Source of the DNA: Barthelona sp. PCE
Lineage: Eukaryota
NCBI GenBank assembly: GCA_040285745.1
Contig: JAUFOR010000005.1
Span: 434,001-498,000 of the forward strand
Direction of reading: 5' to 3'
Length of the DNA: 64,000 bases
Shown here: positions 1 to 64,000 of the stretch, piece by piece
How the letters are laid out: each line of letters opens with the position of its first letter
How positions within the stretch are numbered: the first letter of the stretch is position 1
Program-made: the position numbers and the translations under genes
Notes under the pieces: generated by a model
What the model was told of the DNA's origin: nothing
Databases searched by the model: none
What the model saw: the letters and a program-made list of their open reading frames with translations, nothing else

Positions 1-2
1 CT

Positions 3-1388
3 GCTCGTTCATATCTGGTTGACGAGTGTCTTTCCATTATTGAGCAAATATCCACAATAGTACGTCACTTTAATATCCAATTGCCCAAGTTACACAACCA
101 TTTGCCTCAGAAATGTGCGTTGCAGCCCTTCTGCGGGTGGGATATCCAGCTCAACACCGACCATCGTAAGCTTTTCATGCGTTACAAGGCAATCATCACG
201 AAATCATCACCGCGTTTCATGGGGGTGTTCACAGATGATTTGTTCTCGTATTTCAACACCTACAACGGGTTCAGTGATCTCGACGTCATCAAGAGCATCA
301 AGCTCATTAATGATGAAGACGCTCTTACCGGGTATCATGCCAAGGTGATTGAGAATCCAAGTTATATAGCCAATGTTTTCACCTCATTACTGCTAATGGA
401 GAAGTGCTACAGGGGGTTCTACGACTCCAGTGTGGCTTTTAAGTTCTTCCACTATATTATTGAGAACGACGTAATACCCTTCCTCCCAGTTCGTGAAATT
501 TTCTTCTTTATTGCAAAGATCGTCCCGTTGCATTGTTTGAAACGCAGTTTGCGCGAGTGTGAGTCCTTGGGTTACTTCCTACGCGAGATCTTGTGCTTGT
601 TTGTTTATTATTTAAATAATTTCGACGAGATTCCAAACTGTTTCTTTACAGATTTAGACGCTAATGAACGTGATAAGAAGATGGAGTTCGTTTCTTTCTT
701 CTCGGAGTTCTCCCATTACCTGTACAATTCGTTTGAGATTGGTTTGATGGAGAGCAGTCAATCATTGGATATGATCCCCATTCATCGTAGATTTCTTTCT
801 ATGATTAATCTCATTAGTGGTGTGTTCACGCATCAGTTCTACGGTGAGTTCAGTGAGGAACTTGTTAAGTTGGTTAAGGAGTCTTTTACTGATGTTGATG
901 AAACCCTTGTAGGTAAAGCAAGAACTGTCATTAAAAATATTCAAATTGCTTCACAAAGAGTGTATCAGCCACCGTCAACAATCAACATCCCTGAGAAACT
1001 TCTGAAAGATATTGCTGAAGATGCTGCGGCTGCTGCTGAAAAAGCAAAACCTGTTTCTGAGAAATCAAAACCGTTTGCAACTGATGAAGAAGATCGTATA
1101 AAGTCTAGGAAGAGAAGCGGTGGTCCGAAGAGGCACAAACACAGGGAGAAGCAAGAGCATAGACCAAAACAGGGGCGATATCAGCACCATCAACCTCAGA
1201 AGGGTGGTCGTCGTCGTGGAAGAAATGAACTGTCCCATGATCGTATGATGCCTCCACCTCCAATGCCAATGCAGGCGCCTCCCCACCATGTTCCCCAACG
1301 ACAACGCCCTCATTCAAATCGTAATCATCCCGAACGTAATCATCCTGATAGACCAAAACAGCATGGTCGTCGTCAATTCCGTCAATAA
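3..1388 (+). CDS. 5'-partial CDS; helical protein with basic/Pro-rich tail, possibly THO complex subunit 2 (Tho2) C-terminal region
   Basis: Frame is open from position 3 (track start 81 is TTG). Segments SLRECESLGYFLREIL and FVSFFSEFSHYLY...RRFLSMINLISGVF loosely follow the Tho2 C-terminal pattern; disordered R/H/P tail follows. Confidence 0.4.
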   Translation, partial: ARSYLVDECLSIIEQISTIVRHFNIQLPKLHNHLPQKCALQPFCGWDIQLNTDHRKLFMRYKAIITKSSPRFMGVFTDDLFSYFNTYNGFSDLDVIKSIKLINDEDALTGYHAKVIENPSYIANVFTSLLLMEKCYRGFYDSSVAFKFFHYIIENDVIPFLPVREIFFFIAKIVPLHCLKRSLRECESLGYFLREILCLFVYYLNNFDEIPNCFFTDLDANERDKKMEFVSFFSEFSHYLYNSFEIGLMESSQSLDMIPIHRRFLSMINLISGVFTHQFYGEFSEELVKLVKESFTDVDETLVGKARTVIKNIQIASQRVYQPPSTINIPEKLLKDIAEDAAAAAEKAKPVSEKSKPFATDEEDRIKSRKRSGGPKRHKHREKQEHRPKQGRYQHHQPQKGGRRRGRNELSHDRMMPPPPMPMQAPPHHVPQRQRPHSNRNHPERNHPDRPKQHGRRQFRQ

Positions 1389-1504
1389 AAATAAATAAAT
1401 CATGTTCTTGTGGGTGATCACCTGCTTTACTGTGATGGAGAATTCTTTTTAAGTAACTGTTTTTTGTAGTCAATTTTCACATCCATTTCTACGCTAAATC
1501 CACA

Positions 1505-2995
1505 ATGAATGATTGGGGATCTTTCAGGGCTGCACTAGGCGAAGCCAAGAGAGGCATGGGAGATGCGCAAGTTGCTATACAGTTTGCATCCACAGGTTCA
1601 ACCTCCACAATAGCTCAAAGAGTGATGCGGAACACATCAGAGGAACATCTGGAGACGATAAAAGAGGCTGTCGACAAACTTTGCAGTTCTTTTGTTAGTG
1701 AGCAAGAAGCTGCAGTTCGTGAGTTGCTTAAACACGCTAAGAAGGCAAAGCATCTGGACGCCGTCGTACACCACTTTCTGGGTAATCGCAAAGCTGCAAT
1801 AACACTTGCTGAAATGTGTTTAACACCCAGTGCAGACAGTAATGGGAATATGGTTGACAAACTCGGGTATTTAGCATGTTGGTTGCTGACCAACATCGTA
1901 AGCAGCTCGCATACAAAGTGTTTCATGCGTGAAATAATCATCTTAGATAGTATAGTAATGCCTGAGAATAGCGAGCGTTATGCTAATAAGCACGTGGCAC
2001 AAGCATTCTGGGCAATCAGCAATTTCACAGCAGACAAGGATCCTGAGTGTCATAGCAGGTATTATAATAATTTCTTTTTTGATTGCGTTGAATATTATAT
2101 TCATCAGAAAGATTTTTTCAGTGAGAAAGAGTTAGCTACACAACCTTTATATGCCATGGACGCACTTCTTCACTTTGCAAATAAGCAACCAGTTGACCAT
2201 GAACTAAAAGATAGGCAATTCGCGTTATTACAACATTTATTAAAAAATTTACCTAAACTATATCCTGTATTGAAAGAAACACCATGGTTAATCTATCGTC
2301 TGATGCGCTCCGGTGACAGCCTCGAGGAGACCTTTGCTGATAAGTTTGGTGATGTTGTGGCATTATTAGTTAAAGGTTTGCACACTTCCCTTGAAGAATT
2401 TGGTCTTAGCGTTTCGCACGCGTTTTTCTTGGGTCTAGGGAGTGTTATGATGGGACCAAGTTCAGTGGAAGATCTTGTTTTGAGCACAAGTTTTTTGGAA
2501 GCAGAATTCATTAGTTTTATTTCCAGTTGTTTGTTGAAAGAGCAGTTTGTCAGTGACTGCTACTGGGTTGCTGGCAACGTATTAGGCATGAATAATGGAT
2601 CAGAACAACTTGAAAATCCGGCTTTCGCTTTGCTTATAAATTACATAGCTTCGAATCGCATTCCAATTAAAAATCTAAAACTAATCAGAGTAGCTTCGTT
2701 GTTTATGACGGATTTATTGTTTCATACGTTGAATTTCCCAGAATTTTATTTTGATTTCGGTATTATCGCAGCTTTAGAGTTTTTAAAGAAGAATAGTCAT
2801 GAAGCACAGTTTTTGGACGCATACGCAGAGCACAGACCTAAGTTACCTGGTGCTGCTATGGAACAGATGGAGCAACCAGAGGAGATTATGGAGGAAATGC
2901 CTACTTTGAATGAACTAGATGATCGGTTCACAAATTTGTCAGGATTGCTTGAGAACAAGGATCTTGCAGCCGTTTTCGATCTGTTGAAGGTATAA
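1505..2995 (+). CDS. Divergent armadillo-repeat protein, importin-alpha-like
   Basis: Recurrent W-x-x-x-N ARM motifs: ACWLLTNI, QAFWAISNF, CYWVAGNV. Confidence 0.6.
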   Translation: MNDWGSFRAALGEAKRGMGDAQVAIQFASTGSTSTIAQRVMRNTSEEHLETIKEAVDKLCSSFVSEQEAAVRELLKHAKKAKHLDAVVHHFLGNRKAAITLAEMCLTPSADSNGNMVDKLGYLACWLLTNIVSSSHTKCFMREIIILDSIVMPENSERYANKHVAQAFWAISNFTADKDPECHSRYYNNFFFDCVEYYIHQKDFFSEKELATQPLYAMDALLHFANKQPVDHELKDRQFALLQHLLKNLPKLYPVLKETPWLIYRLMRSGDSLEETFADKFGDVVALLVKGLHTSLEEFGLSVSHAFFLGLGSVMMGPSSVEDLVLSTSFLEAEFISFISSCLLKEQFVSDCYWVAGNVLGMNNGSEQLENPAFALLINYIASNRIPIKNLKLIRVASLFMTDLLFHTLNFPEFYFDFGIIAALEFLKKNSHEAQFLDAYAEHRPKLPGAAMEQMEQPEEIMEEMPTLNELDDRFTNLSGLLENKDLAAVFDLLKV

Positions 2996-3418
2996 TTATC
3001 ACCAAAAAATAAAGTTAAAAATTTTTATCTGCGCAAGTATAATAAGTCATGACATTACACACTGTAGCAGTTTCTACGTGTGATGGGAATGGATTTTGCA
3101 CGATAAATCCATCAGGGAAGTATTATGGAGAATGATAAAGAAGTGTGTTTTTTGGTCTTCTATTAAAGAGCTAAGGGTGATCGTTTCACCTATAACGATG
3201 ACTCATGGGCGAGTTTATGCAACCCAACACGTAAATAGTTCAAAGCTTTCAAAATTTTTACCAATCTCATTAAGACAATATCCTTTGCTTCTTGAACTAG
3301 CAGTTAAGGCACATATTATGTATAAACTGTGTCATTTCCACCCTGATATCGCTATAATCATACGTAATGTCTATAAACTCATTTTTCCCCTTTATCGTAT
3401 CCCCCATCCCCATCTATT

Positions 3419-6220
3419 ATGTCAACTGTAACTGTTAACGGCCAGGACTTCCATGTCAAGGAAGGTACCAACTACTCTGTCGAAACCGTCACCAACGCTG
3501 CCGGACGTACTGTCCCAGCTTGGATTGAAGGATACGGCGTTATTAAGCCTTTCGCAGGTGCTTTCGAAACCCTCCCCAATCCCGAAGAACAGGCTATTCC
3601 TACAGTCAAATTCAGTAAGCCAGGTGAATCAAAACTCGTCGCTGACTTATCTACCGCTCTTAAGGAGTGTGGTCTTAAGGATGGCATGACCATTTCCCTT
3701 CATCATCACCTTCGTAACGGTTGTAATGTTGCCCCGATGATTTACACTTGTCTTGCTGAGTCAGGTTGCAAGGATCTTGAGATTGCTGCATCAAGTGTCC
3801 ATCCCGTCCAGGCACCCACTCTCATCCCCCTCATCGAGAACGGTCAGGTTGTTAAGATCCACACTGGTTTGAACGGTCCTACTGGAAAGTTCGTTTCTGA
3901 AGGCAACATGAAGTACCCCGTCGTTGTTCGTTCTCATGGTTCCCGTGTTCGCGCTGTCGTCACTGGTGACATCAAGATTGATATTGCAGTCATTGCCGCT
4001 TCAGCTGCTGATCTGACTGGTAACGCTAACGGCTTATCTGGTAAAAACAACTGTGGCCCTCTCGCATACGCCGAAATTGATTCCCGCTATGCCAAGAAGG
4101 TTATCGTCGTCACCGATACCCTCGTCCCCTACCCTTGTACCCCTATGGCTATCAAGGGCACCCAGGTGGACCACATTGTTGTTCTTCCCGAAGGTGAGTT
4201 CATTGGTAACCCCAAGAAGATCTCTTCAACAACCACCAAGCTCAGCCGTACTGAGCCCGGTTGGACAATCGCAAAGATGGCCGCTGACTTTATGTTTGAG
4301 TCTGGTTACGTCAAGAACGGTTTCTCATTCCAAGCCGGTGCAGGTGGTGCATCCCTCGGTTCTGTCTATTTCCTTGGTGAGATTATGCGTCGTGAAGGAA
4401 TTACTGCCTCTTGGGCAAACGGTGGTACCACAAAGTACATTGTTGATATGATGAAGGAAGGTCTCGTTGATAAGATTACCACTTGTCAGGCCTTTGACAT
4501 CCCAGCCATTGAATCTATGATCACTGATATGTCACGTCATGTTGAATCATCGATTGATCAATACGCTAACCCCTTTAACAAGCACTGTGTCGTCCACGAT
4601 CTCGATGTTGTTGTCCTTGGTGCTACTGAGGTCGATCTCGACTTTAACGTTAACGTTAACACCCATAGTGATGGTTATCTCCTTCACAACACTGGTGGTC
4701 ATCAGGATACAGCCGCAGGTGGTAAGCTTGCCATCATTGTTGCCCCTGTTGCCCGTGGTTCCAACCCTATCATCATCCCCCGTGTCACTTCCATCACTAC
4801 CCCCGGTGAGTGCGTTGATGCTATTGTCACTGAGGTTGGTATTGCAATCAACCCCAAACGTACCGATTTACTTGAGATCTTGAAGGATTCCGAGCTCCCC
4901 ATCTACACAATGGAGGAACTCTACGAGATTGGCTGTAAGAAGGCTGGTCGTGTTCCCTCTGCCCCATCTGTCAAGGAGAACATTATCGGTATCATCCAAT
5001 GGAGAGACGGCACAGTTATTGATGTTGTCTATGAGGTTGCCAACCCCATTCCTGATGGTCTCAAGCTCAAGTCTGACTGTATCGTCAAGGTCGAGAAGAT
5101 CGAAGGTGAGTCAGAGGTTGAAGTCTTATTGTATGATAACTCACCTATGGTTCCTGTTGAGGAAATGAGGGAACTTGCTCTTGATATGCTCAAGTTCTAC
5201 GGTTTGGAGAACGTCAAGATTTCAATTACTGATAAGGTTGCTGAGAAGTGGACCATTGCTGCTCGTATCGAGTATGCCCTCAAGAATGAATTTAAGGTTA
5301 CCGGCGCATATCTTCTTCCTCTTCACCCCGAGTTGGAGAATCGCCAACAACGCGACAAGAAGGCTTTCCGCCGTTCTATGCTTTATGTTCCTGGTAACAA
5401 CCCCTACATGATGGCCAAGGCTGACTGTGGTGCTGATTGTGTCATTTACGATATGGAAGATGCTGTTGCCCCCAAGGATAAGCCTTTCGCACGTATTCTT
5501 GCCCGTAACGCTCTCCGTGCCGTCCCCTTCGGACAAACCGAGCGCCAAGTTCGTATCAACCAGGCAGATTTTGGTCTTGAAGATATCCGTGATATCGTTA
5601 AGAACGCTCCTGTCGACCTTATCTTTGTCCCCAAGGTCGAGACCGCTGAAGAACTTGAAGCAATCGAAGCTGTCATTGATGAGTGCAATCCTGACATTCG
5701 TCCTTACATTGTTCCCCTTATCGAATCTGCTATTGGTGTTGAGTACGTATTTGACATTATCAAGAATAACAAGGAGAACATTGTTGGTCTTTCTATGGGT
5801 CTTGAGGATTATACCGCTAATATTGGTGCCATTAGAACCAAGACTGATGAGGAAAGCGCTTGGGCACAAAACCGTGTCAACAATGCTGCTGCTGCTTTTG
5901 GCCTTCAGTCATATGACTCTGTCTTTTCTGATTTCAATGATGTTGAGGGTCTAGTCAAGTCTGTCAAGCGTGCTAAGGGTCTTGGATTCGTTGGTAAGCG
6001 TCTGATTCATCCTTCTCAAATCAAGCACACTAACAAGGCTTTCCTTCCTGAAGCAAAGGAGCTTGAGCGCGCCATGGCTATTGTCCGTGCTTTCAACGCT
6101 GCTAACGGTGGTGCTGTAGCTCTTGGTAAGAAGATGATTGACCTGCCTGTTTGTGAACGTGCTCAACAGGTTGTTCGTCTTGCTGTCAAGGCTGGTATGA
6201 TTGCTGAGAACTGGGAGTAA
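3419..6220 (+). CDS. citF-citD-citE: Fused citrate lyase: CitF (alpha, CoA/ACP-transferase) + CitD (gamma, ACP) + CitE (beta, citryl lyase)
   Basis: CitF motifs GLKDGMTISLHHHLRNG, SFQAGAGG, GATEVDLDFNVNV, GGHQDTAAG, WRDGTVIDVV (to ~5040). CitD-like KSDCIVKV...GLENVKISITDK..WTIAARIEYAL (~5051-5290). CitE motifs RRSMLYVPGN, DMEDAV, VRIN, PLIES, GLEDY, GKRLIHPSQI (5369-6220). Confidence 0.93.
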   Translation: MSTVTVNGQDFHVKEGTNYSVETVTNAAGRTVPAWIEGYGVIKPFAGAFETLPNPEEQAIPTVKFSKPGESKLVADLSTALKECGLKDGMTISLHHHLRNGCNVAPMIYTCLAESGCKDLEIAASSVHPVQAPTLIPLIENGQVVKIHTGLNGPTGKFVSEGNMKYPVVVRSHGSRVRAVVTGDIKIDIAVIAASAADLTGNANGLSGKNNCGPLAYAEIDSRYAKKVIVVTDTLVPYPCTPMAIKGTQVDHIVVLPEGEFIGNPKKISSTTTKLSRTEPGWTIAKMAADFMFESGYVKNGFSFQAGAGGASLGSVYFLGEIMRREGITASWANGGTTKYIVDMMKEGLVDKITTCQAFDIPAIESMITDMSRHVESSIDQYANPFNKHCVVHDLDVVVLGATEVDLDFNVNVNTHSDGYLLHNTGGHQDTAAGGKLAIIVAPVARGSNPIIIPRVTSITTPGECVDAIVTEVGIAINPKRTDLLEILKDSELPIYTMEELYEIGCKKAGRVPSAPSVKENIIGIIQWRDGTVIDVVYEVANPIPDGLKLKSDCIVKVEKIEGESEVEVLLYDNSPMVPVEEMRELALDMLKFYGLENVKISITDKVAEKWTIAARIEYALKNEFKVTGAYLLPLHPELENRQQRDKKAFRRSMLYVPGNNPYMMAKADCGADCVIYDMEDAVAPKDKPFARILARNALRAVPFGQTERQVRINQADFGLEDIRDIVKNAPVDLIFVPKVETAEELEAIEAVIDECNPDIRPYIVPLIESAIGVEYVFDIIKNNKENIVGLSMGLEDYTANIGAIRTKTDEESAWAQNRVNNAAAAFGLQSYDSVFSDFNDVEGLVKSVKRAKGLGFVGKRLIHPSQIKHTNKAFLPEAKELERAMAIVRAFNAANGGAVALGKKMIDLPVCERAQQVVRLAVKAGMIAENWE

Positions 6221-6323
6221 TCATTGAGTTTTTCCCCCTATTTCCCCTTTTGTAAAAAATGTTTCCTTTTTTTGTTCTCTTTTCATTTGTTTTTGACATA
6301 TTTTTTTCGTTTCTTAGTTAACC

Positions 6324-6857
6324 ATGTTCGAGAAAGAAGTGATTGATACAATAGAAGCCATGTATAGTGAAGACCCTGATTGTTTTACCAAAGATCTTGA
6401 TGTTGCATTCAATTTCATGCAAAGCAAATGCGAATTTCCTTCAGAATTCGCAAACGACAAGCATAGCGCTGGGTTTATTGCGTTGGTTGAAGTTCTATGT
6501 GCAACTTTTGAAGAAACCCTTTCCACACATTTATTTGCCAGTTATCTTGAGGATAATGACCTATCTCTCTCGCTGATAGAGATTATTAGGGCTAAGTATG
6601 AAGCAGAAAGTGCTGATATTATTAAACAATTCATTAATGATGTTAGTATTAATAATTCTTTGGTAGACGTTAAATATGAACTTATTTTTGAGAATAAGAA
6701 CAGTAACGCTAAGAATGTACGAAGTTTTTATTATTTAGTAACATTTTTTTTCGATAATGATACATCAAAAATTATTAAATTTAGTTTAAGTGAATTGATG
6801 AAATTTAATAATGAACTAAATGATATAAAGACAGCTATTGGTTTATTGGAACAGTAA
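6324..6857 (+). CDS. COMM-domain (COMMD-like) protein
   Basis: 177 aa; helical N-terminus and C-terminal LVDVKYEL...FSLSELMKFNNELNDI matching the COMM domain pattern (canonical Trp replaced by Tyr). Confidence 0.6.
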   Translation: MFEKEVIDTIEAMYSEDPDCFTKDLDVAFNFMQSKCEFPSEFANDKHSAGFIALVEVLCATFEETLSTHLFASYLEDNDLSLSLIEIIRAKYEAESADIIKQFINDVSINNSLVDVKYELIFENKNSNAKNVRSFYYLVTFFFDNDTSKIIKFSLSELMKFNNELNDIKTAIGLLEQ

Positions 6858-6897
6858 GCATGTGTATTTCTCTCTCTTTTAATAGTAAAAACAATCT

Positions 6898-7143
6898 TTA
6901 AGCTTCTTCTTCTTCTTCATGAACAATAGGTACTATATGCCTGATATTCAATCCTTTAACAAATAAAGGTGATGCAATGGGGATCGGTGTGTCATTGACT
7001 GTGGTGGAAATACAGTCCTTCAACACTATGTTGAGAGAATCATCAATTGTGTGCAAAATGCCCTCGTATTGAAGGAAAGGGTTAATATAGCAGTGTACTC
7101 GCTCTCCTACTAAGCTTAGAAGATAATCTTGTGGGGCTTGCAT
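6898..7143 (-). CDS. Sm/LSm family protein (LSm6/SmF-like)
   Basis: PQDYLLSLVGERV...YEGILHTIDDSLNIVL (Sm1) and LFVKGLNIRHI (Sm2); first ATG at 7143. Confidence 0.8.
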   Translation of the reverse strand: MQAPQDYLLSLVGERVHCYINPFLQYEGILHTIDDSLNIVLKDCISTTVNDTPIPIASPLFVKGLNIRHIVPIVHEEEEEA

Positions 7144-7309
7144 TTGTATGTTAAGAGCAAAAAAAGGCAAAACACTGTTATCTGTACTGCTTGTCTTTAA
7201 TATGATTGTGAATTATGTCACAGGTATTTACTTACAAACGAAGCCTCAACACCCAAGTAAAATCGGTATAAATATGTATTGAGTTGTTACAATTTTTATC
7301 CTCTTTTCA

Positions 7310-10300
7310 ATGGGGTGCACAAGTTCCAAGGTAACTGATCAGGTATACCTACAGGAAGAATCCCTGAACCAGGATCAGCATGACAGATTAATGATTTCCT
7401 TGCCAAAAACGTCGAATAATGATATTGTAGATACAGAAAGTGCTCTATCGACGTATAGAGAGAAACCACCGGTTTTTGAAACGTATGTTGAGGAGTTAGC
7501 TTCCTCATACGAGTTTAGAACAACTTTTTGTGGCGGTGGTGGTGGTAACGAGAGAAATTCAGAGTTTTTACATGAATCCAATCCCCAATTCCGCATCTGC
7601 GCTCCAGCAGGAACTAAGTTAAAGCTTCATATTCACCAAGAACAACCCTGGGGACAACGTCGAAGTGTCGGATTCTTTTGCTTTGGTACATCAGCACAGT
7701 TACCCTTGAAGACATTAGATGTTGTGGACACATTCGTACACATGGGCAAAATGAACACAAACCCTGTAGAAGCAGAAATAGAGATGCCTAATAATGGAAT
7801 CATGATTATTGTGCTTAGTCGAGTTCATAGCGCACAAACACAATACATCTTCACCATCGACTCAGTTGATGGCACAGGCATAGATTGCGAGCATACTATC
7901 CTTCCTCCATATTTCACATGTGAAGATTTATCATTCACTCAGTCAATAGAGGGTTCATTTCATCCGTCTAATTCTGGAGGTCTGATAGACAGTGGCAGCT
8001 TCCATCTTAACTCAAAGACTATCTTTACTGTGAGAGGTGAAGAATCACAAGCATTTTGTATTAATTTTGAGGTTATTGAAGGGTTTTTTCAATATAATTA
8101 TTATCTTTTTAATTCTAATGATGAATGTATATTCACATTGAACAAGCCAAACAGTAGGAGCTCAAACAGTCGTTTATTCATTAAACCTGGTCGGTATAGT
8201 ATTGTTCCAGCTACTGTTGTTAAGGGGGTTGAGGGTGTGTTCAAAATTGGATTGCACTGTGCAACTGACTTTTCATTGCACATGAAGAACCACCACCAGG
8301 ATAAGAAGCCCGTTTTCGAGCATGATGGAAGGTTTAACGTTCAAGGTTTCGGAAAAGATGGAAATCTTCAGTTTACGCCGCATTATCTGTTGAACATCGT
8401 TAATCCTGAAACATACTTTACTGTCAAGATCGATATTGAGGGCTCTGTGCTATACAGTGTGATCATTCTTGATCAAATGCAAAATATTATCCATTCTTCT
8501 CGTCAAACATCGTTGAATTTTGTTGAAGTAATGATGCTTGATGTTGGACAATACACAATGTACATCACACCAACAAACCCACACGCCCAAAACAGCTACA
8601 ACATGTCAGTTTATTCTCAATCTGATGTGCTGGTTGAAAAAGTCAAGGATCATGTATGTTATTCAAATAATGAAGGTTCAGTGGAGTATATATTTGTAGG
8701 TGAATTCCCCGAAGACGGTGGTTCATCATGGGCAGTTGGCCACTGGAATAATCCACATGTTTACCTTGAGGGTTCTGGAGAGATCAAACTTGAGTTACAG
8801 AGAGTTAAACATTTCAATAATGTAGGTGTTAGCATTCATACTGTTAACGATGACTCATCTCTGTTTAGCAACCAGAACACAACACAGTTTTACAACAGTA
8901 AGCTTAATGCGTTCCCTGGTAACATTGATTTGACCCTTTCTTTACCCCCAAATCAGTATGTTATTGTGTTGCACGGTGTCGAGTCCATCAGGGGATCGTT
9001 TTGGTTGAGAATGTCCTGCAGTCCCTCTGTATTCATTAACCAGTTTGGTTTAGAAAAGGTGACGTCCATTCCAGTCGATGACGATAAGATAGCGTTCGAG
9101 CAATCGTTCACCGTAAGTGATAAGATTCCTGGCATTTACGACGGTGTCAAGGCAGTGGGTGTTCCATCCGATCACGTTGGTCCGCTTGTTGCCTTTAACG
9201 ATGCCGAAGTTTTGCTTTGTGGTCGCAGTGGTCTCTTTAAAGTTGACTCAGTCGAGTTCCGGAAGCAGTGGTGTGTGCGGTACAGCGGCCTCTCACACAG
9301 TGAGCATGAGCCGGTTGAGAAGTTCTTACCAGCCATTGTGCAAGATAAGAATGTCTGTTGCCTGAGTGGACTGCTTTGGTTTTCAGAAAACACAGATTTA
9401 TTGGATAACATACTGGCAGCAAACCACGTGGAGCACATTCAGATCTTGTCTTCATGTAAGATATTTAAGAATTCTCCAAAAACTGCACACACATTTGTCG
9501 TATGGGAAGGTGTCGACCTCACGGTTCCCACTGTAGTTGCCATGCGATACAACGATTTCTACTCGGAGGAGAGGTGTCATATTCTGAGCGAACTTATCAA
9601 GCAAAGTCCCTATATAGTTATCTTAGCTGATTTCAAGCAATGGTATACTCTTTCGAATTACCGCCAGAAGACTTTAGCGTTCAGCTTCCCACTCAATGTG
9701 ATGCTACAGGAGCACGGTATCGATATTCAGTATATCCTAGGTGCGTTCCAAAGCAGCGACTGTCCTACTCCGGAGATGCAAGCTGCTGATCCAGATATCG
9801 ACTATGCTGACATCGAAGAATGGTGGTTTGCTGTAGAAGGCGGTTCTACACACCCATTTACAATGTTTTCGACAGAGTATTCACAGAAGTATATTAAATA
9901 CACACATTTTTCTCAAACAGGCAATGCTCTTTCTATTTTAGCAGATCCAAAGTCAAATGTTACTCTCAACGAACGCGTATTCGAGTCCCTAGGACACGTT
10001 ATTGAGATGGGTCTGTTCGGACTTGATCCTTCATGCGATTCTTTCACCGAAACCATCGAGAAAGTTGATGGTTTACTGCCCAGCGTTTTAGTCTGTAATG
10101 AGCAGCCAGTTAATCACAAACACGTCTTTAAGCGTGCCCAACTTGCCCGTGATGTAGCTAGGGCGACAGTCGGACTTCCGGTCGAGGTAGATTATTTCCT
10201 GACATTCCCCGGAGATATTCGCAATCATGCAGCAAAAGATCAAGTGGTTACCGAGATTCAGATCCCAGAACACATCCCAGGAGGAAATGTCGGGTACACA

Positions 10301-11458
10301 TACGGCTACCTCCCACTAGATATATATATTCCACCACGAACAAAGGTTTTAGTATGTTTTGAAGGTGCAGATTTTGAAGGGTGTCAGATTCAAGTTGGAG
10401 TACATGGTGACAACGCGTTCTTCACACAGAAACCGATTAAGAGATTCCCTGAATGCACTCAGAGATTTGATATAATTTCTAACAAAGTGGAATTTTATTC
10501 GGAGGTTGGTGGCCCTCTCATGTTTTATCTCCCATACAACGCCCCGCAGCGTAGAAACGTAGCCGGTAAGCTGGTTACAATCACAGCAGAGAACTGCGTA
10601 CCTATGATCCATCATCGCTGCTTCCAAGGCGAGGAGCTGCCAAGGGCTACTGATGCACCATGGTTTTTCCTTGAGAGCAGACACATTTTGCTTGTACTAC
10701 CCTCGCGTTTTATTACAGCACTCGAAGCGGACGATATTATGGTGGAGTACGATAAAATGGTGGAGTATCTTTTAGATTTTCCAGTTTTTTCAAAGTATCA
10801 ATGGCAAATTCCGCATTTCATTGTCCCAGACCCCTCTCCATCCAACGGAGGGTCGGCTGCGCACGCTGGTAACCCCATTGTTACTTATATTTTCGATGAA
10901 CAGGGGTATAATCTTCTTTTCGATGTAGGTCGATTTAGTACAAAGGGAGATGGTGAATTGGCGCTGGAAGCACACGAGATAGCGCACAATCTCACATTTG
11001 GAATGTCTTTATGCTTTGAGGGTGTGATTGAAGGTATTGCATGTTATCTTAGCGCCTATGCAGCTGGAAAGGCAACTGGGCGTTCAATTTATCAGAATCC
11101 ACGCTTCCTTAAAGGACGTCAGTACGCTTTACTCTTCCTTGGTGATAGTACACTTACACCACATGATCGCTTCAAGAGAATGATTGCAGATGCTTATGTG
11201 CTTGGTGCTCAGTTCCTCTATCTGATAGATGAGGCGTTCCCAATTGGGCTAGCAAAGTACCTCGAAATGGAGATGGAAGCGCCGTACTTTGAGAACAATA
11301 GTGAACGTAGAAATTTCTCAATTGTTACAATGTCAAAAGCATGCAATGTTTCTATGCTTGAATATTATGACAAATGGGGTATTCCGTTCGACGATGCATC
11401 TAGGTCAACCGTTGAAGCTCTAAATCTCGAATCATGGATGCCTGAGCTTCTTCAATAA
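7310..11458 (+). CDS. N-acylated protein with several calpain domain-III-like repeats and a C-terminal M60-like (TCAF/FAM115-type) metallopeptidase
   Basis: MGCTSS N-terminus. Calpain-III-like segments: GGG...NPQFRI, NSGG...PGRYSIVPAT..EGVFKI, WNNPHVYL. M60-like segments: QIQVGVHGD, KRFPE, GGPLMF, APWFFLE, HAGNPIV, HEIAH-x10-E (HEIAH at 10973-10987). Confidence 0.7.
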   Translation: MGCTSSKVTDQVYLQEESLNQDQHDRLMISLPKTSNNDIVDTESALSTYREKPPVFETYVEELASSYEFRTTFCGGGGGNERNSEFLHESNPQFRICAPAGTKLKLHIHQEQPWGQRRSVGFFCFGTSAQLPLKTLDVVDTFVHMGKMNTNPVEAEIEMPNNGIMIIVLSRVHSAQTQYIFTIDSVDGTGIDCEHTILPPYFTCEDLSFTQSIEGSFHPSNSGGLIDSGSFHLNSKTIFTVRGEESQAFCINFEVIEGFFQYNYYLFNSNDECIFTLNKPNSRSSNSRLFIKPGRYSIVPATVVKGVEGVFKIGLHCATDFSLHMKNHHQDKKPVFEHDGRFNVQGFGKDGNLQFTPHYLLNIVNPETYFTVKIDIEGSVLYSVIILDQMQNIIHSSRQTSLNFVEVMMLDVGQYTMYITPTNPHAQNSYNMSVYSQSDVLVEKVKDHVCYSNNEGSVEYIFVGEFPEDGGSSWAVGHWNNPHVYLEGSGEIKLELQRVKHFNNVGVSIHTVNDDSSLFSNQNTTQFYNSKLNAFPGNIDLTLSLPPNQYVIVLHGVESIRGSFWLRMSCSPSVFINQFGLEKVTSIPVDDDKIAFEQSFTVSDKIPGIYDGVKAVGVPSDHVGPLVAFNDAEVLLCGRSGLFKVDSVEFRKQWCVRYSGLSHSEHEPVEKFLPAIVQDKNVCCLSGLLWFSENTDLLDNILAANHVEHIQILSSCKIFKNSPKTAHTFVVWEGVDLTVPTVVAMRYNDFYSEERCHILSELIKQSPYIVILADFKQWYTLSNYRQKTLAFSFPLNVMLQEHGIDIQYILGAFQSSDCPTPEMQAADPDIDYADIEEWWFAVEGGSTHPFTMFSTEYSQKYIKYTHFSQTGNALSILADPKSNVTLNERVFESLGHVIEMGLFGLDPSCDSFTETIEKVDGLLPSVLVCNEQPVNHKHVFKRAQLARDVARATVGLPVEVDYFLTFPGDIRNHAAKDQVVTEIQIPEHIPGGNVGYTYGYLPLDIYIPPRTKVLVCFEGADFEGCQIQVGVHGDNAFFTQKPIKRFPECTQRFDIISNKVEFYSEVGGPLMFYLPYNAPQRRNVAGKLVTITAENCVPMIHHRCFQGEELPRATDAPWFFLESRHILLVLPSRFITALEADDIMVEYDKMVEYLLDFPVFSKYQWQIPHFIVPDPSPSNGGSAAHAGNPIVTYIFDEQGYNLLFDVGRFSTKGDGELALEAHEIAHNLTFGMSLCFEGVIEGIACYLSAYAAGKATGRSIYQNPRFLKGRQYALLFLGDSTLTPHDRFKRMIADAYVLGAQFLYLIDEAFPIGLAKYLEMEMEAPYFENNSERRNFSIVTMSKACNVSMLEYYDKWGIPFDDASRSTVEALNLESWMPELLQ

Positions 11459-11500
11459 ATGTACATTGTAAGCAATTTTTCCTGTATTTTCTTTTTTAGC

Positions 11501-14500
11501 ATGATTCAGGACTTGTTTTTTAACAAGAGGGGGGTAGCATCATTTTGGGATCGTTTTGAGAAGTGTAAGAGCTTCAGTTGGCTTATTTTGTTTGGTAACA
11601 TTTCGCAACTTTTATTTCCTTTGGATTTGTATAAAAGGGCCATTTTGATCGCGTTGAACAACCTTCTGTACATGTGGTTATCACTGCCTCAAACATTTAT
11701 AGTAGCTGTAAGCTATTCTATCACAATGTCTGCGTTTGGTTATTTTTCATTCTTCTATGCATGTTTAACCGGTGATATAATATCCATTATTGCGATAACT
11801 GGAGGGTTTGTTTCGTTTGTAAGCTTACACACGTTTATAACGTTTTTATCCATTTGGATCACCATTGTTGGCTGCATAATGGGGACCTGTATGGGACTAT
11901 TCTTCACGTTATACCTCCACACGTTCACCACAGTTCTGTACATGCTGTACGAGGTATTCTATCGGTTGCTTTCAATACATCATTTCAATATGGTTGAGAC
12001 TTCTCTGCATTTGATCATCGATCGTCTGTTTACTGAGTTAGAGCTGCTCAGAAAGCGTTTCATACCTCTTGATATACTCCAAGTGATGCGTAGTGTTGCA
12101 GAATTACGAAACCAACGCCGTACATTTGATTTTATGGCGGTTCTGGATTGTTTAGATTTTGATAAAAGGATAATGTTGGATAAGAACGTTCCCGTTTTTA
12201 TTGATATATGTCGTTCGTTGCCCATACATAGTTTGTTGTTGGAAGTTCGTGAATGTCCCGTATTGTGTATGGATTGTGTGAAATTCACGAAATTTTGTCA
12301 TCAAAACGATGCTGAGAGCTCAGCAAGGCTGCTACACGATCTTTTCACACTACTGGACCGGATGTCGTACATGTTCGATGTGACGTGTGTACGCACTGTA
12401 GGTGACGCATACTTTGTTATACCACGGCTCTCTAAGGATGACGTTGAGTGGAATAGTGACTACAATTCCCTGCTGTGCAACACATTAGAGGACCCAGACT
12501 ACGGTCTGCGTGCGCACCTTAACCTAATTGCATTTGGAATTCGTACAATGCACTTACTCCATTTTTTTGGATGCTTCACTGGACAAACGATGCGTGTACG
12601 TATTGCAATAGCCAGAGGATCCGTGGATGTGATGTGTCTGAGCGACACACCGCAGGGTATGGATATTTGTGGGGAGGTTATGGAAGAGGCAGACCGGTTG
12701 CAAGGTCAGGCTAATCCCAATGATCCTAACAAGACCATTGTGTTGTCTGCTGAGGTGGCCAAGACAGTTAGCGAGTCTATAGAGCTCAATGAGGGACGTT
12801 TTGTTCGAATGAAGCTGGATTCTGACCTTGAATTCATAAATGAAGAAGCGAGGAATGTTTTTATTCTTGATCGTCAATCTACTATTGCTTTCGAGTTCAA
12901 GGGAGGATTTCAAACAGAATTTGTTGAAAACCCTGAGAGAGAAGGATATGTAGCTAGTAGTATTGTATCAAAGGAATTGATTCATAAGATTATGGCACGT
13001 GTTTACAGTGTTACTCCTTCACATGACAAGGTGCCTGAGCGACCTCCACTGTTCAAGAATCCAGACACCGTGGAGATACGAAATAATGAGGCCAAAGTTT
13101 GGAGGAAGACAATAGCTCGACATAAGAACCTCAAATGGGAGGATTCAATCATTGAAACAGACACTGTCGATAAGTTAGGGCACTTTATTGTGACTAATGT
13201 CCTTTGGAGAACATCAATGGGTATTTTTCTTTCTTTCTTGTATTGTCATCAAACTACTACAGCATATGCAATCATCTGTTTATTTCTCTGCGGATTTGTT
13301 GCGTTTACGTGCGTGTTTGACGCATATCTGCAGTCATTTCTGGTCGCTCCATTGCAATTTGTTATTCTGTTTAGGAGTCTGCTTTTTTTCCTTCTTATTC
13401 CATTGGTGGTGACGGGATCCATCACCACAGTGGGCATCCAGTGGCTATGTGTGCTCACTGCAGGGTTAAGTGTTGGTTTCAGAACTTCGCAAGCCCTTCT
13501 GTCATTTTTACCTATATCTTTCATTATGTTTATGATGTTGGATCCGTTTCTCGGCGTTCTGTGTGTGTCTTTCGTCATCCTGTTCTTGATGCACCTTGAT
13601 TTTGTGTTTCACATTATGCTTCGTATCAATTCCCAGGTAAGAACCGCAATTCAAACGTTCTTCACGCAGACAGCCCGAAGTATTCCAGCACCGGCGCTTA
13701 ACTCCCTGCTATCCAACCCAGAAACTGAGCCTTTCTTCATTGTTGATCAAGCGTATGTCGCATGGGTCCAGCTGTTAGACTGCCAAAGTATCCCAAAGGA
13801 AGAGATGGTCATGATGTCATCTCTTATGTTTAATAATGCATTGGAGATCCTACAGTACTTCCCCCAGGTGTCTCCTTTGAAGTACTCTAATGGGTTGCTG
13901 GTTTTTGTGGTATCTAAGAATCCACAGCCATGTCCTTTCCCTAATGACCCATACGCGACGCAATTGTGGCTCAACGTTACGCATCTGGATCGCATCTCAC
14001 AGATACTTAACGCCACATACGCTATGTACCGAATGTGTTTTTCATTTCGGAATGCACTACCTTCCATGAGTCAGTACATCGGTATGAGCTATACACTAGT
14101 GTCTGGGCCACTGGTGTGCGGGATGTTTGATATCTCGAAGTTTGATATCGTTGGAGACTTGGCAAATACAGCAGCAAGGATTTCAAAAAATTTTCCTACT
14201 TCAACACGGGATACAATAACTGTAAGCTCTCAGTTCCGTGATTTCTATCTAGATTTTATGCAAAGTTTATTGCTGCAAATTAATACTGTACCTGAAGCCT
14301 ATGCTAAGGCGCTTAACAGATGCATGAAATATTGCAAGATTTTTTCAGAACTGATTGTAGGCAACAGTATGGTGTTGGACAAGACAATTGAAGAGACGCC
14401 ACATATTTACAAGGCCGAATTTAGTGAAAGTGTCGAAATTTCTGCCAAAGGTTTAGGAACTATAACTGTGTATGGTATCCCACAAAACGATGATACGTTG

Positions 14501-14506
14501 ATGTAA
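11501..14506 (+). CDS. Membrane class III nucleotidyl cyclase (TM-C1-TM-C2), probably an adenylyl cyclase
   Basis: Two hydrophobic blocks. C1 has MDCVKFT and TVGDAY; C2 has LKY, FDIVGDLANTAARI and AKGLG. Start is either 11459 (abuts upstream stop) or 11501. Confidence 0.85.
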   Translation: MIQDLFFNKRGVASFWDRFEKCKSFSWLILFGNISQLLFPLDLYKRAILIALNNLLYMWLSLPQTFIVAVSYSITMSAFGYFSFFYACLTGDIISIIAITGGFVSFVSLHTFITFLSIWITIVGCIMGTCMGLFFTLYLHTFTTVLYMLYEVFYRLLSIHHFNMVETSLHLIIDRLFTELELLRKRFIPLDILQVMRSVAELRNQRRTFDFMAVLDCLDFDKRIMLDKNVPVFIDICRSLPIHSLLLEVRECPVLCMDCVKFTKFCHQNDAESSARLLHDLFTLLDRMSYMFDVTCVRTVGDAYFVIPRLSKDDVEWNSDYNSLLCNTLEDPDYGLRAHLNLIAFGIRTMHLLHFFGCFTGQTMRVRIAIARGSVDVMCLSDTPQGMDICGEVMEEADRLQGQANPNDPNKTIVLSAEVAKTVSESIELNEGRFVRMKLDSDLEFINEEARNVFILDRQSTIAFEFKGGFQTEFVENPEREGYVASSIVSKELIHKIMARVYSVTPSHDKVPERPPLFKNPDTVEIRNNEAKVWRKTIARHKNLKWEDSIIETDTVDKLGHFIVTNVLWRTSMGIFLSFLYCHQTTTAYAIICLFLCGFVAFTCVFDAYLQSFLVAPLQFVILFRSLLFFLLIPLVVTGSITTVGIQWLCVLTAGLSVGFRTSQALLSFLPISFIMFMMLDPFLGVLCVSFVILFLMHLDFVFHIMLRINSQVRTAIQTFFTQTARSIPAPALNSLLSNPETEPFFIVDQAYVAWVQLLDCQSIPKEEMVMMSSLMFNNALEILQYFPQVSPLKYSNGLLVFVVSKNPQPCPFPNDPYATQLWLNVTHLDRISQILNATYAMYRMCFSFRNALPSMSQYIGMSYTLVSGPLVCGMFDISKFDIVGDLANTAARISKNFPTSTRDTITVSSQFRDFYLDFMQSLLLQINTVPEAYAKALNRCMKYCKIFSELIVGNSMVLDKTIEETPHIYKAEFSESVEISAKGLGTITVYGIPQNDDTLM

Positions 14507-16150
14507 AGTTTTTAGATGTACAAGTCTTGAGCTTGCATTTTGAATCAATTCAATAAAATCATTGACTTTTTTTGACCAATTTCTAAATGCACTAATTTGT
14601 TCACTTTCATTAGAATAAACACAGTTCATAGTAAATGTAAAGAGCTCAGACATAATGTTCCTTATAGGAGGATTATCAAACATGAATTTTAATGAAAGAT
14701 TGTTTATCATTGATGTAAAAGCATGCTGTAATTCATAAAATCGATCAACATCGGTTAATTTCTTAAAAAAAAGATGATATTCGTCATATATTACATCATT
14801 AATAAAGAATTGAAGTAAATTATCAAGAAAAACTATTATCAAATATAAGAAAAAGGACTTCTCAACAATCAATTGCTTTTTTAATTGTAAATGAAGTATT
14901 TCTATCTGATATATGGAAAACTTCAACTGAAATAAGAATCTCCATATCCTCTGTAACTGTGAAAGATTGCTCTGCGTTAATAAAAGAGCAAAAACATTTT
15001 CGCACTGAATATCCAAAACTAACGGAAACCACGCACGATAATGGTCGCTAATGCCGATATCGGGGTCACTGTTCACCAACTTCTCATCCATTGTAAGAAA
15101 GAAGCTTGGATAAGCATCTGAAAAAAAAATCGTCCACAATGTCTCTAAATCACGTACAGTGTTCATAGACGGGGGTTTTTTAAACAGAGGGACGAGTGTA
15201 CTGATTAATTGTACATTACAGTTACCGCTTTTATGTAAATATACACCTAATAACTTTTTAAGAAAACTCTCCACACCGTCTTTCTTAAATCTTTCAAATA
15301 ACAAACAATCGGCATTGGTGTGAAAGGTGTGTATCTGTTTGTTGATTGTATTAAGACTACATAAATCGTTGTGAAGAGAAAAATTCAACCGAGGATTAAT
15401 TAACTGGGCATAGCCTAAAAAATCTAAAGTTCTACCAATAAAAAGAATATAACTTATGAATTTTGATCCAAATATCTCAGTAAACACTCCTATATCACTA
15501 TTTTCTTTATAGTTCAACCATTGATTTAAAAATGCATTTTTTTCATGTTTTTCATCATCATTCACTTTTAAAAAGAACTCATTGAAGGTGTCAGTGACAA
15601 CATAGTACTTGAAGAAGTGGTTTATATATTGAATTAATGGTCTTACGAAACTATGTAAAAAGGATTCTGGAAAAGTGATTGAGTATTTCGTAAATCTATA
15701 AAAAAGTAACCATAACTTCCCTATTTGCTGTGTGTTGTTAGACGTGAGTATTTCTTCCATATCAAATTGGATTAGAAGTTTGTGTAAGTCGTTAAGTAAG
15801 AGTGTGTAGTCAAAAAAACTGTGTAATACATAGTCTAGTCCCAATGTGTCATCGTTAAACACAGATTTCTCAATGTTTACGATGATATCAAGCATACTGT
15901 TGAGATATCGTGTTAGTTCAGCAGAAAAACTGCGCAAAATTATACTGTTGCAATACTGCAGAGCGTTTGCACAGTTTCGGATATACACAACCTTATTGCA
16001 GATGCTACAGATGGACTTTAAGTTCCCCAAATCAACTATGTTGAGTTTTTGGTAGTTTTGCGCAATGCTTACCAACCCCGCTTCATTTAATACAAATACG
16101 TTCCCAAAGTGTCCACTGAGCGCAAGCAGCGACTCTTGAATGAGCGACAT
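14453..16150 (-). CDS. Gamma-tubulin complex component (Spc97/98 family), GCP4-like
   Basis: N-terminal LIQESLLALSGHFGNVF; GRIP-like ILFIGR, QRIWRFLFQLK, FLDNLLQFFINDVI, LQHAFTSMINNL. Confidence 0.75.
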   Translation of the reverse strand: MSLIQESLLALSGHFGNVFVLNEAGLVSIAQNYQKLNIVDLGNLKSICSICNKVVYIRNCANALQYCNSIILRSFSAELTRYLNSMLDIIVNIEKSVFNDDTLGLDYVLHSFFDYTLLLNDLHKLLIQFDMEEILTSNNTQQIGKLWLLFYRFTKYSITFPESFLHSFVRPLIQYINHFFKYYVVTDTFNEFFLKVNDDEKHEKNAFLNQWLNYKENSDIGVFTEIFGSKFISYILFIGRTLDFLGYAQLINPRLNFSLHNDLCSLNTINKQIHTFHTNADCLLFERFKKDGVESFLKKLLGVYLHKSGNCNVQLISTLVPLFKKPPSMNTVRDLETLWTIFFSDAYPSFFLTMDEKLVNSDPDIGISDHYRAWFPLVLDIQCENVFALLLTQSNLSQLQRIWRFLFQLKFSIYQIEILHLQLKKQLIVEKSFFLYLIIVFLDNLLQFFINDVIYDEYHLFFKKLTDVDRFYELQHAFTSMINNLSLKFMFDNPPIRNIMSELFTFTMNCVYSNESEQISAFRNWSKKVNDFIELIQNASSRLVHLKTLHQRIIVLWDTIHSYSS

Positions 16151-16253
16151 TCCTATTGAATAGGTTAATAATCTGTTTACGACTAATTTCGCATTTACAC
16201 ATACAAATTGTGGAAGCGAGTCAGTTATTTAGCTTGAATCAAGGATTAATATT

Positions 16254-18173
16254 ATGCCAAGACCTGTTTTACAAAAAGGTGTGAATTTTCACTTTTTTCA
16301 GTTTGGGGAATGGATTATTTTATCTACAAATGACGAAACTCTCGAGTCATACGCATACCAAGTCGTTTCTAAACAGAACGGATTGATGGTATCTGAACCT
16401 GCGTCCAGTTTTAAGGAAATTTCTGGTATTGAGAAAGCAAAAAAAACTAAGGGATTGGTGTCAGCGCTCTTCGACAAATCCCTATTTTACCGATCCAGAA
16501 GTGGTGAAAATTTTTTGGGCGAAATTGTTTTTGAGCTTGAAATGTTTAGATTTTCCAACAATGAGTTTATCCCTATTTCATGCTATAAACTTGCTACACC
16601 CACAATCCAAACGGGTTTTTTGCTTAATGAAAAGTTATGGTACAATGGTATTTCCGTTTTTAATTTTGTAGAGAATACTTATGTTGAATTTGAGAGAACT
16701 GTAGAACAAAACAAGAGTACAAGGAAAGCCCTATTTCGGCAGAATGATGTTATTTACTTAGTTGATGTTAGGAATACCGTTATCTTAGAAATTTTAAGTT
16801 TAGTTGATGGACATTTATTTTATGTAACTGAACATCCTTTTTATAAGAGAAAATATTATGTTTTGGACGAGACACCCGGAGATAAAAGGTTTGTTTTTAA
16901 AGATGAAGACGGTATGTTGTTTTATGAAATAGAACAAGGAAAAGTTGAATTTTTAGATCAATCTCTAGATATATATTGTGAATTTATTCGTTTGGAGGGG
17001 ATAATTGTTCATAAGCCATCACATAAGATGCATAGAAAGAACTGTGTTATGTCAAATTTGTGGTATTTTTGTACTTTGGGAGGAAAATTATTTTGTAGTG
17101 AATATTCTAAAAAAATTCATGGAAAACGATTTTTTCCAGTATGCACATGTAATATAAGAGGGAATTTTGCTTTTGAAGCTAAAGATTATCGATCTTTTAA
17201 CGGGACAATGTGTATTTTACAGGATAAGAGTTCTAGTATGGCCTTGTTAAAAAATCACAAAATTATTTGGGATTTTTTCAATAATACTATTACTCTTATT
17301 AAGGAATCTAATATGTTAAATATTACCGAAAAAATACAAGCAATTGAACCTTATTATAGTACAAAAGATAAGAAGTGGAATCTTAGTTTCCTTACTCAAT
17401 GTATTGATACCAATGAGTTTTTCATGTACATAGGTGATCAGCTAGTGGCAACATATAAAGGAGATGATTTGGGGTATGGATTACCGAAATTTAGCGAAAC
17501 CCATGTTCTTGTGCCACGTCAAATTGGTGACTATGATTATAGAATAACAGTAGGAGATAAATTGATTGGACACTTGGAAAATTGCAATGATGTTTTTATT
17601 AGTGAAAATTGTGTTTGGTCGTTTGATGGTTGTGAATTAACATTAGTAATTGTAGGTGAAGAAGAAGAAGAAATTATTAGTAGTACATACAGTTTTAATC
17701 AATCGGTCTATAAGCTAAAGTGCAATCATTACTCAAAATACGAATGTTTGGTTGAAATAGGTTGGGATGATACACAATATTTCTTTGTTCACTATGACTT
17801 TGAACAAAAATGCATTTACTGTATACTTTTCTCTGATTTACAAGAACTATTTCCTTTGTTTATTGGTGTCGGAGCATTCATTGCTGATAATATTTTTTAT
17901 TTTTTCAATGGTGATCGTTTAAGCACAACAGAATTACCACAACGATTTGTGGCCAGTAACCATTCATGGAACCAACTTCTTGTATCACCGAAACCTGGTG
18001 TTTTAGTTTGTTATGAACGTTTAGTTGAAAATTTTGTAACGAAGATGTGTTATTTAAACTTTTCAGATGATTTTACACAGTATACAGAGTATGAAAGAGA
18101 TATTTCTTTCACAGATTTTCTGTCCCAGTGCAAGATGACCGTTTTTTCCAAATTTAATCGTTCTTTAAAATAA
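16254..18173 (+). CDS. Hypothetical protein, beta-rich, AT-rich gene
   Basis: 639-aa uninterrupted ORF with no recognised motif. Confidence 0.7.
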   Translation: MPRPVLQKGVNFHFFQFGEWIILSTNDETLESYAYQVVSKQNGLMVSEPASSFKEISGIEKAKKTKGLVSALFDKSLFYRSRSGENFLGEIVFELEMFRFSNNEFIPISCYKLATPTIQTGFLLNEKLWYNGISVFNFVENTYVEFERTVEQNKSTRKALFRQNDVIYLVDVRNTVILEILSLVDGHLFYVTEHPFYKRKYYVLDETPGDKRFVFKDEDGMLFYEIEQGKVEFLDQSLDIYCEFIRLEGIIVHKPSHKMHRKNCVMSNLWYFCTLGGKLFCSEYSKKIHGKRFFPVCTCNIRGNFAFEAKDYRSFNGTMCILQDKSSSMALLKNHKIIWDFFNNTITLIKESNMLNITEKIQAIEPYYSTKDKKWNLSFLTQCIDTNEFFMYIGDQLVATYKGDDLGYGLPKFSETHVLVPRQIGDYDYRITVGDKLIGHLENCNDVFISENCVWSFDGCELTLVIVGEEEEEIISSTYSFNQSVYKLKCNHYSKYECLVEIGWDDTQYFFVHYDFEQKCIYCILFSDLQELFPLFIGVGAFIADNIFYFFNGDRLSTTELPQRFVASNHSWNQLLVSPKPGVLVCYERLVENFVTKMCYLNFSDDFTQYTEYERDISFTDFLSQCKMTVFSKFNRSLK

Positions 18174-18233
18174 ACGTAATTTATAATTTCAACAAAGTTT
18201 AAGTGTTTATTTGGGTTTAATGAAGTTAATAAA

Positions 18234-18560
18234 CTAGTTCTTTCTTTTAAGAGTAGATTGCCATGAGAAGAGCGAGTCTTGCCCAAAGCATTGCTGTATT
18301 GTGGTGTCATAGCGTGTTCTAAGACGGGGTTCCTTTTTTAAATTCAGTTTTCTATGTTTCTTTGTATTTTTAGCATAATAATCACTTCTATAAGTGCTAG
18401 TGAGACTGTCAGATGTTTTACGGTTAGTACATTTACGAACACGGGGAGATCTGGAGCTCTTGACGACAACAGCTACTCTTCCATCGGTAAATCTAACGGT
18501 CTCAAGACCAGAAAGCTTACTCACTTCCTTTTTCATGTTCCTTGTGCTTAATCTTGACAT
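18234..18560 (-). CDS. Small basic hypothetical protein
   Basis: 108-aa ATG-initiated ORF filling the gap between neighbours; no motif. Confidence 0.5.
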   Translation of the reverse strand: MSRLSTRNMKKEVSKLSGLETVRFTDGRVAVVVKSSRSPRVRKCTNRKTSDSLTSTYRSDYYAKNTKKHRKLNLKKEPRLRTRYDTTIQQCFGQDSLFSWQSTLKRKN

Positions 18561-18808
18561 TTAATATTATGGGGCCGATTTAAAAGTTAATTTAGCAAAA
18601 AGGTGGGATATTACAAAACAATTATCATATCTACTTTTTTCTATCTTAGAAATTTCAAACCATAAGAATGATATTACACACCTTTGGCTGTCAGCACAAA
18701 GGAATTTTTTCATCGTCGCAACTTGATAAATGGTTTATTCAAAAAACACGATTTACACTCAAAATTTGCACGATTAAAGTCTAATGAAACAATTAAAACT
18801 TCAATTCC

Positions 18809-19651
18809 CTATAACTGCCCCAAAAGAGAATGCAATCTTGCTTCTAATTGATCAAAACGTTGATTATTACTTTCTTTAAGTTCTTCAATTGCATTATCGA
18901 TAGCTAAATTTTCTTCTGTAACGCGTTTCGTGAACCCTTCGGCGTCATGGTCAGATATCATAGTAGCACGTTCACAGATCATTGTATATTGATCCAATAA
19001 ATCTTCTACAGTCTTTGATTTTCTGAATTTCCTAACAAAAGGATCAGCAAAAACATATTCTTCTTCACCTGAATATAATTTAACCTTTAAAACATAATTA
19101 TTATAACAAGTAATATCTTCTATTTCACTAATAAAATTGATAGTAGAAAAAATTTGTGTGCTGAATTCAAAGAATAAAAAAGAGAAAGACTCTTGAGAAA
19201 GTAGGTATGCAATCTTATAGTGTAAGTCATATCGACTCTTAATTATTGTATCTTTAAACAAGAACGAATATTCTTGTTTAAAGTTACCTTCCTCATCAGT
19301 GTTAAAAGAAAAGCAAATGACAGTGTTCACATAAGAAGTGCTTGTGATGTCTTCAAGCCTAGCCAACTCAATTACATATGAATTTGTTGAACTACCTCCA
19401 TCCCTAATAACTACACGATTTTCTCGGTTACCAAATTCATCCTGTGGTACTTCTATCTTCACTACGTTGGCGGGATGCTCAACGTGGTATACAAAAAGAT
19501 ATTTAGAGCAAAGAAAAGCATAGTATTCACGATCTGCATAATCATAAACTAGGTAAGTTTGCCCTTCGTAATGTAGTTCTCCTTCCACAATATTAATGAA
19601 CGGAGAAAACTGTGCTGTCCATGGTTCAGAATATTTTGAAGAAAGTATCAT
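18809..19651 (-). CDS. Hypothetical protein with C-terminal coiled coil
   Basis: 280-aa ORF; tail AIDNAIEELKESNNQRFDQLEARL. Confidence 0.65.
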   Translation of the reverse strand: MILSSKYSEPWTAQFSPFINIVEGELHYEGQTYLVYDYADREYYAFLCSKYLFVYHVEHPANVVKIEVPQDEFGNRENRVVIRDGGSSTNSYVIELARLEDITSTSYVNTVICFSFNTDEEGNFKQEYSFLFKDTIIKSRYDLHYKIAYLLSQESFSFLFFEFSTQIFSTINFISEIEDITCYNNYVLKVKLYSGEEEYVFADPFVRKFRKSKTVEDLLDQYTMICERATMISDHDAEGFTKRVTEENLAIDNAIEELKESNNQRFDQLEARLHSLLGQL

Positions 19652-19791
19652 AGTTTTGGAAAAGGAGTTTTTTTATATAGCAGTTTTTTTGTGTATTTAC
19701 TCTAGTGTGTAGGAGGAATTTGCTGTGCTATTTGGAATAATGTAATGTTGAACCATATTTGATGATTTAAGAGTAAAGATTTATTTCTTTT

Positions 19792-21312
19792 CTAACCAAA
19801 GTTGCAATCTAACGGTGTCCATTGTAGTTCAATGAAGAACTCTCCAGAATTTGACGGGGGGCACTCTAAAATAACTTCAAATTGGTTAAACTTTGTTACA
19901 CTACAAGCCATATGACTATTAACCAATAAATCGATTTTGTTTCCCACCTTGAAGATAAAATCACCACCCTTTGATGTGAACTTGATCATTGAATGTCCTT
20001 TACGGACATCAGTTACCATAGATGTAATATTACCACTAGCAGCGTGAGCATGTGGTCTAAAAAGCACATCTGACTTGCACTGCTGGAAGGAATACTTTCC
20101 TTGCACATCATCGATGTACCACAGACCCTCATAAGCACCGAGATATCCGCTTGCAGTTGTCGGGTCATTCAGACTCTTATATGACCAGTATGCTGTACTC
20201 ACTAACATAGCATCAGCGCCATTCATGACCCTCTCCATGTCTCTGAGGGAGGCGGGATCGTCCCATACAGCACCGAATTCTGTTAAAAACTGACCACTAC
20301 CTAATTTCTTAATATCATTTTGATGAATAGAAAAAGCTTCTAACTCTTGTAGAGCACACTTCGCATCATTGATTGGGATACCCTTATCATTGATGGCTAC
20401 AGTACAATAAACATGAAAAGAATAAGCGATACGATCCCAAGGTAAATCATCGACTAAGAAACCACTAGGAAGGATATCTGCAGCCACAGGTTCAAGGAAA
20501 AGAATGGCGTCAGGGTCGATCCTGTAAACTGCTCGAGCAACCTTTTTGTACAAAGGCATTAGATTTTCATGATCGGCAGCGCCTGGTTTGAGTAAATGTG
20601 GTTTGTTAAAGATATCACCAATGAATGGTTCGTTGATGATCTCATAACCCAGCGTATAATCACAATTCCTAAGGTGTTTAACGACAGCTGTCCACATATT
20701 AACAAAATGTTCTTGTATGTTATTAATATTATCATATAAAGCTTGCCAAAGCTCAGATTGTGCGAAAGACATATAGTAGTCCCCAAACATATGCTTTAAA
20801 CATATTTCTTTAGGAATTAAACCATCATCATTTCTTTCAAAACGTGGAAATCTTGGTTCAGGAAATGACGTAACATTGACATTAACAAAAGGTGCCAGCC
20901 ATTTGCAGCCCTCTCCACACATCTGATCAGTTAGGAGATCTTGATGTAAATCGATAATGGAATATATTCCGTAATTTCCTGCTAGGTCAACAATGTTCTT
21001 GATGTTATCCAGATATTTGTAATCAATGTGACCCGGGGATGGCTCTACACCTGACCAAATTATGCCAAGACGAATGACAGTGATACCCTGTTGTTGCATA
21101 AACAGAAAATCGTGTTCGTTTAGGGACATGGATGCGCTCCACTGCTTAGTTTTGTAGTCAGGATAGTATGGGGGGTTCTTTTGGACTACATTGACGCCTC
21201 TAAAGACAATGTCCCTATTTAAGTGATCGTAGAAACGACCATTTCGCATAGTAATCCGTTTAGAAGTTGCTAAAATAAGAAGAAAAGCAATTATGCAAAA
21301 CAAAAGCTTCAT
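19792..21312 (-). CDS. Secreted glycoside hydrolase family 5, endoglycoceramidase-like
   Basis: Signal peptide; FRGVNVV, IRLGIIWSGVEP, IIDLHQD, GYEIINEP (acid/base Glu), SFHVYC, FLTEFG (nucleophile Glu). Confidence 0.9.
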   Translation of the reverse strand: MKLLFCIIAFLLILATSKRITMRNGRFYDHLNRDIVFRGVNVVQKNPPYYPDYKTKQWSASMSLNEHDFLFMQQQGITVIRLGIIWSGVEPSPGHIDYKYLDNIKNIVDLAGNYGIYSIIDLHQDLLTDQMCGEGCKWLAPFVNVNVTSFPEPRFPRFERNDDGLIPKEICLKHMFGDYYMSFAQSELWQALYDNINNIQEHFVNMWTAVVKHLRNCDYTLGYEIINEPFIGDIFNKPHLLKPGAADHENLMPLYKKVARAVYRIDPDAILFLEPVAADILPSGFLVDDLPWDRIAYSFHVYCTVAINDKGIPINDAKCALQELEAFSIHQNDIKKLGSGQFLTEFGAVWDDPASLRDMERVMNGADAMLVSTAYWSYKSLNDPTTASGYLGAYEGLWYIDDVQGKYSFQQCKSDVLFRPHAHAASGNITSMVTDVRKGHSMIKFTSKGGDFIFKVGNKIDLLVNSHMACSVTKFNQFEVILECPPSNSGEFFIELQWTPLDCNFG

Positions 21313-21701
21313 AAAACAAAAGGGTTAAGAGAAAAGGGAGAAACAATTATTTACACTCAATGATGACGTGGAATACTGCGAAAAGGAATTGTGTGGGGTG
21401 TACATGCATTGTAGTTGACATATAAACCTATCGAACAAGCAGAATGGCAAAATTTATTAGTTTTAAATTGCTATTGAGAACATAATATGTTGGCACTGAG
21501 CCGGAATTAAGATTAAAAATCATTATCAACTTCGAACGAGGTTCTAGATACAAAGAATGTCACTAGAGACGTAAATGACCAAGCGAAGAAGTCACTGGAG
21601 TCTAACCACAACAAGGATTCAGATTTTAATCGTGTAAAGCATACACCGTACACTTAAATCTTGAATACATTGTTGAAAAGGTATTAATTGATTAAGTTAC
21701 T

Positions 21702-21999
21702 TCTGGAAACGCATCCACTTTCACTGCTCTTTGTGGCACGGCAATTGGATGCCATAATGTGCGTTTAGCAGATGAAAGTTAGCGTATATGTTTATAACGG
21801 GAGTAACATTTTATTACTGTTTATGGCTTGATCCGCGAATAAAATACGTGCGATTAAGTACATGAGCTCAGCGGCCCCCGAATTATGTTGATGGTTTTTG
21901 ATGAAGGCTTCCAAAGAAAATGAGCCTATTTTATGAGTGAGCTTACAATTTTGGCTTTATATTTGGTAAGAAGAGAGAATGAGAGTGGATGTCTCCAGA
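21702..21999 (+). ncRNA. Candidate ~300-nt multibranched structured RNA (unassigned)
   Basis: Terminal helix 21702-21732/21970-21999 encloses stems 21733-38/21750-55, 21757-65/21781-89, 21792-21806/21814-26, 21827-37/21847-58, 21863-70/21938-45 and 21905-10/21922-27. Non-Watson-Crick pairs are mostly G-U on the + strand. Confidence 0.5.
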
Positions 22000-22220
22000 T
22001 AGAATTAGAAAATGTATATTGCTAATGTTTTTGGAAAAAATGTCCACATGACACAGCATCCATTCATTCCACGTCGGTAAACATTAATAATCTAGAATAT
22101 ATGCGCTGGTGAGCAGGTTGATTTGATGAAATTGGCTTCTTCCAATATTTCCTCTTGTATTACGGTTTTTGAACCTTTTAAACTTCTTTTTTTGTCTCTT
22201 TTATTATCAACACACCCATT

Positions 22221-22892
22221 ATGTTGCCCCTTCAACCAGGTGAAGCCGAACTCGCTCGTGCCGACAATGTTACATTCGAAGTCGATCAATTCGGCGATGG
22301 CAAAGGTACAATTGTCATCAGCAATCTCAGAATATTCCTACAAGTGTCCTCAGGTAATATGAGCAACCTTGTCATTCCTTTCTGCAACATAAATCCAGAT
22401 TCTGCACGCTTTGATCAACCTCTTTTTGGTTCTAATGTTATCAAGGGTACCTTCCTAGCTGCCGGCAGCGGATCACATGAGTTTTCAGTCTTTTTTAAGG
22501 GAACTGGAGCCTCACGTGTTGCACGTGCATTTCTTCGTACAGTTAGACAAGCTCGTCAAACAATGCAACAGCCCCAGTACCAGCCCCAGCCAATGGTCAT
22601 GCCCCAACCTATGGTTACATCACAACCTGTTCCTATGACTGTTAATATGCCAGGAACTTTGGGCACTGGTTATGCTGTTCCTCAATCTAACGTTGTCTAT
22701 GTCCAGCAGCAAACTCAGCAACCCATGCCTCAGGTCGCCTATGCAACTGTTCCTGTTGCACCTCAAGCACCTCAAGCACCTCAAATGCAACCTCAAATGC
22801 AGCCTCAAATGCAACCTCAAATGCAAATGCAGACTCAGCAGCCCCTGTCTGCCGCTTATCCGAGCATTCCTGTGTACCAACCAGGATATTAA
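22221..22892 (+). CDS. WBP2-like GRAM/PH-domain protein with Pro/Gln-rich tail
   Basis: GKGTIVISNLRIF, FDQPLFGSNVIKG, FSVFFKGTGA match the WBP2 GRAM pattern. Confidence 0.75.
   Translation: MLPLQPGEAELARADNVTFEVDQFGDGKGTIVISNLRIFLQVSSGNMSNLVIPFCNINPDSARFDQPLFGSNVIKGTFLAAGSGSHEFSVFFKGTGASRVARAFLRTVRQARQTMQQPQYQPQPMVMPQPMVTSQPVPMTVNMPGTLGTGYAVPQSNVVYVQQQTQQPMPQVAYATVPVAPQAPQAPQMQPQMQPQMQPQMQMQTQQPLSAAYPSIPVYQPGY
22758..22830 (+). repeat. Coding tandem repeats (APQ)x3 then (MQPQ)x3
   Basis: gcacctcaa x3 followed by atgcarcctcaa units. Confidence 0.8.
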
Positions 22893-23044
22893 ATTGATAA
22901 TAACTGGTTTTTATAGTAGTAGTTGGAGTTTTTCTAACGTGTAAATAAGTCTTTTTAAAGGGATTTGATTTCTAAGACATTGAAATACTGTAAAGAATAG
23001 TTTGTTATTGCAAATTTCACCTTATCTTCCAGACTGATGCAGAA

Positions 23045-26000
23045 ATGAGCCATTCATCATCAAGGTTTGGGAGCGCTGCGTCGTCTTCACGATTCGATAG
23101 CGCATCATCAAGCTCAGACGAAGAATCAGAAGTGTCAGAAGTATTTGATGCCAGTAAGTATTCAGAGAGCGAGATAATTCTTGCAACACACACAGGAGTG
23201 CATCCCGATAACCTGAAAACGGTAGAAAGTATCGATCTTTGTATGTTGCCAAGATTTTGTGATTTTTCAATGTTTAAACAGCTAATTTCAGTTGTTTTAA
23301 TCAATTCACCGTTTGTACCGTTCAATCCAATGCCAAATCTGAGGGAATTAACCATTATGGATACAACCCTTAATGATGTAACTTGTATAGGTGGTTGCAT
23401 AAACTTGCGTAAGCTTGTTATATGTGGCAATGGCGTCCGTGATCTCCGGCCCCTCAAGCGTCTTAAGCAATTGGAGTATTTGGACGTCTGTGACAATGAA
23501 ATAGATTCTATAGATGGTTTAGGATCATTGTCTTCGTTAACATTCTTAAATGTAGCTAATAATAACATCTCTGATGTCATGCCAATCACAACATGTGTTT
23601 CATTACGGGAGTTAAATCTCAGTGGTAATAATATCAATACTTTTAGTCACCTTTCGCGTTTATCAGTCTTACCATTACAATCATTGATATTGCAACATCC
23701 AATGTGGGGTCATAATGGAGTTTGTAAGTTAGCAAATTATCAGATATTTTGTCAATTATATCTTAATCAATTAAAATTTTTAGATACCAAACCAATTCAA
23801 GAGAATTTCCAATCTAATCAAATGTTTCAAAAGAAATTACTTTATTATAGTATGAAAATTGTATATTTTAATGTTAAACAATTAAATTTAGAATCAGTTA
23901 AAAAGAAATTGTTTAATTATTTCGATAATTTATTTAATTCCATTTATAATCGTTATTTATTTAATTTCCATTCAATTTTCTTTAAATTACTTCCATTTTT
24001 AAATTTTGAAGCTAATGATAAAGAATTTGAATTACTTTTAGTGAAGTTTTTAAACAATGAAAAGTGTTTAGATTTTTTTCATTTTATAAGCAATAATCTT
24101 TCAGTATCTAATCTTTTAGTTGGTTTTGATCAAGATGATGTGGACGAGACCAAGAATTTAGCTCATAAAATGGTCGATTTATGTACTTTATATGATGCTC
24201 AAACTTTGTTGAATCGTAAAATTGATGTTTTTGCTCATATGATCATCAATGAACTTAAAAGAAGAGTATTATTAGAGTTACATTCAGGCGGGAATCTAAA
24301 ATTCAGTGTTGATGATCGTCATGTTGTTGCTGCATTAGTAGATAACGTTGATTTTGGCCATTTAGTAACGCAAGGAATTTTAGGCATTCGAGCATTATTT
24401 CAGGAACATATCTATAACAAATTCCTAAAGAATTCATACCAGTTGTTCTATGATGAAAATGATACAGTGTCAAATGTTCGTACAATGTTTTTAAATACTG
24501 TAGATACAGAAATTGTTTTTTCAATCGCGGAAGGATCATTTAACCTCCCTGAAATTACTGTTGTTGAATCAATCACAGAATTACTTTTTAATATTGAACC
24601 TACTCAACATATTATTCCGGTTCTTGTTTGTCGTGTAGCAGTAACAGATTTAGAGTTAGGGGCTAAAACGCTAACAATTGAAGCTAATTCACAGCGTATA
24701 CTACCAGAGTACATTGTTTATATCGATGTAATACGTCAGATCAAGCGTAGTATGGATAGTGGATTTATGAAGATTTTATCAGAAACCACCTTGTTTAAAG
24801 AACTTCCACAGTTTCTTTTGGTCAAACCGTTCCTTGAGGAGCACGCTTTCAAACTGAACACAATGTTGAAAGGTGTTAGTTTCTCATCAAAGAGGGAGAA
24901 TAGAAACACTTATCTTCCAATTCAAAACGATACAAGTGTTCGAGTAATGGATTTAAGTTGTTTGGATGCAGATGTATTAGCGCGTCCTATAAATTTACTG
25001 AATTTTTCTTCGTTGAATTATTTATTTCTTAAATTCAATTATCTAAAAGAGACCCCTTCTTTTTTGAATACTTTAGCTCCAAGTCTGGTAGGTCTTGATC
25101 TGAGCAACAATTCTCTTACGGAGTGTAATCTGAAAAACGTTCAATTACCTAAATTGAAGTTCCTCAACGTAAGTAATAATCAGATCGGTGCTTTGGAATC
25201 CATAAAGGTAAGTCATCCAACAGTATTGAAGTTCCTTAACATCGTCAACAACCCGGTTTTGTCCCGCTTGAAGGATCATCTTGTGCTAAACATTGTGACG
25301 ATGCATTTTGCTAATCTTAAACTCTTTAACAATATTATTATCAACGGTAACCAAAGTGAGCAGAACAAGCTCATTGCAAACATCAACGAGACTAACGATA
25401 AGAACCTCCCCAAACCACATTATATCCATCAGATTAGTATGCTTGAGTACCAACAAAACCTGAATTTCACAAATTTTGAAAATTTCGATGTTTATGTTAA
25501 GAATGTCCATTTACCTCTTGTTTCATCTGTCAAGGCGACGACTGAGAACGGGTTCATGAGTATGCGTTCACGAAGTATCTTCCAATTAAGTATTACGAAG
25601 TCAGTTGACCCAAGCATCATGTCTCATGTAAGGTTACTTGATCTCAGTCATAACATCTTGACTTCACTGCATATTGATATTGATCAGATGCCAAACCTTG
25701 CAAACATTGACTTGAGCTATAATAACCTTAATACTCTTAGTTTTTCGAGAAATTCAAATGAAGTGTTGTTTTTGAACGTTTCTCATAACAGTTTCCGTGA
25801 CTGTAATTTCCTTGAATCATTGCCTTCACTCAAGCTGTTAGACATGACAGCTAACGATATGCGGGTGTTTAAACCTCCGATTATGCTGTGCTTGCAGGAA
25901 TTGTATCTGGCGTTCAACATGCTGAGTAACTTTAAGTGGCTTGAGTCAATTTGTGATACAGAGAGTAACAGTAAGCTTATCATTTTAGATGTCAGTAATA

Positions 26001-27031
26001 ACCCATTCCTCAACTTAGCAAACGAAAAGAAGGTTTATGACTGGATAATCTGGCGTTTGCCCCACTTGAGAGTTTTGAACGGGAGCTCCCTTTCACAGGA
26101 CGATCATAACAGAGTGGTGTCTCGATATGATGGTTTCTTATCACATTCACTGCTTCGGACTCGATCTAACGTTCCATTTAATGAAACTTCCAGTTTGAAT
26201 CTTTCCAATCTGAATTTGAGTGATTGCACCACATTATATAAGTGGAACGCTGACCCCAGTGAGTTGATTGTGGGCAGCGGATCGAAGTTCCCAAAGTTAC
26301 AGGTTCTTAATCTGAACAGAAACGTGCTTGATAACTTGGACTTTTTGAAAGAAAACAGTTTTAATAGTTTGGTTGAGCTGAGCGTTAGCCACAATGTTTT
26401 AACCAGCGACACGTTAGGGAGGATAGATGAGAACGGTGAGAAGAGAGGGCTATTTGCAGTTCCTCGACTTGACTGTTTACGAATCACAACAAATAGACTT
26501 TCCTCGCTAGATAATCTTGATTTAGCTTTCTATTTACCCCATTTACGAACTCTGAACCTCGCACATAACCGTGTCAATAAGCTGAAGTTTATCAGCGGGT
26601 TCAAAAAACTGAGAGAACTCAGCTTGGACCAAAATTCTATTCGAGATATTCCACGTGATACTTTTGAGAATGTTCCTTTACGAGAGTTACGTATTTCAGG
26701 AAACCCTATCCAGAGCCTTTCTTTCCTTCAGAATTGTTCAGTATTGCGCGTTTTTATAGCAAAGGACACAAATATCGAAAGTTTTGAAGAATTGCATCAT
26801 ATGAGGTATTGCCCTTTGAAAAAAGGTCAGTTCATGGGTTCCCCAGTCTCCAGACGTTCACTGTACGAGGCTGTTGTACTTTCTAATGCACCCAATTTAC
26901 GTATTTTGGATGATCATGAGATAACTGCAGAGGATCACACAAATGCACAAGAAGCCATAAGCCTTGTCAGTTTGGCGCCTGTGCGTGTAAGTTCTCTTTC
27001 TTTAGATATTGGAATTCATCGCAGATATTAG
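23045..27031 (+). CDS. Leucine-rich repeat protein, LRRC9-like
   Basis: N- and C-terminal LRR blocks (LxxLxLxxN). Central LELHSGGNLKF and ILPEYIV motifs as in LRRC9. Confidence 0.7.
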   Translation: MSHSSSRFGSAASSSRFDSASSSSDEESEVSEVFDASKYSESEIILATHTGVHPDNLKTVESIDLCMLPRFCDFSMFKQLISVVLINSPFVPFNPMPNLRELTIMDTTLNDVTCIGGCINLRKLVICGNGVRDLRPLKRLKQLEYLDVCDNEIDSIDGLGSLSSLTFLNVANNNISDVMPITTCVSLRELNLSGNNINTFSHLSRLSVLPLQSLILQHPMWGHNGVCKLANYQIFCQLYLNQLKFLDTKPIQENFQSNQMFQKKLLYYSMKIVYFNVKQLNLESVKKKLFNYFDNLFNSIYNRYLFNFHSIFFKLLPFLNFEANDKEFELLLVKFLNNEKCLDFFHFISNNLSVSNLLVGFDQDDVDETKNLAHKMVDLCTLYDAQTLLNRKIDVFAHMIINELKRRVLLELHSGGNLKFSVDDRHVVAALVDNVDFGHLVTQGILGIRALFQEHIYNKFLKNSYQLFYDENDTVSNVRTMFLNTVDTEIVFSIAEGSFNLPEITVVESITELLFNIEPTQHIIPVLVCRVAVTDLELGAKTLTIEANSQRILPEYIVYIDVIRQIKRSMDSGFMKILSETTLFKELPQFLLVKPFLEEHAFKLNTMLKGVSFSSKRENRNTYLPIQNDTSVRVMDLSCLDADVLARPINLLNFSSLNYLFLKFNYLKETPSFLNTLAPSLVGLDLSNNSLTECNLKNVQLPKLKFLNVSNNQIGALESIKVSHPTVLKFLNIVNNPVLSRLKDHLVLNIVTMHFANLKLFNNIIINGNQSEQNKLIANINETNDKNLPKPHYIHQISMLEYQQNLNFTNFENFDVYVKNVHLPLVSSVKATTENGFMSMRSRSIFQLSITKSVDPSIMSHVRLLDLSHNILTSLHIDIDQMPNLANIDLSYNNLNTLSFSRNSNEVLFLNVSHNSFRDCNFLESLPSLKLLDMTANDMRVFKPPIMLCLQELYLAFNMLSNFKWLESICDTESNSKLIILDVSNNPFLNLANEKKVYDWIIWRLPHLRVLNGSSLSQDDHNRVVSRYDGFLSHSLLRTRSNVPFNETSSLNLSNLNLSDCTTLYKWNADPSELIVGSGSKFPKLQVLNLNRNVLDNLDFLKENSFNSLVELSVSHNVLTSDTLGRIDENGEKRGLFAVPRLDCLRITTNRLSSLDNLDLAFYLPHLRTLNLAHNRVNKLKFISGFKKLRELSLDQNSIRDIPRDTFENVPLRELRISGNPIQSLSFLQNCSVLRVFIAKDTNIESFEELHHMRYCPLKKGQFMGSPVSRRSLYEAVVLSNAPNLRILDDHEITAEDHTNAQEAISLVSLAPVRVSSLSLDIGIHRRY

Positions 27032-27089
27032 TAAACCGCTTTTTGGTTTTTCTTCTTTTTCTTATTATTTATTGATTAATTATGGGTAT

Positions 27090-27953
27090 ATGAATCATTC
27101 GAAGTTGTTACTTATTACATTAATTGGGTTGTTGTTGGTATTTTCCATCGTTCCGTTCATATCAGGTTGGTTTGTCAGCATTGTACGCTTTCTATCATTT
27201 TTTAGGCTACAATACAGAGAGGAAATGTTTATTCCAATTGCAGACAAGATCAGTGAACCTAAATTATTGTTCAATTCTTCCATAGTTAATGTTTTTGGGG
27301 TTTATAGCAAAGGAAACTTTGTTTATGATGCAGAAACGGTAAGTCCCAGCGATTGTAACGGTTTAATGGTTGAAACCGTTACATTTGGAAAACAGAAACC
27401 AGAATATGGTGATTTTCACATTTTTTCAAAATGTATTTTCATTGATCGATCTGATTTTGACTTTAAAGCAGAGGTAAAGCACGCCAGGGATCTCATAGGG
27501 GTACGACATTTATTCCCAAATAGTGGAAAATTCAATTTTGTTATTGAAGTATGTGAAGCTTCAATTTATGATAAAAAAGTCTTTTCTTCTGATGACATAC
27601 ATATATATTTTACAAAAACACCCCTAGAACGACCATTTGAGAGACTTTCACAAACCAAAGTAGCTGTATGTTCATTTTATAACAGTATGCAAAAAGTATC
27701 AGTAATTAAAAGGTATAGAAATATTCAAAATTGGGACTGTGTGTCTTCTCTCATAAGACTCAGTGCCCTAAGCGCACCTTTAGAGATAAGTAATGAAGTT
27801 GTTAGTGTTAGTAGTGAATTTCTGGATGTAGACTGTTTTGATAGTGTTGAGACTACGTTAGAAGACAAAATAACGCTGTATGGGACGTTTTTGATACCAA
27901 TTTTGATATTATTAATAGGGATGGGATATGAAAAATTTGTGAAACCAAATTAA
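27090..27953 (+). CDS. Two-TM membrane protein, possibly a reduced GPI-transamidase PIG-S-like subunit
   Basis: N- and C-terminal TM helices; C-terminal EDKITLYGTFLIPI resembles the PIG-S tail; KxKxx-like end (KFVKPN). First ATG at 27090. Confidence 0.35.
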   Translation: MNHSKLLLITLIGLLLVFSIVPFISGWFVSIVRFLSFFRLQYREEMFIPIADKISEPKLLFNSSIVNVFGVYSKGNFVYDAETVSPSDCNGLMVETVTFGKQKPEYGDFHIFSKCIFIDRSDFDFKAEVKHARDLIGVRHLFPNSGKFNFVIEVCEASIYDKKVFSSDDIHIYFTKTPLERPFERLSQTKVAVCSFYNSMQKVSVIKRYRNIQNWDCVSSLIRLSALSAPLEISNEVVSVSSEFLDVDCFDSVETTLEDKITLYGTFLIPILILLIGMGYEKFVKPN

Positions 27954-27985
27954 AACGAATATTTTACATTTTTTACACTTATAAT

Positions 27986-28405
27986 TTAAACTAGAATGTT
28001 TTTAATCTGTTGAGAAAGCTTGGCTTTAATAAAAGTAATGAATTCTTCTTTGGTAATACCGTCAGCATATTCATCAATTTCTTCCTTAACTTCAGGTGAA
28101 ATGCCAAAATCTTCAATGATATTGACAAGACTGGAGTGCGGCAAGCGCTCACTGTGTAAAAGATTAGCAGCATTAAAGTACACTTCGAGATTCTCCTCAC
28201 TAAACATGCTGGTGTAGTCCCCTTGCTCCCTCTTAAGAATGAGTTCGTTCAGCTTGTCGACAAGGAACTGTCTAGGATTCTCTGGCTGCTCCAAAATTAA
28301 AGATTGGAAGCAAATTTGCATAAGAGCATCTACTTGATGCTTTTCTACGTAATTGTGTGCCTTTTCCAGCGTCCTAGGGTCAATTAAATTGTCTTTCTTA
28401 GACAT
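27986..28405 (-). CDS. RIIa-type dimerisation/docking domain + EF-hand-like protein (EFCAB10-like)
   Basis: AHNYVEKHQV..LMQ..LILEQPENPRQFLVDKL; FSEENLEVYF; GITKEEFI. ATG at 28405. Confidence 0.7.
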   Translation of the reverse strand: MSKKDNLIDPRTLEKAHNYVEKHQVDALMQICFQSLILEQPENPRQFLVDKLNELILKREQGDYTSMFSEENLEVYFNAANLLHSERLPHSSLVNIIEDFGISPEVKEEIDEYADGITKEEFITFIKAKLSQQIKNILV

Positions 28406-28476
28406 TTTTTGTATGTATTGGTGGATATAAACGTTAACGCCTTTATTCCTTTTTTCTGTTTGTTTTTTGGTTTTTA

Positions 28477-29427
28477 ATGAGCATTGAGGGCGATGACTAC
28501 TCATCTGCGCCGCCAGATACACCTCACTTACGATCCACAGAGAATTGGCAGAATATTTTTGAAAATTGGGGACAATGGTCAACAGCTGCTGGTAAAAGAA
28601 AGATTATGGAGATGTTGTGTACCAACAGAGGAATTCCAAGCGGGGTCAGAGGCCGCTACTGGTTTATGGCATCCGGAGCGCACGAATTGATGCGCAGAAC
28701 ACCAAATGCAGAAGGACTTTTCGACAAACTGGCGGTTATGCCCCCAACAGAGCACGAGCGAGTGATCAGGGCAGATATTGATCGAACATTTGCTCATCAT
28801 CCAATATTTTCTAACAGTCCGTATCTTCAAGATAGCTTGTATCAATTACTTAACGCATACTGTCACATGGATGACACGATGGGATACACACAGTCAATGA
28901 GTTTTGTAGGAGCTATGCTTTTATTGCACTTGCCGTTAGAACCAGCGTTTTGGACTTTTGCAACATTGTGTCGTCGTCACATGGATTCTTTGTATAAAGA
29001 AGAATTTCAACAAGTTATTCGTGACTCAGCTATATTTAGAATTCTTGCTAAAAAACATTATCGTCGAATTGAACGTTCAATGACTGATTTAAATTTGCAT
29101 CCAACTTTATTAGTTATACGTTGGTTTTTTCCAATTTTTTTAACAACCATTCCCTGGCAGCATTCTTTAAGATTATGGGATATATTTGTCTTAGATGGAA
29201 TGATTACATTGCATAAATGCGGTTTACTATTACTAAAATATTTAAAACCTCGACTTCGAATAATAAGAACTGTTAGCGATATTGCAGTGTTACAACAACC
29301 ACCAAAGGATATATTTCCAGAACCTCATGTCTTTGCTGCTCATTTAATCAGCGATTTCATTACTTGGAAAGACATAATGGATGCCGAACGTGAAGTTGTT
29401 AGTAATCCTGATAAATATACATTGTAA
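28477..29427 (+). CDS. Rab-GAP TBC-domain protein
   Basis: GIPSGVRGRYW, IRADIDRTF (Arg finger), GYTQSMSF (Gln finger), RLWDIF. Confidence 0.92.
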   Translation: MSIEGDDYSSAPPDTPHLRSTENWQNIFENWGQWSTAAGKRKIMEMLCTNRGIPSGVRGRYWFMASGAHELMRRTPNAEGLFDKLAVMPPTEHERVIRADIDRTFAHHPIFSNSPYLQDSLYQLLNAYCHMDDTMGYTQSMSFVGAMLLLHLPLEPAFWTFATLCRRHMDSLYKEEFQQVIRDSAIFRILAKKHYRRIERSMTDLNLHPTLLVIRWFFPIFLTTIPWQHSLRLWDIFVLDGMITLHKCGLLLLKYLKPRLRIIRTVSDIAVLQQPPKDIFPEPHVFAAHLISDFITWKDIMDAEREVVSNPDKYTL

Positions 29428-29433
29428 ATTAAC

Positions 29434-31656
29434 TTACTCTTTGTGATTTTCAGGTGGAGGTGTAGGAGCTTCTATTTCAATTTCAATTTCTATCTCATCA
29501 AGATTACTCAAAACTCTATCAAGTTCTTTATCGCGACAAGGTGCTTTGGGTGGACGGTTGAAACGTTTTGCAAGATGATTATGAGATTTAACCATCTGTG
29601 TATGATGGAAGTCACCATGTAGCTGTCCCAATTGCATATTACGAGATACTCTGCAAGATTTGATACCATCCTTACTTACAATGTGACGGAGAGGGATGGA
29701 ACGTGATTTGTTGCCTTTACGGAGTTGAATTTGGGCCAGTCCCTCGTAACCCTGCACATGCGGATCAGTGATGGTAATTTTACGGTGCGCTGCCTTTTCG
29801 AAATCCATCATATGTTCGTGGATTGCAGGCGTTGATTCCACGCGGAGCAAGCGGTCATGCTTCTCCTCATCCTCACAGAACACCATATCGTTACCTGTGA
29901 GTGGGTCCGTGATATGAATCTCAGCACAATCAAGGTCCAAACTAGTAACGATATCGTCATCCTCCGGGATAATGAGCTGGATGGAATGGTTCTCCTCATC
30001 AATGATGAATTCACGGTGAGATTCAGGTGTTGATTCGGTCTCGGTTGCAAATTGTGATGGACTTACTGAACGACGTTGTTTTAAATCATCAATACAACGT
30101 TCGACGCGGAGTTTGAACTGGTCATCACTAGCCTTACATTCACCGATTGTGTTTTTGTACATTTCACAGACCTTATCCTCGAGATAACTGTCTAGGGCTT
30201 CTTCCAATATCTTATCTTCATTGGTAACATCATTGACGCAAAGGTAACGACTGACAAAGCCCTTTTCAAAGCGTTCATAGAGGTTGCCGAAGAAACCCTT
30301 CTTCTCACCGACAATGGATGAAGCAAAGTTGGTTGCGAATGGAATAACTTTACCAAGAACGCGGGATGATATACCCTGCTTTGTGTCTTCCTTGATCTTA
30401 AGCCAGTTAAGAATGGGTTTGATGGTTGCACCGTTGAAGAAAACAGTGAATAGAACAATAAAAAGTGTACAAGAAACAAATTCTTCCTTATTGTTGAAAT
30501 TATGGGGTAGAGAAAACGCCAACGAGAAGGCAATGGCACCACGGAGGGCGCCCCAGATCAGAATGAACTGATTGCGCGGTGAAATCTTCACGGATCGGCG
30601 TAAGTTAACAAGAGCAGTAAGTGAAGTAACAACTACAGCTCGAACCAACATGATAATAACAACAACACTTAAGTTCAGTCCCCAGTTCCATGTTAAATCC
30701 TTTTCTGAAATAAGGGAAAGGCCGAGCATGATAAAGACAATTGTCTCTGTTGCTCCGGCAATCCACCTATATGAGAATTGTGTAGCGATATGTGAATGAT
30801 GGGTGATGTTGTGTTCTGCGTATTTTGAAGCTGCAATAGCATAAAACATAATAGCCATAATGCCACTGGTGTGGAAATATTCAGCAACAATGTAAGCGAG
30901 CATACCGCATCCCATAATCATAAGGGGTTCTACGGTCTCTAGAGCCTTTGTAAACTTTGTTATGAGCGTACATAAGAGAGCTAAGACAACACCAATTATT
31001 AAACCACCAATAGAAACGATGAAAAATTCTAAAATACTCAGGGAACCAGTTTTTAAATTTAGTGAGGTATCAGGGTCAACAGCAAATGATTCAAAGAGAG
31101 AATAAAGAACAATGGCAACTGCATCGTTGAGAATGCTCTCACCCTCAAGGATGATAGCAAGATTATGGTCTGTGTGAGCTTCTTCAAAGACTGCTAGAAC
31201 TGCAACAGGATCAACAGCATTGATGAGAGATCCAAAGGTGAGGGCTTCGAAGTAGTCGATCTGGAGGGAGATCCAGCCTAGCTTCGAAACAGCAACCAAA
31301 AGAAGTCCAGTGAAGATTGTGGAGAGAAACGTTCCTACAACTGCATAAGAGAGGATGGTACCTATGTTCTTGAAGAATAGATTCCTGTGGATGTTGTATC
31401 CAGCCGCAAAAATGATTGGAGGAAGGAGAATTACGAAAAAAGCCTCAACTTCAAATCTAAATACGGTTTCTTTCAGATCCGCACCAATGACCCAAAGAGC
31501 TCCACCAAGTGCTATACCTGAAAGAATTAAAACAGCGCTTTCGGGAGCAAATCGAATATGCTTTATGTGCCAAACAACTCTAAACAGTTGGCTGAGAATG
31601 AGAAGCACAAGGACGAGTATGATGTCAAGCAATAGCGTTGATGAAACGGCTGACAT
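29434..31656 (-). CDS. Na+/H+ exchanger (CPA1/NHE family)
   Basis: FFVILLPPIIFAAGY, AVDPVAVLAVF, GESILNDAVAIVL, GALRGAIAF; long cytosolic tail. First ATG at 31656. Confidence 0.93.
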   Translation of the reverse strand: MSAVSSTLLLDIILVLVLLILSQLFRVVWHIKHIRFAPESAVLILSGIALGGALWVIGADLKETVFRFEVEAFFVILLPPIIFAAGYNIHRNLFFKNIGTILSYAVVGTFLSTIFTGLLLVAVSKLGWISLQIDYFEALTFGSLINAVDPVAVLAVFEEAHTDHNLAIILEGESILNDAVAIVLYSLFESFAVDPDTSLNLKTGSLSILEFFIVSIGGLIIGVVLALLCTLITKFTKALETVEPLMIMGCGMLAYIVAEYFHTSGIMAIMFYAIAASKYAEHNITHHSHIATQFSYRWIAGATETIVFIMLGLSLISEKDLTWNWGLNLSVVVIIMLVRAVVVTSLTALVNLRRSVKISPRNQFILIWGALRGAIAFSLAFSLPHNFNNKEEFVSCTLFIVLFTVFFNGATIKPILNWLKIKEDTKQGISSRVLGKVIPFATNFASSIVGEKKGFFGNLYERFEKGFVSRYLCVNDVTNEDKILEEALDSYLEDKVCEMYKNTIGECKASDDQFKLRVERCIDDLKQRRSVSPSQFATETESTPESHREFIIDEENHSIQLIIPEDDDIVTSLDLDCAEIHITDPLTGNDMVFCEDEEKHDRLLRVESTPAIHEHMMDFEKAAHRKITITDPHVQGYEGLAQIQLRKGNKSRSIPLRHIVSKDGIKSCRVSRNMQLGQLHGDFHHTQMVKSHNHLAKRFNRPPKAPCRDKELDRVLSNLDEIEIEIEIEAPTPPPENHKE

Positions 31657-31726
31657 CTGTGATAGAAGAAAGAAAACGAAAATAATTTTCAAATAAGCCT
31701 ATCAATATATTTATTCCATAAATGTG

Positions 31727-32758
31727 TTAGTCAACATCACTAAACTCATCCTCTTCTGCAGCAATTGACTCATCAAGCAACTTATTAACCAGGGCTTCCT
31801 CTTTTTTCTCTACTTTAAGTTGAGTTAAATCAATAACAACATCATCATTCACCTCTTCAAGTTCAGGTAATTTTTCATCTTCAACTTCAACTTCTTCAAC
31901 ACCTATTTCAGTTTTTTCACGACGATAACCTTCAATTCTAGCTTCTAAAATTATCCTTTCACGCTTATCCTCCTCAGTTTCTTCATCAGAATCAAAAGTT
32001 AAATCGACTTTTTGATTGATAGCCTCATTTCTCATTTGTCTAAACGCATTCAACTGATTCAAGTGTTCATTTCTCTTTTCTTCTTTGATTTTCTTACGTT
32101 CTACTCTCTCTTCTGTTAACCCTCCACGTTTCCAAGCATCTGTAGTACGTCGTTCATCTTCAAAAACTGGTCGTTCATCAAGATAAGTCAGTGTTGGAAT
32201 GGAACTAACTATCGTCTTTCTGTAGTTCTTAATCTTACCAGTGCAGCCGTTTCCCTTCAGATACAAAACCTTCAGATTGGGCAATTGTTTTAAAATATTC
32301 AAAATTTCAGGATCATCGATTTGGTTACTGGATAGATCCAATACTTCAAGGGTGGGGCACTCTAGAAGACCACGCAGGTTCTCCACATCACTGATGGCGT
32401 TATTACTCGCTTGTAATGAAGTTAATGGTACATTTTTCAGGTTAGTGATTGATTCTAGCTGATTATCTGACAGGTTTAACTGCTGCAGCTGTGTTAGCTC
32501 ATCCAACCCGTCAATCTCAAAGATACAATTGTTTTGCAAGAACAAGCACTTAAGTTCCTTCAACGCATCAAGGTTCTTCATCTCTGTAATTGCGTTGCCC
32601 TGTAGATACAATGATTTAAGCCCAGTATATTCATCGAGATTATCAATAGTATCAAAAGATAAATATTGTAAGTACAAAATGGTGTTTAAACGTGGAGTTG
32701 AATACAAATCGTTGTCTCTACAGCACTTGACTAAAGCTTCCTTGGTCATAGGTGCCAT
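31727..32758 (-). CDS. DNAAF1: Dynein axonemal assembly factor 1 (LRRC50/ODA7)
   Basis: LYSTPRLNTILYLQY, NLDEYTGLKSLYL, NYRKTIV..LTYLDERPVF..ERR..AWKRGG. Confidence 0.88.
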   Translation of the reverse strand: MAPMTKEALVKCCRDNDLYSTPRLNTILYLQYLSFDTIDNLDEYTGLKSLYLQGNAITEMKNLDALKELKCLFLQNNCIFEIDGLDELTQLQQLNLSDNQLESITNLKNVPLTSLQASNNAISDVENLRGLLECPTLEVLDLSSNQIDDPEILNILKQLPNLKVLYLKGNGCTGKIKNYRKTIVSSIPTLTYLDERPVFEDERRTTDAWKRGGLTEERVERKKIKEEKRNEHLNQLNAFRQMRNEAINQKVDLTFDSDEETEEDKRERIILEARIEGYRREKTEIGVEEVEVEDEKLPELEEVNDDVVIDLTQLKVEKKEEALVNKLLDESIAAEEDEFSDVD

Positions 32759-32957
32759 TTTAAATGTGTGTTTTGAGAAATGGAACAAATTTTTTTTAGC
32801 AAGATTTTTAACCATTATTTTGATAAAATAATGTTGTTAGTGTGTGCCAAACGTATTTTTATCCTGTCAAAATGTACAAAAATGCACAGATATGAGCTGT
32901 TGTTGTATTTAGCCCTAATCTACACTTTTAACCCTTTTGACCTTTTGGTCGAGTGAG

Positions 32958-33719
32958 ATGTGCAAACTCACCGATCCTGCGCACGACAGTGTCTTACTTT
33001 TTCTCTTTTTTGTCATTATTGCAAATTTTTATTGTGCGGATTGTCTTATTTGTACTTATAAGTCTTGCACAACTGTGGATTACCTTGAAAAACACAATAT
33101 ACCTTTTGTTGCAAGTCAAAATAAGTACTGTTACTCCAGCCTGTCAGAACCTGCTTTTAAAATTTTGCAGAATAGTGGTTGTACTATTGAATTTGACAGG
33201 GAATCAACTCCCACGAACGATGAAGATTCTGTAACAAATGATTCAACGGAAAAAATAGTATTTATAATAGTAATATGTACAATATTATTTTTTCTTTTAT
33301 TGATTTGTATATTTGTTTGTATTCCAGAGTCAAAAAAAGAAAAATCAGACACATCTGCAAACTATGCTAGTGGATTAGATAGTGATAATGATGAAATACA
33401 ATCATCATCATATGTGCCGTTTTGTTGTTCACGTTTGTTTTCAGAATTTGGTAGATTATTCCGATCAAACTCAAACAATAGACTTAATGATGCAAGAATT
33501 CCGAGACCAAAATCCAGAAATCCTAGAAATTATTCTGTTTATCATCAAGATGATTTGAAAATTTCTACTGTACCAATGCAATTTAATAGTGCACCTAATA
33601 GTGCACGTAACTCTCCTGTTCACTTCTTTAGACCGAATGATGATGGCAGAGTCTGTACACCCGTTAGGCCTGTAAGTATTGATAACGAACGTGTACTGAC
33701 AGAGTATTGTTACAATTGA
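32958..33719 (+). CDS. Hypothetical single-pass membrane protein
   Basis: Hydrophobic N-terminal segment, Cys-containing ectodomain, TM IVFIIVICTILFFLLLICIFVCI, low-complexity tail. Confidence 0.6.
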   Translation: MCKLTDPAHDSVLLFLFFVIIANFYCADCLICTYKSCTTVDYLEKHNIPFVASQNKYCYSSLSEPAFKILQNSGCTIEFDRESTPTNDEDSVTNDSTEKIVFIIVICTILFFLLLICIFVCIPESKKEKSDTSANYASGLDSDNDEIQSSSYVPFCCSRLFSEFGRLFRSNSNNRLNDARIPRPKSRNPRNYSVYHQDDLKISTVPMQFNSAPNSARNSPVHFFRPNDDGRVCTPVRPVSIDNERVLTEYCYN

Positions 33720-33870
33720 TCAATTATCATGTAGACAAATATATCTTTAAATTTTTTAACATCTCCACAGGGGGTGTGTCAGGTCAGCATTCCATTGCTT
33801 TCACTTTTGTTTATGATCATGTAAATTGAACCCGTTTTTTTTTCTAAACAGGCATTCATTTTTTTGCACT

Positions 33871-36800
33871 ATGGAAATCAACGCGCTGGGAGTTCCCGTG
33901 CCTAACGCCCTCCCATACCATGTGTCACATAGTGTAGCGCATCATCCTTCAAAAAGTCTATTAATCTCGACAGTGGGCTCATTTTTGACGTTTTGGGACT
34001 ACAAAAAGCTGCAAATAGCGAGCTTCTCTCTTGATGGTATTAAAGTTTCATCAATTGCATTAAACCCTAATGGTACACATATCGCAATTGTTGGAGTTTC
34101 AAAGTTATGCCCTGTTGTTCTCATAGGACGGCTCAACAGACTGGACGCCCTCAGGGAGTATAATATTTCATCGATGGGACCATGTAGTTTTAGTCCTTCT
34201 GGTGATACTGTTTATATTTGTTCCAGTGAATGTTCAATTATTGAAGAAATTAACGTGTTTTCAAGCTCATCAACCGCAACAAGCACATATCACCTTACGT
34301 TTAATATAGATTCTCTTATTAGATTTGTTTGTCACACAAATAGTTTTCTTTTTCTTTTTTCAGATCGTTTAGTTTTAACAAATAGATACGGAGAGGAACA
34401 AATAACCTATAACAGTGAGAACAATACCGTTTTGAAGGACGTTTTACTGTTATTTGATGGTTATGTAGTTTTGACATCGAAAGAGTTATTATTTCTTTCT
34501 TGTGATCTTGCAGTTCTTTTTTCATTTCAATGCAAGCGTATAAACGAGTACACAGCCATTGAGTGGCGTGGAAACGAGCTTTTAGTTGGATGTTCTGATG
34601 GCAGTCTGTTTGGTTTTGACGTTAGTACTTTGAAACCAACGTGGGAGATTGATCCACCAGCAGCACTTAACGCATTTTCACTGGCAGACGAGCTTCAGAT
34701 GCAGCCACTGTCAAAGATCATGTGTCATAGTGATAATGTCGTGGCTTGTTTACATGATGGGTTTATCGCTGTATCAGATACGTTCCGTAAGGAGATTATA
34801 GCAGCTGCTTTCGGCCCGTCAGTCAACCCAAAGGCGTGTATATCTATGGATTCGCTCATTGTTACAACGAAAAATGCTTTGTTGTTGTACAAGAGTGTGA
34901 GTATGAGACCAACTATCATTCCAATCAGTAACATGTCAGAGATGTGTTGTATTGATGCATCCACACGTATTGTTGCTTGTGACACCACAGGAAACATATA
35001 TTGCGTTAGTCTTGATGGAAGCAGTCACCGTGTGGCCAATCTGCAGATGCGCCATGTCGGGCAACCTACTATAGTTAAAGCATCACGTCGTTATATATAT
35101 GTGGTGACGACCGCATCTGATTTGCACATCATAGATATTATGGCAGGTTTCAAACACGTAGCAGTTCTCGCAGTCGATCGTGACTTAGTTGATATTCTAT
35201 GTGTTGACCAATATGTGTATAATACTAGATCTTCGAGCAGAGACACGCTGTTGTTGCTGTACAAGAGACAGATGTGTGTGTATAGAGTGGATTCATCGAA
35301 TGAGATTATACCAGTCAGTTCATATGATTTGGATTTTGTAGCTAAGTATATTACACTTCATCCTGGACTTCCTCTTTGTATTATTGGAGGAACAAACTGT
35401 GCCCTCCTCATTGACTTTAATATTGGAAATAAGTATATTAAACCATTCAAAAAGCAACTGCTCAATATTTCTATTGATGGATTAGGTTTGTATTTTTGTG
35501 CAGTATTTCGTGACTGCGTTGAGATATACGAGCTTTTCAGTGGTAAATGTGTTCAAGTATTTGACTATAGCAAAGAATCATGCACTTTTTACTTTTTCTG
35601 GAATGAAAATTCGTTGTTGTTGTTACAGATTCTTTCTGGAGGGATTATAACTTATCGTTTGTCACATACGGTCGAAAAGGCAATTAAAAAAGCTCAAGAA
35701 GAAATGATCAAGAATCCAACACTGTTGAGAACGTTGCCCATTTGTTGGCAGGTTGCTACACATGCTATTACCCAAAGTATAGCAGAACCTGTTGAATCTG
35801 AGTTAAGTTTGACCGCATCAGTACACAAATTTTTGTTGAATGCAGTGAGTATTATTGAAGAGGTTGGTCTTAATGTGGATGATCATCACATAATTAGATT
35901 AATCAGCTACATTGAAGATCTTGATTTAGGCATGCATGAAAAGGAAGATCTTCTTAGAAGGACACTTTCTGATGCAATGGCGCTTGATTCTCCCCCAGAA
36001 AATTACCTTAAACTTGGACAGTTGGAGCTTGTTGATAAGATTAATCCGGTTAGTGTTGCCAGTGCAATGTTGGAGCATAATACAGACGTCGATGACGTAA
36101 AGAAGAAGGTTAATGATGTAATTGGAACATGTCAAACTACCGATGATACGATCATGGAGCTTATGAAATTAATGGAGAGACCCACCTTGGTTGAGCGTAT
36201 TCGTGCAGATCCCAGTGGACTGATAAGTGCTTTACCATCCTCTTTCAGTCGTAAAGAATACGGTGTTGACGATGTATTGAAGATGGTCCCTTCAGAGCTT
36301 AAACTCTTGTTGAATGATAATGAGCTTTTGGATTTTGTGGAAGACTGTATGGATGTTTATAATAAGGATGTGAATGGCAGAAAGATGGAGGATATTGTTA
36401 GTGCTGCGGCCAGTGAACTATTAGACGGTGTCCTGGAACCTAATGTTGTCGGGAATATTTCAGAACTTGATGATTTGCCGGATGATGTGAAGGTTGAAAT
36501 AGAGGAATTTGGAAATGGTCCAGAAGAATTTTCTGAAGGTATTCTTTTAGGTCTTGCTGCAGACAGTTATCAGCATTTATTCTCACAAGATAAAGTCACA
36601 GAAGAGGAGATGAAACTTCCCATGAATATGCTTGATCTCGCATCAGAGTTATACGATAAGGGATTCAGTATGGACAAACTTGGTTGTGCACTGGGTGCTT
36701 TTTGTGCAAGTGGTTTAGAAAACACTGATGATGAAAAAGTGAGAAATTCCCTAATCAAGGCACTCAGCACTTTCGACGGTGAATTGACTCCAGAAAACTT

Positions 36801-39378
36801 TGAGGAGGTTAACAGTATGATGTATGATGCTCTATGTGCTGAATCTGCAAACACTGAATCTACCTCAGTGGTTATTGAGGATTCTGACGAAGCAGATGAG
36901 GAGAAAGCCAATGAATCAGAAGTTGAAGGAGCAAATATTGAGATGCTTCAAGCCGCTTTGGACACATTCCCATCTTCTATCACACTCAATGCTAATGATT
37001 TGCCGTTTAATATCGATCAATTGACTGAAATGTTGGGTGAAACTGAAGATATGGATGCAGATGAAATTATTGCAGTCATTGCGGCAGGAATATATGAGAT
37101 GAATGCTCCATGTGAAGAACTGACGTCAGCAGAAGTGTTACAGGAGAAGTTGCAGGAGGTCATGAGTCGTTTAAAGAATTTGGATAACACTGTTATAGAT
37201 GAGGCTAAGGACAAAGGTATATTACCATTGTTGTTGCTTGATATTGATTCAGATTTGATATCTCGTGCTCGTTCCGCTGCTGAAGATTATGGCATGGAAC
37301 AGAGTGAAGGGGAGATACGACAGAAAGCAAAGATTATTCAAGTTTTTGAGGAAGATCATTTGGGGAATCGAGAAGATATTCCGAAAGAAGATATTCGTGA
37401 CCTCTCAGATGCATGTATGCGAGTAACAATGTCTACTGTCCCAGGTAAGGAGTTGGATTATAGTGATATCTCAAATACAGTACAGGAAACATATTCGTCA
37501 TTACCAGCATCTGTTATTGATAGTTTGAAAGAGAATAATACTTTACCTAGACACCTTGCATATCTTTCACAAAAACATCCAAAAGAAAGAGAATTTTTAG
37601 CTACATTACTTGATTCATTACCAAAAGGAACCGTCCTCAATGATACTGACATGGATGAGATGTTGAAATTTGCCAAATCGCACAAGGTTGACGATCCATC
37701 AGAGTTACCGAACTTCCATCAGCTGTTAAGTGCATTGCAGGATGAAGAAGAAGGAGATATTTCGAGTATCATCAAACAATATACTGATAATAATTCTGTA
37801 GCAAAGGTGAAACGTGAGCTTGAGCTTGAAGAGAAAAGAAATAAGCTTAAAGAGTTGGTTGACTTCGATTCCATTGGAGAATTTGATGATGACGATCTAA
37901 ACATGTTATTGGAATTCTACGATCCTATGGCAGTAGCTGCAGCCTTCAAAGCACATCCAGATGGTGACATGGACATGATCATGGCAAAGGCGGGTAATGC
38001 ACAAGATGCACTCACAAAGGCACGTGGTCATATCCGCAAGACAGGTTCAGATATAAAAGATGATGAGCTTTTGGAGATACTTACGATTGGTACGAAGAAC
38101 ACAAGCACTGCAGGCGATTGTGCACTGATGACAACAGCAGGTATCGACTTGAGAGAACTAGGTTTTGAAGGAGAAGATCTGGAGAAAGCTATGGAGGTAA
38201 TTGGAAAGAGCCCTGTATCTTTCGATTACATAAAGAAACTCAGAGATCGAAAATTCCCTGATGACTTTGTTAACACTATTGTTAAGAGTGCTTTGGTGGA
38301 TTTCAATGAAAAAGACGTTAGTGTCAGTGCGTTTGTTGATGCGTTGCAGCAGAAAACAGAAGAAATGTTGACTAATGAATGTGAACAAAGAGATGCAGAT
38401 CCAAAAACTGTTTTGATTAATTTTGATCAGACGGAATTGTTATTCGAAGAATTATTTAAATCGGAAATTGAGCTTAAATCGTTCCAGCTGCCCAGTTCGA
38501 TGGGAGATGAGGAAGAGTCAGTGCGGCAAAAGCTTAAAGAGTTGGATCGTGAAGAAGCCAATTTGCTAATTGATAGTTTAGCCAACAAACCTCATTTGTA
38601 CAAGTATTTATCACAGATTGGTGATATTAGTGGTTTAAGCGCGGCTGACATTGAAGAAAAGTTAAAAAATATAGCATTGGATGATATTCGTGGGGTTGTA
38701 GGTTTGGAGTCAGGAATGAATGATGAAGAGTTGTTGCAATTGCTCAATGAGCACGACCCAACTGTGATTTCTGCCGCTATTATGGCAGAAAACAACATTC
38801 AGGATCTGAAAGCAACTCATAATAGGGATTTAGAGGTTGATTTTAATACTATTCTTGCAAAATGCTCTGAAGCTATTGATACAGCTCCTGAGGCATTGAA
38901 GAAGGAGTATGGTGTTGATTATGCACATGCTCTTGCAGCCACCGTTGAACCAAATTTTTTGAAAAATGAAGAAGGTATTTCCAATGAAGTTAGTTTAAAT
39001 CAGATTGATAAAGCATTTTCTGATGTTAAAAAGTTTAATCTTAACAAACAGCTTGAGGCTAAGTTGGCTGGTCAGGTTATAAGGGCAGGTGAACATGGTG
39101 ACTTACTTCTAGATGCGTTAAACCTTATACCATTAGGTCATTTATCCTTAGCAGCAGAAAAAGGTGGTCAAATTGCTGTGGAAAGTCAGACAGCTGAGGA
39201 TATCGCTGAAGTCCTGCGTCGTATTGCAAACGGTGAAGACTTAATTGATGTTATTAATGAGTTAAGAGTGAAATATGGTAAGGAACCGTTCGTAGATGAA
39301 GCATTTAAGGTTGTTGACATGATGGATGAGCTTATTGTTCAGGAGGGGTTTGATGATGATGCTAATATTGAGTTTTAG
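33871..39378 (+). CDS. WD40 protein (WDR62/MAPKBP1-like propeller) with very long acidic helical C-terminus
   Basis: WD-like strands in the first ~620 aa; ISIDGLGLYF..VEIYELFSGKCV and GGIITYRL resemble WDR62/MAPKBP1. First ATG at 33871. Confidence 0.55.
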   Translation: MEINALGVPVPNALPYHVSHSVAHHPSKSLLISTVGSFLTFWDYKKLQIASFSLDGIKVSSIALNPNGTHIAIVGVSKLCPVVLIGRLNRLDALREYNISSMGPCSFSPSGDTVYICSSECSIIEEINVFSSSSTATSTYHLTFNIDSLIRFVCHTNSFLFLFSDRLVLTNRYGEEQITYNSENNTVLKDVLLLFDGYVVLTSKELLFLSCDLAVLFSFQCKRINEYTAIEWRGNELLVGCSDGSLFGFDVSTLKPTWEIDPPAALNAFSLADELQMQPLSKIMCHSDNVVACLHDGFIAVSDTFRKEIIAAAFGPSVNPKACISMDSLIVTTKNALLLYKSVSMRPTIIPISNMSEMCCIDASTRIVACDTTGNIYCVSLDGSSHRVANLQMRHVGQPTIVKASRRYIYVVTTASDLHIIDIMAGFKHVAVLAVDRDLVDILCVDQYVYNTRSSSRDTLLLLYKRQMCVYRVDSSNEIIPVSSYDLDFVAKYITLHPGLPLCIIGGTNCALLIDFNIGNKYIKPFKKQLLNISIDGLGLYFCAVFRDCVEIYELFSGKCVQVFDYSKESCTFYFFWNENSLLLLQILSGGIITYRLSHTVEKAIKKAQEEMIKNPTLLRTLPICWQVATHAITQSIAEPVESELSLTASVHKFLLNAVSIIEEVGLNVDDHHIIRLISYIEDLDLGMHEKEDLLRRTLSDAMALDSPPENYLKLGQLELVDKINPVSVASAMLEHNTDVDDVKKKVNDVIGTCQTTDDTIMELMKLMERPTLVERIRADPSGLISALPSSFSRKEYGVDDVLKMVPSELKLLLNDNELLDFVEDCMDVYNKDVNGRKMEDIVSAAASELLDGVLEPNVVGNISELDDLPDDVKVEIEEFGNGPEEFSEGILLGLAADSYQHLFSQDKVTEEEMKLPMNMLDLASELYDKGFSMDKLGCALGAFCASGLENTDDEKVRNSLIKALSTFDGELTPENFEEVNSMMYDALCAESANTESTSVVIEDSDEADEEKANESEVEGANIEMLQAALDTFPSSITLNANDLPFNIDQLTEMLGETEDMDADEIIAVIAAGIYEMNAPCEELTSAEVLQEKLQEVMSRLKNLDNTVIDEAKDKGILPLLLLDIDSDLISRARSAAEDYGMEQSEGEIRQKAKIIQVFEEDHLGNREDIPKEDIRDLSDACMRVTMSTVPGKELDYSDISNTVQETYSSLPASVIDSLKENNTLPRHLAYLSQKHPKEREFLATLLDSLPKGTVLNDTDMDEMLKFAKSHKVDDPSELPNFHQLLSALQDEEEGDISSIIKQYTDNNSVAKVKRELELEEKRNKLKELVDFDSIGEFDDDDLNMLLEFYDPMAVAAAFKAHPDGDMDMIMAKAGNAQDALTKARGHIRKTGSDIKDDELLEILTIGTKNTSTAGDCALMTTAGIDLRELGFEGEDLEKAMEVIGKSPVSFDYIKKLRDRKFPDDFVNTIVKSALVDFNEKDVSVSAFVDALQQKTEEMLTNECEQRDADPKTVLINFDQTELLFEELFKSEIELKSFQLPSSMGDEEESVRQKLKELDREEANLLIDSLANKPHLYKYLSQIGDISGLSAADIEEKLKNIALDDIRGVVGLESGMNDEELLQLLNEHDPTVISAAIMAENNIQDLKATHNRDLEVDFNTILAKCSEAIDTAPEALKKEYGVDYAHALAATVEPNFLKNEEGISNEVSLNQIDKAFSDVKKFNLNKQLEAKLAGQVIRAGEHGDLLLDALNLIPLGHLSLAAEKGGQIAVESQTAEDIAEVLRRIANGEDLIDVINELRVKYGKEPFVDEAFKVVDMMDELIVQEGFDDDANIEF

Positions 39379-39572
39379 TTTCAAAATTGATTGAATAAAC
39401 AATTTTTTTTATTATTTTCATTTTCTGAGTGACTCAAGTAGTTAAATTTTACTTCATTTAATCATAGATTTATTTAAGAAAATGATAAGACTTTCAAACT
39501 TCACGTTCAATGTGATGTGTTTGCATCTCCTTCACCAATTTTTTCTTCTTAGAGTATTTAGATTCAAAGACA

Positions 39573-40133
39573 TTAGTGACTGAATTTGTTTTTGTACTGC
39601 ATATAACGTTGCGGATACTCTCTCTGAAGTTTTGACTCTTTGAAATCGATCTCTGTAAGAAGCTCAGGAGGAACTTCACCGACTGAAGTATTATATCGAA
39701 TAACAAGTCTTTTACGTTCTTCAATCTCTTTAATGGTCTCTTCAAAGTCATCAAAATTATCCAATTCAGATAAATTATCTCGAGAAGGAACGCAGGGTTG
39801 TGAAATAAATGTTTCCCCAGACATTTTCACTTGTGCATTGGCGATCATCTGTGTTCTGTCACGACCAGGGGCAGGTTTTGATGTTTCAATAGAATTTTCA
39901 TAGTTGCGCCCTGTTTTTCTTAAAATTGTAGTCTGTTTGGTCTTTTTTGGCATCATATCTATGTGTGCACGATGTATTCCAGCGAGATTCCCTGAACTAA
40001 TATCAAGAGAGTCAAGCACAGAATTAGTTTTGTGAAAGATTGCCTTCTTCTTTCTTTTCAACGGTTTGTTTTGACGTCCTTGTAACTGTAATCTAATAGA
40101 TTCTGGAATATTTGACTTCAAAGGCTTCTTCAT
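39573..40133 (-). CDS. UPF0193/EVG1-like protein
   Basis: DDFEETIKEIEERKRL...LLTEIDFKESKL and KPAPGRDR resemble the family C-terminus. ATG at 40133. Confidence 0.55.
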   Translation of the reverse strand: MKKPLKSNIPESIRLQLQGRQNKPLKRKKKAIFHKTNSVLDSLDISSGNLAGIHRAHIDMMPKKTKQTTILRKTGRNYENSIETSKPAPGRDRTQMIANAQVKMSGETFISQPCVPSRDNLSELDNFDDFEETIKEIEERKRLVIRYNTSVGEVPPELLTEIDFKESKLQREYPQRYMQYKNKFSH

Positions 40134-40935
40134 TAAAAGTAACAAAAAAGATTTATGAATAAAAAAGGAGGTAATATCAAAAACACAATTTATTAGAGTA
40201 ACGGTCAAAAAAATTTTTAGGCAGGTAGAAACCTTTCTAAAATCAACATAGTCCAAAGTAAAGTTGGAAGTTCTTCAATTTGCTTTGGAGATTTATTTAT
40301 TTTTTATATCTGTTTAAAAGATTTTATGTTCATAGACAATATAAATACTGCTGTAAAATACATTGGTGATAGGATAATAATCTTCAAAAGTAATAAATCT
40401 GAAAAAATAGAAATTCCGAATTACAAAATACAAAAAAATTTTTATCCAAAATATTTATCTCTTTTCATTTATCATGCTACTGGATATGTATATTACATTA
40501 AAAGACTGAAAATAATCATTACATAATGATAAAACCTAAAACCACAGATAAAAAAATAAATAAGCTTTTAAAGTTGGAGAATATCGAAATATGTCCACAA
40601 TTAATTTATAAATTCAATCCCTTTAACATCAAAATAATGAGTGATATATTAGTTGTTGAATCAAAGCAACAAACTGAAGAAATTGTTCAAAAAGAAGTGA
40701 TATCCCCAAATACCGGTATTTTTGTCAATACTGTCTTTGCTCAATAATGTTAGTCAGATGGACAAGCAAAGCTAGTAAAAGAAAATGAAAAAATCAAAAA
40801 AAAACCTTTAAAACATGTACAACGCCGGCAATGCTATGTTTGTTGCAACATGTGAAATGAAAAAGAGGTTAATATCTGTAGCAACGTGTACTATTTTTTT
40901 CTCTTTATATCACAGTCTTATTTATTTATATTGTA

Positions 40936-42252
40936 ATGGAAGAGTTGTTTAAATGTCCGTTGACATACGAACTTATGGAGGATCCGGTCCTTACACCATA
41001 TGGGCATTCATTTGAGCGTTCTGCAATCACACAATGGCTACTTAAGTCAGATAAATGTCCACTCACACGCAGACCTCTGTCAATTAAGGACCTCCACCCC
41101 AACATTCAACTCCGTAAAGTCATCGAAGAATATAGAAAGCAGAATAACAAAATTTGTAGCGATCATGGAACGGTAGCATCAGAATCTGGGCTTTTTCAGC
41201 AGTTTCAGGTCAATCGTAACCAACTTTATGCACTGGACGATCAACGGACTGAATTAGAAGAGGGTATTGATGTTCTTGAGGTTAGAATCGATAAGATCTC
41301 TAATGCAATCAAACGATTGAGTACCAAGATACAAGAGAAGATAAAAAAACAAAAGATTCTCTTGGAGAAGAGTTCTATGAATAATATTACAGCAGTTGAA
41401 CGAGATGAACTAGATGAAATCACTTTTTTACTTAATGAAATGGAAGAAGAACAAGTTATGCTTGAGGAAGAACAAAGTCGGTATATAGTTTCTGTCTCAG
41501 AGAAAGAAAACGATTTGAGAACTATTAACTATTCATTATCCCTATTCCAAAAAACTGTTGAATCACAAAAAAAAGCACTTTTACGAATTATTAATGCTTC
41601 TCCTGATTCACTTAACGACCCCAGTTTGTATATCGAACCCGTGGACTACACACGGGATGAAAAGCTCAAAAAAGCGCTCAAAACAAAAGAGCGTGGTAAT
41701 CGAAAATTTAGAAAGGGAAAATTTGAAGATGCAGAAGCGTTATACACCAAATCTATCGAAGAAGCACACCCCTACATTCTTCCAGCCTTGTATTTGAACA
41801 GAGCTGTAGTGCGTGAGCGTTTGAAGAAATACCTGGATGCCATTGAAGACTGCAATATTGCTGTACAGGAAGTCCCAACAGTGAAGGCATATAGGATCAT
41901 CGGTGACTCATATTATAATCTTTGTGATCATAACTCTGCCATAACTGAAGGTTTTGCTAAAGCAGTTGATTTAGCAGTTAGTCAAGGCGGTACTGATGAT
42001 CATTCATCAAAAATGATTGAATATATTGAAGAAATGATGCATCGACAAGAGAAAGAGCGGAAGATTCAGGAAGAACAAGATCAAATTAGAGAACAAGAAC
42101 AAAGAAGAAGAGTGCCATTTGAGAATGAAGTTAATCGAAGTCAGAGTGATCTGCAAAATGCTGGGCAAGGTTTAGAGAATCTTTTTGGCAATTTGTTTGC
42201 TGGTCAAGGTCGTCGTAGTAGAACTCATTCTAGGAGGTCTGGGTTTATGTAA
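40936..42252 (+). CDS. U-box + coiled-coil + TPR protein (putative E3 ligase)
   Basis: FKCPLTYELMEDPVLTPYGHSFERSAITQWL..CPLTR; TPRs KERGNRKFRKGKFEDAEALYTKSI, LYLNRA..AIEDCNIAV. Confidence 0.9.
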   Translation: MEELFKCPLTYELMEDPVLTPYGHSFERSAITQWLLKSDKCPLTRRPLSIKDLHPNIQLRKVIEEYRKQNNKICSDHGTVASESGLFQQFQVNRNQLYALDDQRTELEEGIDVLEVRIDKISNAIKRLSTKIQEKIKKQKILLEKSSMNNITAVERDELDEITFLLNEMEEEQVMLEEEQSRYIVSVSEKENDLRTINYSLSLFQKTVESQKKALLRIINASPDSLNDPSLYIEPVDYTRDEKLKKALKTKERGNRKFRKGKFEDAEALYTKSIEEAHPYILPALYLNRAVVRERLKKYLDAIEDCNIAVQEVPTVKAYRIIGDSYYNLCDHNSAITEGFAKAVDLAVSQGGTDDHSSKMIEYIEEMMHRQEKERKIQEEQDQIREQEQRRRVPFENEVNRSQSDLQNAGQGLENLFGNLFAGQGRRSRTHSRRSGFM

Positions 42253-42864
42253 GGCTTTCATTTTTTCTTTGAATTTTTTGTTGTGAAATACAATCATTCG
42301 AGCTGGGACAGTGTTCCAATATTTAACATATTCAAAGTTTTTGAATATGTTCATTAAATGACGTTCTTCAATACTGATACGTCGAGCAAAAAAAACAGTG
42401 AGTGCAATTGCATAAATAAATACACAATACTTATTTAACAACATGATTTGAGTGAATACGGCATATAAAAGGAAGAAAAAATAACTGGGATGCCTCATTA
42501 CACTGTATAAACCTGTTGTTATTAAAACATGTTCGTCACGTTTCTTCTTTTGAATGAGGTGTGTGAACGATTTGCCAGCCTGGTACATAGCTACCTTGCG
42601 GCCTGCATCACACATAAATGCAAGAATAAAAAAACTCCAACCAACCACTTTTGCATCGAATAAAGTGAATAATTTAGGGTTTAGCCGATTATGAATATAC
42701 AGCTCAACAAATCCCGCAGTCATTGCAACAATATAAGGCCATTGAAAGAAGGCTGTATTCTTATGATTAGCTTTTCCATGAGTTATACGTGTGATTAAAT
42801 ACTCTCCAGCATGATGCCATAGTAGCATGCCCACGAATAGTCCTGTTTGCAATGGTGGAAACAT
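42172..42864 (-). CDS. ICMT: Isoprenylcysteine carboxyl methyltransferase (Ste14)
   Basis: AGKSFTHLI, HVLITTGLYSVMRHPSY, RRISIEERHL..YVKY. Probable ATG at 42864. Confidence 0.9.
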   Translation of the reverse strand: MFPPLQTGLFVGMLLWHHAGEYLITRITHGKANHKNTAFFQWPYIVAMTAGFVELYIHNRLNPKLFTLFDAKVVGWSFFILAFMCDAGRKVAMYQAGKSFTHLIQKKKRDEHVLITTGLYSVMRHPSYFFFLLYAVFTQIMLLNKYCVFIYAIALTVFFARRISIEERHLMNIFKNFEYVKYWNTVPARMIVFHNKKFKEKMKALHKPRPPRMSSTTTTLTSKQIAKKIL

Positions 42865-42945
42865 AGAATTGTATGAAGAAGGTGAAATTGGCAATAACAA
42901 GTTTTCCGAATTCTTATTTATCATCCCTTTCAAACACATAATGTG

Positions 42946-43935
42946 ATGCACAGCACCGGCATCTTAGAATACGAAGTAGGGCCGAACGCTGTTGCGTTTG
43001 AACTTGTTGGTTCAAAAAAGAATGTAGTTCCCAGGAAGAAAAAGGGACAGGAATTGCTTACTGACTCACCAAAGCGAAAATACATCCATAATGATCTCAC
43101 AGAAGAAATGACATCTTCTTTGAAAGTGACGAATGAATGCGATGAGATTGTATTTGAATCGGTGCATCTGGAGGCTGCTTCACCTGAAAAGGGGCTTGAT
43201 AGTCGTCCCACATCTACACAGGATTATGTAGAAAAACCCAAACGAGAGAAGTTTAAAAAAGTTGAAAAAAAACCCAACAGTCTTGAAGGATTCACAAATC
43301 CAAACAGTTGGGACCCTAACTTCTTCATTGGCTCCCGAAAAATGGCTTCAAGAAATCGAATGATACCAATAACAGATACCAGCACATCTTTTGTAACAGA
43401 TGAAGCTGTTTACTACGATGAGGATACTGGATACATCCTAAGTGAACAGGAGGTACAGGAGATGGAGAGAGAGCGTGATCAGGAGTCTGATGTATTTCTT
43501 ACAGAGACCAGTTTTTCGCAATCAAGCTCAAGAACACCTAAATCACTCAGAAAACGTTTTTATCATAATGTAAGGGTGTCAAAAATGATGGACGAGGCAT
43601 TCAGAATGAGACAATCAAGTGACAACAGTCAATATTGGAGAACTGTAACAAAGAACCAAGGGTTTAATCTTTGCATTACACCGAGTCAAGAAACTAATAA
43701 TTTACCGTTTCTAAGCCATACACGAACGCGCTCTATTCAACCACAGAGAGAAATGAATGGTATTCCACCTTTGAAAGAAACGATTTATGAGAGAGATACC
43801 CTTAATGAGTTTTTTAATGCAACAAAATTTGCTGCAAAAGAAGAATTTGTTTCTAGTAATTTTGTAGATAACTCTGTTGCCAAAACACATGCAAAAATGT
43901 TATTAGAAGATGTTTTGTTGAAAACAGAAACATAA
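42946..43935 (+). CDS. Hypothetical, largely disordered protein
   Basis: ~330-aa ORF with no motif recognised. Confidence 0.6.
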   Translation: MHSTGILEYEVGPNAVAFELVGSKKNVVPRKKKGQELLTDSPKRKYIHNDLTEEMTSSLKVTNECDEIVFESVHLEAASPEKGLDSRPTSTQDYVEKPKREKFKKVEKKPNSLEGFTNPNSWDPNFFIGSRKMASRNRMIPITDTSTSFVTDEAVYYDEDTGYILSEQEVQEMERERDQESDVFLTETSFSQSSSRTPKSLRKRFYHNVRVSKMMDEAFRMRQSSDNSQYWRTVTKNQGFNLCITPSQETNNLPFLSHTRTRSIQPQREMNGIPPLKETIYERDTLNEFFNATKFAAKEEFVSSNFVDNSVAKTHAKMLLEDVLLKTET

Positions 43936-43944
43936 TTAATTAAT

Positions 43945-45201
43945 TTATTTCTCACAAGTACCAGGTTTTTCTCTCTTTCTATTAAGACGCATGTGGCTGG
44001 ACACAAGCTCTCGGGCCGCCAGAGCAGCACATAAGTTTAATTCTCCTGCTAATACTGTTCCAGCAATAACTTTTGCCAATCTTTTTGATGCGAAACCTGG
44101 GTTTTCACGATCTATAACACATCCAATAAGCGTTAGAAGGTTCTGTTGTGCAGGGAGGTGGGTCCCACCACCTATTGTTCCGACTTCAAGTGAAGGCAAT
44201 GTTACACTCATGTAAAGATCACCATTTTCTGTTTTTTCCATATTTGTGATACAATTTGAGCTTTCTACGACTTGTGCGCAGTCTTGTCCAAGGGCAAGAA
44301 ATGAAGCAGCAACGAGATTTGCAGCATGGGCGTTAAAACCTCCAAGGGCACCTGCAACTGCACTACCCACGAGGTTTTTACGTGTGTTCAAATCAACAAT
44401 CGTGTCCACACTTACCTTTAGCACCTTGGAAAGAACATCTTTTTCTATGACAGTTTCACAAATTACACTTTTGCCACGTCCATCAAGCCAGTTAACTGCT
44501 GTAGCCTTCTTATCAGTGCACACATTTCCACTAATTGCAACCACTTTGAAAGGGTATTTATCACCACATTCATTAGCAAGATGTTCAAGACATGCCTTGA
44601 CGCCTTTGCTAATCATATTCATACCCATTGCATCTCCCGTGAACGCACAGAAGCGGACATAGAGGTTCCTTCCACTGTGGAAGCACTTTATACTCTCTAG
44701 ACGACCAAAACTAGTTGTCGAATTGAAAGCTATCATTAAACCTGTAAGCCCTTCGTTTTCAATGTAAAGTGCTAATTCAACAGCATCTGCTGCGCTATTG
44801 AGTGTTAGACAGGGTGCGCGGGTCATTCCATCTCTGAAAATTGTCGAAATACAACCACCAGATGCATTGATGGCTTTGCATCCCCTGGAACAACCTGCTA
44901 CGAGGCATCCTTCAGTTGTGGCCATTGGTAGAGGCACCTTCTCGTCGTTTATGAGTAGAGGGCCTGCTAAACCAAGTGGAATGGGCACATAACCAATGAC
45001 ATTTTCACAATTCTGTCCCAATATTGCATTATAATCGTAGCCCGTATGCGGAACGCCCTCAATACTGCACGAAGTAGTACGTTCATAGTACTCTCGTCTA
45101 ATTTCAACAGCTTCAGCTGGAGAAAAAAGCTTCTCAAGTTTATAAAGTGGAATCGACCCTTCAATCAGCTTATCAACGATTTCTTCCCTAGAAACTTCCA
45201 T
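43945..45201 (-). CDS. HMGR: Class I HMG-CoA reductase, catalytic domain only
   Basis: CENVIGY, PMATTEGCLVA, DGMTRAP, TGDAMGMNM, GNVCTDKK, GQDCAQ, VGTIGGGT, SSHM. Confidence 0.96.
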   Translation of the reverse strand: MEVSREEIVDKLIEGSIPLYKLEKLFSPAEAVEIRREYYERTTSCSIEGVPHTGYDYNAILGQNCENVIGYVPIPLGLAGPLLINDEKVPLPMATTEGCLVAGCSRGCKAINASGGCISTIFRDGMTRAPCLTLNSAADAVELALYIENEGLTGLMIAFNSTTSFGRLESIKCFHSGRNLYVRFCAFTGDAMGMNMISKGVKACLEHLANECGDKYPFKVVAISGNVCTDKKATAVNWLDGRGKSVICETVIEKDVLSKVLKVSVDTIVDLNTRKNLVGSAVAGALGGFNAHAANLVAASFLALGQDCAQVVESSNCITNMEKTENGDLYMSVTLPSLEVGTIGGGTHLPAQQNLLTLIGCVIDRENPGFASKRLAKVIAGTVLAGELNLCAALAARELVSSHMRLNRKREKPGTCEK

Positions 45202-45381
45202 AATTTACCGTAATGGATAATTGTAAAAGGTAAGTAAAGTGTTTACAGTACAGGTTTCTCCATGTTCTGTATAACAAGACATTTGCCTCCAAAATGTATT
45301 TTTACTGAAATTGCTGAGGAGAATTTAATCAATTCATTGGTTGAATTGCATGAAATGAATAATTTTATTAACAGTACTTCA

Positions 45382-46746
45382 CTAAAGTGTTTTTCGGACA
45401 AAAATCTTTGTACTACCCTCATTGCACATCGATGCAGTGGCTAGGTATCGCTCATGGAAGCTAAAAACTAGCTTTAAAGGAACATAATCAGTTGCAACTT
45501 CGTGAAAAACTTCAAAAATCATAAAACTTGGATTATGGAAACAAAAACGTAAAAACAACAGTTTGGCAGGGTTATCTGCGCCACATACAATGCACGAACC
45601 ATCGCTAGCCACACTTAACAAAGGCGCAAAGATGGCATTATACAGCTGACTTTGATGTGTATAGCATATCAACACTTCACCTAATGTATTCAATAAATAA
45701 ACAGAGTTAGAACACGTTGCTAATATGAACGGTGGTACCTTATGTTTTAAGACTCTAGTTTCTACATGTGTAATAGAATGAGAAAGATTTTGTAGAAAGA
45801 CTTTTTTAAGACTAGGCTTAATAGGGGATCCAAATATAACTTTCAGTATGTCACCGTTCACACAACCCACATATAAGCATTGATTAATATGATCTAATGT
45901 ACTAGTTGTAGCTAAAGCATCTAAAATAATTTCTTTCTCTACTCTTCCTAAACTCAAGTTAATGATCCGAATTCGGCCAGTATCTGTTCCACAGATCGCT
46001 AAGGAGGGGTTTTCTGGATGTAAATGATGCCAGATCAACTGTTCTCTGAAAGAAAACTCTGCAATAGTCTTTAAACTAGAATGATCCCAAAGAATTAGTT
46101 TCCTGTCCATTCCAGTCGAACAAACCAGGTCTGTACCAGGTAATATACTGAATGATAGTACTGGGGCTGAATGCATGTCTGCAACCAGTGTATGTTTGGG
46201 ATTTATAGTTGAGAAGACGTAAACACGGCCCTGGGTGGTGCCCGATAGCAGATGTTCTTCCCCATTAGCGAATTGCAAAGCAGTAACAGGTTCAACTGAA
46301 TCTTTAAAAGACATGTAGAACCCAAAGTTATATATCTTGGCAAGGGGCATGTTCTGGAACCCGAGTCCACCGGGTATCACCATGCGGTGTTGTTGTGTGA
46401 ATGTGGAATGAACTGTGCTTGATTTCTCAGTTTCATCGAACGCATTGGTCTCTGTACTATGCATCGCCAGCGGCGGGGCCTTGGAAAACGATATTGAACG
46501 GTTCTTTATGGGTGAACGCGTGTTCCAAAGCCGAGAACGAACAATTCTGGTATATATGTTGAAATATTCTTCACGTCGTTCGATAAAATCGACAGGGTCG
46601 CTAGAGTTCTCAATTTGGGTGAAGAGTAAGGCCATGCGAAGCGTATCATAGCTTTCATCCCGTCGATTTGATAACAGATGTCGTGTTTGGCGACAATTGG
46701 TCTCTAAAGACTCAAGCGTCTGTGTTAGAGAATTGATTGTATGCAT
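45382..46746 (-). CDS. WD40 protein, WDR13-like
   Basis: WD repeats; AIFAPLLSVASDGSCIVCGAD and FSFHERYLATA resemble the WDR13 C-terminus. Confidence 0.6.
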   Translation of the reverse strand: MHTINSLTQTLESLETNCRQTRHLLSNRRDESYDTLRMALLFTQIENSSDPVDFIERREEYFNIYTRIVRSRLWNTRSPIKNRSISFSKAPPLAMHSTETNAFDETEKSSTVHSTFTQQHRMVIPGGLGFQNMPLAKIYNFGFYMSFKDSVEPVTALQFANGEEHLLSGTTQGRVYVFSTINPKHTLVADMHSAPVLSFSILPGTDLVCSTGMDRKLILWDHSSLKTIAEFSFREQLIWHHLHPENPSLAICGTDTGRIRIINLSLGRVEKEIILDALATTSTLDHINQCLYVGCVNGDILKVIFGSPIKPSLKKVFLQNLSHSITHVETRVLKHKVPPFILATCSNSVYLLNTLGEVLICYTHQSQLYNAIFAPLLSVASDGSCIVCGADNPAKLLFLRFCFHNPSFMIFEVFHEVATDYVPLKLVFSFHERYLATASMCNEGSTKIFVRKTL

Positions 46747-47162
46747 TAAATACCCATTATGGTTAGAAATAAGGATGAAATTTTTGTAACAGACTTTCTA
46801 TACTGTTTTCTTCTTCGTGTCTTGCGGTTTACCGACCTCAGTGCAGTTTTTGAACGGGACTGCCTCAAAGAAAAACTGTATTGACGGCTAGAAGTTTGCC
46901 TGTCTTGAGCTATTTGTTGTCCAAATGAATATTCTGTCAAGTTTGTGGGGATTAAAATGCATTAAAAACGCTATTATGTTGTTTAATGAATGCATAGATT
47001 TGTCTATTGTGATATCCATTCAGTAAACCTTCTTTGAAAATATATCGCACTATTTTATCTCATTTTGCCTATTTTAGCATAGTGTTAAAAGACTTTGAAG
47101 GATGGAATATCATACAGAGTTAAAAAGAAATGTTTTCACAATTACTTCCCTTTCTTATCTCA

Positions 47163-49100
47163 ATGTCCATTGAAAGTGAAAGCAGTAACCTCAAGGTCAC
47201 GCCCTTGGGCGCAGGACAGGAGTGTGGGCGCAGTTGCATACTTGCAGAGTACAAATCATCACGAATTATGCTTGATTGTGGTTTAAACCCGGCAGCAGAG
47301 GGCAGAGACGCCCTGCCATACTGGGAAGAGGCCCAGCTGGATCTTCTCAATCTCATTCTAGTTTCCCACTACCACTACGATCACACAGCCGGTTTACCAC
47401 TCATTGTCAGTGCCAATCGAGCTTCCCCATACAGGGGTCCGATATACATGACCCAGCCAACACGTGCAATCGTTAAAAGGTCGATTCGCTCAGATGTATC
47501 CAATGCTGATGATGTACAACAATTTTTATCACAAATTCAGGTTGTTGAATTTTACGAGCGCGTTACATACAAGGGCGTCACGTTCTGGGCTATACCAGCT
47601 GGTCATGTTTTGGGAGCTTGTATGTGGTGTATTCAGTTTGCACCAGGTGTATCTTTAGTGTACACGGGTGATTACTGTATGTATCCTGATTCTCATTTGC
47701 CGGGTGCAGCCGTCCCCTCCTTCTCACCAACATGTTTAGTTGCAGAATCTACTTTCGGTTCATCTGTTTTTGAGAGTTTGGAGTCTAGAGAACGGCAATT
47801 AAATCAGATGATTCAACAAACAATCGCAAAGCGCGGTAAGATCTTGTTCCCTACCACATCTTTAGGAAGAGCACAAGAATTATTGTTTATTTTGGAAAAA
47901 TTATGGCATAACAACAAAAGTTTACATGATATACCTATTTATTTCATTGATTCAGGTGCAAAACAGATCATGAACATGTATAAGTCATACCTCGGGTATC
48001 AGTCGGATGACCTCATCAATTTTTTCCGTTCAAGAAACAGAAAACCATGGGATTTGAAATATGTTTCTTTACTGACTGGTATTGACTGGAAGAATAGACC
48101 ACCATCATGGGCCATCGGAGAGAAACCAGCGATTGTGGTTTGTTCTCCTGGTATGATCCAGAGAGGTCATTCACGAAAGTTTTTTGAGCTTTGGTGCGGT
48201 GACGCCAATAATTTGTTAGTAATGATTTCTTATTGTACACCGCCGACGCTGGGTTATGATCTGCTACTGGACAGGACAGACGCTGCTGAACAGAAGGTTG
48301 GTAAACCCATTAGAATGCAATGTGAGACGATAACATTCTCGTCTCATACGGATTTCACAGGTACAATGAAGCTAGTCAACGGCTGTACGCCCGATAATAT
48401 CGTGCTCATCCACGGGTCCAAGAACAGGGGCGAAAGTCTGGCCTCAGCGATAACGAGGAATCGTAAAATTCGAATGAATGTATTTGTGCCTGGTAACACA
48501 CAAACTGTCACTATTCCTGTGGAAGCGAGCAACGAGGTCTTTATCACACACGACCAACATGCAAAGTTAGTGGAGGAAGGGACAAATTGTGGTGTTTTTG
48601 TTAGGAATGGTCCTAGTCTTACGTTCACGTCCCCAGAAGAGTTAAAGAACACATCCCTGCCGTTCATTGAGATGGTTGGTTCATTCAGAACGAAAAAGAC
48701 CGTTACTACTGAGCAATTGCACAAATTTTTCATAAACACACCTCACGATTACGATGAAGAGTCATTTTTATTCGGTGGGGATCTAAATGTTAGTGTTTTG
48801 TACGACGTCGACAGTATATCTGTGGAGTGGGCAGGCGGCGAGAACAATTATTGTGTAGCTATGATTTTAGCATCGCTTTTGTCAGGTGTAGAGTCAGAAG
48901 CAATTACAATCACAGAAGAACCTGTTGTAGAGGAGCTTAGTCTCATAGAGCGACTTGAATCTGGTTTGGGTGTTGATGTGACGGAGAACAATGGTGTTCT
49001 ATCTATGGTTGTATTCGAACACATTGTTACTATCAATGATGGAAGTGTCACTTGCGATAATGCTGATATAAGAGCAATGGTAAGTGGCATAATCCAATAA
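47163..49100 (+). CDS. CPSF3: Beta-CASP metallo-beta-lactamase endonuclease, CPSF73/Ysh1-like
   Basis: PLGAGQECGRSC, SHYHYDH, AGHVLGA, YTGDY, LGRAQEL, LHDIPIY, PGMIQRGHSR..FELWC, FSSHTD, LIHG. Overall closer to CPSF73 than to INTS11. Confidence 0.8.
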   Translation: MSIESESSNLKVTPLGAGQECGRSCILAEYKSSRIMLDCGLNPAAEGRDALPYWEEAQLDLLNLILVSHYHYDHTAGLPLIVSANRASPYRGPIYMTQPTRAIVKRSIRSDVSNADDVQQFLSQIQVVEFYERVTYKGVTFWAIPAGHVLGACMWCIQFAPGVSLVYTGDYCMYPDSHLPGAAVPSFSPTCLVAESTFGSSVFESLESRERQLNQMIQQTIAKRGKILFPTTSLGRAQELLFILEKLWHNNKSLHDIPIYFIDSGAKQIMNMYKSYLGYQSDDLINFFRSRNRKPWDLKYVSLLTGIDWKNRPPSWAIGEKPAIVVCSPGMIQRGHSRKFFELWCGDANNLLVMISYCTPPTLGYDLLLDRTDAAEQKVGKPIRMQCETITFSSHTDFTGTMKLVNGCTPDNIVLIHGSKNRGESLASAITRNRKIRMNVFVPGNTQTVTIPVEASNEVFITHDQHAKLVEEGTNCGVFVRNGPSLTFTSPEELKNTSLPFIEMVGSFRTKKTVTTEQLHKFFINTPHDYDEESFLFGGDLNVSVLYDVDSISVEWAGGENNYCVAMILASLLSGVESEAITITEEPVVEELSLIERLESGLGVDVTENNGVLSMVVFEHIVTINDGSVTCDNADIRAMVSGIIQ

Positions 49101-49124
49101 TAAAGCTATTTATTTCATTTTTTA

Positions 49125-50225
49125 CTAGAGCTCAAACTTCTTATATCTTAAGTCTCCTCCAGCAATGCGATCAACAAAGTTATGAACAGTCTTGCTATTT
49201 AAGGATGTGTTGGTTGCACCTGCGCGCATCTTTCCACCTTTACGAGTCTTGAGAGCAACCAAACCACTGTTGTGAATTCCAAATTTACCTGCAATTTCAC
49301 GTGCTTCGCTAGGTTTCAAATGAACAAAGAAAATACTCTTCTCATTACGGAATGATTTGGCTAGAGATCCCATTGAGCTAGCGTTTTCACCAATCATAAT
49401 AACACAAACTCCTTTTGGCTTAATGCACAATTTTTTGAGAGAATCTTCATCAGTGATACGAGCATCTGCAAATTTAGGACGCTTGATACCAGTAGGTCTA
49501 CGACGGTTACCAGTAGATGCATGACGTACCTTGGTTTTCTGATCAATATTGGGAAAATAATTTGTGACCAACCAATTTCTGATCTTTCCAAACTTTAAAT
49601 CCCCATTATAAACATATCGTTCACCATTAATAAATACAACAATGGAAGGCATTTTAACATTAAAAGCTTCAGCAGCTTCATCGGATGCAGTATGACCGAA
49701 AGCAAGATGTTCAGTGAGGTTAGCGCTTAAACCCTTGAAGAGTGGAGGCACGTTTGATTTCTTTGTGAACAAAACGACTGAATTCTTTTTGGAAATCGTT
49801 TCAACTTCTTCTAATGAAGAGAGTAGATTTGATTTTCCCTTTAAATACTTGATGACGAAACGTACCATGGCTGTCTTGGAGCGTTCCCCTTGATAATCAG
49901 TTGGACGGCGTTGATTTCCTTTGCCAGAGAAAACTTTAATGGTAGGGAACCCTTGGATACCAAATTCACTACACGTTTGCTTCTCATCATCACAATTGAC
50001 TTCTGCAATCATAATTCCTCCAACATTTTGACGGATGGTCTTTGCAACTTCTTCGTAGACAGGCTCAAGACGTTGGCAGTGACCACACCATGGTGCAAAG
50101 AACTTGACCATGACCGGGAGCTCGGAACGGATGACTTCCGAGTTGAAATTCGCATCCCCAAGCTTGATAACATGAGAACCGCTTACTATAACAATAATTG
50201 TCAACAAAATTAGGTGTTTTAACAT
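49125..50225 (-). CDS. Protein disulfide isomerase (single CGHC, PDIA6/MPD1-like)
   Basis: Signal peptide, FFAPWCGHCQRL, GFPTIK, C-terminal KFEL (KDEL-like). ATG at 50225. Confidence 0.88.
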   Translation of the reverse strand: MLKHLILLTIIVIVSGSHVIKLGDANFNSEVIRSELPVMVKFFAPWCGHCQRLEPVYEEVAKTIRQNVGGIMIAEVNCDDEKQTCSEFGIQGFPTIKVFSGKGNQRRPTDYQGERSKTAMVRFVIKYLKGKSNLLSSLEEVETISKKNSVVLFTKKSNVPPLFKGLSANLTEHLAFGHTASDEAAEAFNVKMPSIVVFINGERYVYNGDLKFGKIRNWLVTNYFPNIDQKTKVRHASTGNRRRPTGIKRPKFADARITDEDSLKKLCIKPKGVCVIMIGENASSMGSLAKSFRNEKSIFFVHLKPSEAREIAGKFGIHNSGLVALKTRKGGKMRAGATNTSLNSKTVHNFVDRIAGGDLRYKKFEL

Positions 50226-50565
50226 ATTGCTCGCTTCGATTGTCGAATTGAACTGTGAGATGGGTGGTAAATATGAAAGCAATATTGAAGAAGCCCAACT
50301 TGATTACATGTTTGTTTATGAATTTATTGCTGTTTGGGGAGGTGTCAAAGCGTGTATTCAGCAATAGGAACGTTAATAAGTACTATATTAGTCTATATAT
50401 GTTTATAATTTGTTTTTTCTTCGATATACAACTTTTATGGTAATAATGTTGAAGATATGTTAGTAATTATCGTGATTAACTGGAAAAAAGATACATTAGA
50501 ACAGTTGAGCAATTTTAAAGCTGTTTAACCAATTCTATCCATCATTACAGTTTAGTTTTTTTCAA

Positions 50566-51390
50566 ATGCATCCGATTTCCGCCAACGCACTGAGCGGCGC
50601 CCTTAGCGTCACCACGCCACTTCTTGTTCATAACATCACAGAAACTCACAAGCGCAATAATAACGGTCTGCGTATTTTTAAGTCCTTCAACATGCCCAAG
50701 GTTGACTGGGTTGACCCATTAGTCGCTGGAGCAGTTACAGGAACCAAAATCTCAACCTCCAAGATGTTGGGACCTAAGATCCACAAGCGTCTTTCAAACA
50801 CAGTATTGGGCAACCGTTTCCTTATTTCTGGTATCACTGGTACCATCGCAGATGCTTCAGTATCTACATTGTTGTATCCCGTTTTTGCAGCAAAGAGTAA
50901 GCTCCTTCATGAACCTGAATATGCCACTAACTGGATCACTACCATGGCCAAGATGGCCGCTACAAACCCCACCGAATGTTTCCAAGGTATTGGTAAGCAC
51001 ATGCTTGTAGCTCTCCCTCATACTTTTGTTCGTGCAGGAGCATATTCTTGTCTTGAATCATTCCTTTTGGACAAGCTCGTCGCTGACCGTAAAAACATTT
51101 CCAACGCTGAACGTATTGTTATTGCTGCAGTTGCTGCAGTTGGTGCTTCAGTAGCAGCCACTCTCATAACTAAACCTTTGGCTACCTGTATTGAGGCACA
51201 GGGTTATGTCCACCAAGAGGTTGGTCTCCGTATCCCATTCCTTAATGTGTTGATTGAGTACCTTAAGTATATGATTCTTCAACCAATGTCTACCATTCGT
51301 GAAATCCTTCCTTTCTTGGAGAAGAATGGTTTTTTTGCATTTATTCAAGGTGGTTTGTATGAGGCTGCATTGATTGCTACCGGTAACTAA
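50566..51390 (+). CDS. Highly divergent mitochondrial carrier (SLC25)-like protein
   Basis: GITGTIADASVSTLLYPVFAAKSKL, CFQGIGKHMLVALPHTFVRAGAY, AAVGASVAATLITKPL, FAFIQGGLYE follow the three-fold carrier repeat; 274 aa. Confidence 0.55.
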   Translation: MHPISANALSGALSVTTPLLVHNITETHKRNNNGLRIFKSFNMPKVDWVDPLVAGAVTGTKISTSKMLGPKIHKRLSNTVLGNRFLISGITGTIADASVSTLLYPVFAAKSKLLHEPEYATNWITTMAKMAATNPTECFQGIGKHMLVALPHTFVRAGAYSCLESFLLDKLVADRKNISNAERIVIAAVAAVGASVAATLITKPLATCIEAQGYVHQEVGLRIPFLNVLIEYLKYMILQPMSTIREILPFLEKNGFFAFIQGGLYEAALIATGN

Positions 51391-51471
51391 AAATGTGTTG
51401 CTTTATTAATAAAAAACAGGTAAGAAAACTGAAATTGTAGAAATGATAATTTCATTTATTGAAACACGCAG

Positions 51472-52278
51472 TTAAAATAGAATTTTCTTCATGGCGATAA
51501 AACCAGCAATCAAGACAAATACAGTTACAAACATTCTAATAACCTTTCTGTAACGAGTAACAGGACTATACTTATACTTGATGGTTAGTTCAACATTATC
51601 ATACTTACCTTCGTGCTCAAAAACAATGGTAGGGCGTCCTTTAAAATCCAATTGATCCAACTCAGACTCGACAACCTTACCTTCTTCAGGTAGTGACCAC
51701 TCAAATGAGACAATCTCAGCTGTTTCAGGCATTCTGATCTTTGTTGAGACAGTGCGCTTATCACCTGCTAAATTAGGTAGAGCTTGAACTTTTAGAGTAG
51801 TAATATCGTCTTGAGTTTCAATAATTTGATTGGTATTGATCTTGAAACCATAGTAAAATGTAGAACGCCATTGTCCCATGATGGGGTAACGGGGTTTGAT
51901 ATCCATTGTAACATAATCTTTTTTAACGATATAGTTTGAAGTGGAAATATTTCCAATTTGATCACGATAATACAGAGAGTCCAGGTTTAGGTTTTTGGGG
52001 AGGTCAAATTCAACACTCTTGATAGCCTTCATCTGTAGGTTCTGCATTCTAGCATAATCCCAACGAGAGAAACCCTCATCAGCAGATGCAAGATTCTTGA
52101 TCTCAACATCATCTCTGAACTTTGTCTTGCCCCATTCGCCCACGGTGATCACACGAGATACCTTCTCGATGGATATTTTTGCCATATCATCACCGGACAG
52201 CGTGAATGGTTTGTTTGCGCTTACAAATGCAAATCCAACACATAATAGTGCCAATACTAGACAGTTCCACACCTTCAT
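51472..52278 (-). CDS. Ribophorin I (OST subunit 1)-like, short form
   Basis: SRVITVGEWG, FSRWDY, YYRDQIGNISTS, KPRYPIMGQWRSTFYYGF, LDFKGRPTIV; signal peptide and C-terminal TM with KKILF. Confidence 0.85.
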   Translation of the reverse strand: MKVWNCLVLALLCVGFAFVSANKPFTLSGDDMAKISIEKVSRVITVGEWGKTKFRDDVEIKNLASADEGFSRWDYARMQNLQMKAIKSVEFDLPKNLNLDSLYYRDQIGNISTSNYIVKKDYVTMDIKPRYPIMGQWRSTFYYGFKINTNQIIETQDDITTLKVQALPNLAGDKRTVSTKIRMPETAEIVSFEWSLPEEGKVVESELDQLDFKGRPTIVFEHEGKYDNVELTIKYKYSPVTRYRKVIRMFVTVFVLIAGFIAMKKILF

Positions 52279-52486
52279 TTGTGAATTACGTTTGAAACTT
52301 GTACGGGTATTCCAAAAAGAGGTAGTTTGTTACAAAACAAGTTTTGAACGGGGTTTTTGGGAATTGTGAGGGATACTGTCGATTTTAATTCTGGCTTCAC
52401 ACAGAAGTAGTTCACAAAATAGGTTATTGTAGTGGAAAGCTATTTCTCCTCTTTTTCATCACCTTGTTTTATTGCACACGATTACT

Positions 52487-53842
52487 ATGCCATCAAGGGG
52501 CGAACATCCACTCGTAAAGTGTTTCAAATCAGGCGGAAGCAGCTTTAAGTCTTCTTCCTCAGGAAGTAAGTTCGGAAAGAAATCAGATTCCAAATTTGGA
52601 AAGAAATCCGGTTCTAAGTTCGGTTCCAAGTCATCAGGATCCAAATTTGGTAGCAAAAGTAAGTTTGGCAACAAGTCAAAGTTTGGTAAAAAGGATGAGG
52701 ACGATGAGAAGGGTTCTTCTAAGTTCGGAAAGTCCAAGTTCGGCAAGTCTAAATCAAAGTTTGGCAAGGACAGCAAATCTAAGTTCGGAAGCAAACTCGG
52801 AAGTTCAGAAAAAACTATTGTGCAAAAGACTTTGACCATTACAGTGCCAGATCTTGCTCAAACAAGAGAGTTTGCAGCACCTAAGTTTGATGCAATCACA
52901 GTACCTGATCAACGTATTCCCATTAGTACAGATGCTGATCGTTTTGTTAAGGGACCCAGAAGACAACGTCATCGTTTCTCTGACAACCCAAATCTAATCA
53001 AAATCAATCAAACTCCTGTCAAAAAGAATCAGAAATTGAATGACATGTTTATATCTAGACGTTCTCTCAAGAATCTGATGGTTACTCCTCAAGTAATTAA
53101 GACAACAAAGAGAAACATGGGGGCTTCTGATATGGGTCGTAGTGCATTCCATTCTGCTTTATTTAATTCCCCAATGCGTTCATCTATTACACAAACTCCT
53201 GTTGGACAACAATCACCAGATATATTAACAGCATCAATGTTAGAATCACAAACGAAAACTCCTGAAAGTATGATAGGTCAAACTATCCTTATGGAGACTG
53301 CACATACGCCAAGAGATACAGTTATGCGAACAGTACCAGATTATGGTACTCCAGAATCTATTAGAGCATCCGGTATGATGCCAGCTTCATTGAATATGCC
53401 CAGGATGCCTGATGGCTTTTTGGAATTGGGAAATTTGAACAGTAACGTTGAATTAAAAGAATTATCATTAACAGAGGCTAGACATGTCGAAGGATTTGAA
53501 TTGAGTAATAAGTTTGGTTCCATTGAATGGCAGGAGCCTGTTAATCTCATGGATGACAATGATTGTTGGTTACCTCTTAGTGATATCGTTTATATAGTTG
53601 AGCACAATGCAGAGATTGATACCGAAACAGATTATAATATTGATGGTTTACTTAAACCTGCCATCATTACGCTGCATGATATTATTCCTCAGGATATGTC
53701 TGGGCTATCAGATATTGAGAAACATACAGTTTTAAATGGTTTAGAATCACATTTAAAGGAATTGTGTGAAGAAAATGGTGCAGATTTTATTGATTATGAT
53801 CGTAAGAATTACATTTGGAAGTTTTATGTAAACGAATGGTAA
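52487..53842 (+). CDS. Nup98/Nup145N-like nucleoporin (FG repeats + C-terminal autoproteolytic-fold domain)
   Basis: Ten SKFG repeats; HVEGFELSNKFGSIEWQEPVNL, LSDIVYI, LLKPAIITL, GADFIDYD..IWKFYVNEW match the Nucleoporin2/S59 domain. Confidence 0.78.
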   Translation: MPSRGEHPLVKCFKSGGSSFKSSSSGSKFGKKSDSKFGKKSGSKFGSKSSGSKFGSKSKFGNKSKFGKKDEDDEKGSSKFGKSKFGKSKSKFGKDSKSKFGSKLGSSEKTIVQKTLTITVPDLAQTREFAAPKFDAITVPDQRIPISTDADRFVKGPRRQRHRFSDNPNLIKINQTPVKKNQKLNDMFISRRSLKNLMVTPQVIKTTKRNMGASDMGRSAFHSALFNSPMRSSITQTPVGQQSPDILTASMLESQTKTPESMIGQTILMETAHTPRDTVMRTVPDYGTPESIRASGMMPASLNMPRMPDGFLELGNLNSNVELKELSLTEARHVEGFELSNKFGSIEWQEPVNLMDDNDCWLPLSDIVYIVEHNAEIDTETDYNIDGLLKPAIITLHDIIPQDMSGLSDIEKHTVLNGLESHLKELCEENGADFIDYDRKNYIWKFYVNEW

Positions 53843-53935
53843 TATTTCAGTTATTTCAGCATAATTTTTTCAAACTACTAATAAAATAATATTTACTCAA
53901 AATGAATAAATTCAATGAACTATGACGCATATTCA

Positions 53936-55138
53936 TCATTCAACACAACAGCAACCACATAAAAGCATACAGCATTCAGGATCACAATCACAATCACAAT
54001 CCAAATCACAATCCAAGTCACAGTCACAATTACAATCATTAAAACATTCATCAAAACACAAAATTGTGTCGCGGTAGCTGTCATCATTTCTCATATTAAT
54101 ACCTAAACTATTTGTCTTTAAAGTATCAAAACGATCATCAGGCGTATCCAAAAGAGAATAGTTCACTTTCTCCGCTTGCTCTATCTCTGTGCTCAAAAGC
54201 AGCACGTGTGCTGCAGCAGCACTAGATAATATCAATGACTCATCAGGTTGTTTTTGCTTAATAGGCTTAATTCGTGGTTTCAGATCATCGCACACAGAAA
54301 CGCTTCTTCCAGCGCTGGGTTCAACTGATACATGATCTTTTGCAATGGAATTCATCTTCAAATCATCCGTTATCTCATACTTTTGATCATCATTAGAAAT
54401 GCTCATAGTGTATATCTCATTGTTTGGAAATGAAAGCGTAACAAAAATAATCTCATCGCGCATTGTCACGTTACAAGCATTAAACGAATAGCTGTTGGTC
54501 GCTGAAATCGAAATGTCCAGCTCAGTCACAATATGCGGGAGAATCGTCCGCTCTCCAGAATCTATATTGTAAAGCCAGATAATAGACTCATTCAGATGCA
54601 GATGCTTGGTGGCGATCACCCAGTTGTTGGGGCAAAGGTAAAAACTTGTAATCGGAAACGGAAGATGGTGCTCGGTTCTGTTCACGAGCGATCCGTCGTT
54701 AAGTACTAAGTAAGTGGTTATGACGTTTTGGTTAGCACCAATGATACCCAGGTCCCTACCATGTACGCTCATGTGAGTGTAAACTTCCGGAACAACGACA
54801 CGGTTCAGAATTTTAATACCATCATTGTTGTATCTGAAAGTAACAAAGTGCGTCTCGCACAATCCATCTCTGACGATACCCATGGCTCCGTACGTGCCAC
54901 CGCATGACATCAAGATCTTTTCAGGATTTGTTACGTTGATGAGTGATGACAGGTTGTTGTCGAGCTGTGTGTCGATGGACGTGCCCCCTATGCTCGAGTG
55001 CCGGGTAACTTTCCATGCACCTACGTCATACGGGGAAAGCAAGATATGAACGTGTTTGAACGTGCATTTTGAAGCGTAATTGGGTGACTTTCGGGTTATA
55101 TTCGTGATGTTTCGTGCTCTATCTGTATTTCTGCTCAT
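53936..55138 (-). CDS. Hypothetical protein with Cys/Asp-rich C-terminus
   Basis: Beta-rich body; tail CFDECFNDCNCDCDLDCDLDCDCDCDPECCMLLCGCCCVE. Confidence 0.7.
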   Translation of the reverse strand: MSRNTDRARNITNITRKSPNYASKCTFKHVHILLSPYDVGAWKVTRHSSIGGTSIDTQLDNNLSSLINVTNPEKILMSCGGTYGAMGIVRDGLCETHFVTFRYNNDGIKILNRVVVPEVYTHMSVHGRDLGIIGANQNVITTYLVLNDGSLVNRTEHHLPFPITSFYLCPNNWVIATKHLHLNESIIWLYNIDSGERTILPHIVTELDISISATNSYSFNACNVTMRDEIIFVTLSFPNNEIYTMSISNDDQKYEITDDLKMNSIAKDHVSVEPSAGRSVSVCDDLKPRIKPIKQKQPDESLILSSAAAAHVLLLSTEIEQAEKVNYSLLDTPDDRFDTLKTNSLGINMRNDDSYRDTILCFDECFNDCNCDCDLDCDLDCDCDCDPECCMLLCGCCCVE

Positions 55139-55200
55139 AAATTTCGAGCTGAAAGAGGTTATGAAAATTTGTTCGTTTTCAGTATTCTCACCACATCCAC

Positions 55201-56767
55201 ATGCCTAGGGTTCGTAAATTCGAGGACGACCTTGTCATCAGGGCATATCCCGAGGGGCAGATGATATTTGAGGACCAGGGCGTAGTATTGCTTAAGTCAA
55301 GAGAAAAATTCAGCCTCATTGAAAGCGCCATTGAAGGCAAGGACTTTGTTGGGTATGTGGAGGATACGCGTAAGCCTCTTCAGTACACATCCAAATTAAA
55401 AGCTGGAGAATCTTACATGATCATCGAACAGCTTTTGGATGATAGTAACTTTTTAACCCATATTGATATCTTATTATTTAGTGATATCATGAGTGATGAA
55501 CATACAAGAAGGAGAATACCCTTCCCATTTGAGATGAACAACTTTAGGAGGCTATTCAGCAGAATAATTCCGATGGATGAAAACCACCTACTGTTAACCA
55601 TTGGTGATGCCGTTAATAATAGAAGAGTGATACAATCCTACATATTAAATGTGCTAACCTATGATTATAGATGTCTTGGAGAATATTACTCAATTTCGGT
55701 GAGAACTCCAAACTACATTTTGTTGAGGAATTGCCAAGATGATACCATATGGCATTACAATTTTTCTGTTGATGACATGGACGAGGCACATGAACCTGAT
55801 ATTGAGCAGTTGGATGATATTTATTTAAGATTCTTCGGGTGTTTAAACTCGGATTGCATTTTCTCAGCCAGGTTTCGCGATCAAGAAATTGATGAACTAA
55901 TAATATTTGACAGTCAAAGGAACCAAGTTAACTTGACAGAAAGGTTTCCGCAGCTTAAAGGATTGTTTATTGGTAGTAACTCAGATTTTACATTATTGAC
56001 GCTTTCTCAAGATGTTTTGTCAATGATAGTTATTTATTCAAGTTTCATGGTGGTGGTTCATATCGAAAACGACGAATTGAAGATGTTAGAGGGTGAAATG
56101 AATCTTGATTATGTACTCTGCAATGACTTGAAGCATATAGATTTGAACGATAATTACTTTCATGATGAAGATTGTGTTTTTTATGGTGTTGATGAAAGAA
56201 CAAAACTTTGTGGCCTAATCAAATTCAGAACAGTTGATAATGAGGTGATGCGTTTGAAAAGTCTTCATCCAACAGACATTTTTTTTTGATGGAATAGCGG
56301 AAGTGTATGATGATAACGCTTCGATAAGATATTACTTTTTTTTCAAAGAAAAGAAGCTTATTGTGCTGCATGGGCCATGGAAACAAAATTTACGTATACG
56401 CTGCGAGATCCTATTAGTTCAATCAAATGAAGGAGATGATTTTATTGTAATAGAAGAAGTGAAACATAGTGAAGCTACTACATATGTCAAATTACGCTGG
56501 GACGGCTCAGAATCCAAACCCGTCACAACCATTTTGCCTCATTACTCAAACTACAATTTAAACAATGTGAATATGCAAAATATGCCTAATAGTGTTTTTC
56601 AAGACATTTCATACGAAAAAGAGACCAAGACAATGGTGTTGAAAACTTGCAATATTGAGGAAGACCCGGAATCGATGAATCCCACAGTGGAAACGTTCCA
56701 CCTTCCATCGTTTATGGCCGAAGCATCCATCGTTGAGTTTCACATGCCAGATTATCATGAGTATTGA
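55201..56767 (+). pseudogene. Hypothetical gene split by a single-base frameshift in a T9 run (pseudogene or sequencing error)
   Basis: ORFs 55201-56289 and 56303-56767 join into one frame if one T is removed from 56279-56287 (att ttt ttt gat gga ata gcg gaa gtg). Confidence 0.65.
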
Positions 56768-56849
56768 CGTGATGAATAGCTTCCAAGAGGCATAGTATAA
56801 TTTTTTTATTTTAAAGAAAATTGCAAGTATGAAGCATATTTTGTGATGT

Positions 56850-59800
56850 TTATTCAATAAGAGACAACCAATGAGACAGTTGCTCATGTAATTCCGGTAG
56901 GGGCTGTATCTTAGCCATGGTTTTTTTAATTTTTTTGAACAGTTTTGCACGTTTTTTTGGCTTCATAGGGTTGGTAATATGTTTCTGAACGGTTAACTGA
57001 CACAATAGCGCAATAGTTCTCCATACACCGAATACAGCGGTTGATAAAGCATCGATAGGACCTATGCGTAACTTATTAGGCCTGAACAGTACATTAGTTT
57101 TAAAAACTCGACGATCTAATGCCTCACTTGGATGGTATATACTTTGTTTAGATTCTGTGAAGAAAAGTGCACGTTCAACCAACTGTTGTGTGTTTGAAAG
57201 ATCTTCTTTGTTACCGCTGATCATAAAAACAACAAGGGAATAATATGCACAAAGTACATTGATAACAGGGCTTGTAGGCTCAAGTAAAAGCGTACTTTGT
57301 AATCTACATAAGGCCTTTCGAATATAATCAACACACTCAATCTTTTGAAACTCAGGTGCGAACGATAGAGGATCATGTTGTATCTGTGCAGCTTCCAGCT
57401 CCTCGGATGTTCCAGTCTCCAACAACATACGATACATATCGTCAATGTTAAGCTCCTGTTCAGGTTTTGCTTCTGCTTTATCGTGCTCGAACGGCATGTT
57501 AATGAGGGCAAGAGAATAAAAACAATGTGCAAGAACTTGTTGAGCAGGCGTCACACCGATACGTGTAGCATACACACTCTGCTTAATGAACCTAGACAAA
57601 AAGTGCTCAATAGTGTTGTCGAGCATGGCCGCTGTAACCTCGTCGCTTATGAGAGATATCATACGTAGACTTCGCACCTCGTTTATGGTCTGGAATGCAG
57701 TCTTCCATGCAAAGTCATCATCATTCTTGATAATTCTAAGCAAATCTGTCAGCATAGGATGATGAACTTCATCTAATATTGTAAGGTCACCACGATCAAT
57801 GAACTCGCAGTATTTCAACCAGCTGCGGATAAACGGAAGAATATTATGTAATTGTGGAACGTTTACCATTAATTCAGTCGATTCCAAAATTGTTAGTGGT
57901 CCACTATCGGGATCATAAATAATTGACCATTTCTGATCAACCAACAACTGATCATCGTAGTCAGACTCCTCTTCGATCACCTCTCGGTTAAATTCAAAGT
58001 GTTCAGGATCTAAAACAGCTGATGAAATTAGAAACACTAACAAAACACGTGATAATAGATAATGCTGTGCTGGTGTTCGATCTACGATACCATTAAGCAT
58101 CTCATATAGCACCAACGCCTGACTTGAAGCTTTAAGGTAATCACCGATCAATAAAGAATAAAGAGCTTGAAGATAAGATACAGAACTATCACTAGTTGTG
58201 CTTGAAATATTGTCCAATTTATGTGCTACATTATGGTCCATACTGAATTCGGTCTTTTTGGCGTTTCTATCGTGTTCCGAGTACCACAATGACGAAACGA
58301 TATCTAAAACCTGCAAGACATAAGAAGAACCTAAAGTTTTAGCAAATCTCATTGATGACTCAAGCTTACCAAATACAATTTCTCTATCTGCAGAAGTAAA
58401 TCCTTCGTTAACTGAAAGAATTAAAACATACAATACACTAAATGCCTCATGTAAAGCAAAATCTTTTTGACTAAATGTCTCTGCCACCTGTAAAGTCTTG
58501 TATGCCTCAACAAGGTACCCCTTTCGAAGGTGGTAATGTGCTAGTTGAATTAAGTAACATGCACGTTCCTCCCCAGCAGAAAGATTCACAGCCTGTACGA
58601 TACACATTTGCTCATACTTGGGGTCGACGCAAGTTTCAGCGCTGAGAGACCAAGCCATTGGGTTATGGGGCTCAAGCTTCATCAGGCGACTGAGATATGA
58701 ACGACAGAGATCGAAAAGTTCATTGACACGATGTAAAGACAGATTTGGCTCAATGAGCTTCAGAGGAATCACACTTATTTGTTTAGTCACAACTGCATCC
58801 ATGAAGAATGTGTACAAGCGAACAATACTGAGTGATACTTCGCAATAGTTTTCGATTATAGTCATGTAAATATCAACATGTTGAGAAAATTCTTTCTCAA
58901 AACGCTTAATGATGTGATCAAAACGCTCAACAAGAACATAATTCACATCAATTTCTTCATCAACAACGAGATCAAGTGTGTCAACAACGTAGTTACCCTC
59001 AATTAATCTTAACAGGTCAAGCTTATAATCAAAACTACAATTGCTTTTGATGATTGTGTTGAAGCAACCTAGAACTGAGCTTATCCTTTCCAATATGAGC
59101 TCATTGAAGTGCTTGACGCCAGTTAGAGACTCAATTAACGTGATAAGACAGAATAAGAACGATGGAGAACCGTCTGGGCCATCTAAAAATACCAAAGAGT
59201 GATTACCCTGTGTTACAGCAGCGGTTACACTGTCAGAAAGGGCGTAGAGGAATATGCGATGAAGAGGCTCCTTAAATAGCACCTCGATTATCTCTTCATT
59301 TGTTGCATCCTCTGAGACAACTCCTAGGGCATAGTCAAATAACTGTTTGACAGCAAGGTACGGTGTTTCATTATGTAAGTGGATCTGCGACATCAAAACG
59401 GTTGTTTGTAGAGCCATATAACCAGATGGAAGCGTTTTAAGAAGTTCAAGAGGTCGTTTGATACGATCTGTTGAAAATTCAAGGCTTGCTAATAAGAATG
59501 TAGCCTCGTGAAGCACATTCTTATCTTGTGAATCGAGCAGAGCTTCAAAAAGCACTTTAGCTCCTTCAATATCACCATTATTATATTTTCTTCTACCCAT
59601 TAACAAATTTGCCCACTCTATAGAGAAGTTAACACTGTGAACTATATCTACTAATTCTACTAATTCATCGTATGTACAAATCTCCTTTGCCAACTCAAAT
59701 GATGTGGCAGGACTGAGTATAATAAGTTCTTTAGCAATATTCTTATCACCAGTCTTTTCATACTCCTTTCTCAATAAGAAAGTTGTATCGTGAACAATAC

Positions 59801-62147
59801 CAACGAAATTATCGTCCTCACCTTCAGGAAGTGTGCTGATGAGATCAATGAGCGCGTATTGAGGGTAAATAATTGCCATTGATAGTAATTGGTTGAGTGT
59901 GGGTTCCAAAAACAATTTGATAATACTGTCGTTCTTAAAAAGAATACCTCTTGCGACTGCAGCACGCTCTATTGACTGTATGTCAGCAGTGGGTATTTGT
60001 GATTCATGTAGTTCATCAACATACAACAAGACATGCAAAAAAAGACATATTGCAACTATATGTGTACGACTATCACTGCTGATCATATCATAGAAGCCAT
60101 ATACTCCGTTAGTGTAATACTGAACAAGCTCATCCCGAAGCTCATGACTGAACTGATTTAATTCGTAAGCTTGTTCAACCAACATTATATTAATGAGATG
60201 AAAATACATGACTGCAGCCGAATTTGCATTGGTATTGACAGTCTGGAGGATGGAGTCACTGTTGTCTGATGTATAGAATCTCCTACCGAGCGATAATACA
60301 TGATTAAGTTCAAGGAAAATATTGAAAAAAAACAATGGAATAATTTGTCGTTCGTCAAAAAATAGCTGTATTCTGCTCTCAACCTCCTTGTACAACTCCA
60401 ATAAATCAGTAACACTCAGATTAAAACGATAATACTGAATGTATGATTCAAGAAGAATAATTGCGATTGAATCAGATAATGTGAACTGCTGTGACCTACT
60501 TTCACGTAACGTGAATACATGATTAACAAAAGAAAACAATTGGGGTGAAATACCACATGTCAATTGTGTAACCTCAAAAGTCACTACTCCATCTGGAAGA
60601 TCAGGGACTCTGCCCCCGTGCTCAATCAAATGGATAGCAAGTAGCTCATGTGCGGTAGGACAGATTGGCCACCATACGTAAAGTAAATTAAGTAGAACAG
60701 CATCAAAAGATAACATAAACTGTTTGCGAGCCATGAAAAATTCGTTTAGCTTCTTTGCAATGCGCAAAAAGAGTAGATCTTCTAGTGCTTCAGGTCTGAA
60801 TTCTACTAAATAAGTAACTAGATTGGTCAATGTTGAAAAATTGACGAGTCGTTCGGGTGAAAGCTCTAAACAGGTAGTGAAGAAGTCAGATAAAACATCT
60901 GCTGTCAACCTACTGTCATCGTTTGTAGTAATTACATGATCAATAATATCTGTAACCAATTTTGTTGTGAGTTTGGAAATTTCATTTAAAACAAATTTTT
61001 TCTTAACAGGAAGTTGTTTCAAAAAATCTAATCTATCCCCGTCGTTCAAATTCTTGACATAACTATCACTATCTGTTAACAATAAGTGCAAAACTTTTTC
61101 ATCTGACTGATATGATTTAACCAACATAATAATTGGTTTTAAACTTTGAAAACAATGTCTCTTCTTCCATAGATTGTTGTCATAGAATGCCGGTCTACCC
61201 GTCCATGTTAGTGAACAAAGTGAAAATATTTGTATATGTTCATATAAAACTTTTAGTACAATATCCATATCATTAACTTTTTCAAATTGAATAAGATCAT
61301 TATAAGTAATGACGGACGTCTCATTACCTATAAAAAAAGATCTACTCATCTCTTTGTCATAAACATCCAAGTCAGGTTTTTCCATTAAATCTTGTGTTTG
61401 ATCAATTTCATCTAACGGACATGGCATAGGTAATGCAATTACGTTCATATAAAATGCATGGAATAAGTACACAAAATCTTCAAGATCATGATCAAAAATT
61501 CGATTTGGAAAAGGATTCATACCTAAAACTTCTTTAGCTTTTTTAGTAAATTTTTTTGAATTCTCAATATCATTTTTTTTAATATATAAACAAAATTTAT
61601 AATAAAAATCATTTAATGAGAAATCTTCAAAGTAATCAGATAGAATTGAAGTATTGATTAGCTCTCCTTCTGAAGAAATGGTGCAGTTTTCCAATAAATG
61701 AACACTCACGTACCATTTCCATTTCTTGTAGATAAACCTCCTCAGTTCGTAAAAGAGCTTGCTTCCTTCCATCCACCAGAACTCTTCTGTGCATATATGA
61801 TTTATGTTAAGTGGAAAACACTGTTCTTGAAGTAAAAAGATATATTGATGTAGAATGTGCCTTTTTGAGGGCGGAATGAATGCAGCGACCAGCTTCACAA
61901 GGCTGAGTAGCTTATCCAAATCCTCTAACTCAACAGAAGGATCAAAGTATTCCCCTTTATCGTTATTAGTCCAGAGTTCAGAAAGTAGCTGGACGATTGC
62001 GTTTTCCTTGTGCAACAAGATGTCAAGCAATTGATTTGAACCACGCTTTGCGAAACGCATAATTTCCTCGTTAAATTCCTCTAAGTTCGCTGTGATGCGA
62101 AAATTCTCCTTGAGTTCGTGTACAACCTCGCTGAGATAGTATATCAT
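56850..62147 (-). CDS. Large TPR/helical protein, Ski3/TTC37-like
   Basis: LEPHNPMAWSLSA..EQMCIVQAVNLS..LIQLAHYHLRKGYLVEAYKTLQVAE resembles the Ski3 TPR block; further TPR-like units. ATG at 62147. Confidence 0.45.
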   Translation of the reverse strand: MIYYLSEVVHELKENFRITANLEEFNEEIMRFAKRGSNQLLDILLHKENAIVQLLSELWTNNDKGEYFDPSVELEDLDKLLSLVKLVAAFIPPSKRHILHQYIFLLQEQCFPLNINHICTEEFWWMEGSKLFYELRRFIYKKWKWYVSVHLLENCTISSEGELINTSILSDYFEDFSLNDFYYKFCLYIKKNDIENSKKFTKKAKEVLGMNPFPNRIFDHDLEDFVYLFHAFYMNVIALPMPCPLDEIDQTQDLMEKPDLDVYDKEMSRSFFIGNETSVITYNDLIQFEKVNDMDIVLKVLYEHIQIFSLCSLTWTGRPAFYDNNLWKKRHCFQSLKPIIMLVKSYQSDEKVLHLLLTDSDSYVKNLNDGDRLDFLKQLPVKKKFVLNEISKLTTKLVTDIIDHVITTNDDSRLTADVLSDFFTTCLELSPERLVNFSTLTNLVTYLVEFRPEALEDLLFLRIAKKLNEFFMARKQFMLSFDAVLLNLLYVWWPICPTAHELLAIHLIEHGGRVPDLPDGVVTFEVTQLTCGISPQLFSFVNHVFTLRESRSQQFTLSDSIAIILLESYIQYYRFNLSVTDLLELYKEVESRIQLFFDERQIIPLFFFNIFLELNHVLSLGRRFYTSDNSDSILQTVNTNANSAAVMYFHLINIMLVEQAYELNQFSHELRDELVQYYTNGVYGFYDMISSDSRTHIVAICLFLHVLLYVDELHESQIPTADIQSIERAAVARGILFKNDSIIKLFLEPTLNQLLSMAIIYPQYALIDLISTLPEGEDDNFVGIVHDTTFLLRKEYEKTGDKNIAKELIILSPATSFELAKEICTYDELVELVDIVHSVNFSIEWANLLMGRRKYNNGDIEGAKVLFEALLDSQDKNVLHEATFLLASLEFSTDRIKRPLELLKTLPSGYMALQTTVLMSQIHLHNETPYLAVKQLFDYALGVVSEDATNEEIIEVLFKEPLHRIFLYALSDSVTAAVTQGNHSLVFLDGPDGSPSFLFCLITLIESLTGVKHFNELILERISSVLGCFNTIIKSNCSFDYKLDLLRLIEGNYVVDTLDLVVDEEIDVNYVLVERFDHIIKRFEKEFSQHVDIYMTIIENYCEVSLSIVRLYTFFMDAVVTKQISVIPLKLIEPNLSLHRVNELFDLCRSYLSRLMKLEPHNPMAWSLSAETCVDPKYEQMCIVQAVNLSAGEERACYLIQLAHYHLRKGYLVEAYKTLQVAETFSQKDFALHEAFSVLYVLILSVNEGFTSADREIVFGKLESSMRFAKTLGSSYVLQVLDIVSSLWYSEHDRNAKKTEFSMDHNVAHKLDNISSTTSDSSVSYLQALYSLLIGDYLKASSQALVLYEMLNGIVDRTPAQHYLLSRVLLVFLISSAVLDPEHFEFNREVIEEESDYDDQLLVDQKWSIIYDPDSGPLTILESTELMVNVPQLHNILPFIRSWLKYCEFIDRGDLTILDEVHHPMLTDLLRIIKNDDDFAWKTAFQTINEVRSLRMISLISDEVTAAMLDNTIEHFLSRFIKQSVYATRIGVTPAQQVLAHCFYSLALINMPFEHDKAEAKPEQELNIDDMYRMLLETGTSEELEAAQIQHDPLSFAPEFQKIECVDYIRKALCRLQSTLLLEPTSPVINVLCAYYSLVVFMISGNKEDLSNTQQLVERALFFTESKQSIYHPSEALDRRVFKTNVLFRPNKLRIGPIDALSTAVFGVWRTIALLCQLTVQKHITNPMKPKKRAKLFKKIKKTMAKIQPLPELHEQLSHWLSLIE

Positions 62148-62574
62148 GCCCAAAAAGTTGACAAATGTCGAGAAAGAGAGTATAACGTGAAAACATGTAT
62201 TTTGGGGAATTTTCCAGATTCATGTATGGTTTTAAGCATTTTAGACTGCTTTTCAATCTGTAAAATGGTGTTAATGTGAATCAAGATAAGTAATCAAAAT
62301 AAACATGCACATTATTGCATTATATCAATAGTATCACTCATGTATGCTGTTTATATGTGGTATGCGTGGATATTGTGATACAAAACTTAGATTTTTTCAA
62401 AAAAATGGTATTGTATTTGTGCAGGTTTGCTATTTGCTATTATTTTTCTATTTGTTCCGCATACTATGGGATTATGTCCATTTGAAAATTGATAAGGGAA
62501 ATTAGAATAACTATAAGAACCACCACACAACAGTCAGTTTATGTTTTACCGTTCTCACTCCTTTTCCAAATATA

Positions 62575-64000
62575 ATGGGTACTCCCTCTGAACTAATCGG
62601 AAGGTGGATCCAGTATCTAAGCACAAAAAGCGAAAAAGCATTGGATGACAGATTGAAACTCAGCGCTGTTGAAGCTATTAGCTCTAAGTTAGAGTTAAAC
62701 ACCCTAAGGGTCGAGCAATTACTGCAAACAGATGACTTTGTTTATGCGCTTTTGTTTTCTATGCATCCTAATCACACATTTCAGAAAGTTCAACCTCAAT
62801 TGTTTTTAGAGCATCGTTCACAGTTTTTGGGCCACGCATTTGGTATCCTCCGCCACATTGTATGCACTGCAGACGGTGCAGATGTTTTTTCCAACGAACC
62901 ATGCAAAGGTATTCAATGGTTAAAGGATTTTAAGAAAGTGCATCCTGTTTATGATAAAGATTGTGAAAATATAATCAGTACAGCACATCAGAACATGCGT
63001 CTGTTGGAGGAAAAGTTTGAAAAACAAGAAGAACAACCACAAAAACCTATTCGTAAACCACCATCTATTCCAAAAAATTTTGAAGTAGAAATACCAAATA
63101 TTCCTCAACCGATCACAAATACAATGTACTCAACCCTTGCATCTCAGCAAGAAGTTACGCATCAAATTTATTCAGAAAGTAATGAAGAAACTGATGTGTT
63201 TGTCAATGTTCCCACAAAATTCACAGAAGTTCTTGAATATTGGATTCAAATGAGTAAGGGTGTTGAATTCGATCATAAACTTATGCATGTTTTATTACAT
63301 TATCCCCTGGTTCAATTCCTACCTGACTCGGTTTTTAGAACAATATCTGAAAAATTTCAATCATATCTAACTGATATAGAGAAGGAAGATGAGCGCTTCA
63401 TTGGTGTCTATCCTAAGAAACTGTATACTGATATATCTGAAGAAGAAAAACTTGCATTAACAGTTGATCTGCTCAATTATTCAAGCTGTGTACAATTAGC
63501 CATTCAAACACGCCACATGGTGTCTGATAGCTGTCTACTACAGAATATTATTAACTCTCTCTTGATGTTTAGTCGATATCTTGAAATTTTACGTCGTAGT
63601 CCAATACATAAAGAAGATGTATTGGAGTTGTTGAATCGATCTGTAACTAATGAGAGAAGACATATTTATACTGTGTATGAATTAAGCCTTTTACCGTCAA
63701 AAATTTCAAGCAAAATATGTTTGGATTTGTTTTTAATCTTCAACCAACATGGATATCCAGCAATCGAGGGGATAATCGATATGCTTATCAAACCTAATGG
63801 TGATTTTTGCTCTGAAAATGATTATCTAATTTATTTATTACGCAGTTGTTTTTTAAAAGACTTGACTGAACGCAATGCTTCATTTAAGTTACTTTTGAAT
63901 CAATTTGCCCACATTAATATGATTTCAGAGCTTAATCATCGAGATTTTTTGAATTTCTTTGTTTCTTTAGAAAAGTCAAATTTGCAATTATTAGAGAGGT
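62575..64000 (+). CDS. 3'-partial hypothetical helical protein (absent from the ORF track)
   Basis: ATG at 62575 (MGTPSELIGRWIQYL...) stays open without a stop to the end of the window. Confidence 0.8.
   Translation, partial: MGTPSELIGRWIQYLSTKSEKALDDRLKLSAVEAISSKLELNTLRVEQLLQTDDFVYALLFSMHPNHTFQKVQPQLFLEHRSQFLGHAFGILRHIVCTADGADVFSNEPCKGIQWLKDFKKVHPVYDKDCENIISTAHQNMRLLEEKFEKQEEQPQKPIRKPPSIPKNFEVEIPNIPQPITNTMYSTLASQQEVTHQIYSESNEETDVFVNVPTKFTEVLEYWIQMSKGVEFDHKLMHVLLHYPLVQFLPDSVFRTISEKFQSYLTDIEKEDERFIGVYPKKLYTDISEEEKLALTVDLLNYSSCVQLAIQTRHMVSDSCLLQNIINSLLMFSRYLEILRRSPIHKEDVLELLNRSVTNERRHIYTVYELSLLPSKISSKICLDLFLIFNQHGYPAIEGIIDMLIKPNGDFCSENDYLIYLLRSCFLKDLTERNASFKLLLNQFAHINMISELNHRDFLNFFVSLEKSNLQLLER

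Follow-up and report, generated by a model that had tools for sequence, protein, structure and literature searches.

A predicted single-chain citrate lyase of prokaryotic origin in Barthelona sp. PCE and other anaerobic protists

To our knowledge, textbooks assign ATP-citrate lyase to eukaryotes and the ATP-independent citrate lyase to bacteria. An open reading frame (ORF) in a 64-kb stretch of DNA from Barthelona sp. PCE (the window) raises the question of whether an anaerobic protist carries the bacterial enzyme as one polypeptide and, if so, where the fusion arose and how it would work. A first-pass annotation had described the ORF as a CitF-CitD-CitE fusion and had proposed that a laterally acquired bacterial operon collapsed into a single chain in this protist, giving an ATP-independent enzyme with a tethered swinging arm.

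Domain architecture and predicted structure

The description of CitF, CitD and CitE in one unbroken ORF between eukaryotic genes is upheld by Pfam, NCBIfam, our own CitD profile and the neighbouring genes (Table 1). In the database record the contig that bears the gene is 766,953 bases long, and the neighbours on both sides are eukaryotic: a gamma-tubulin complex component, RabGAP-TBC, U-box, ribophorin I, Nup98 autopeptidase, a beta-CASP nuclease, and ICMT.

Table 1. Parts of the citrate lyase-like ORF and their positions in the window.
Feature	Position	Strand	Description or evidence
Whole ORF	3419..6220	+	933 aa, single exon; stop TAA at 6218-6220
CitF domain, aa 1-545	3419..5053	+	Pfam match aa 71-540; NCBIfam citF; Foldseek; model
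CitF motif GGHQD, aa 426-430	4694..4708	+	Residue comparison of CitF alignments
CitD-type acyl-carrier domain, aa 551-622	5069..5284	+	Pfam; own CitD profile; collinear bacterial fusions; model
Ser552 codon, motif KSDC	5072..5074	+	Alignment with bacterial fused-type RSDC
D-E linker, aa 623-651	5285..5371	+	YLLP stretch common to bacterial CitD-CitE fusions
CitE/HpcH-type lyase domain, aa 652-924	5372..6190	+	Pfam; NCBIfam; Foldseek

The domain scan found all three domains that the first-pass annotation had named. The CitF domain is recognized by Pfam (PF04223, E 2e-143) and scores 523 bits with the NCBIfam citF equivalog TIGR01584, exceeding the cut-off of 501. Its alignment with 14 other CitF proteins contains 84 invariant columns, and the resemblance to prokaryotic CitF begins near residues 24-26 of the protein. 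In the CitE part, Pfam HpcH_HpaI (PF03328) matches aa 652-865 (E 3e-42), and the top NCBIfam model is citE, with 210 bits, under its equivalog cut-off of 443, compared with 158 bits for RipC and 53 bits for malyl-CoA lyase.

The middle domain matches weakly, with 26.9 bits for the Pfam ACP family PF06857 (cut-off 25.1) and 21 bits for NCBIfam citD TIGR01608, under the cut-off of 63.5. Three further lines of evidence bear on its identity. A profile that we built from 31 stand-alone bacterial CitD proteins matches aa 551-623 (E 7e-9); tblastn with aa 546-640 matches the reading frame immediately before CitE in nine bacterial loci; and bacterial ACP+HpcH proteins align to 96-100% of aa 545-933 with 40-46% identity, the ACP of these collinear CitDE proteins scoring E 1e-18. 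Since profile, tblastn and collinear alignment agree, we assign aa 551-622, by sequence, as a true CitD homologue.

AlphaFold2 yields a confident model of the whole chain (mean pLDDT 95.2, pTM 0.90). Foldseek matches the CitF domain to 2hj0_A (E 2e-50, TM (target) 0.94) and the CitE domain to CLYBL 5vxo_A (E 4e-20, TM (target) 0.88). The middle domain, which reaches a pLDDT of 84.1 when modelled alone, has a beta-beta-alpha-beta-alpha topology; a fold search with this domain alone returned no solved structure at E <= 0.001, its top matches being generic domains of the same topology (EF-G, Lon, GHMP kinases) at E >= 0.04. A profile of 54 CitD-type domains searched against PDB sequences reached MdcC (5vit_C) at E 0.11 only; the stronger 'symfoil' matches are repeats of one short motif and were set aside. 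The N-terminal ~25 residues are modelled as folded beta strands and do not look like a transit peptide.

Relatives and origin of the fusion

All non-protist relatives that we found are bacterial or archaeal, as the proposed prokaryotic ancestry predicts. Among 80 sampled prokaryotic loci, CitE was found in 70 (24 fused-type and 46 separate-type), and in 23-24 of these CitD and CitE are already one protein of ~400 aa, so that the first-pass statement that the bacterial enzyme normally has three separate subunits is too simple. This bacterial type, a CitD-CitE fusion plus CitF, occurs in Bacteroidota, Cloacimonadota, Chloroflexota, Acidobacteriota, Gemmatimonadota, and others. It is collinear with aa 545-933 and, like the protist chain, has an (R/K)SDC motif and a YLLP linker; the protist chain differs in having CitF joined before DE. 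The best 120 matches to aa 545-933 are, without exception, CitD-CitE fusions.

In the CitE tree, 13 protist rows form one clade (SH-aLRT 100), which is nested in a 57-row group (SH-aLRT 100) whose other 44 rows are 42 bacterial CitD-CitE fusions and two truncated bacterial CitE-CitF proteins. In the CitF tree, 17 protist rows likewise fall into one clade (SH-aLRT 100), within which the 11 F-DE fused rows make up a single subclade (SH-aLRT 84). Two candidate eukaryotic proteins, P0017 and P0018, fall among Acidobacteriota and Gemmatimonadota in both trees; they are bacterial CitE-CitF proteins and were left out of the protist counts. An AU test rejects the grouping of protist CitF with the CitF of the DE half's bacterial clade (p 0.006), so that the one shared donor clade which the first-pass annotation had named as support for operon capture is not borne out. 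CitF and CitDE may have been drawn from separate prokaryotic lineages.

Because CitD and CitE are already fused in bacteria and the protist DE groups with one fusion clade, only the F-to-DE join is new: judging from the alignments and trees, the D-E join is bacterial and the F-to-DE join alone is eukaryotic. CitE lies upstream of CitF in 70/70 loci in which it was found, an operon order of DE then F. The F-D-E order of the protist chain is the opposite, which argues against a simple read-through collapse. A bacterial-type CitD-CitE fusion would have been joined behind CitF within eukaryotes, and the fused gene would then have spread among anaerobic protists.

Contrary to the first-pass proposal, the fusion did not arise in this protist, for at least six further named anaerobic protists have it as well. 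The F-D-E chain is also found in Barthelona sp. PAP020, Kipferlia bialata, Paratrimastix pyriformis, Mastigamoeba balamuthi, Mastigella eilhardi, and Pelomyxa schiedti, with 45-63% identity to the Barthelona sp. PCE protein over 83-98% of its length; the nearest relative found is that of Barthelona and, judged by this one protein, the organism resembles a metamonad. These proteins have the same architecture and form one clade with the Barthelona sp. PCE protein in both domain trees, the latter being a separate member whose identity to any of the others does not exceed 63%. The Stygiella version has the domain order D-E-F, with an aconitase/LeuD-type small-subunit domain fused in front. Anaeramoeba has two genes instead of one fusion, and in Anaeramoeba ignava a stand-alone CitDE (P0280) falls within the protist clade (support 99) and accompanies a separate CitF, so that the two-gene arrangement appears to be the earlier one in eukaryotes.

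The search of other eukaryotes that the first-pass annotation had called for returned the fusion in several anaerobic protists, and a literature search on citrate lyase and anaerobic protists found no description of a eukaryotic F-D-E fusion. The 'ACL' reported from rhizarians and the citCDEFXG genes of Geobacter are, in the accessible parts of those sources, other enzymes or classical operons. The Pelomyxa protein, P0005, carries an N-terminal extension of ~140 aa and is named "ATP-citrate lyase" in NCBI; the Pfam domains of P0005 and of the Barthelona sp. PCE protein are CitF and HpcH, with none of ATP-citrate lyase. The accessible part of PMC8887013, on Pelomyxa, discusses as ACL a protein that putatively corresponds to P0005.

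Carrier serine and substrate

The best reading of these data is a single-chain citrate lyase of prokaryotic origin, as predicted from the sequence. The protein belongs to the same CitF, CitD and CitE families as the bacterial enzyme CitDEF (EC 4.1.3.6) of Klebsiella, E. coli and lactic acid bacteria, which works with CitC, CitX and CitG. It passes the citF equivalog cut-off and keeps the CitF residues of citC/X/G-linked enzymes, and the same chemistry would be expected. It differs from CitDEF in being the product of a eukaryotic nuclear gene and one 933-aa polypeptide rather than three subunits in a hetero-oligomer, in its order (F-D-E versus D-E-F in the operon), in citE and citD scores that stay under the equivalog cut-offs, in a shifted carrier serine, and in the lack of arming genes from most genomes of its nearest bacterial type. 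ATP-citrate lyase (ACLY, EC 2.3.3.8) also cleaves citrate and yields oxaloacetate, but is not homologous: its ATP-grasp, CoA-ligase and citrate-synthase-type domains are absent from both the Barthelona sp. PCE protein and P0005 (Pfam; NCBIfam), as the first-pass annotation had implied, and the protist fusion would use no ATP and release acetate instead of acetyl-CoA. Human CLYBL, M. tuberculosis CitE and the malyl-CoA lyases have the same fold as the CitE domain (TM (target) 0.85-0.88, 27-29% identity; sequence E 1e-23 to 1e-34) and act on free CoA esters without a CitF or CitD partner; the CitE fold therefore needs no carrier protein.

We take the prosthetic-group serine to be Ser14 of Klebsiella CitD. 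Ser552, which corresponds to the RSDC serine of the bacterial fused type, lies one residue nearer to the invariant Asp than its equivalent in stand-alone CitD (S-D versus ES-x-D). Ser552 and the following Asp are kept in Barthelona sp. PCE and in Barthelona, Kipferlia and Stygiella, and the serine is also present in 10/10 aligned bacterial proteins of the closest clade, a retention which argues that it still matters. In several protists the serine is lost while the remaining protein is conserved: it is Cys in Pelomyxa and Mastigella and Gly in Anaeramoeba, and the motif has disappeared from most of the Mastigamoeba/Paratrimastix group.

The genes for arming are distributed unevenly between the bacterial types. 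Within the fetched flanks, citC/X/G were found in 0/24 fused-type versus 23/46 separate-type loci, and genome-wide in 3/24 fused-type genomes versus 8/8 bacterial separate-type genomes. All three are missing from the other 21 fused-type genomes, most of which are metagenome bins, so that some absences may be gaps. In the one inspected genome of the three that have them (G001), they belong to a second, classical operon beside another CitF. CitG, CitX and CitC were also unmatched among the 38 window ORFs scanned (of 39 listed with at least 150 aa).

These observations weigh on whether the protein is a classical citrate lyase in one chain, with Ser552 carrying 2'-(5''-phosphoribosyl)-3'-dephospho-CoA that CitG makes, CitX attaches and CitC primes, all three being encoded elsewhere in the genome. 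The true CitD homology of the carrier, its conserved Ser552 and Asp, and the three arming-gene-bearing genomes agree with such an enzyme. We nevertheless consider it unlikely, given the 21 genomes devoid of citC/X/G, the location of these genes in G001, the displaced serine and its loss in several protists, and the result of the window scan. The carrier is probably not armed by CitG and CitX, as far as comparative genomics can indicate, and the swinging arm of the first-pass annotation stands unproven. The enzyme may quite plausibly act on acetyl-CoA and citryl-CoA that are free or loosely held, the carrier domain serving as a scaffold; a different arm on Ser552, such as phosphopantetheine, seems less likely.

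A second question is whether the substrate is citrate. Nineteen CitF columns separate the two bacterial types, and nine residues were singled out: R178, Y217, Y382, D430, T461 and R529 are kept in 17/17 protist CitF rows, H428 and A432 in 16/17, and P385 in 14/17. Citrate lyases linked to citC/X/G carry these residues, and the homoaconitase-linked clade does not. GGHQD is what classical, archaeal and basal fused-type enzymes have at this site, and the homoaconitase-linked clade has GGWQN instead. At the 19 columns the Barthelona sp. PCE protein has the classical state in 11, that of the homoaconitase-linked clade in four, and neither in four. The citrate-type residues are the ancestral state too; they exclude the derived bacterial type and do not prove citrate.

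The enzyme might instead cleave or form a citrate analogue, one candidate reaction being homocitrate to 2-oxoglutarate and acetate, as may hold for the bacterial clade that contains the protist DE half. Operons of this clade frequently include PrpD-like, homoaconitase-like and homoisocitrate-dehydrogenase-like genes. An aconitase-family gene is nearby in 7/13 of its loci, one of which (L068) encodes a homoaconitase by TIGR00139 (755 bits versus a cut-off of 530), and the domain fused in front of the Stygiella protein points the same way. Yet the CitF changes of the clade (Q178, F217, S382, W428, N430, L432, G461, V529) are never in the majority among the 17 protist rows, and the Barthelona sp. 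PCE CitF has none of the eight. The AU test rejects the grouping of protist CitF with that clade, CitE offers one group-specific column only, and no aconitase-family or Iso_dh gene, nor any homoaconitase-type neighbour, was found among the scanned window ORFs. An analogue as the substrate is thus quite unlikely.

Proposed function and significance

We lean towards reading the protein as a cytosolic, ATP-independent, single-chain citrate lyase of prokaryotic origin that is not classically armed, its F-to-DE join having been made in eukaryotes before it spread among protists. Going by the families, the CitF domain would exchange acetyl for citryl on a thioester carrier and the CitE domain would split the citryl thioester into oxaloacetate and an acetyl thioester, for a net conversion of citrate to oxaloacetate and acetate with no ATP consumed. 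Since no N-terminal presequence is present, the enzyme is probably cytosolic. The oxaloacetate would pass into the malate/pyruvate fermentation that is usual in such protists.

The partial reactions of citrate lyase are reversible, which would allow the protein to act mainly in synthesis, making citrate from oxaloacetate and acetate or an acetyl thioester and replacing citrate synthase where it is absent. This direction, however, has no driving force unless thioester hydrolysis or ATP provides it. Replacement of citrate synthase by the fused type finds no support in bacteria, where 10/24 fused-type genomes have a full-length PF00285 match and three more a partial one. In the accessible part of PMC8887013 the Pelomyxa protein is reported 'instead of citrate synthase', but its authors propose oxaloacetate supply as the role. 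We regard a mainly synthetic enzyme as very unlikely.

That the ORF is a bacterial contaminant, a chimeric assembly or a dead gene is close to refuted: its GC3 (0.466) exceeds that of every other long ORF in the window (32 long ORFs in all; mean of the others 0.343, SD 0.058, maximum 0.455), which is not decisive as a sign of recent transfer and fits the codon bias of a well-expressed gene equally, whereas eukaryotic genes flank it on both sides of one contig, all 933 codons are in an intact frame, complete fusion ORFs occur in the Barthelona, Mastigella and Paratrimastix transcriptomes and in the Kipferlia, Pelomyxa, Mastigamoeba and Paratrimastix genomes, and the F-D-E order occurs in 0/80 prokaryotic loci. 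The ORF is a genuine nuclear gene of an anaerobic protist.

Several anaerobic protists hence carry bacterial citrate lyase in fused form, which would add a step from citrate to oxaloacetate and acetate to their metabolic maps, of which at least one (Pelomyxa) labels the protein as ACL in the accessible part of its publication. The family offers a clean case for gene fusion after lateral transfer and for eukaryote-to-eukaryote spread of the fused gene, and poses the testable biochemical puzzle of how a CitD-type carrier functions in the absence of the sole arming pathway known. An ATP-free citrate lyase in one chain could also prove a useful component in metabolic engineering. More tentatively, protists of at least three supergroups (Metamonada, Archamoebae, and jakobid Discoba) may share a laterally acquired citrate lyase that was welded into one chain in eukaryotes, passed between them, and operates without phosphoribosyl-dephospho-CoA, acting either on CoA esters in free form or by means of a novel arm. 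If true, these cells would possess a mechanistically distinct ATP-independent citrate lyase and a bacterial-style branch of citrate fermentation.

Domain composition and genomic setting

Profile scans matched all three citrate-lyase components in one reading frame: CitF, a CitD/MdcC-type ACP and HpcH_HpaI. The first domain exceeds the cut-off of the NCBIfam citF equivalog (523 against 501). The best NCBIfam models for the third and middle domains are citE and citD, respectively, but both score below their cut-offs (210 against 443 and 21 against 63.5). The Pfam and NCBIfam scans of the protein found no ATP-citrate-lyase domain.

Features of the window, and of related proteins and loci
Feature	Position	Strand	Remark
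Single-chain citrate-lyase ORF	3419-6220	+	933 aa, uninterrupted, TAA stop
CitF domain	aa 71-540		Pfam, E 2e-143
CitD/MdcC-type ACP, PF06857	aa 551-622		Pfam, 26.9 bits (cut-off 25.1)
HpcH_HpaI (CitE) domain	aa 652-865		Pfam, E 3e-42
Long ORF	7310-11458	+	weak matches to M60-like/enhancin and calpain-III
Long ORF	11459-14506	+	adenylate/guanylate cyclase domain; abuts the preceding ORF without spacer
GH5 cellulase-family ORF	19792-21312	-	E 5e-26
HMG-CoA reductase ORF	43945-45201	-	catalytic domain fills almost all of 418 aa, E 1e-132; no space for a long membrane anchor
Ribophorin I ORF	51472-52278	-	match limited to profile positions 198-436
P0007, Aconitase_C/LeuD-type	aa 36-101
P0007, ACP	aa 173-248
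P0007, CitE	aa 277-498
P0007, CitF	aa 624-1090
Conserved gene row with CitDE and CitF, L068	3001-11569
Same row, L050	8759-16455
Same row, L042, L065, L074

The contig is eukaryotic. The window also codes for a gamma-tubulin complex component, RabGAP-TBC, U-box, ribophorin I, a Nup98-type autopeptidase, a beta-CASP nuclease, a PDI-like protein and ICMT, and the database record places the gene on a contig of 766,953 bases. The first-pass annotation, one ORF with CitF, a CitD-like ACP and CitE in a eukaryote, is thus borne out by the domains and gene neighbours: this is a real eukaryotic gene with the fusion that was first described. Its GC3 of 0.466 is the highest among 32 window ORFs (others: mean 0.343, SD 0.058), which is compatible with high expression or foreign origin, and we draw no inference from it. 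Elsewhere in the window, the GH5 ORF may be another laterally acquired gene. The N-terminal half of ribophorin I probably lies in another exon or an upstream ORF, and the partial match suggests that some window genes may have introns.

Three independent lines agree in indicating that the middle segment (aa ~545-625) is truly CitD, as first proposed. A profile made from 31 stand-alone bacterial CitD proteins only matches aa 551-623 (E 7e-9). The same profile also matches 23 bacterial 'CitE' reading frames at their N-termini, with E-values of 5e-14 to 1e-28 for 22 of them and a partial match (8e-12) for the one at locus L025. A tblastn search with aa 546-640 matched the frame immediately upstream of CitE at 9 loci, and on reading out, the matched frame continues directly into CitE. 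Finally, the best 120 database matches to aa 545-933 are all collinear ACP and HpcH proteins of 387-452 aa (most ~400), with query coverage of 96-100% and identity of 40-46%.

AlphaFold2 models the full chain confidently (pLDDT 95.2, pTM 0.90), with a middle domain of beta-beta-alpha-beta-alpha topology that reaches pLDDT 84.1 when modelled by itself. To our knowledge, no CitD structure has been solved. MdcC was a weak match in a structure-library profile search with CitD-type domains (E 0.11), and the best Foldseek match of the middle domain was no better than E 0.04. Structure libraries neither support nor contradict its CitD identity.

Relatives and origin of the architecture

Among the 80 prokaryotic CitF loci retrieved, CitE was found in 70, in every case on the strand of CitF and immediately upstream of it; the F-D-E order occurs in none of the 80. 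CitD and CitE share one reading frame at 23 of the 70 loci, or 24 counting L074, where a frame break separates them. These loci include Bacteroidota, Cloacimonadota, Chloroflexota, Aminicenantes, Gemmatimonadota, Acidobacteriota, Calditrichota, WOR-3 and Bipolaricaulota. The window protein has the serine motif KSDC, compared with RSDC in the bacterial fusions, and shares their YLLP linker. The existing bacterial fusions, together with the common motif and linker, show that the D-E join is a bacterial inheritance. The idea that all three subunits were fused in the recipient therefore fails, as does a simple collapse of the operon: the sole new join is CitF ahead of DE, the opposite of the operon order.

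Full-length F-D-E proteins are present in Barthelona sp. PAP020 (63% identity to the window protein), Kipferlia bialata (53%), Mastigella eilhardi, Pelomyxa schiedti, Mastigamoeba balamuthi and Paratrimastix pyriformis, and on several environmental contigs. With six named protists, the fusion is not private. The family is small: when 1.84 billion library representatives (50% identity clusters) were searched, only 2 of the best 150 matches cover both halves in one stretch. Anaeramoeba has two genes: CitF (P0014, P0019) is encoded separately from CitDE, which stands alone (P0280). In Stygiella incarcerata, a transcript (P0007, 1097 aa) has the operon order behind a head that resembles an aconitase small subunit, although the transcript may be a chimeric assembly. 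The window protein is a member of a small protist family, composed of a bacterial CitDE fusion and CitF, visible in databases and seemingly undescribed. A full-text literature search turned up no account of a eukaryotic CitF-CitD-CitE protein, and in the search listings 'citrate lyase' did not appear for the Mastigamoeba genome, Stygiella, Preaxostyla, Paratrimastix organelle-proteome or barthelonid/skoliomonad genome papers.

Trees were inferred by quick IQ-TREE searches, with SH-aLRT as the only support measure. In the CitF tree (99 rows), the 17 protist rows fall into a single clade (100) that excludes all 82 prokaryotic rows. Within it, the 11 F-DE rows form a subclade (84); Stygiella and the stand-alone forms split off before it. 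In the CitE tree (114 rows), the 13 protist rows also form one clade (100), which persists when the Anaeramoeba stand-alone DE is added (99, 15 rows, one of them an unnamed protein). This clade is nested in a 57-row group (100), the rest of which consists of 42 bacterial DE fusions and 2 truncated bacterial CitE-CitF proteins. The AU test rejects a grouping of protist CitF with CitF of the DE-linked bacterial clade, a group chosen after the tree was seen (delta lnL 83.7, p 0.006). With the two halves discordant, capture of an operon from a single donor clade is therefore unsupported. A mosaic origin of the CitF and CitDE halves, or a rate shift in the bacterial clade grouping with protist DE, may explain the discordance. 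Paratrimastix clusters with Mastigamoeba, while Mastigella and Pelomyxa stand apart; gene relationships cutting across organism relationships point to transfer between eukaryotes.

Carrier arming and substrate

The flank search for the arming genes citC, citX and citG, seeded from a classical operon, found them in the retrieved flanks of 23 of 46 loci with stand-alone CitD and 0 of 24 with the CitD-CitE fusion. Genome-wide, 3 of 24 fused-type genomes have strong full-length matches to all of PF01874, PF03802 and PF08218, versus 8 of 8 separate-type genomes from bacteria; the other 21 fused-type genomes have none of the three. As metagenome bins make up the majority of these genomes, any one absence is weak evidence; the contrast between types is not. 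One of the three positives, the Carboxylicivirga-like genome G001, holds both systems: its fused CitDE-CitF (L042) adjoins a dehydrogenase, and the arming genes lie in a second operon (L082), where a CitX-CitG fusion (466 aa) and CitC come after another CitF. CitG, CitX and CitC are found in none of three archaeal genomes (G026, G027, G029).

In the alignment, archaeal and basal fused forms carry lysine or another residue at the serine position. The archaeal loci (L004, L008, L014) are from Thermoplasmatota; the stand-alone CitD of the two aligned, L004 and L008, has Lys-Gly in place of the bacterial Ser-x before the invariant Asp. The serine is retained in the window protein, Barthelona, Kipferlia and Stygiella, replaced by Cys in Pelomyxa and Mastigella and by Gly in Anaeramoeba, and its motif is lost in the Mastigamoeba/Paratrimastix group. 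Stand-alone CitE relatives such as CLYBL act on free CoA esters, judging by titles of solved structures. Taken together, the arming-gene contrast, the serine losses and these relatives make classical arming the less likely option for the window protein.

Citrate is the likely substrate, with a citrate analogue as rival. The analogue is favored by a conserved bacterial gene row of an HD-domain protein, PrpD-like, homoaconitase and homoisocitrate-dehydrogenase-like enzymes. At L068 the last three precede CitDE and CitF (homoaconitase 755 bits, cut-off 530), and at L050 they lie downstream. An aconitase-family gene is close to 8 of 24 fused-type loci, and to 7 of 13 in the clade nearest protist DE. 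However, CitF in this row has a derived GGWQN in place of GGHQD, and the protist CitF lacks the derived states of that clade. At 19 group-conserved columns where CitF of the clade differs from citC/X/G-linked CitF, the window CitF is of the classical type at 11, of the clade type at 4 and of neither at 4. All 17 protist rows retain R178, Y217, Y382, D430, T461 and R529; H428 and A432 are each kept in 16 and P385 in 14. Archaeal and basal fused CitF share these states, which are thus ancestral; they exclude the derived type without proving citrate. CitE offers a single group-discriminating column.

Localisation and probable function

Likeness to prokaryotic CitF starts near aa 24-26, and in the model the first ~25 residues form folded strands (pLDDT 92-94). 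Neither the CitF alignment nor the AlphaFold2 model gives any sign of a transit peptide at the N-terminus, so the protein is probably cytosolic. PMC8887013 describes a Pelomyxa homologue that in yeast goes to vesicles, not mitochondria, and names it ATP-citrate lyase, 'homologous to human ACL'. This is probably P0005 (Pelomyxa schiedti, 1077 aa; NCBI name 'ATP-citrate lyase'), which has a low-complexity N-terminal extension of ~140 aa. Its only Pfam domains are CitF and HpcH, so the label looks mistaken.

For function, substrate and arming alike, we infer that the window protein most likely acts in the cytosol and splits citrate into oxaloacetate and acetate, independently of ATP and without the classical prosthetic-group machinery.
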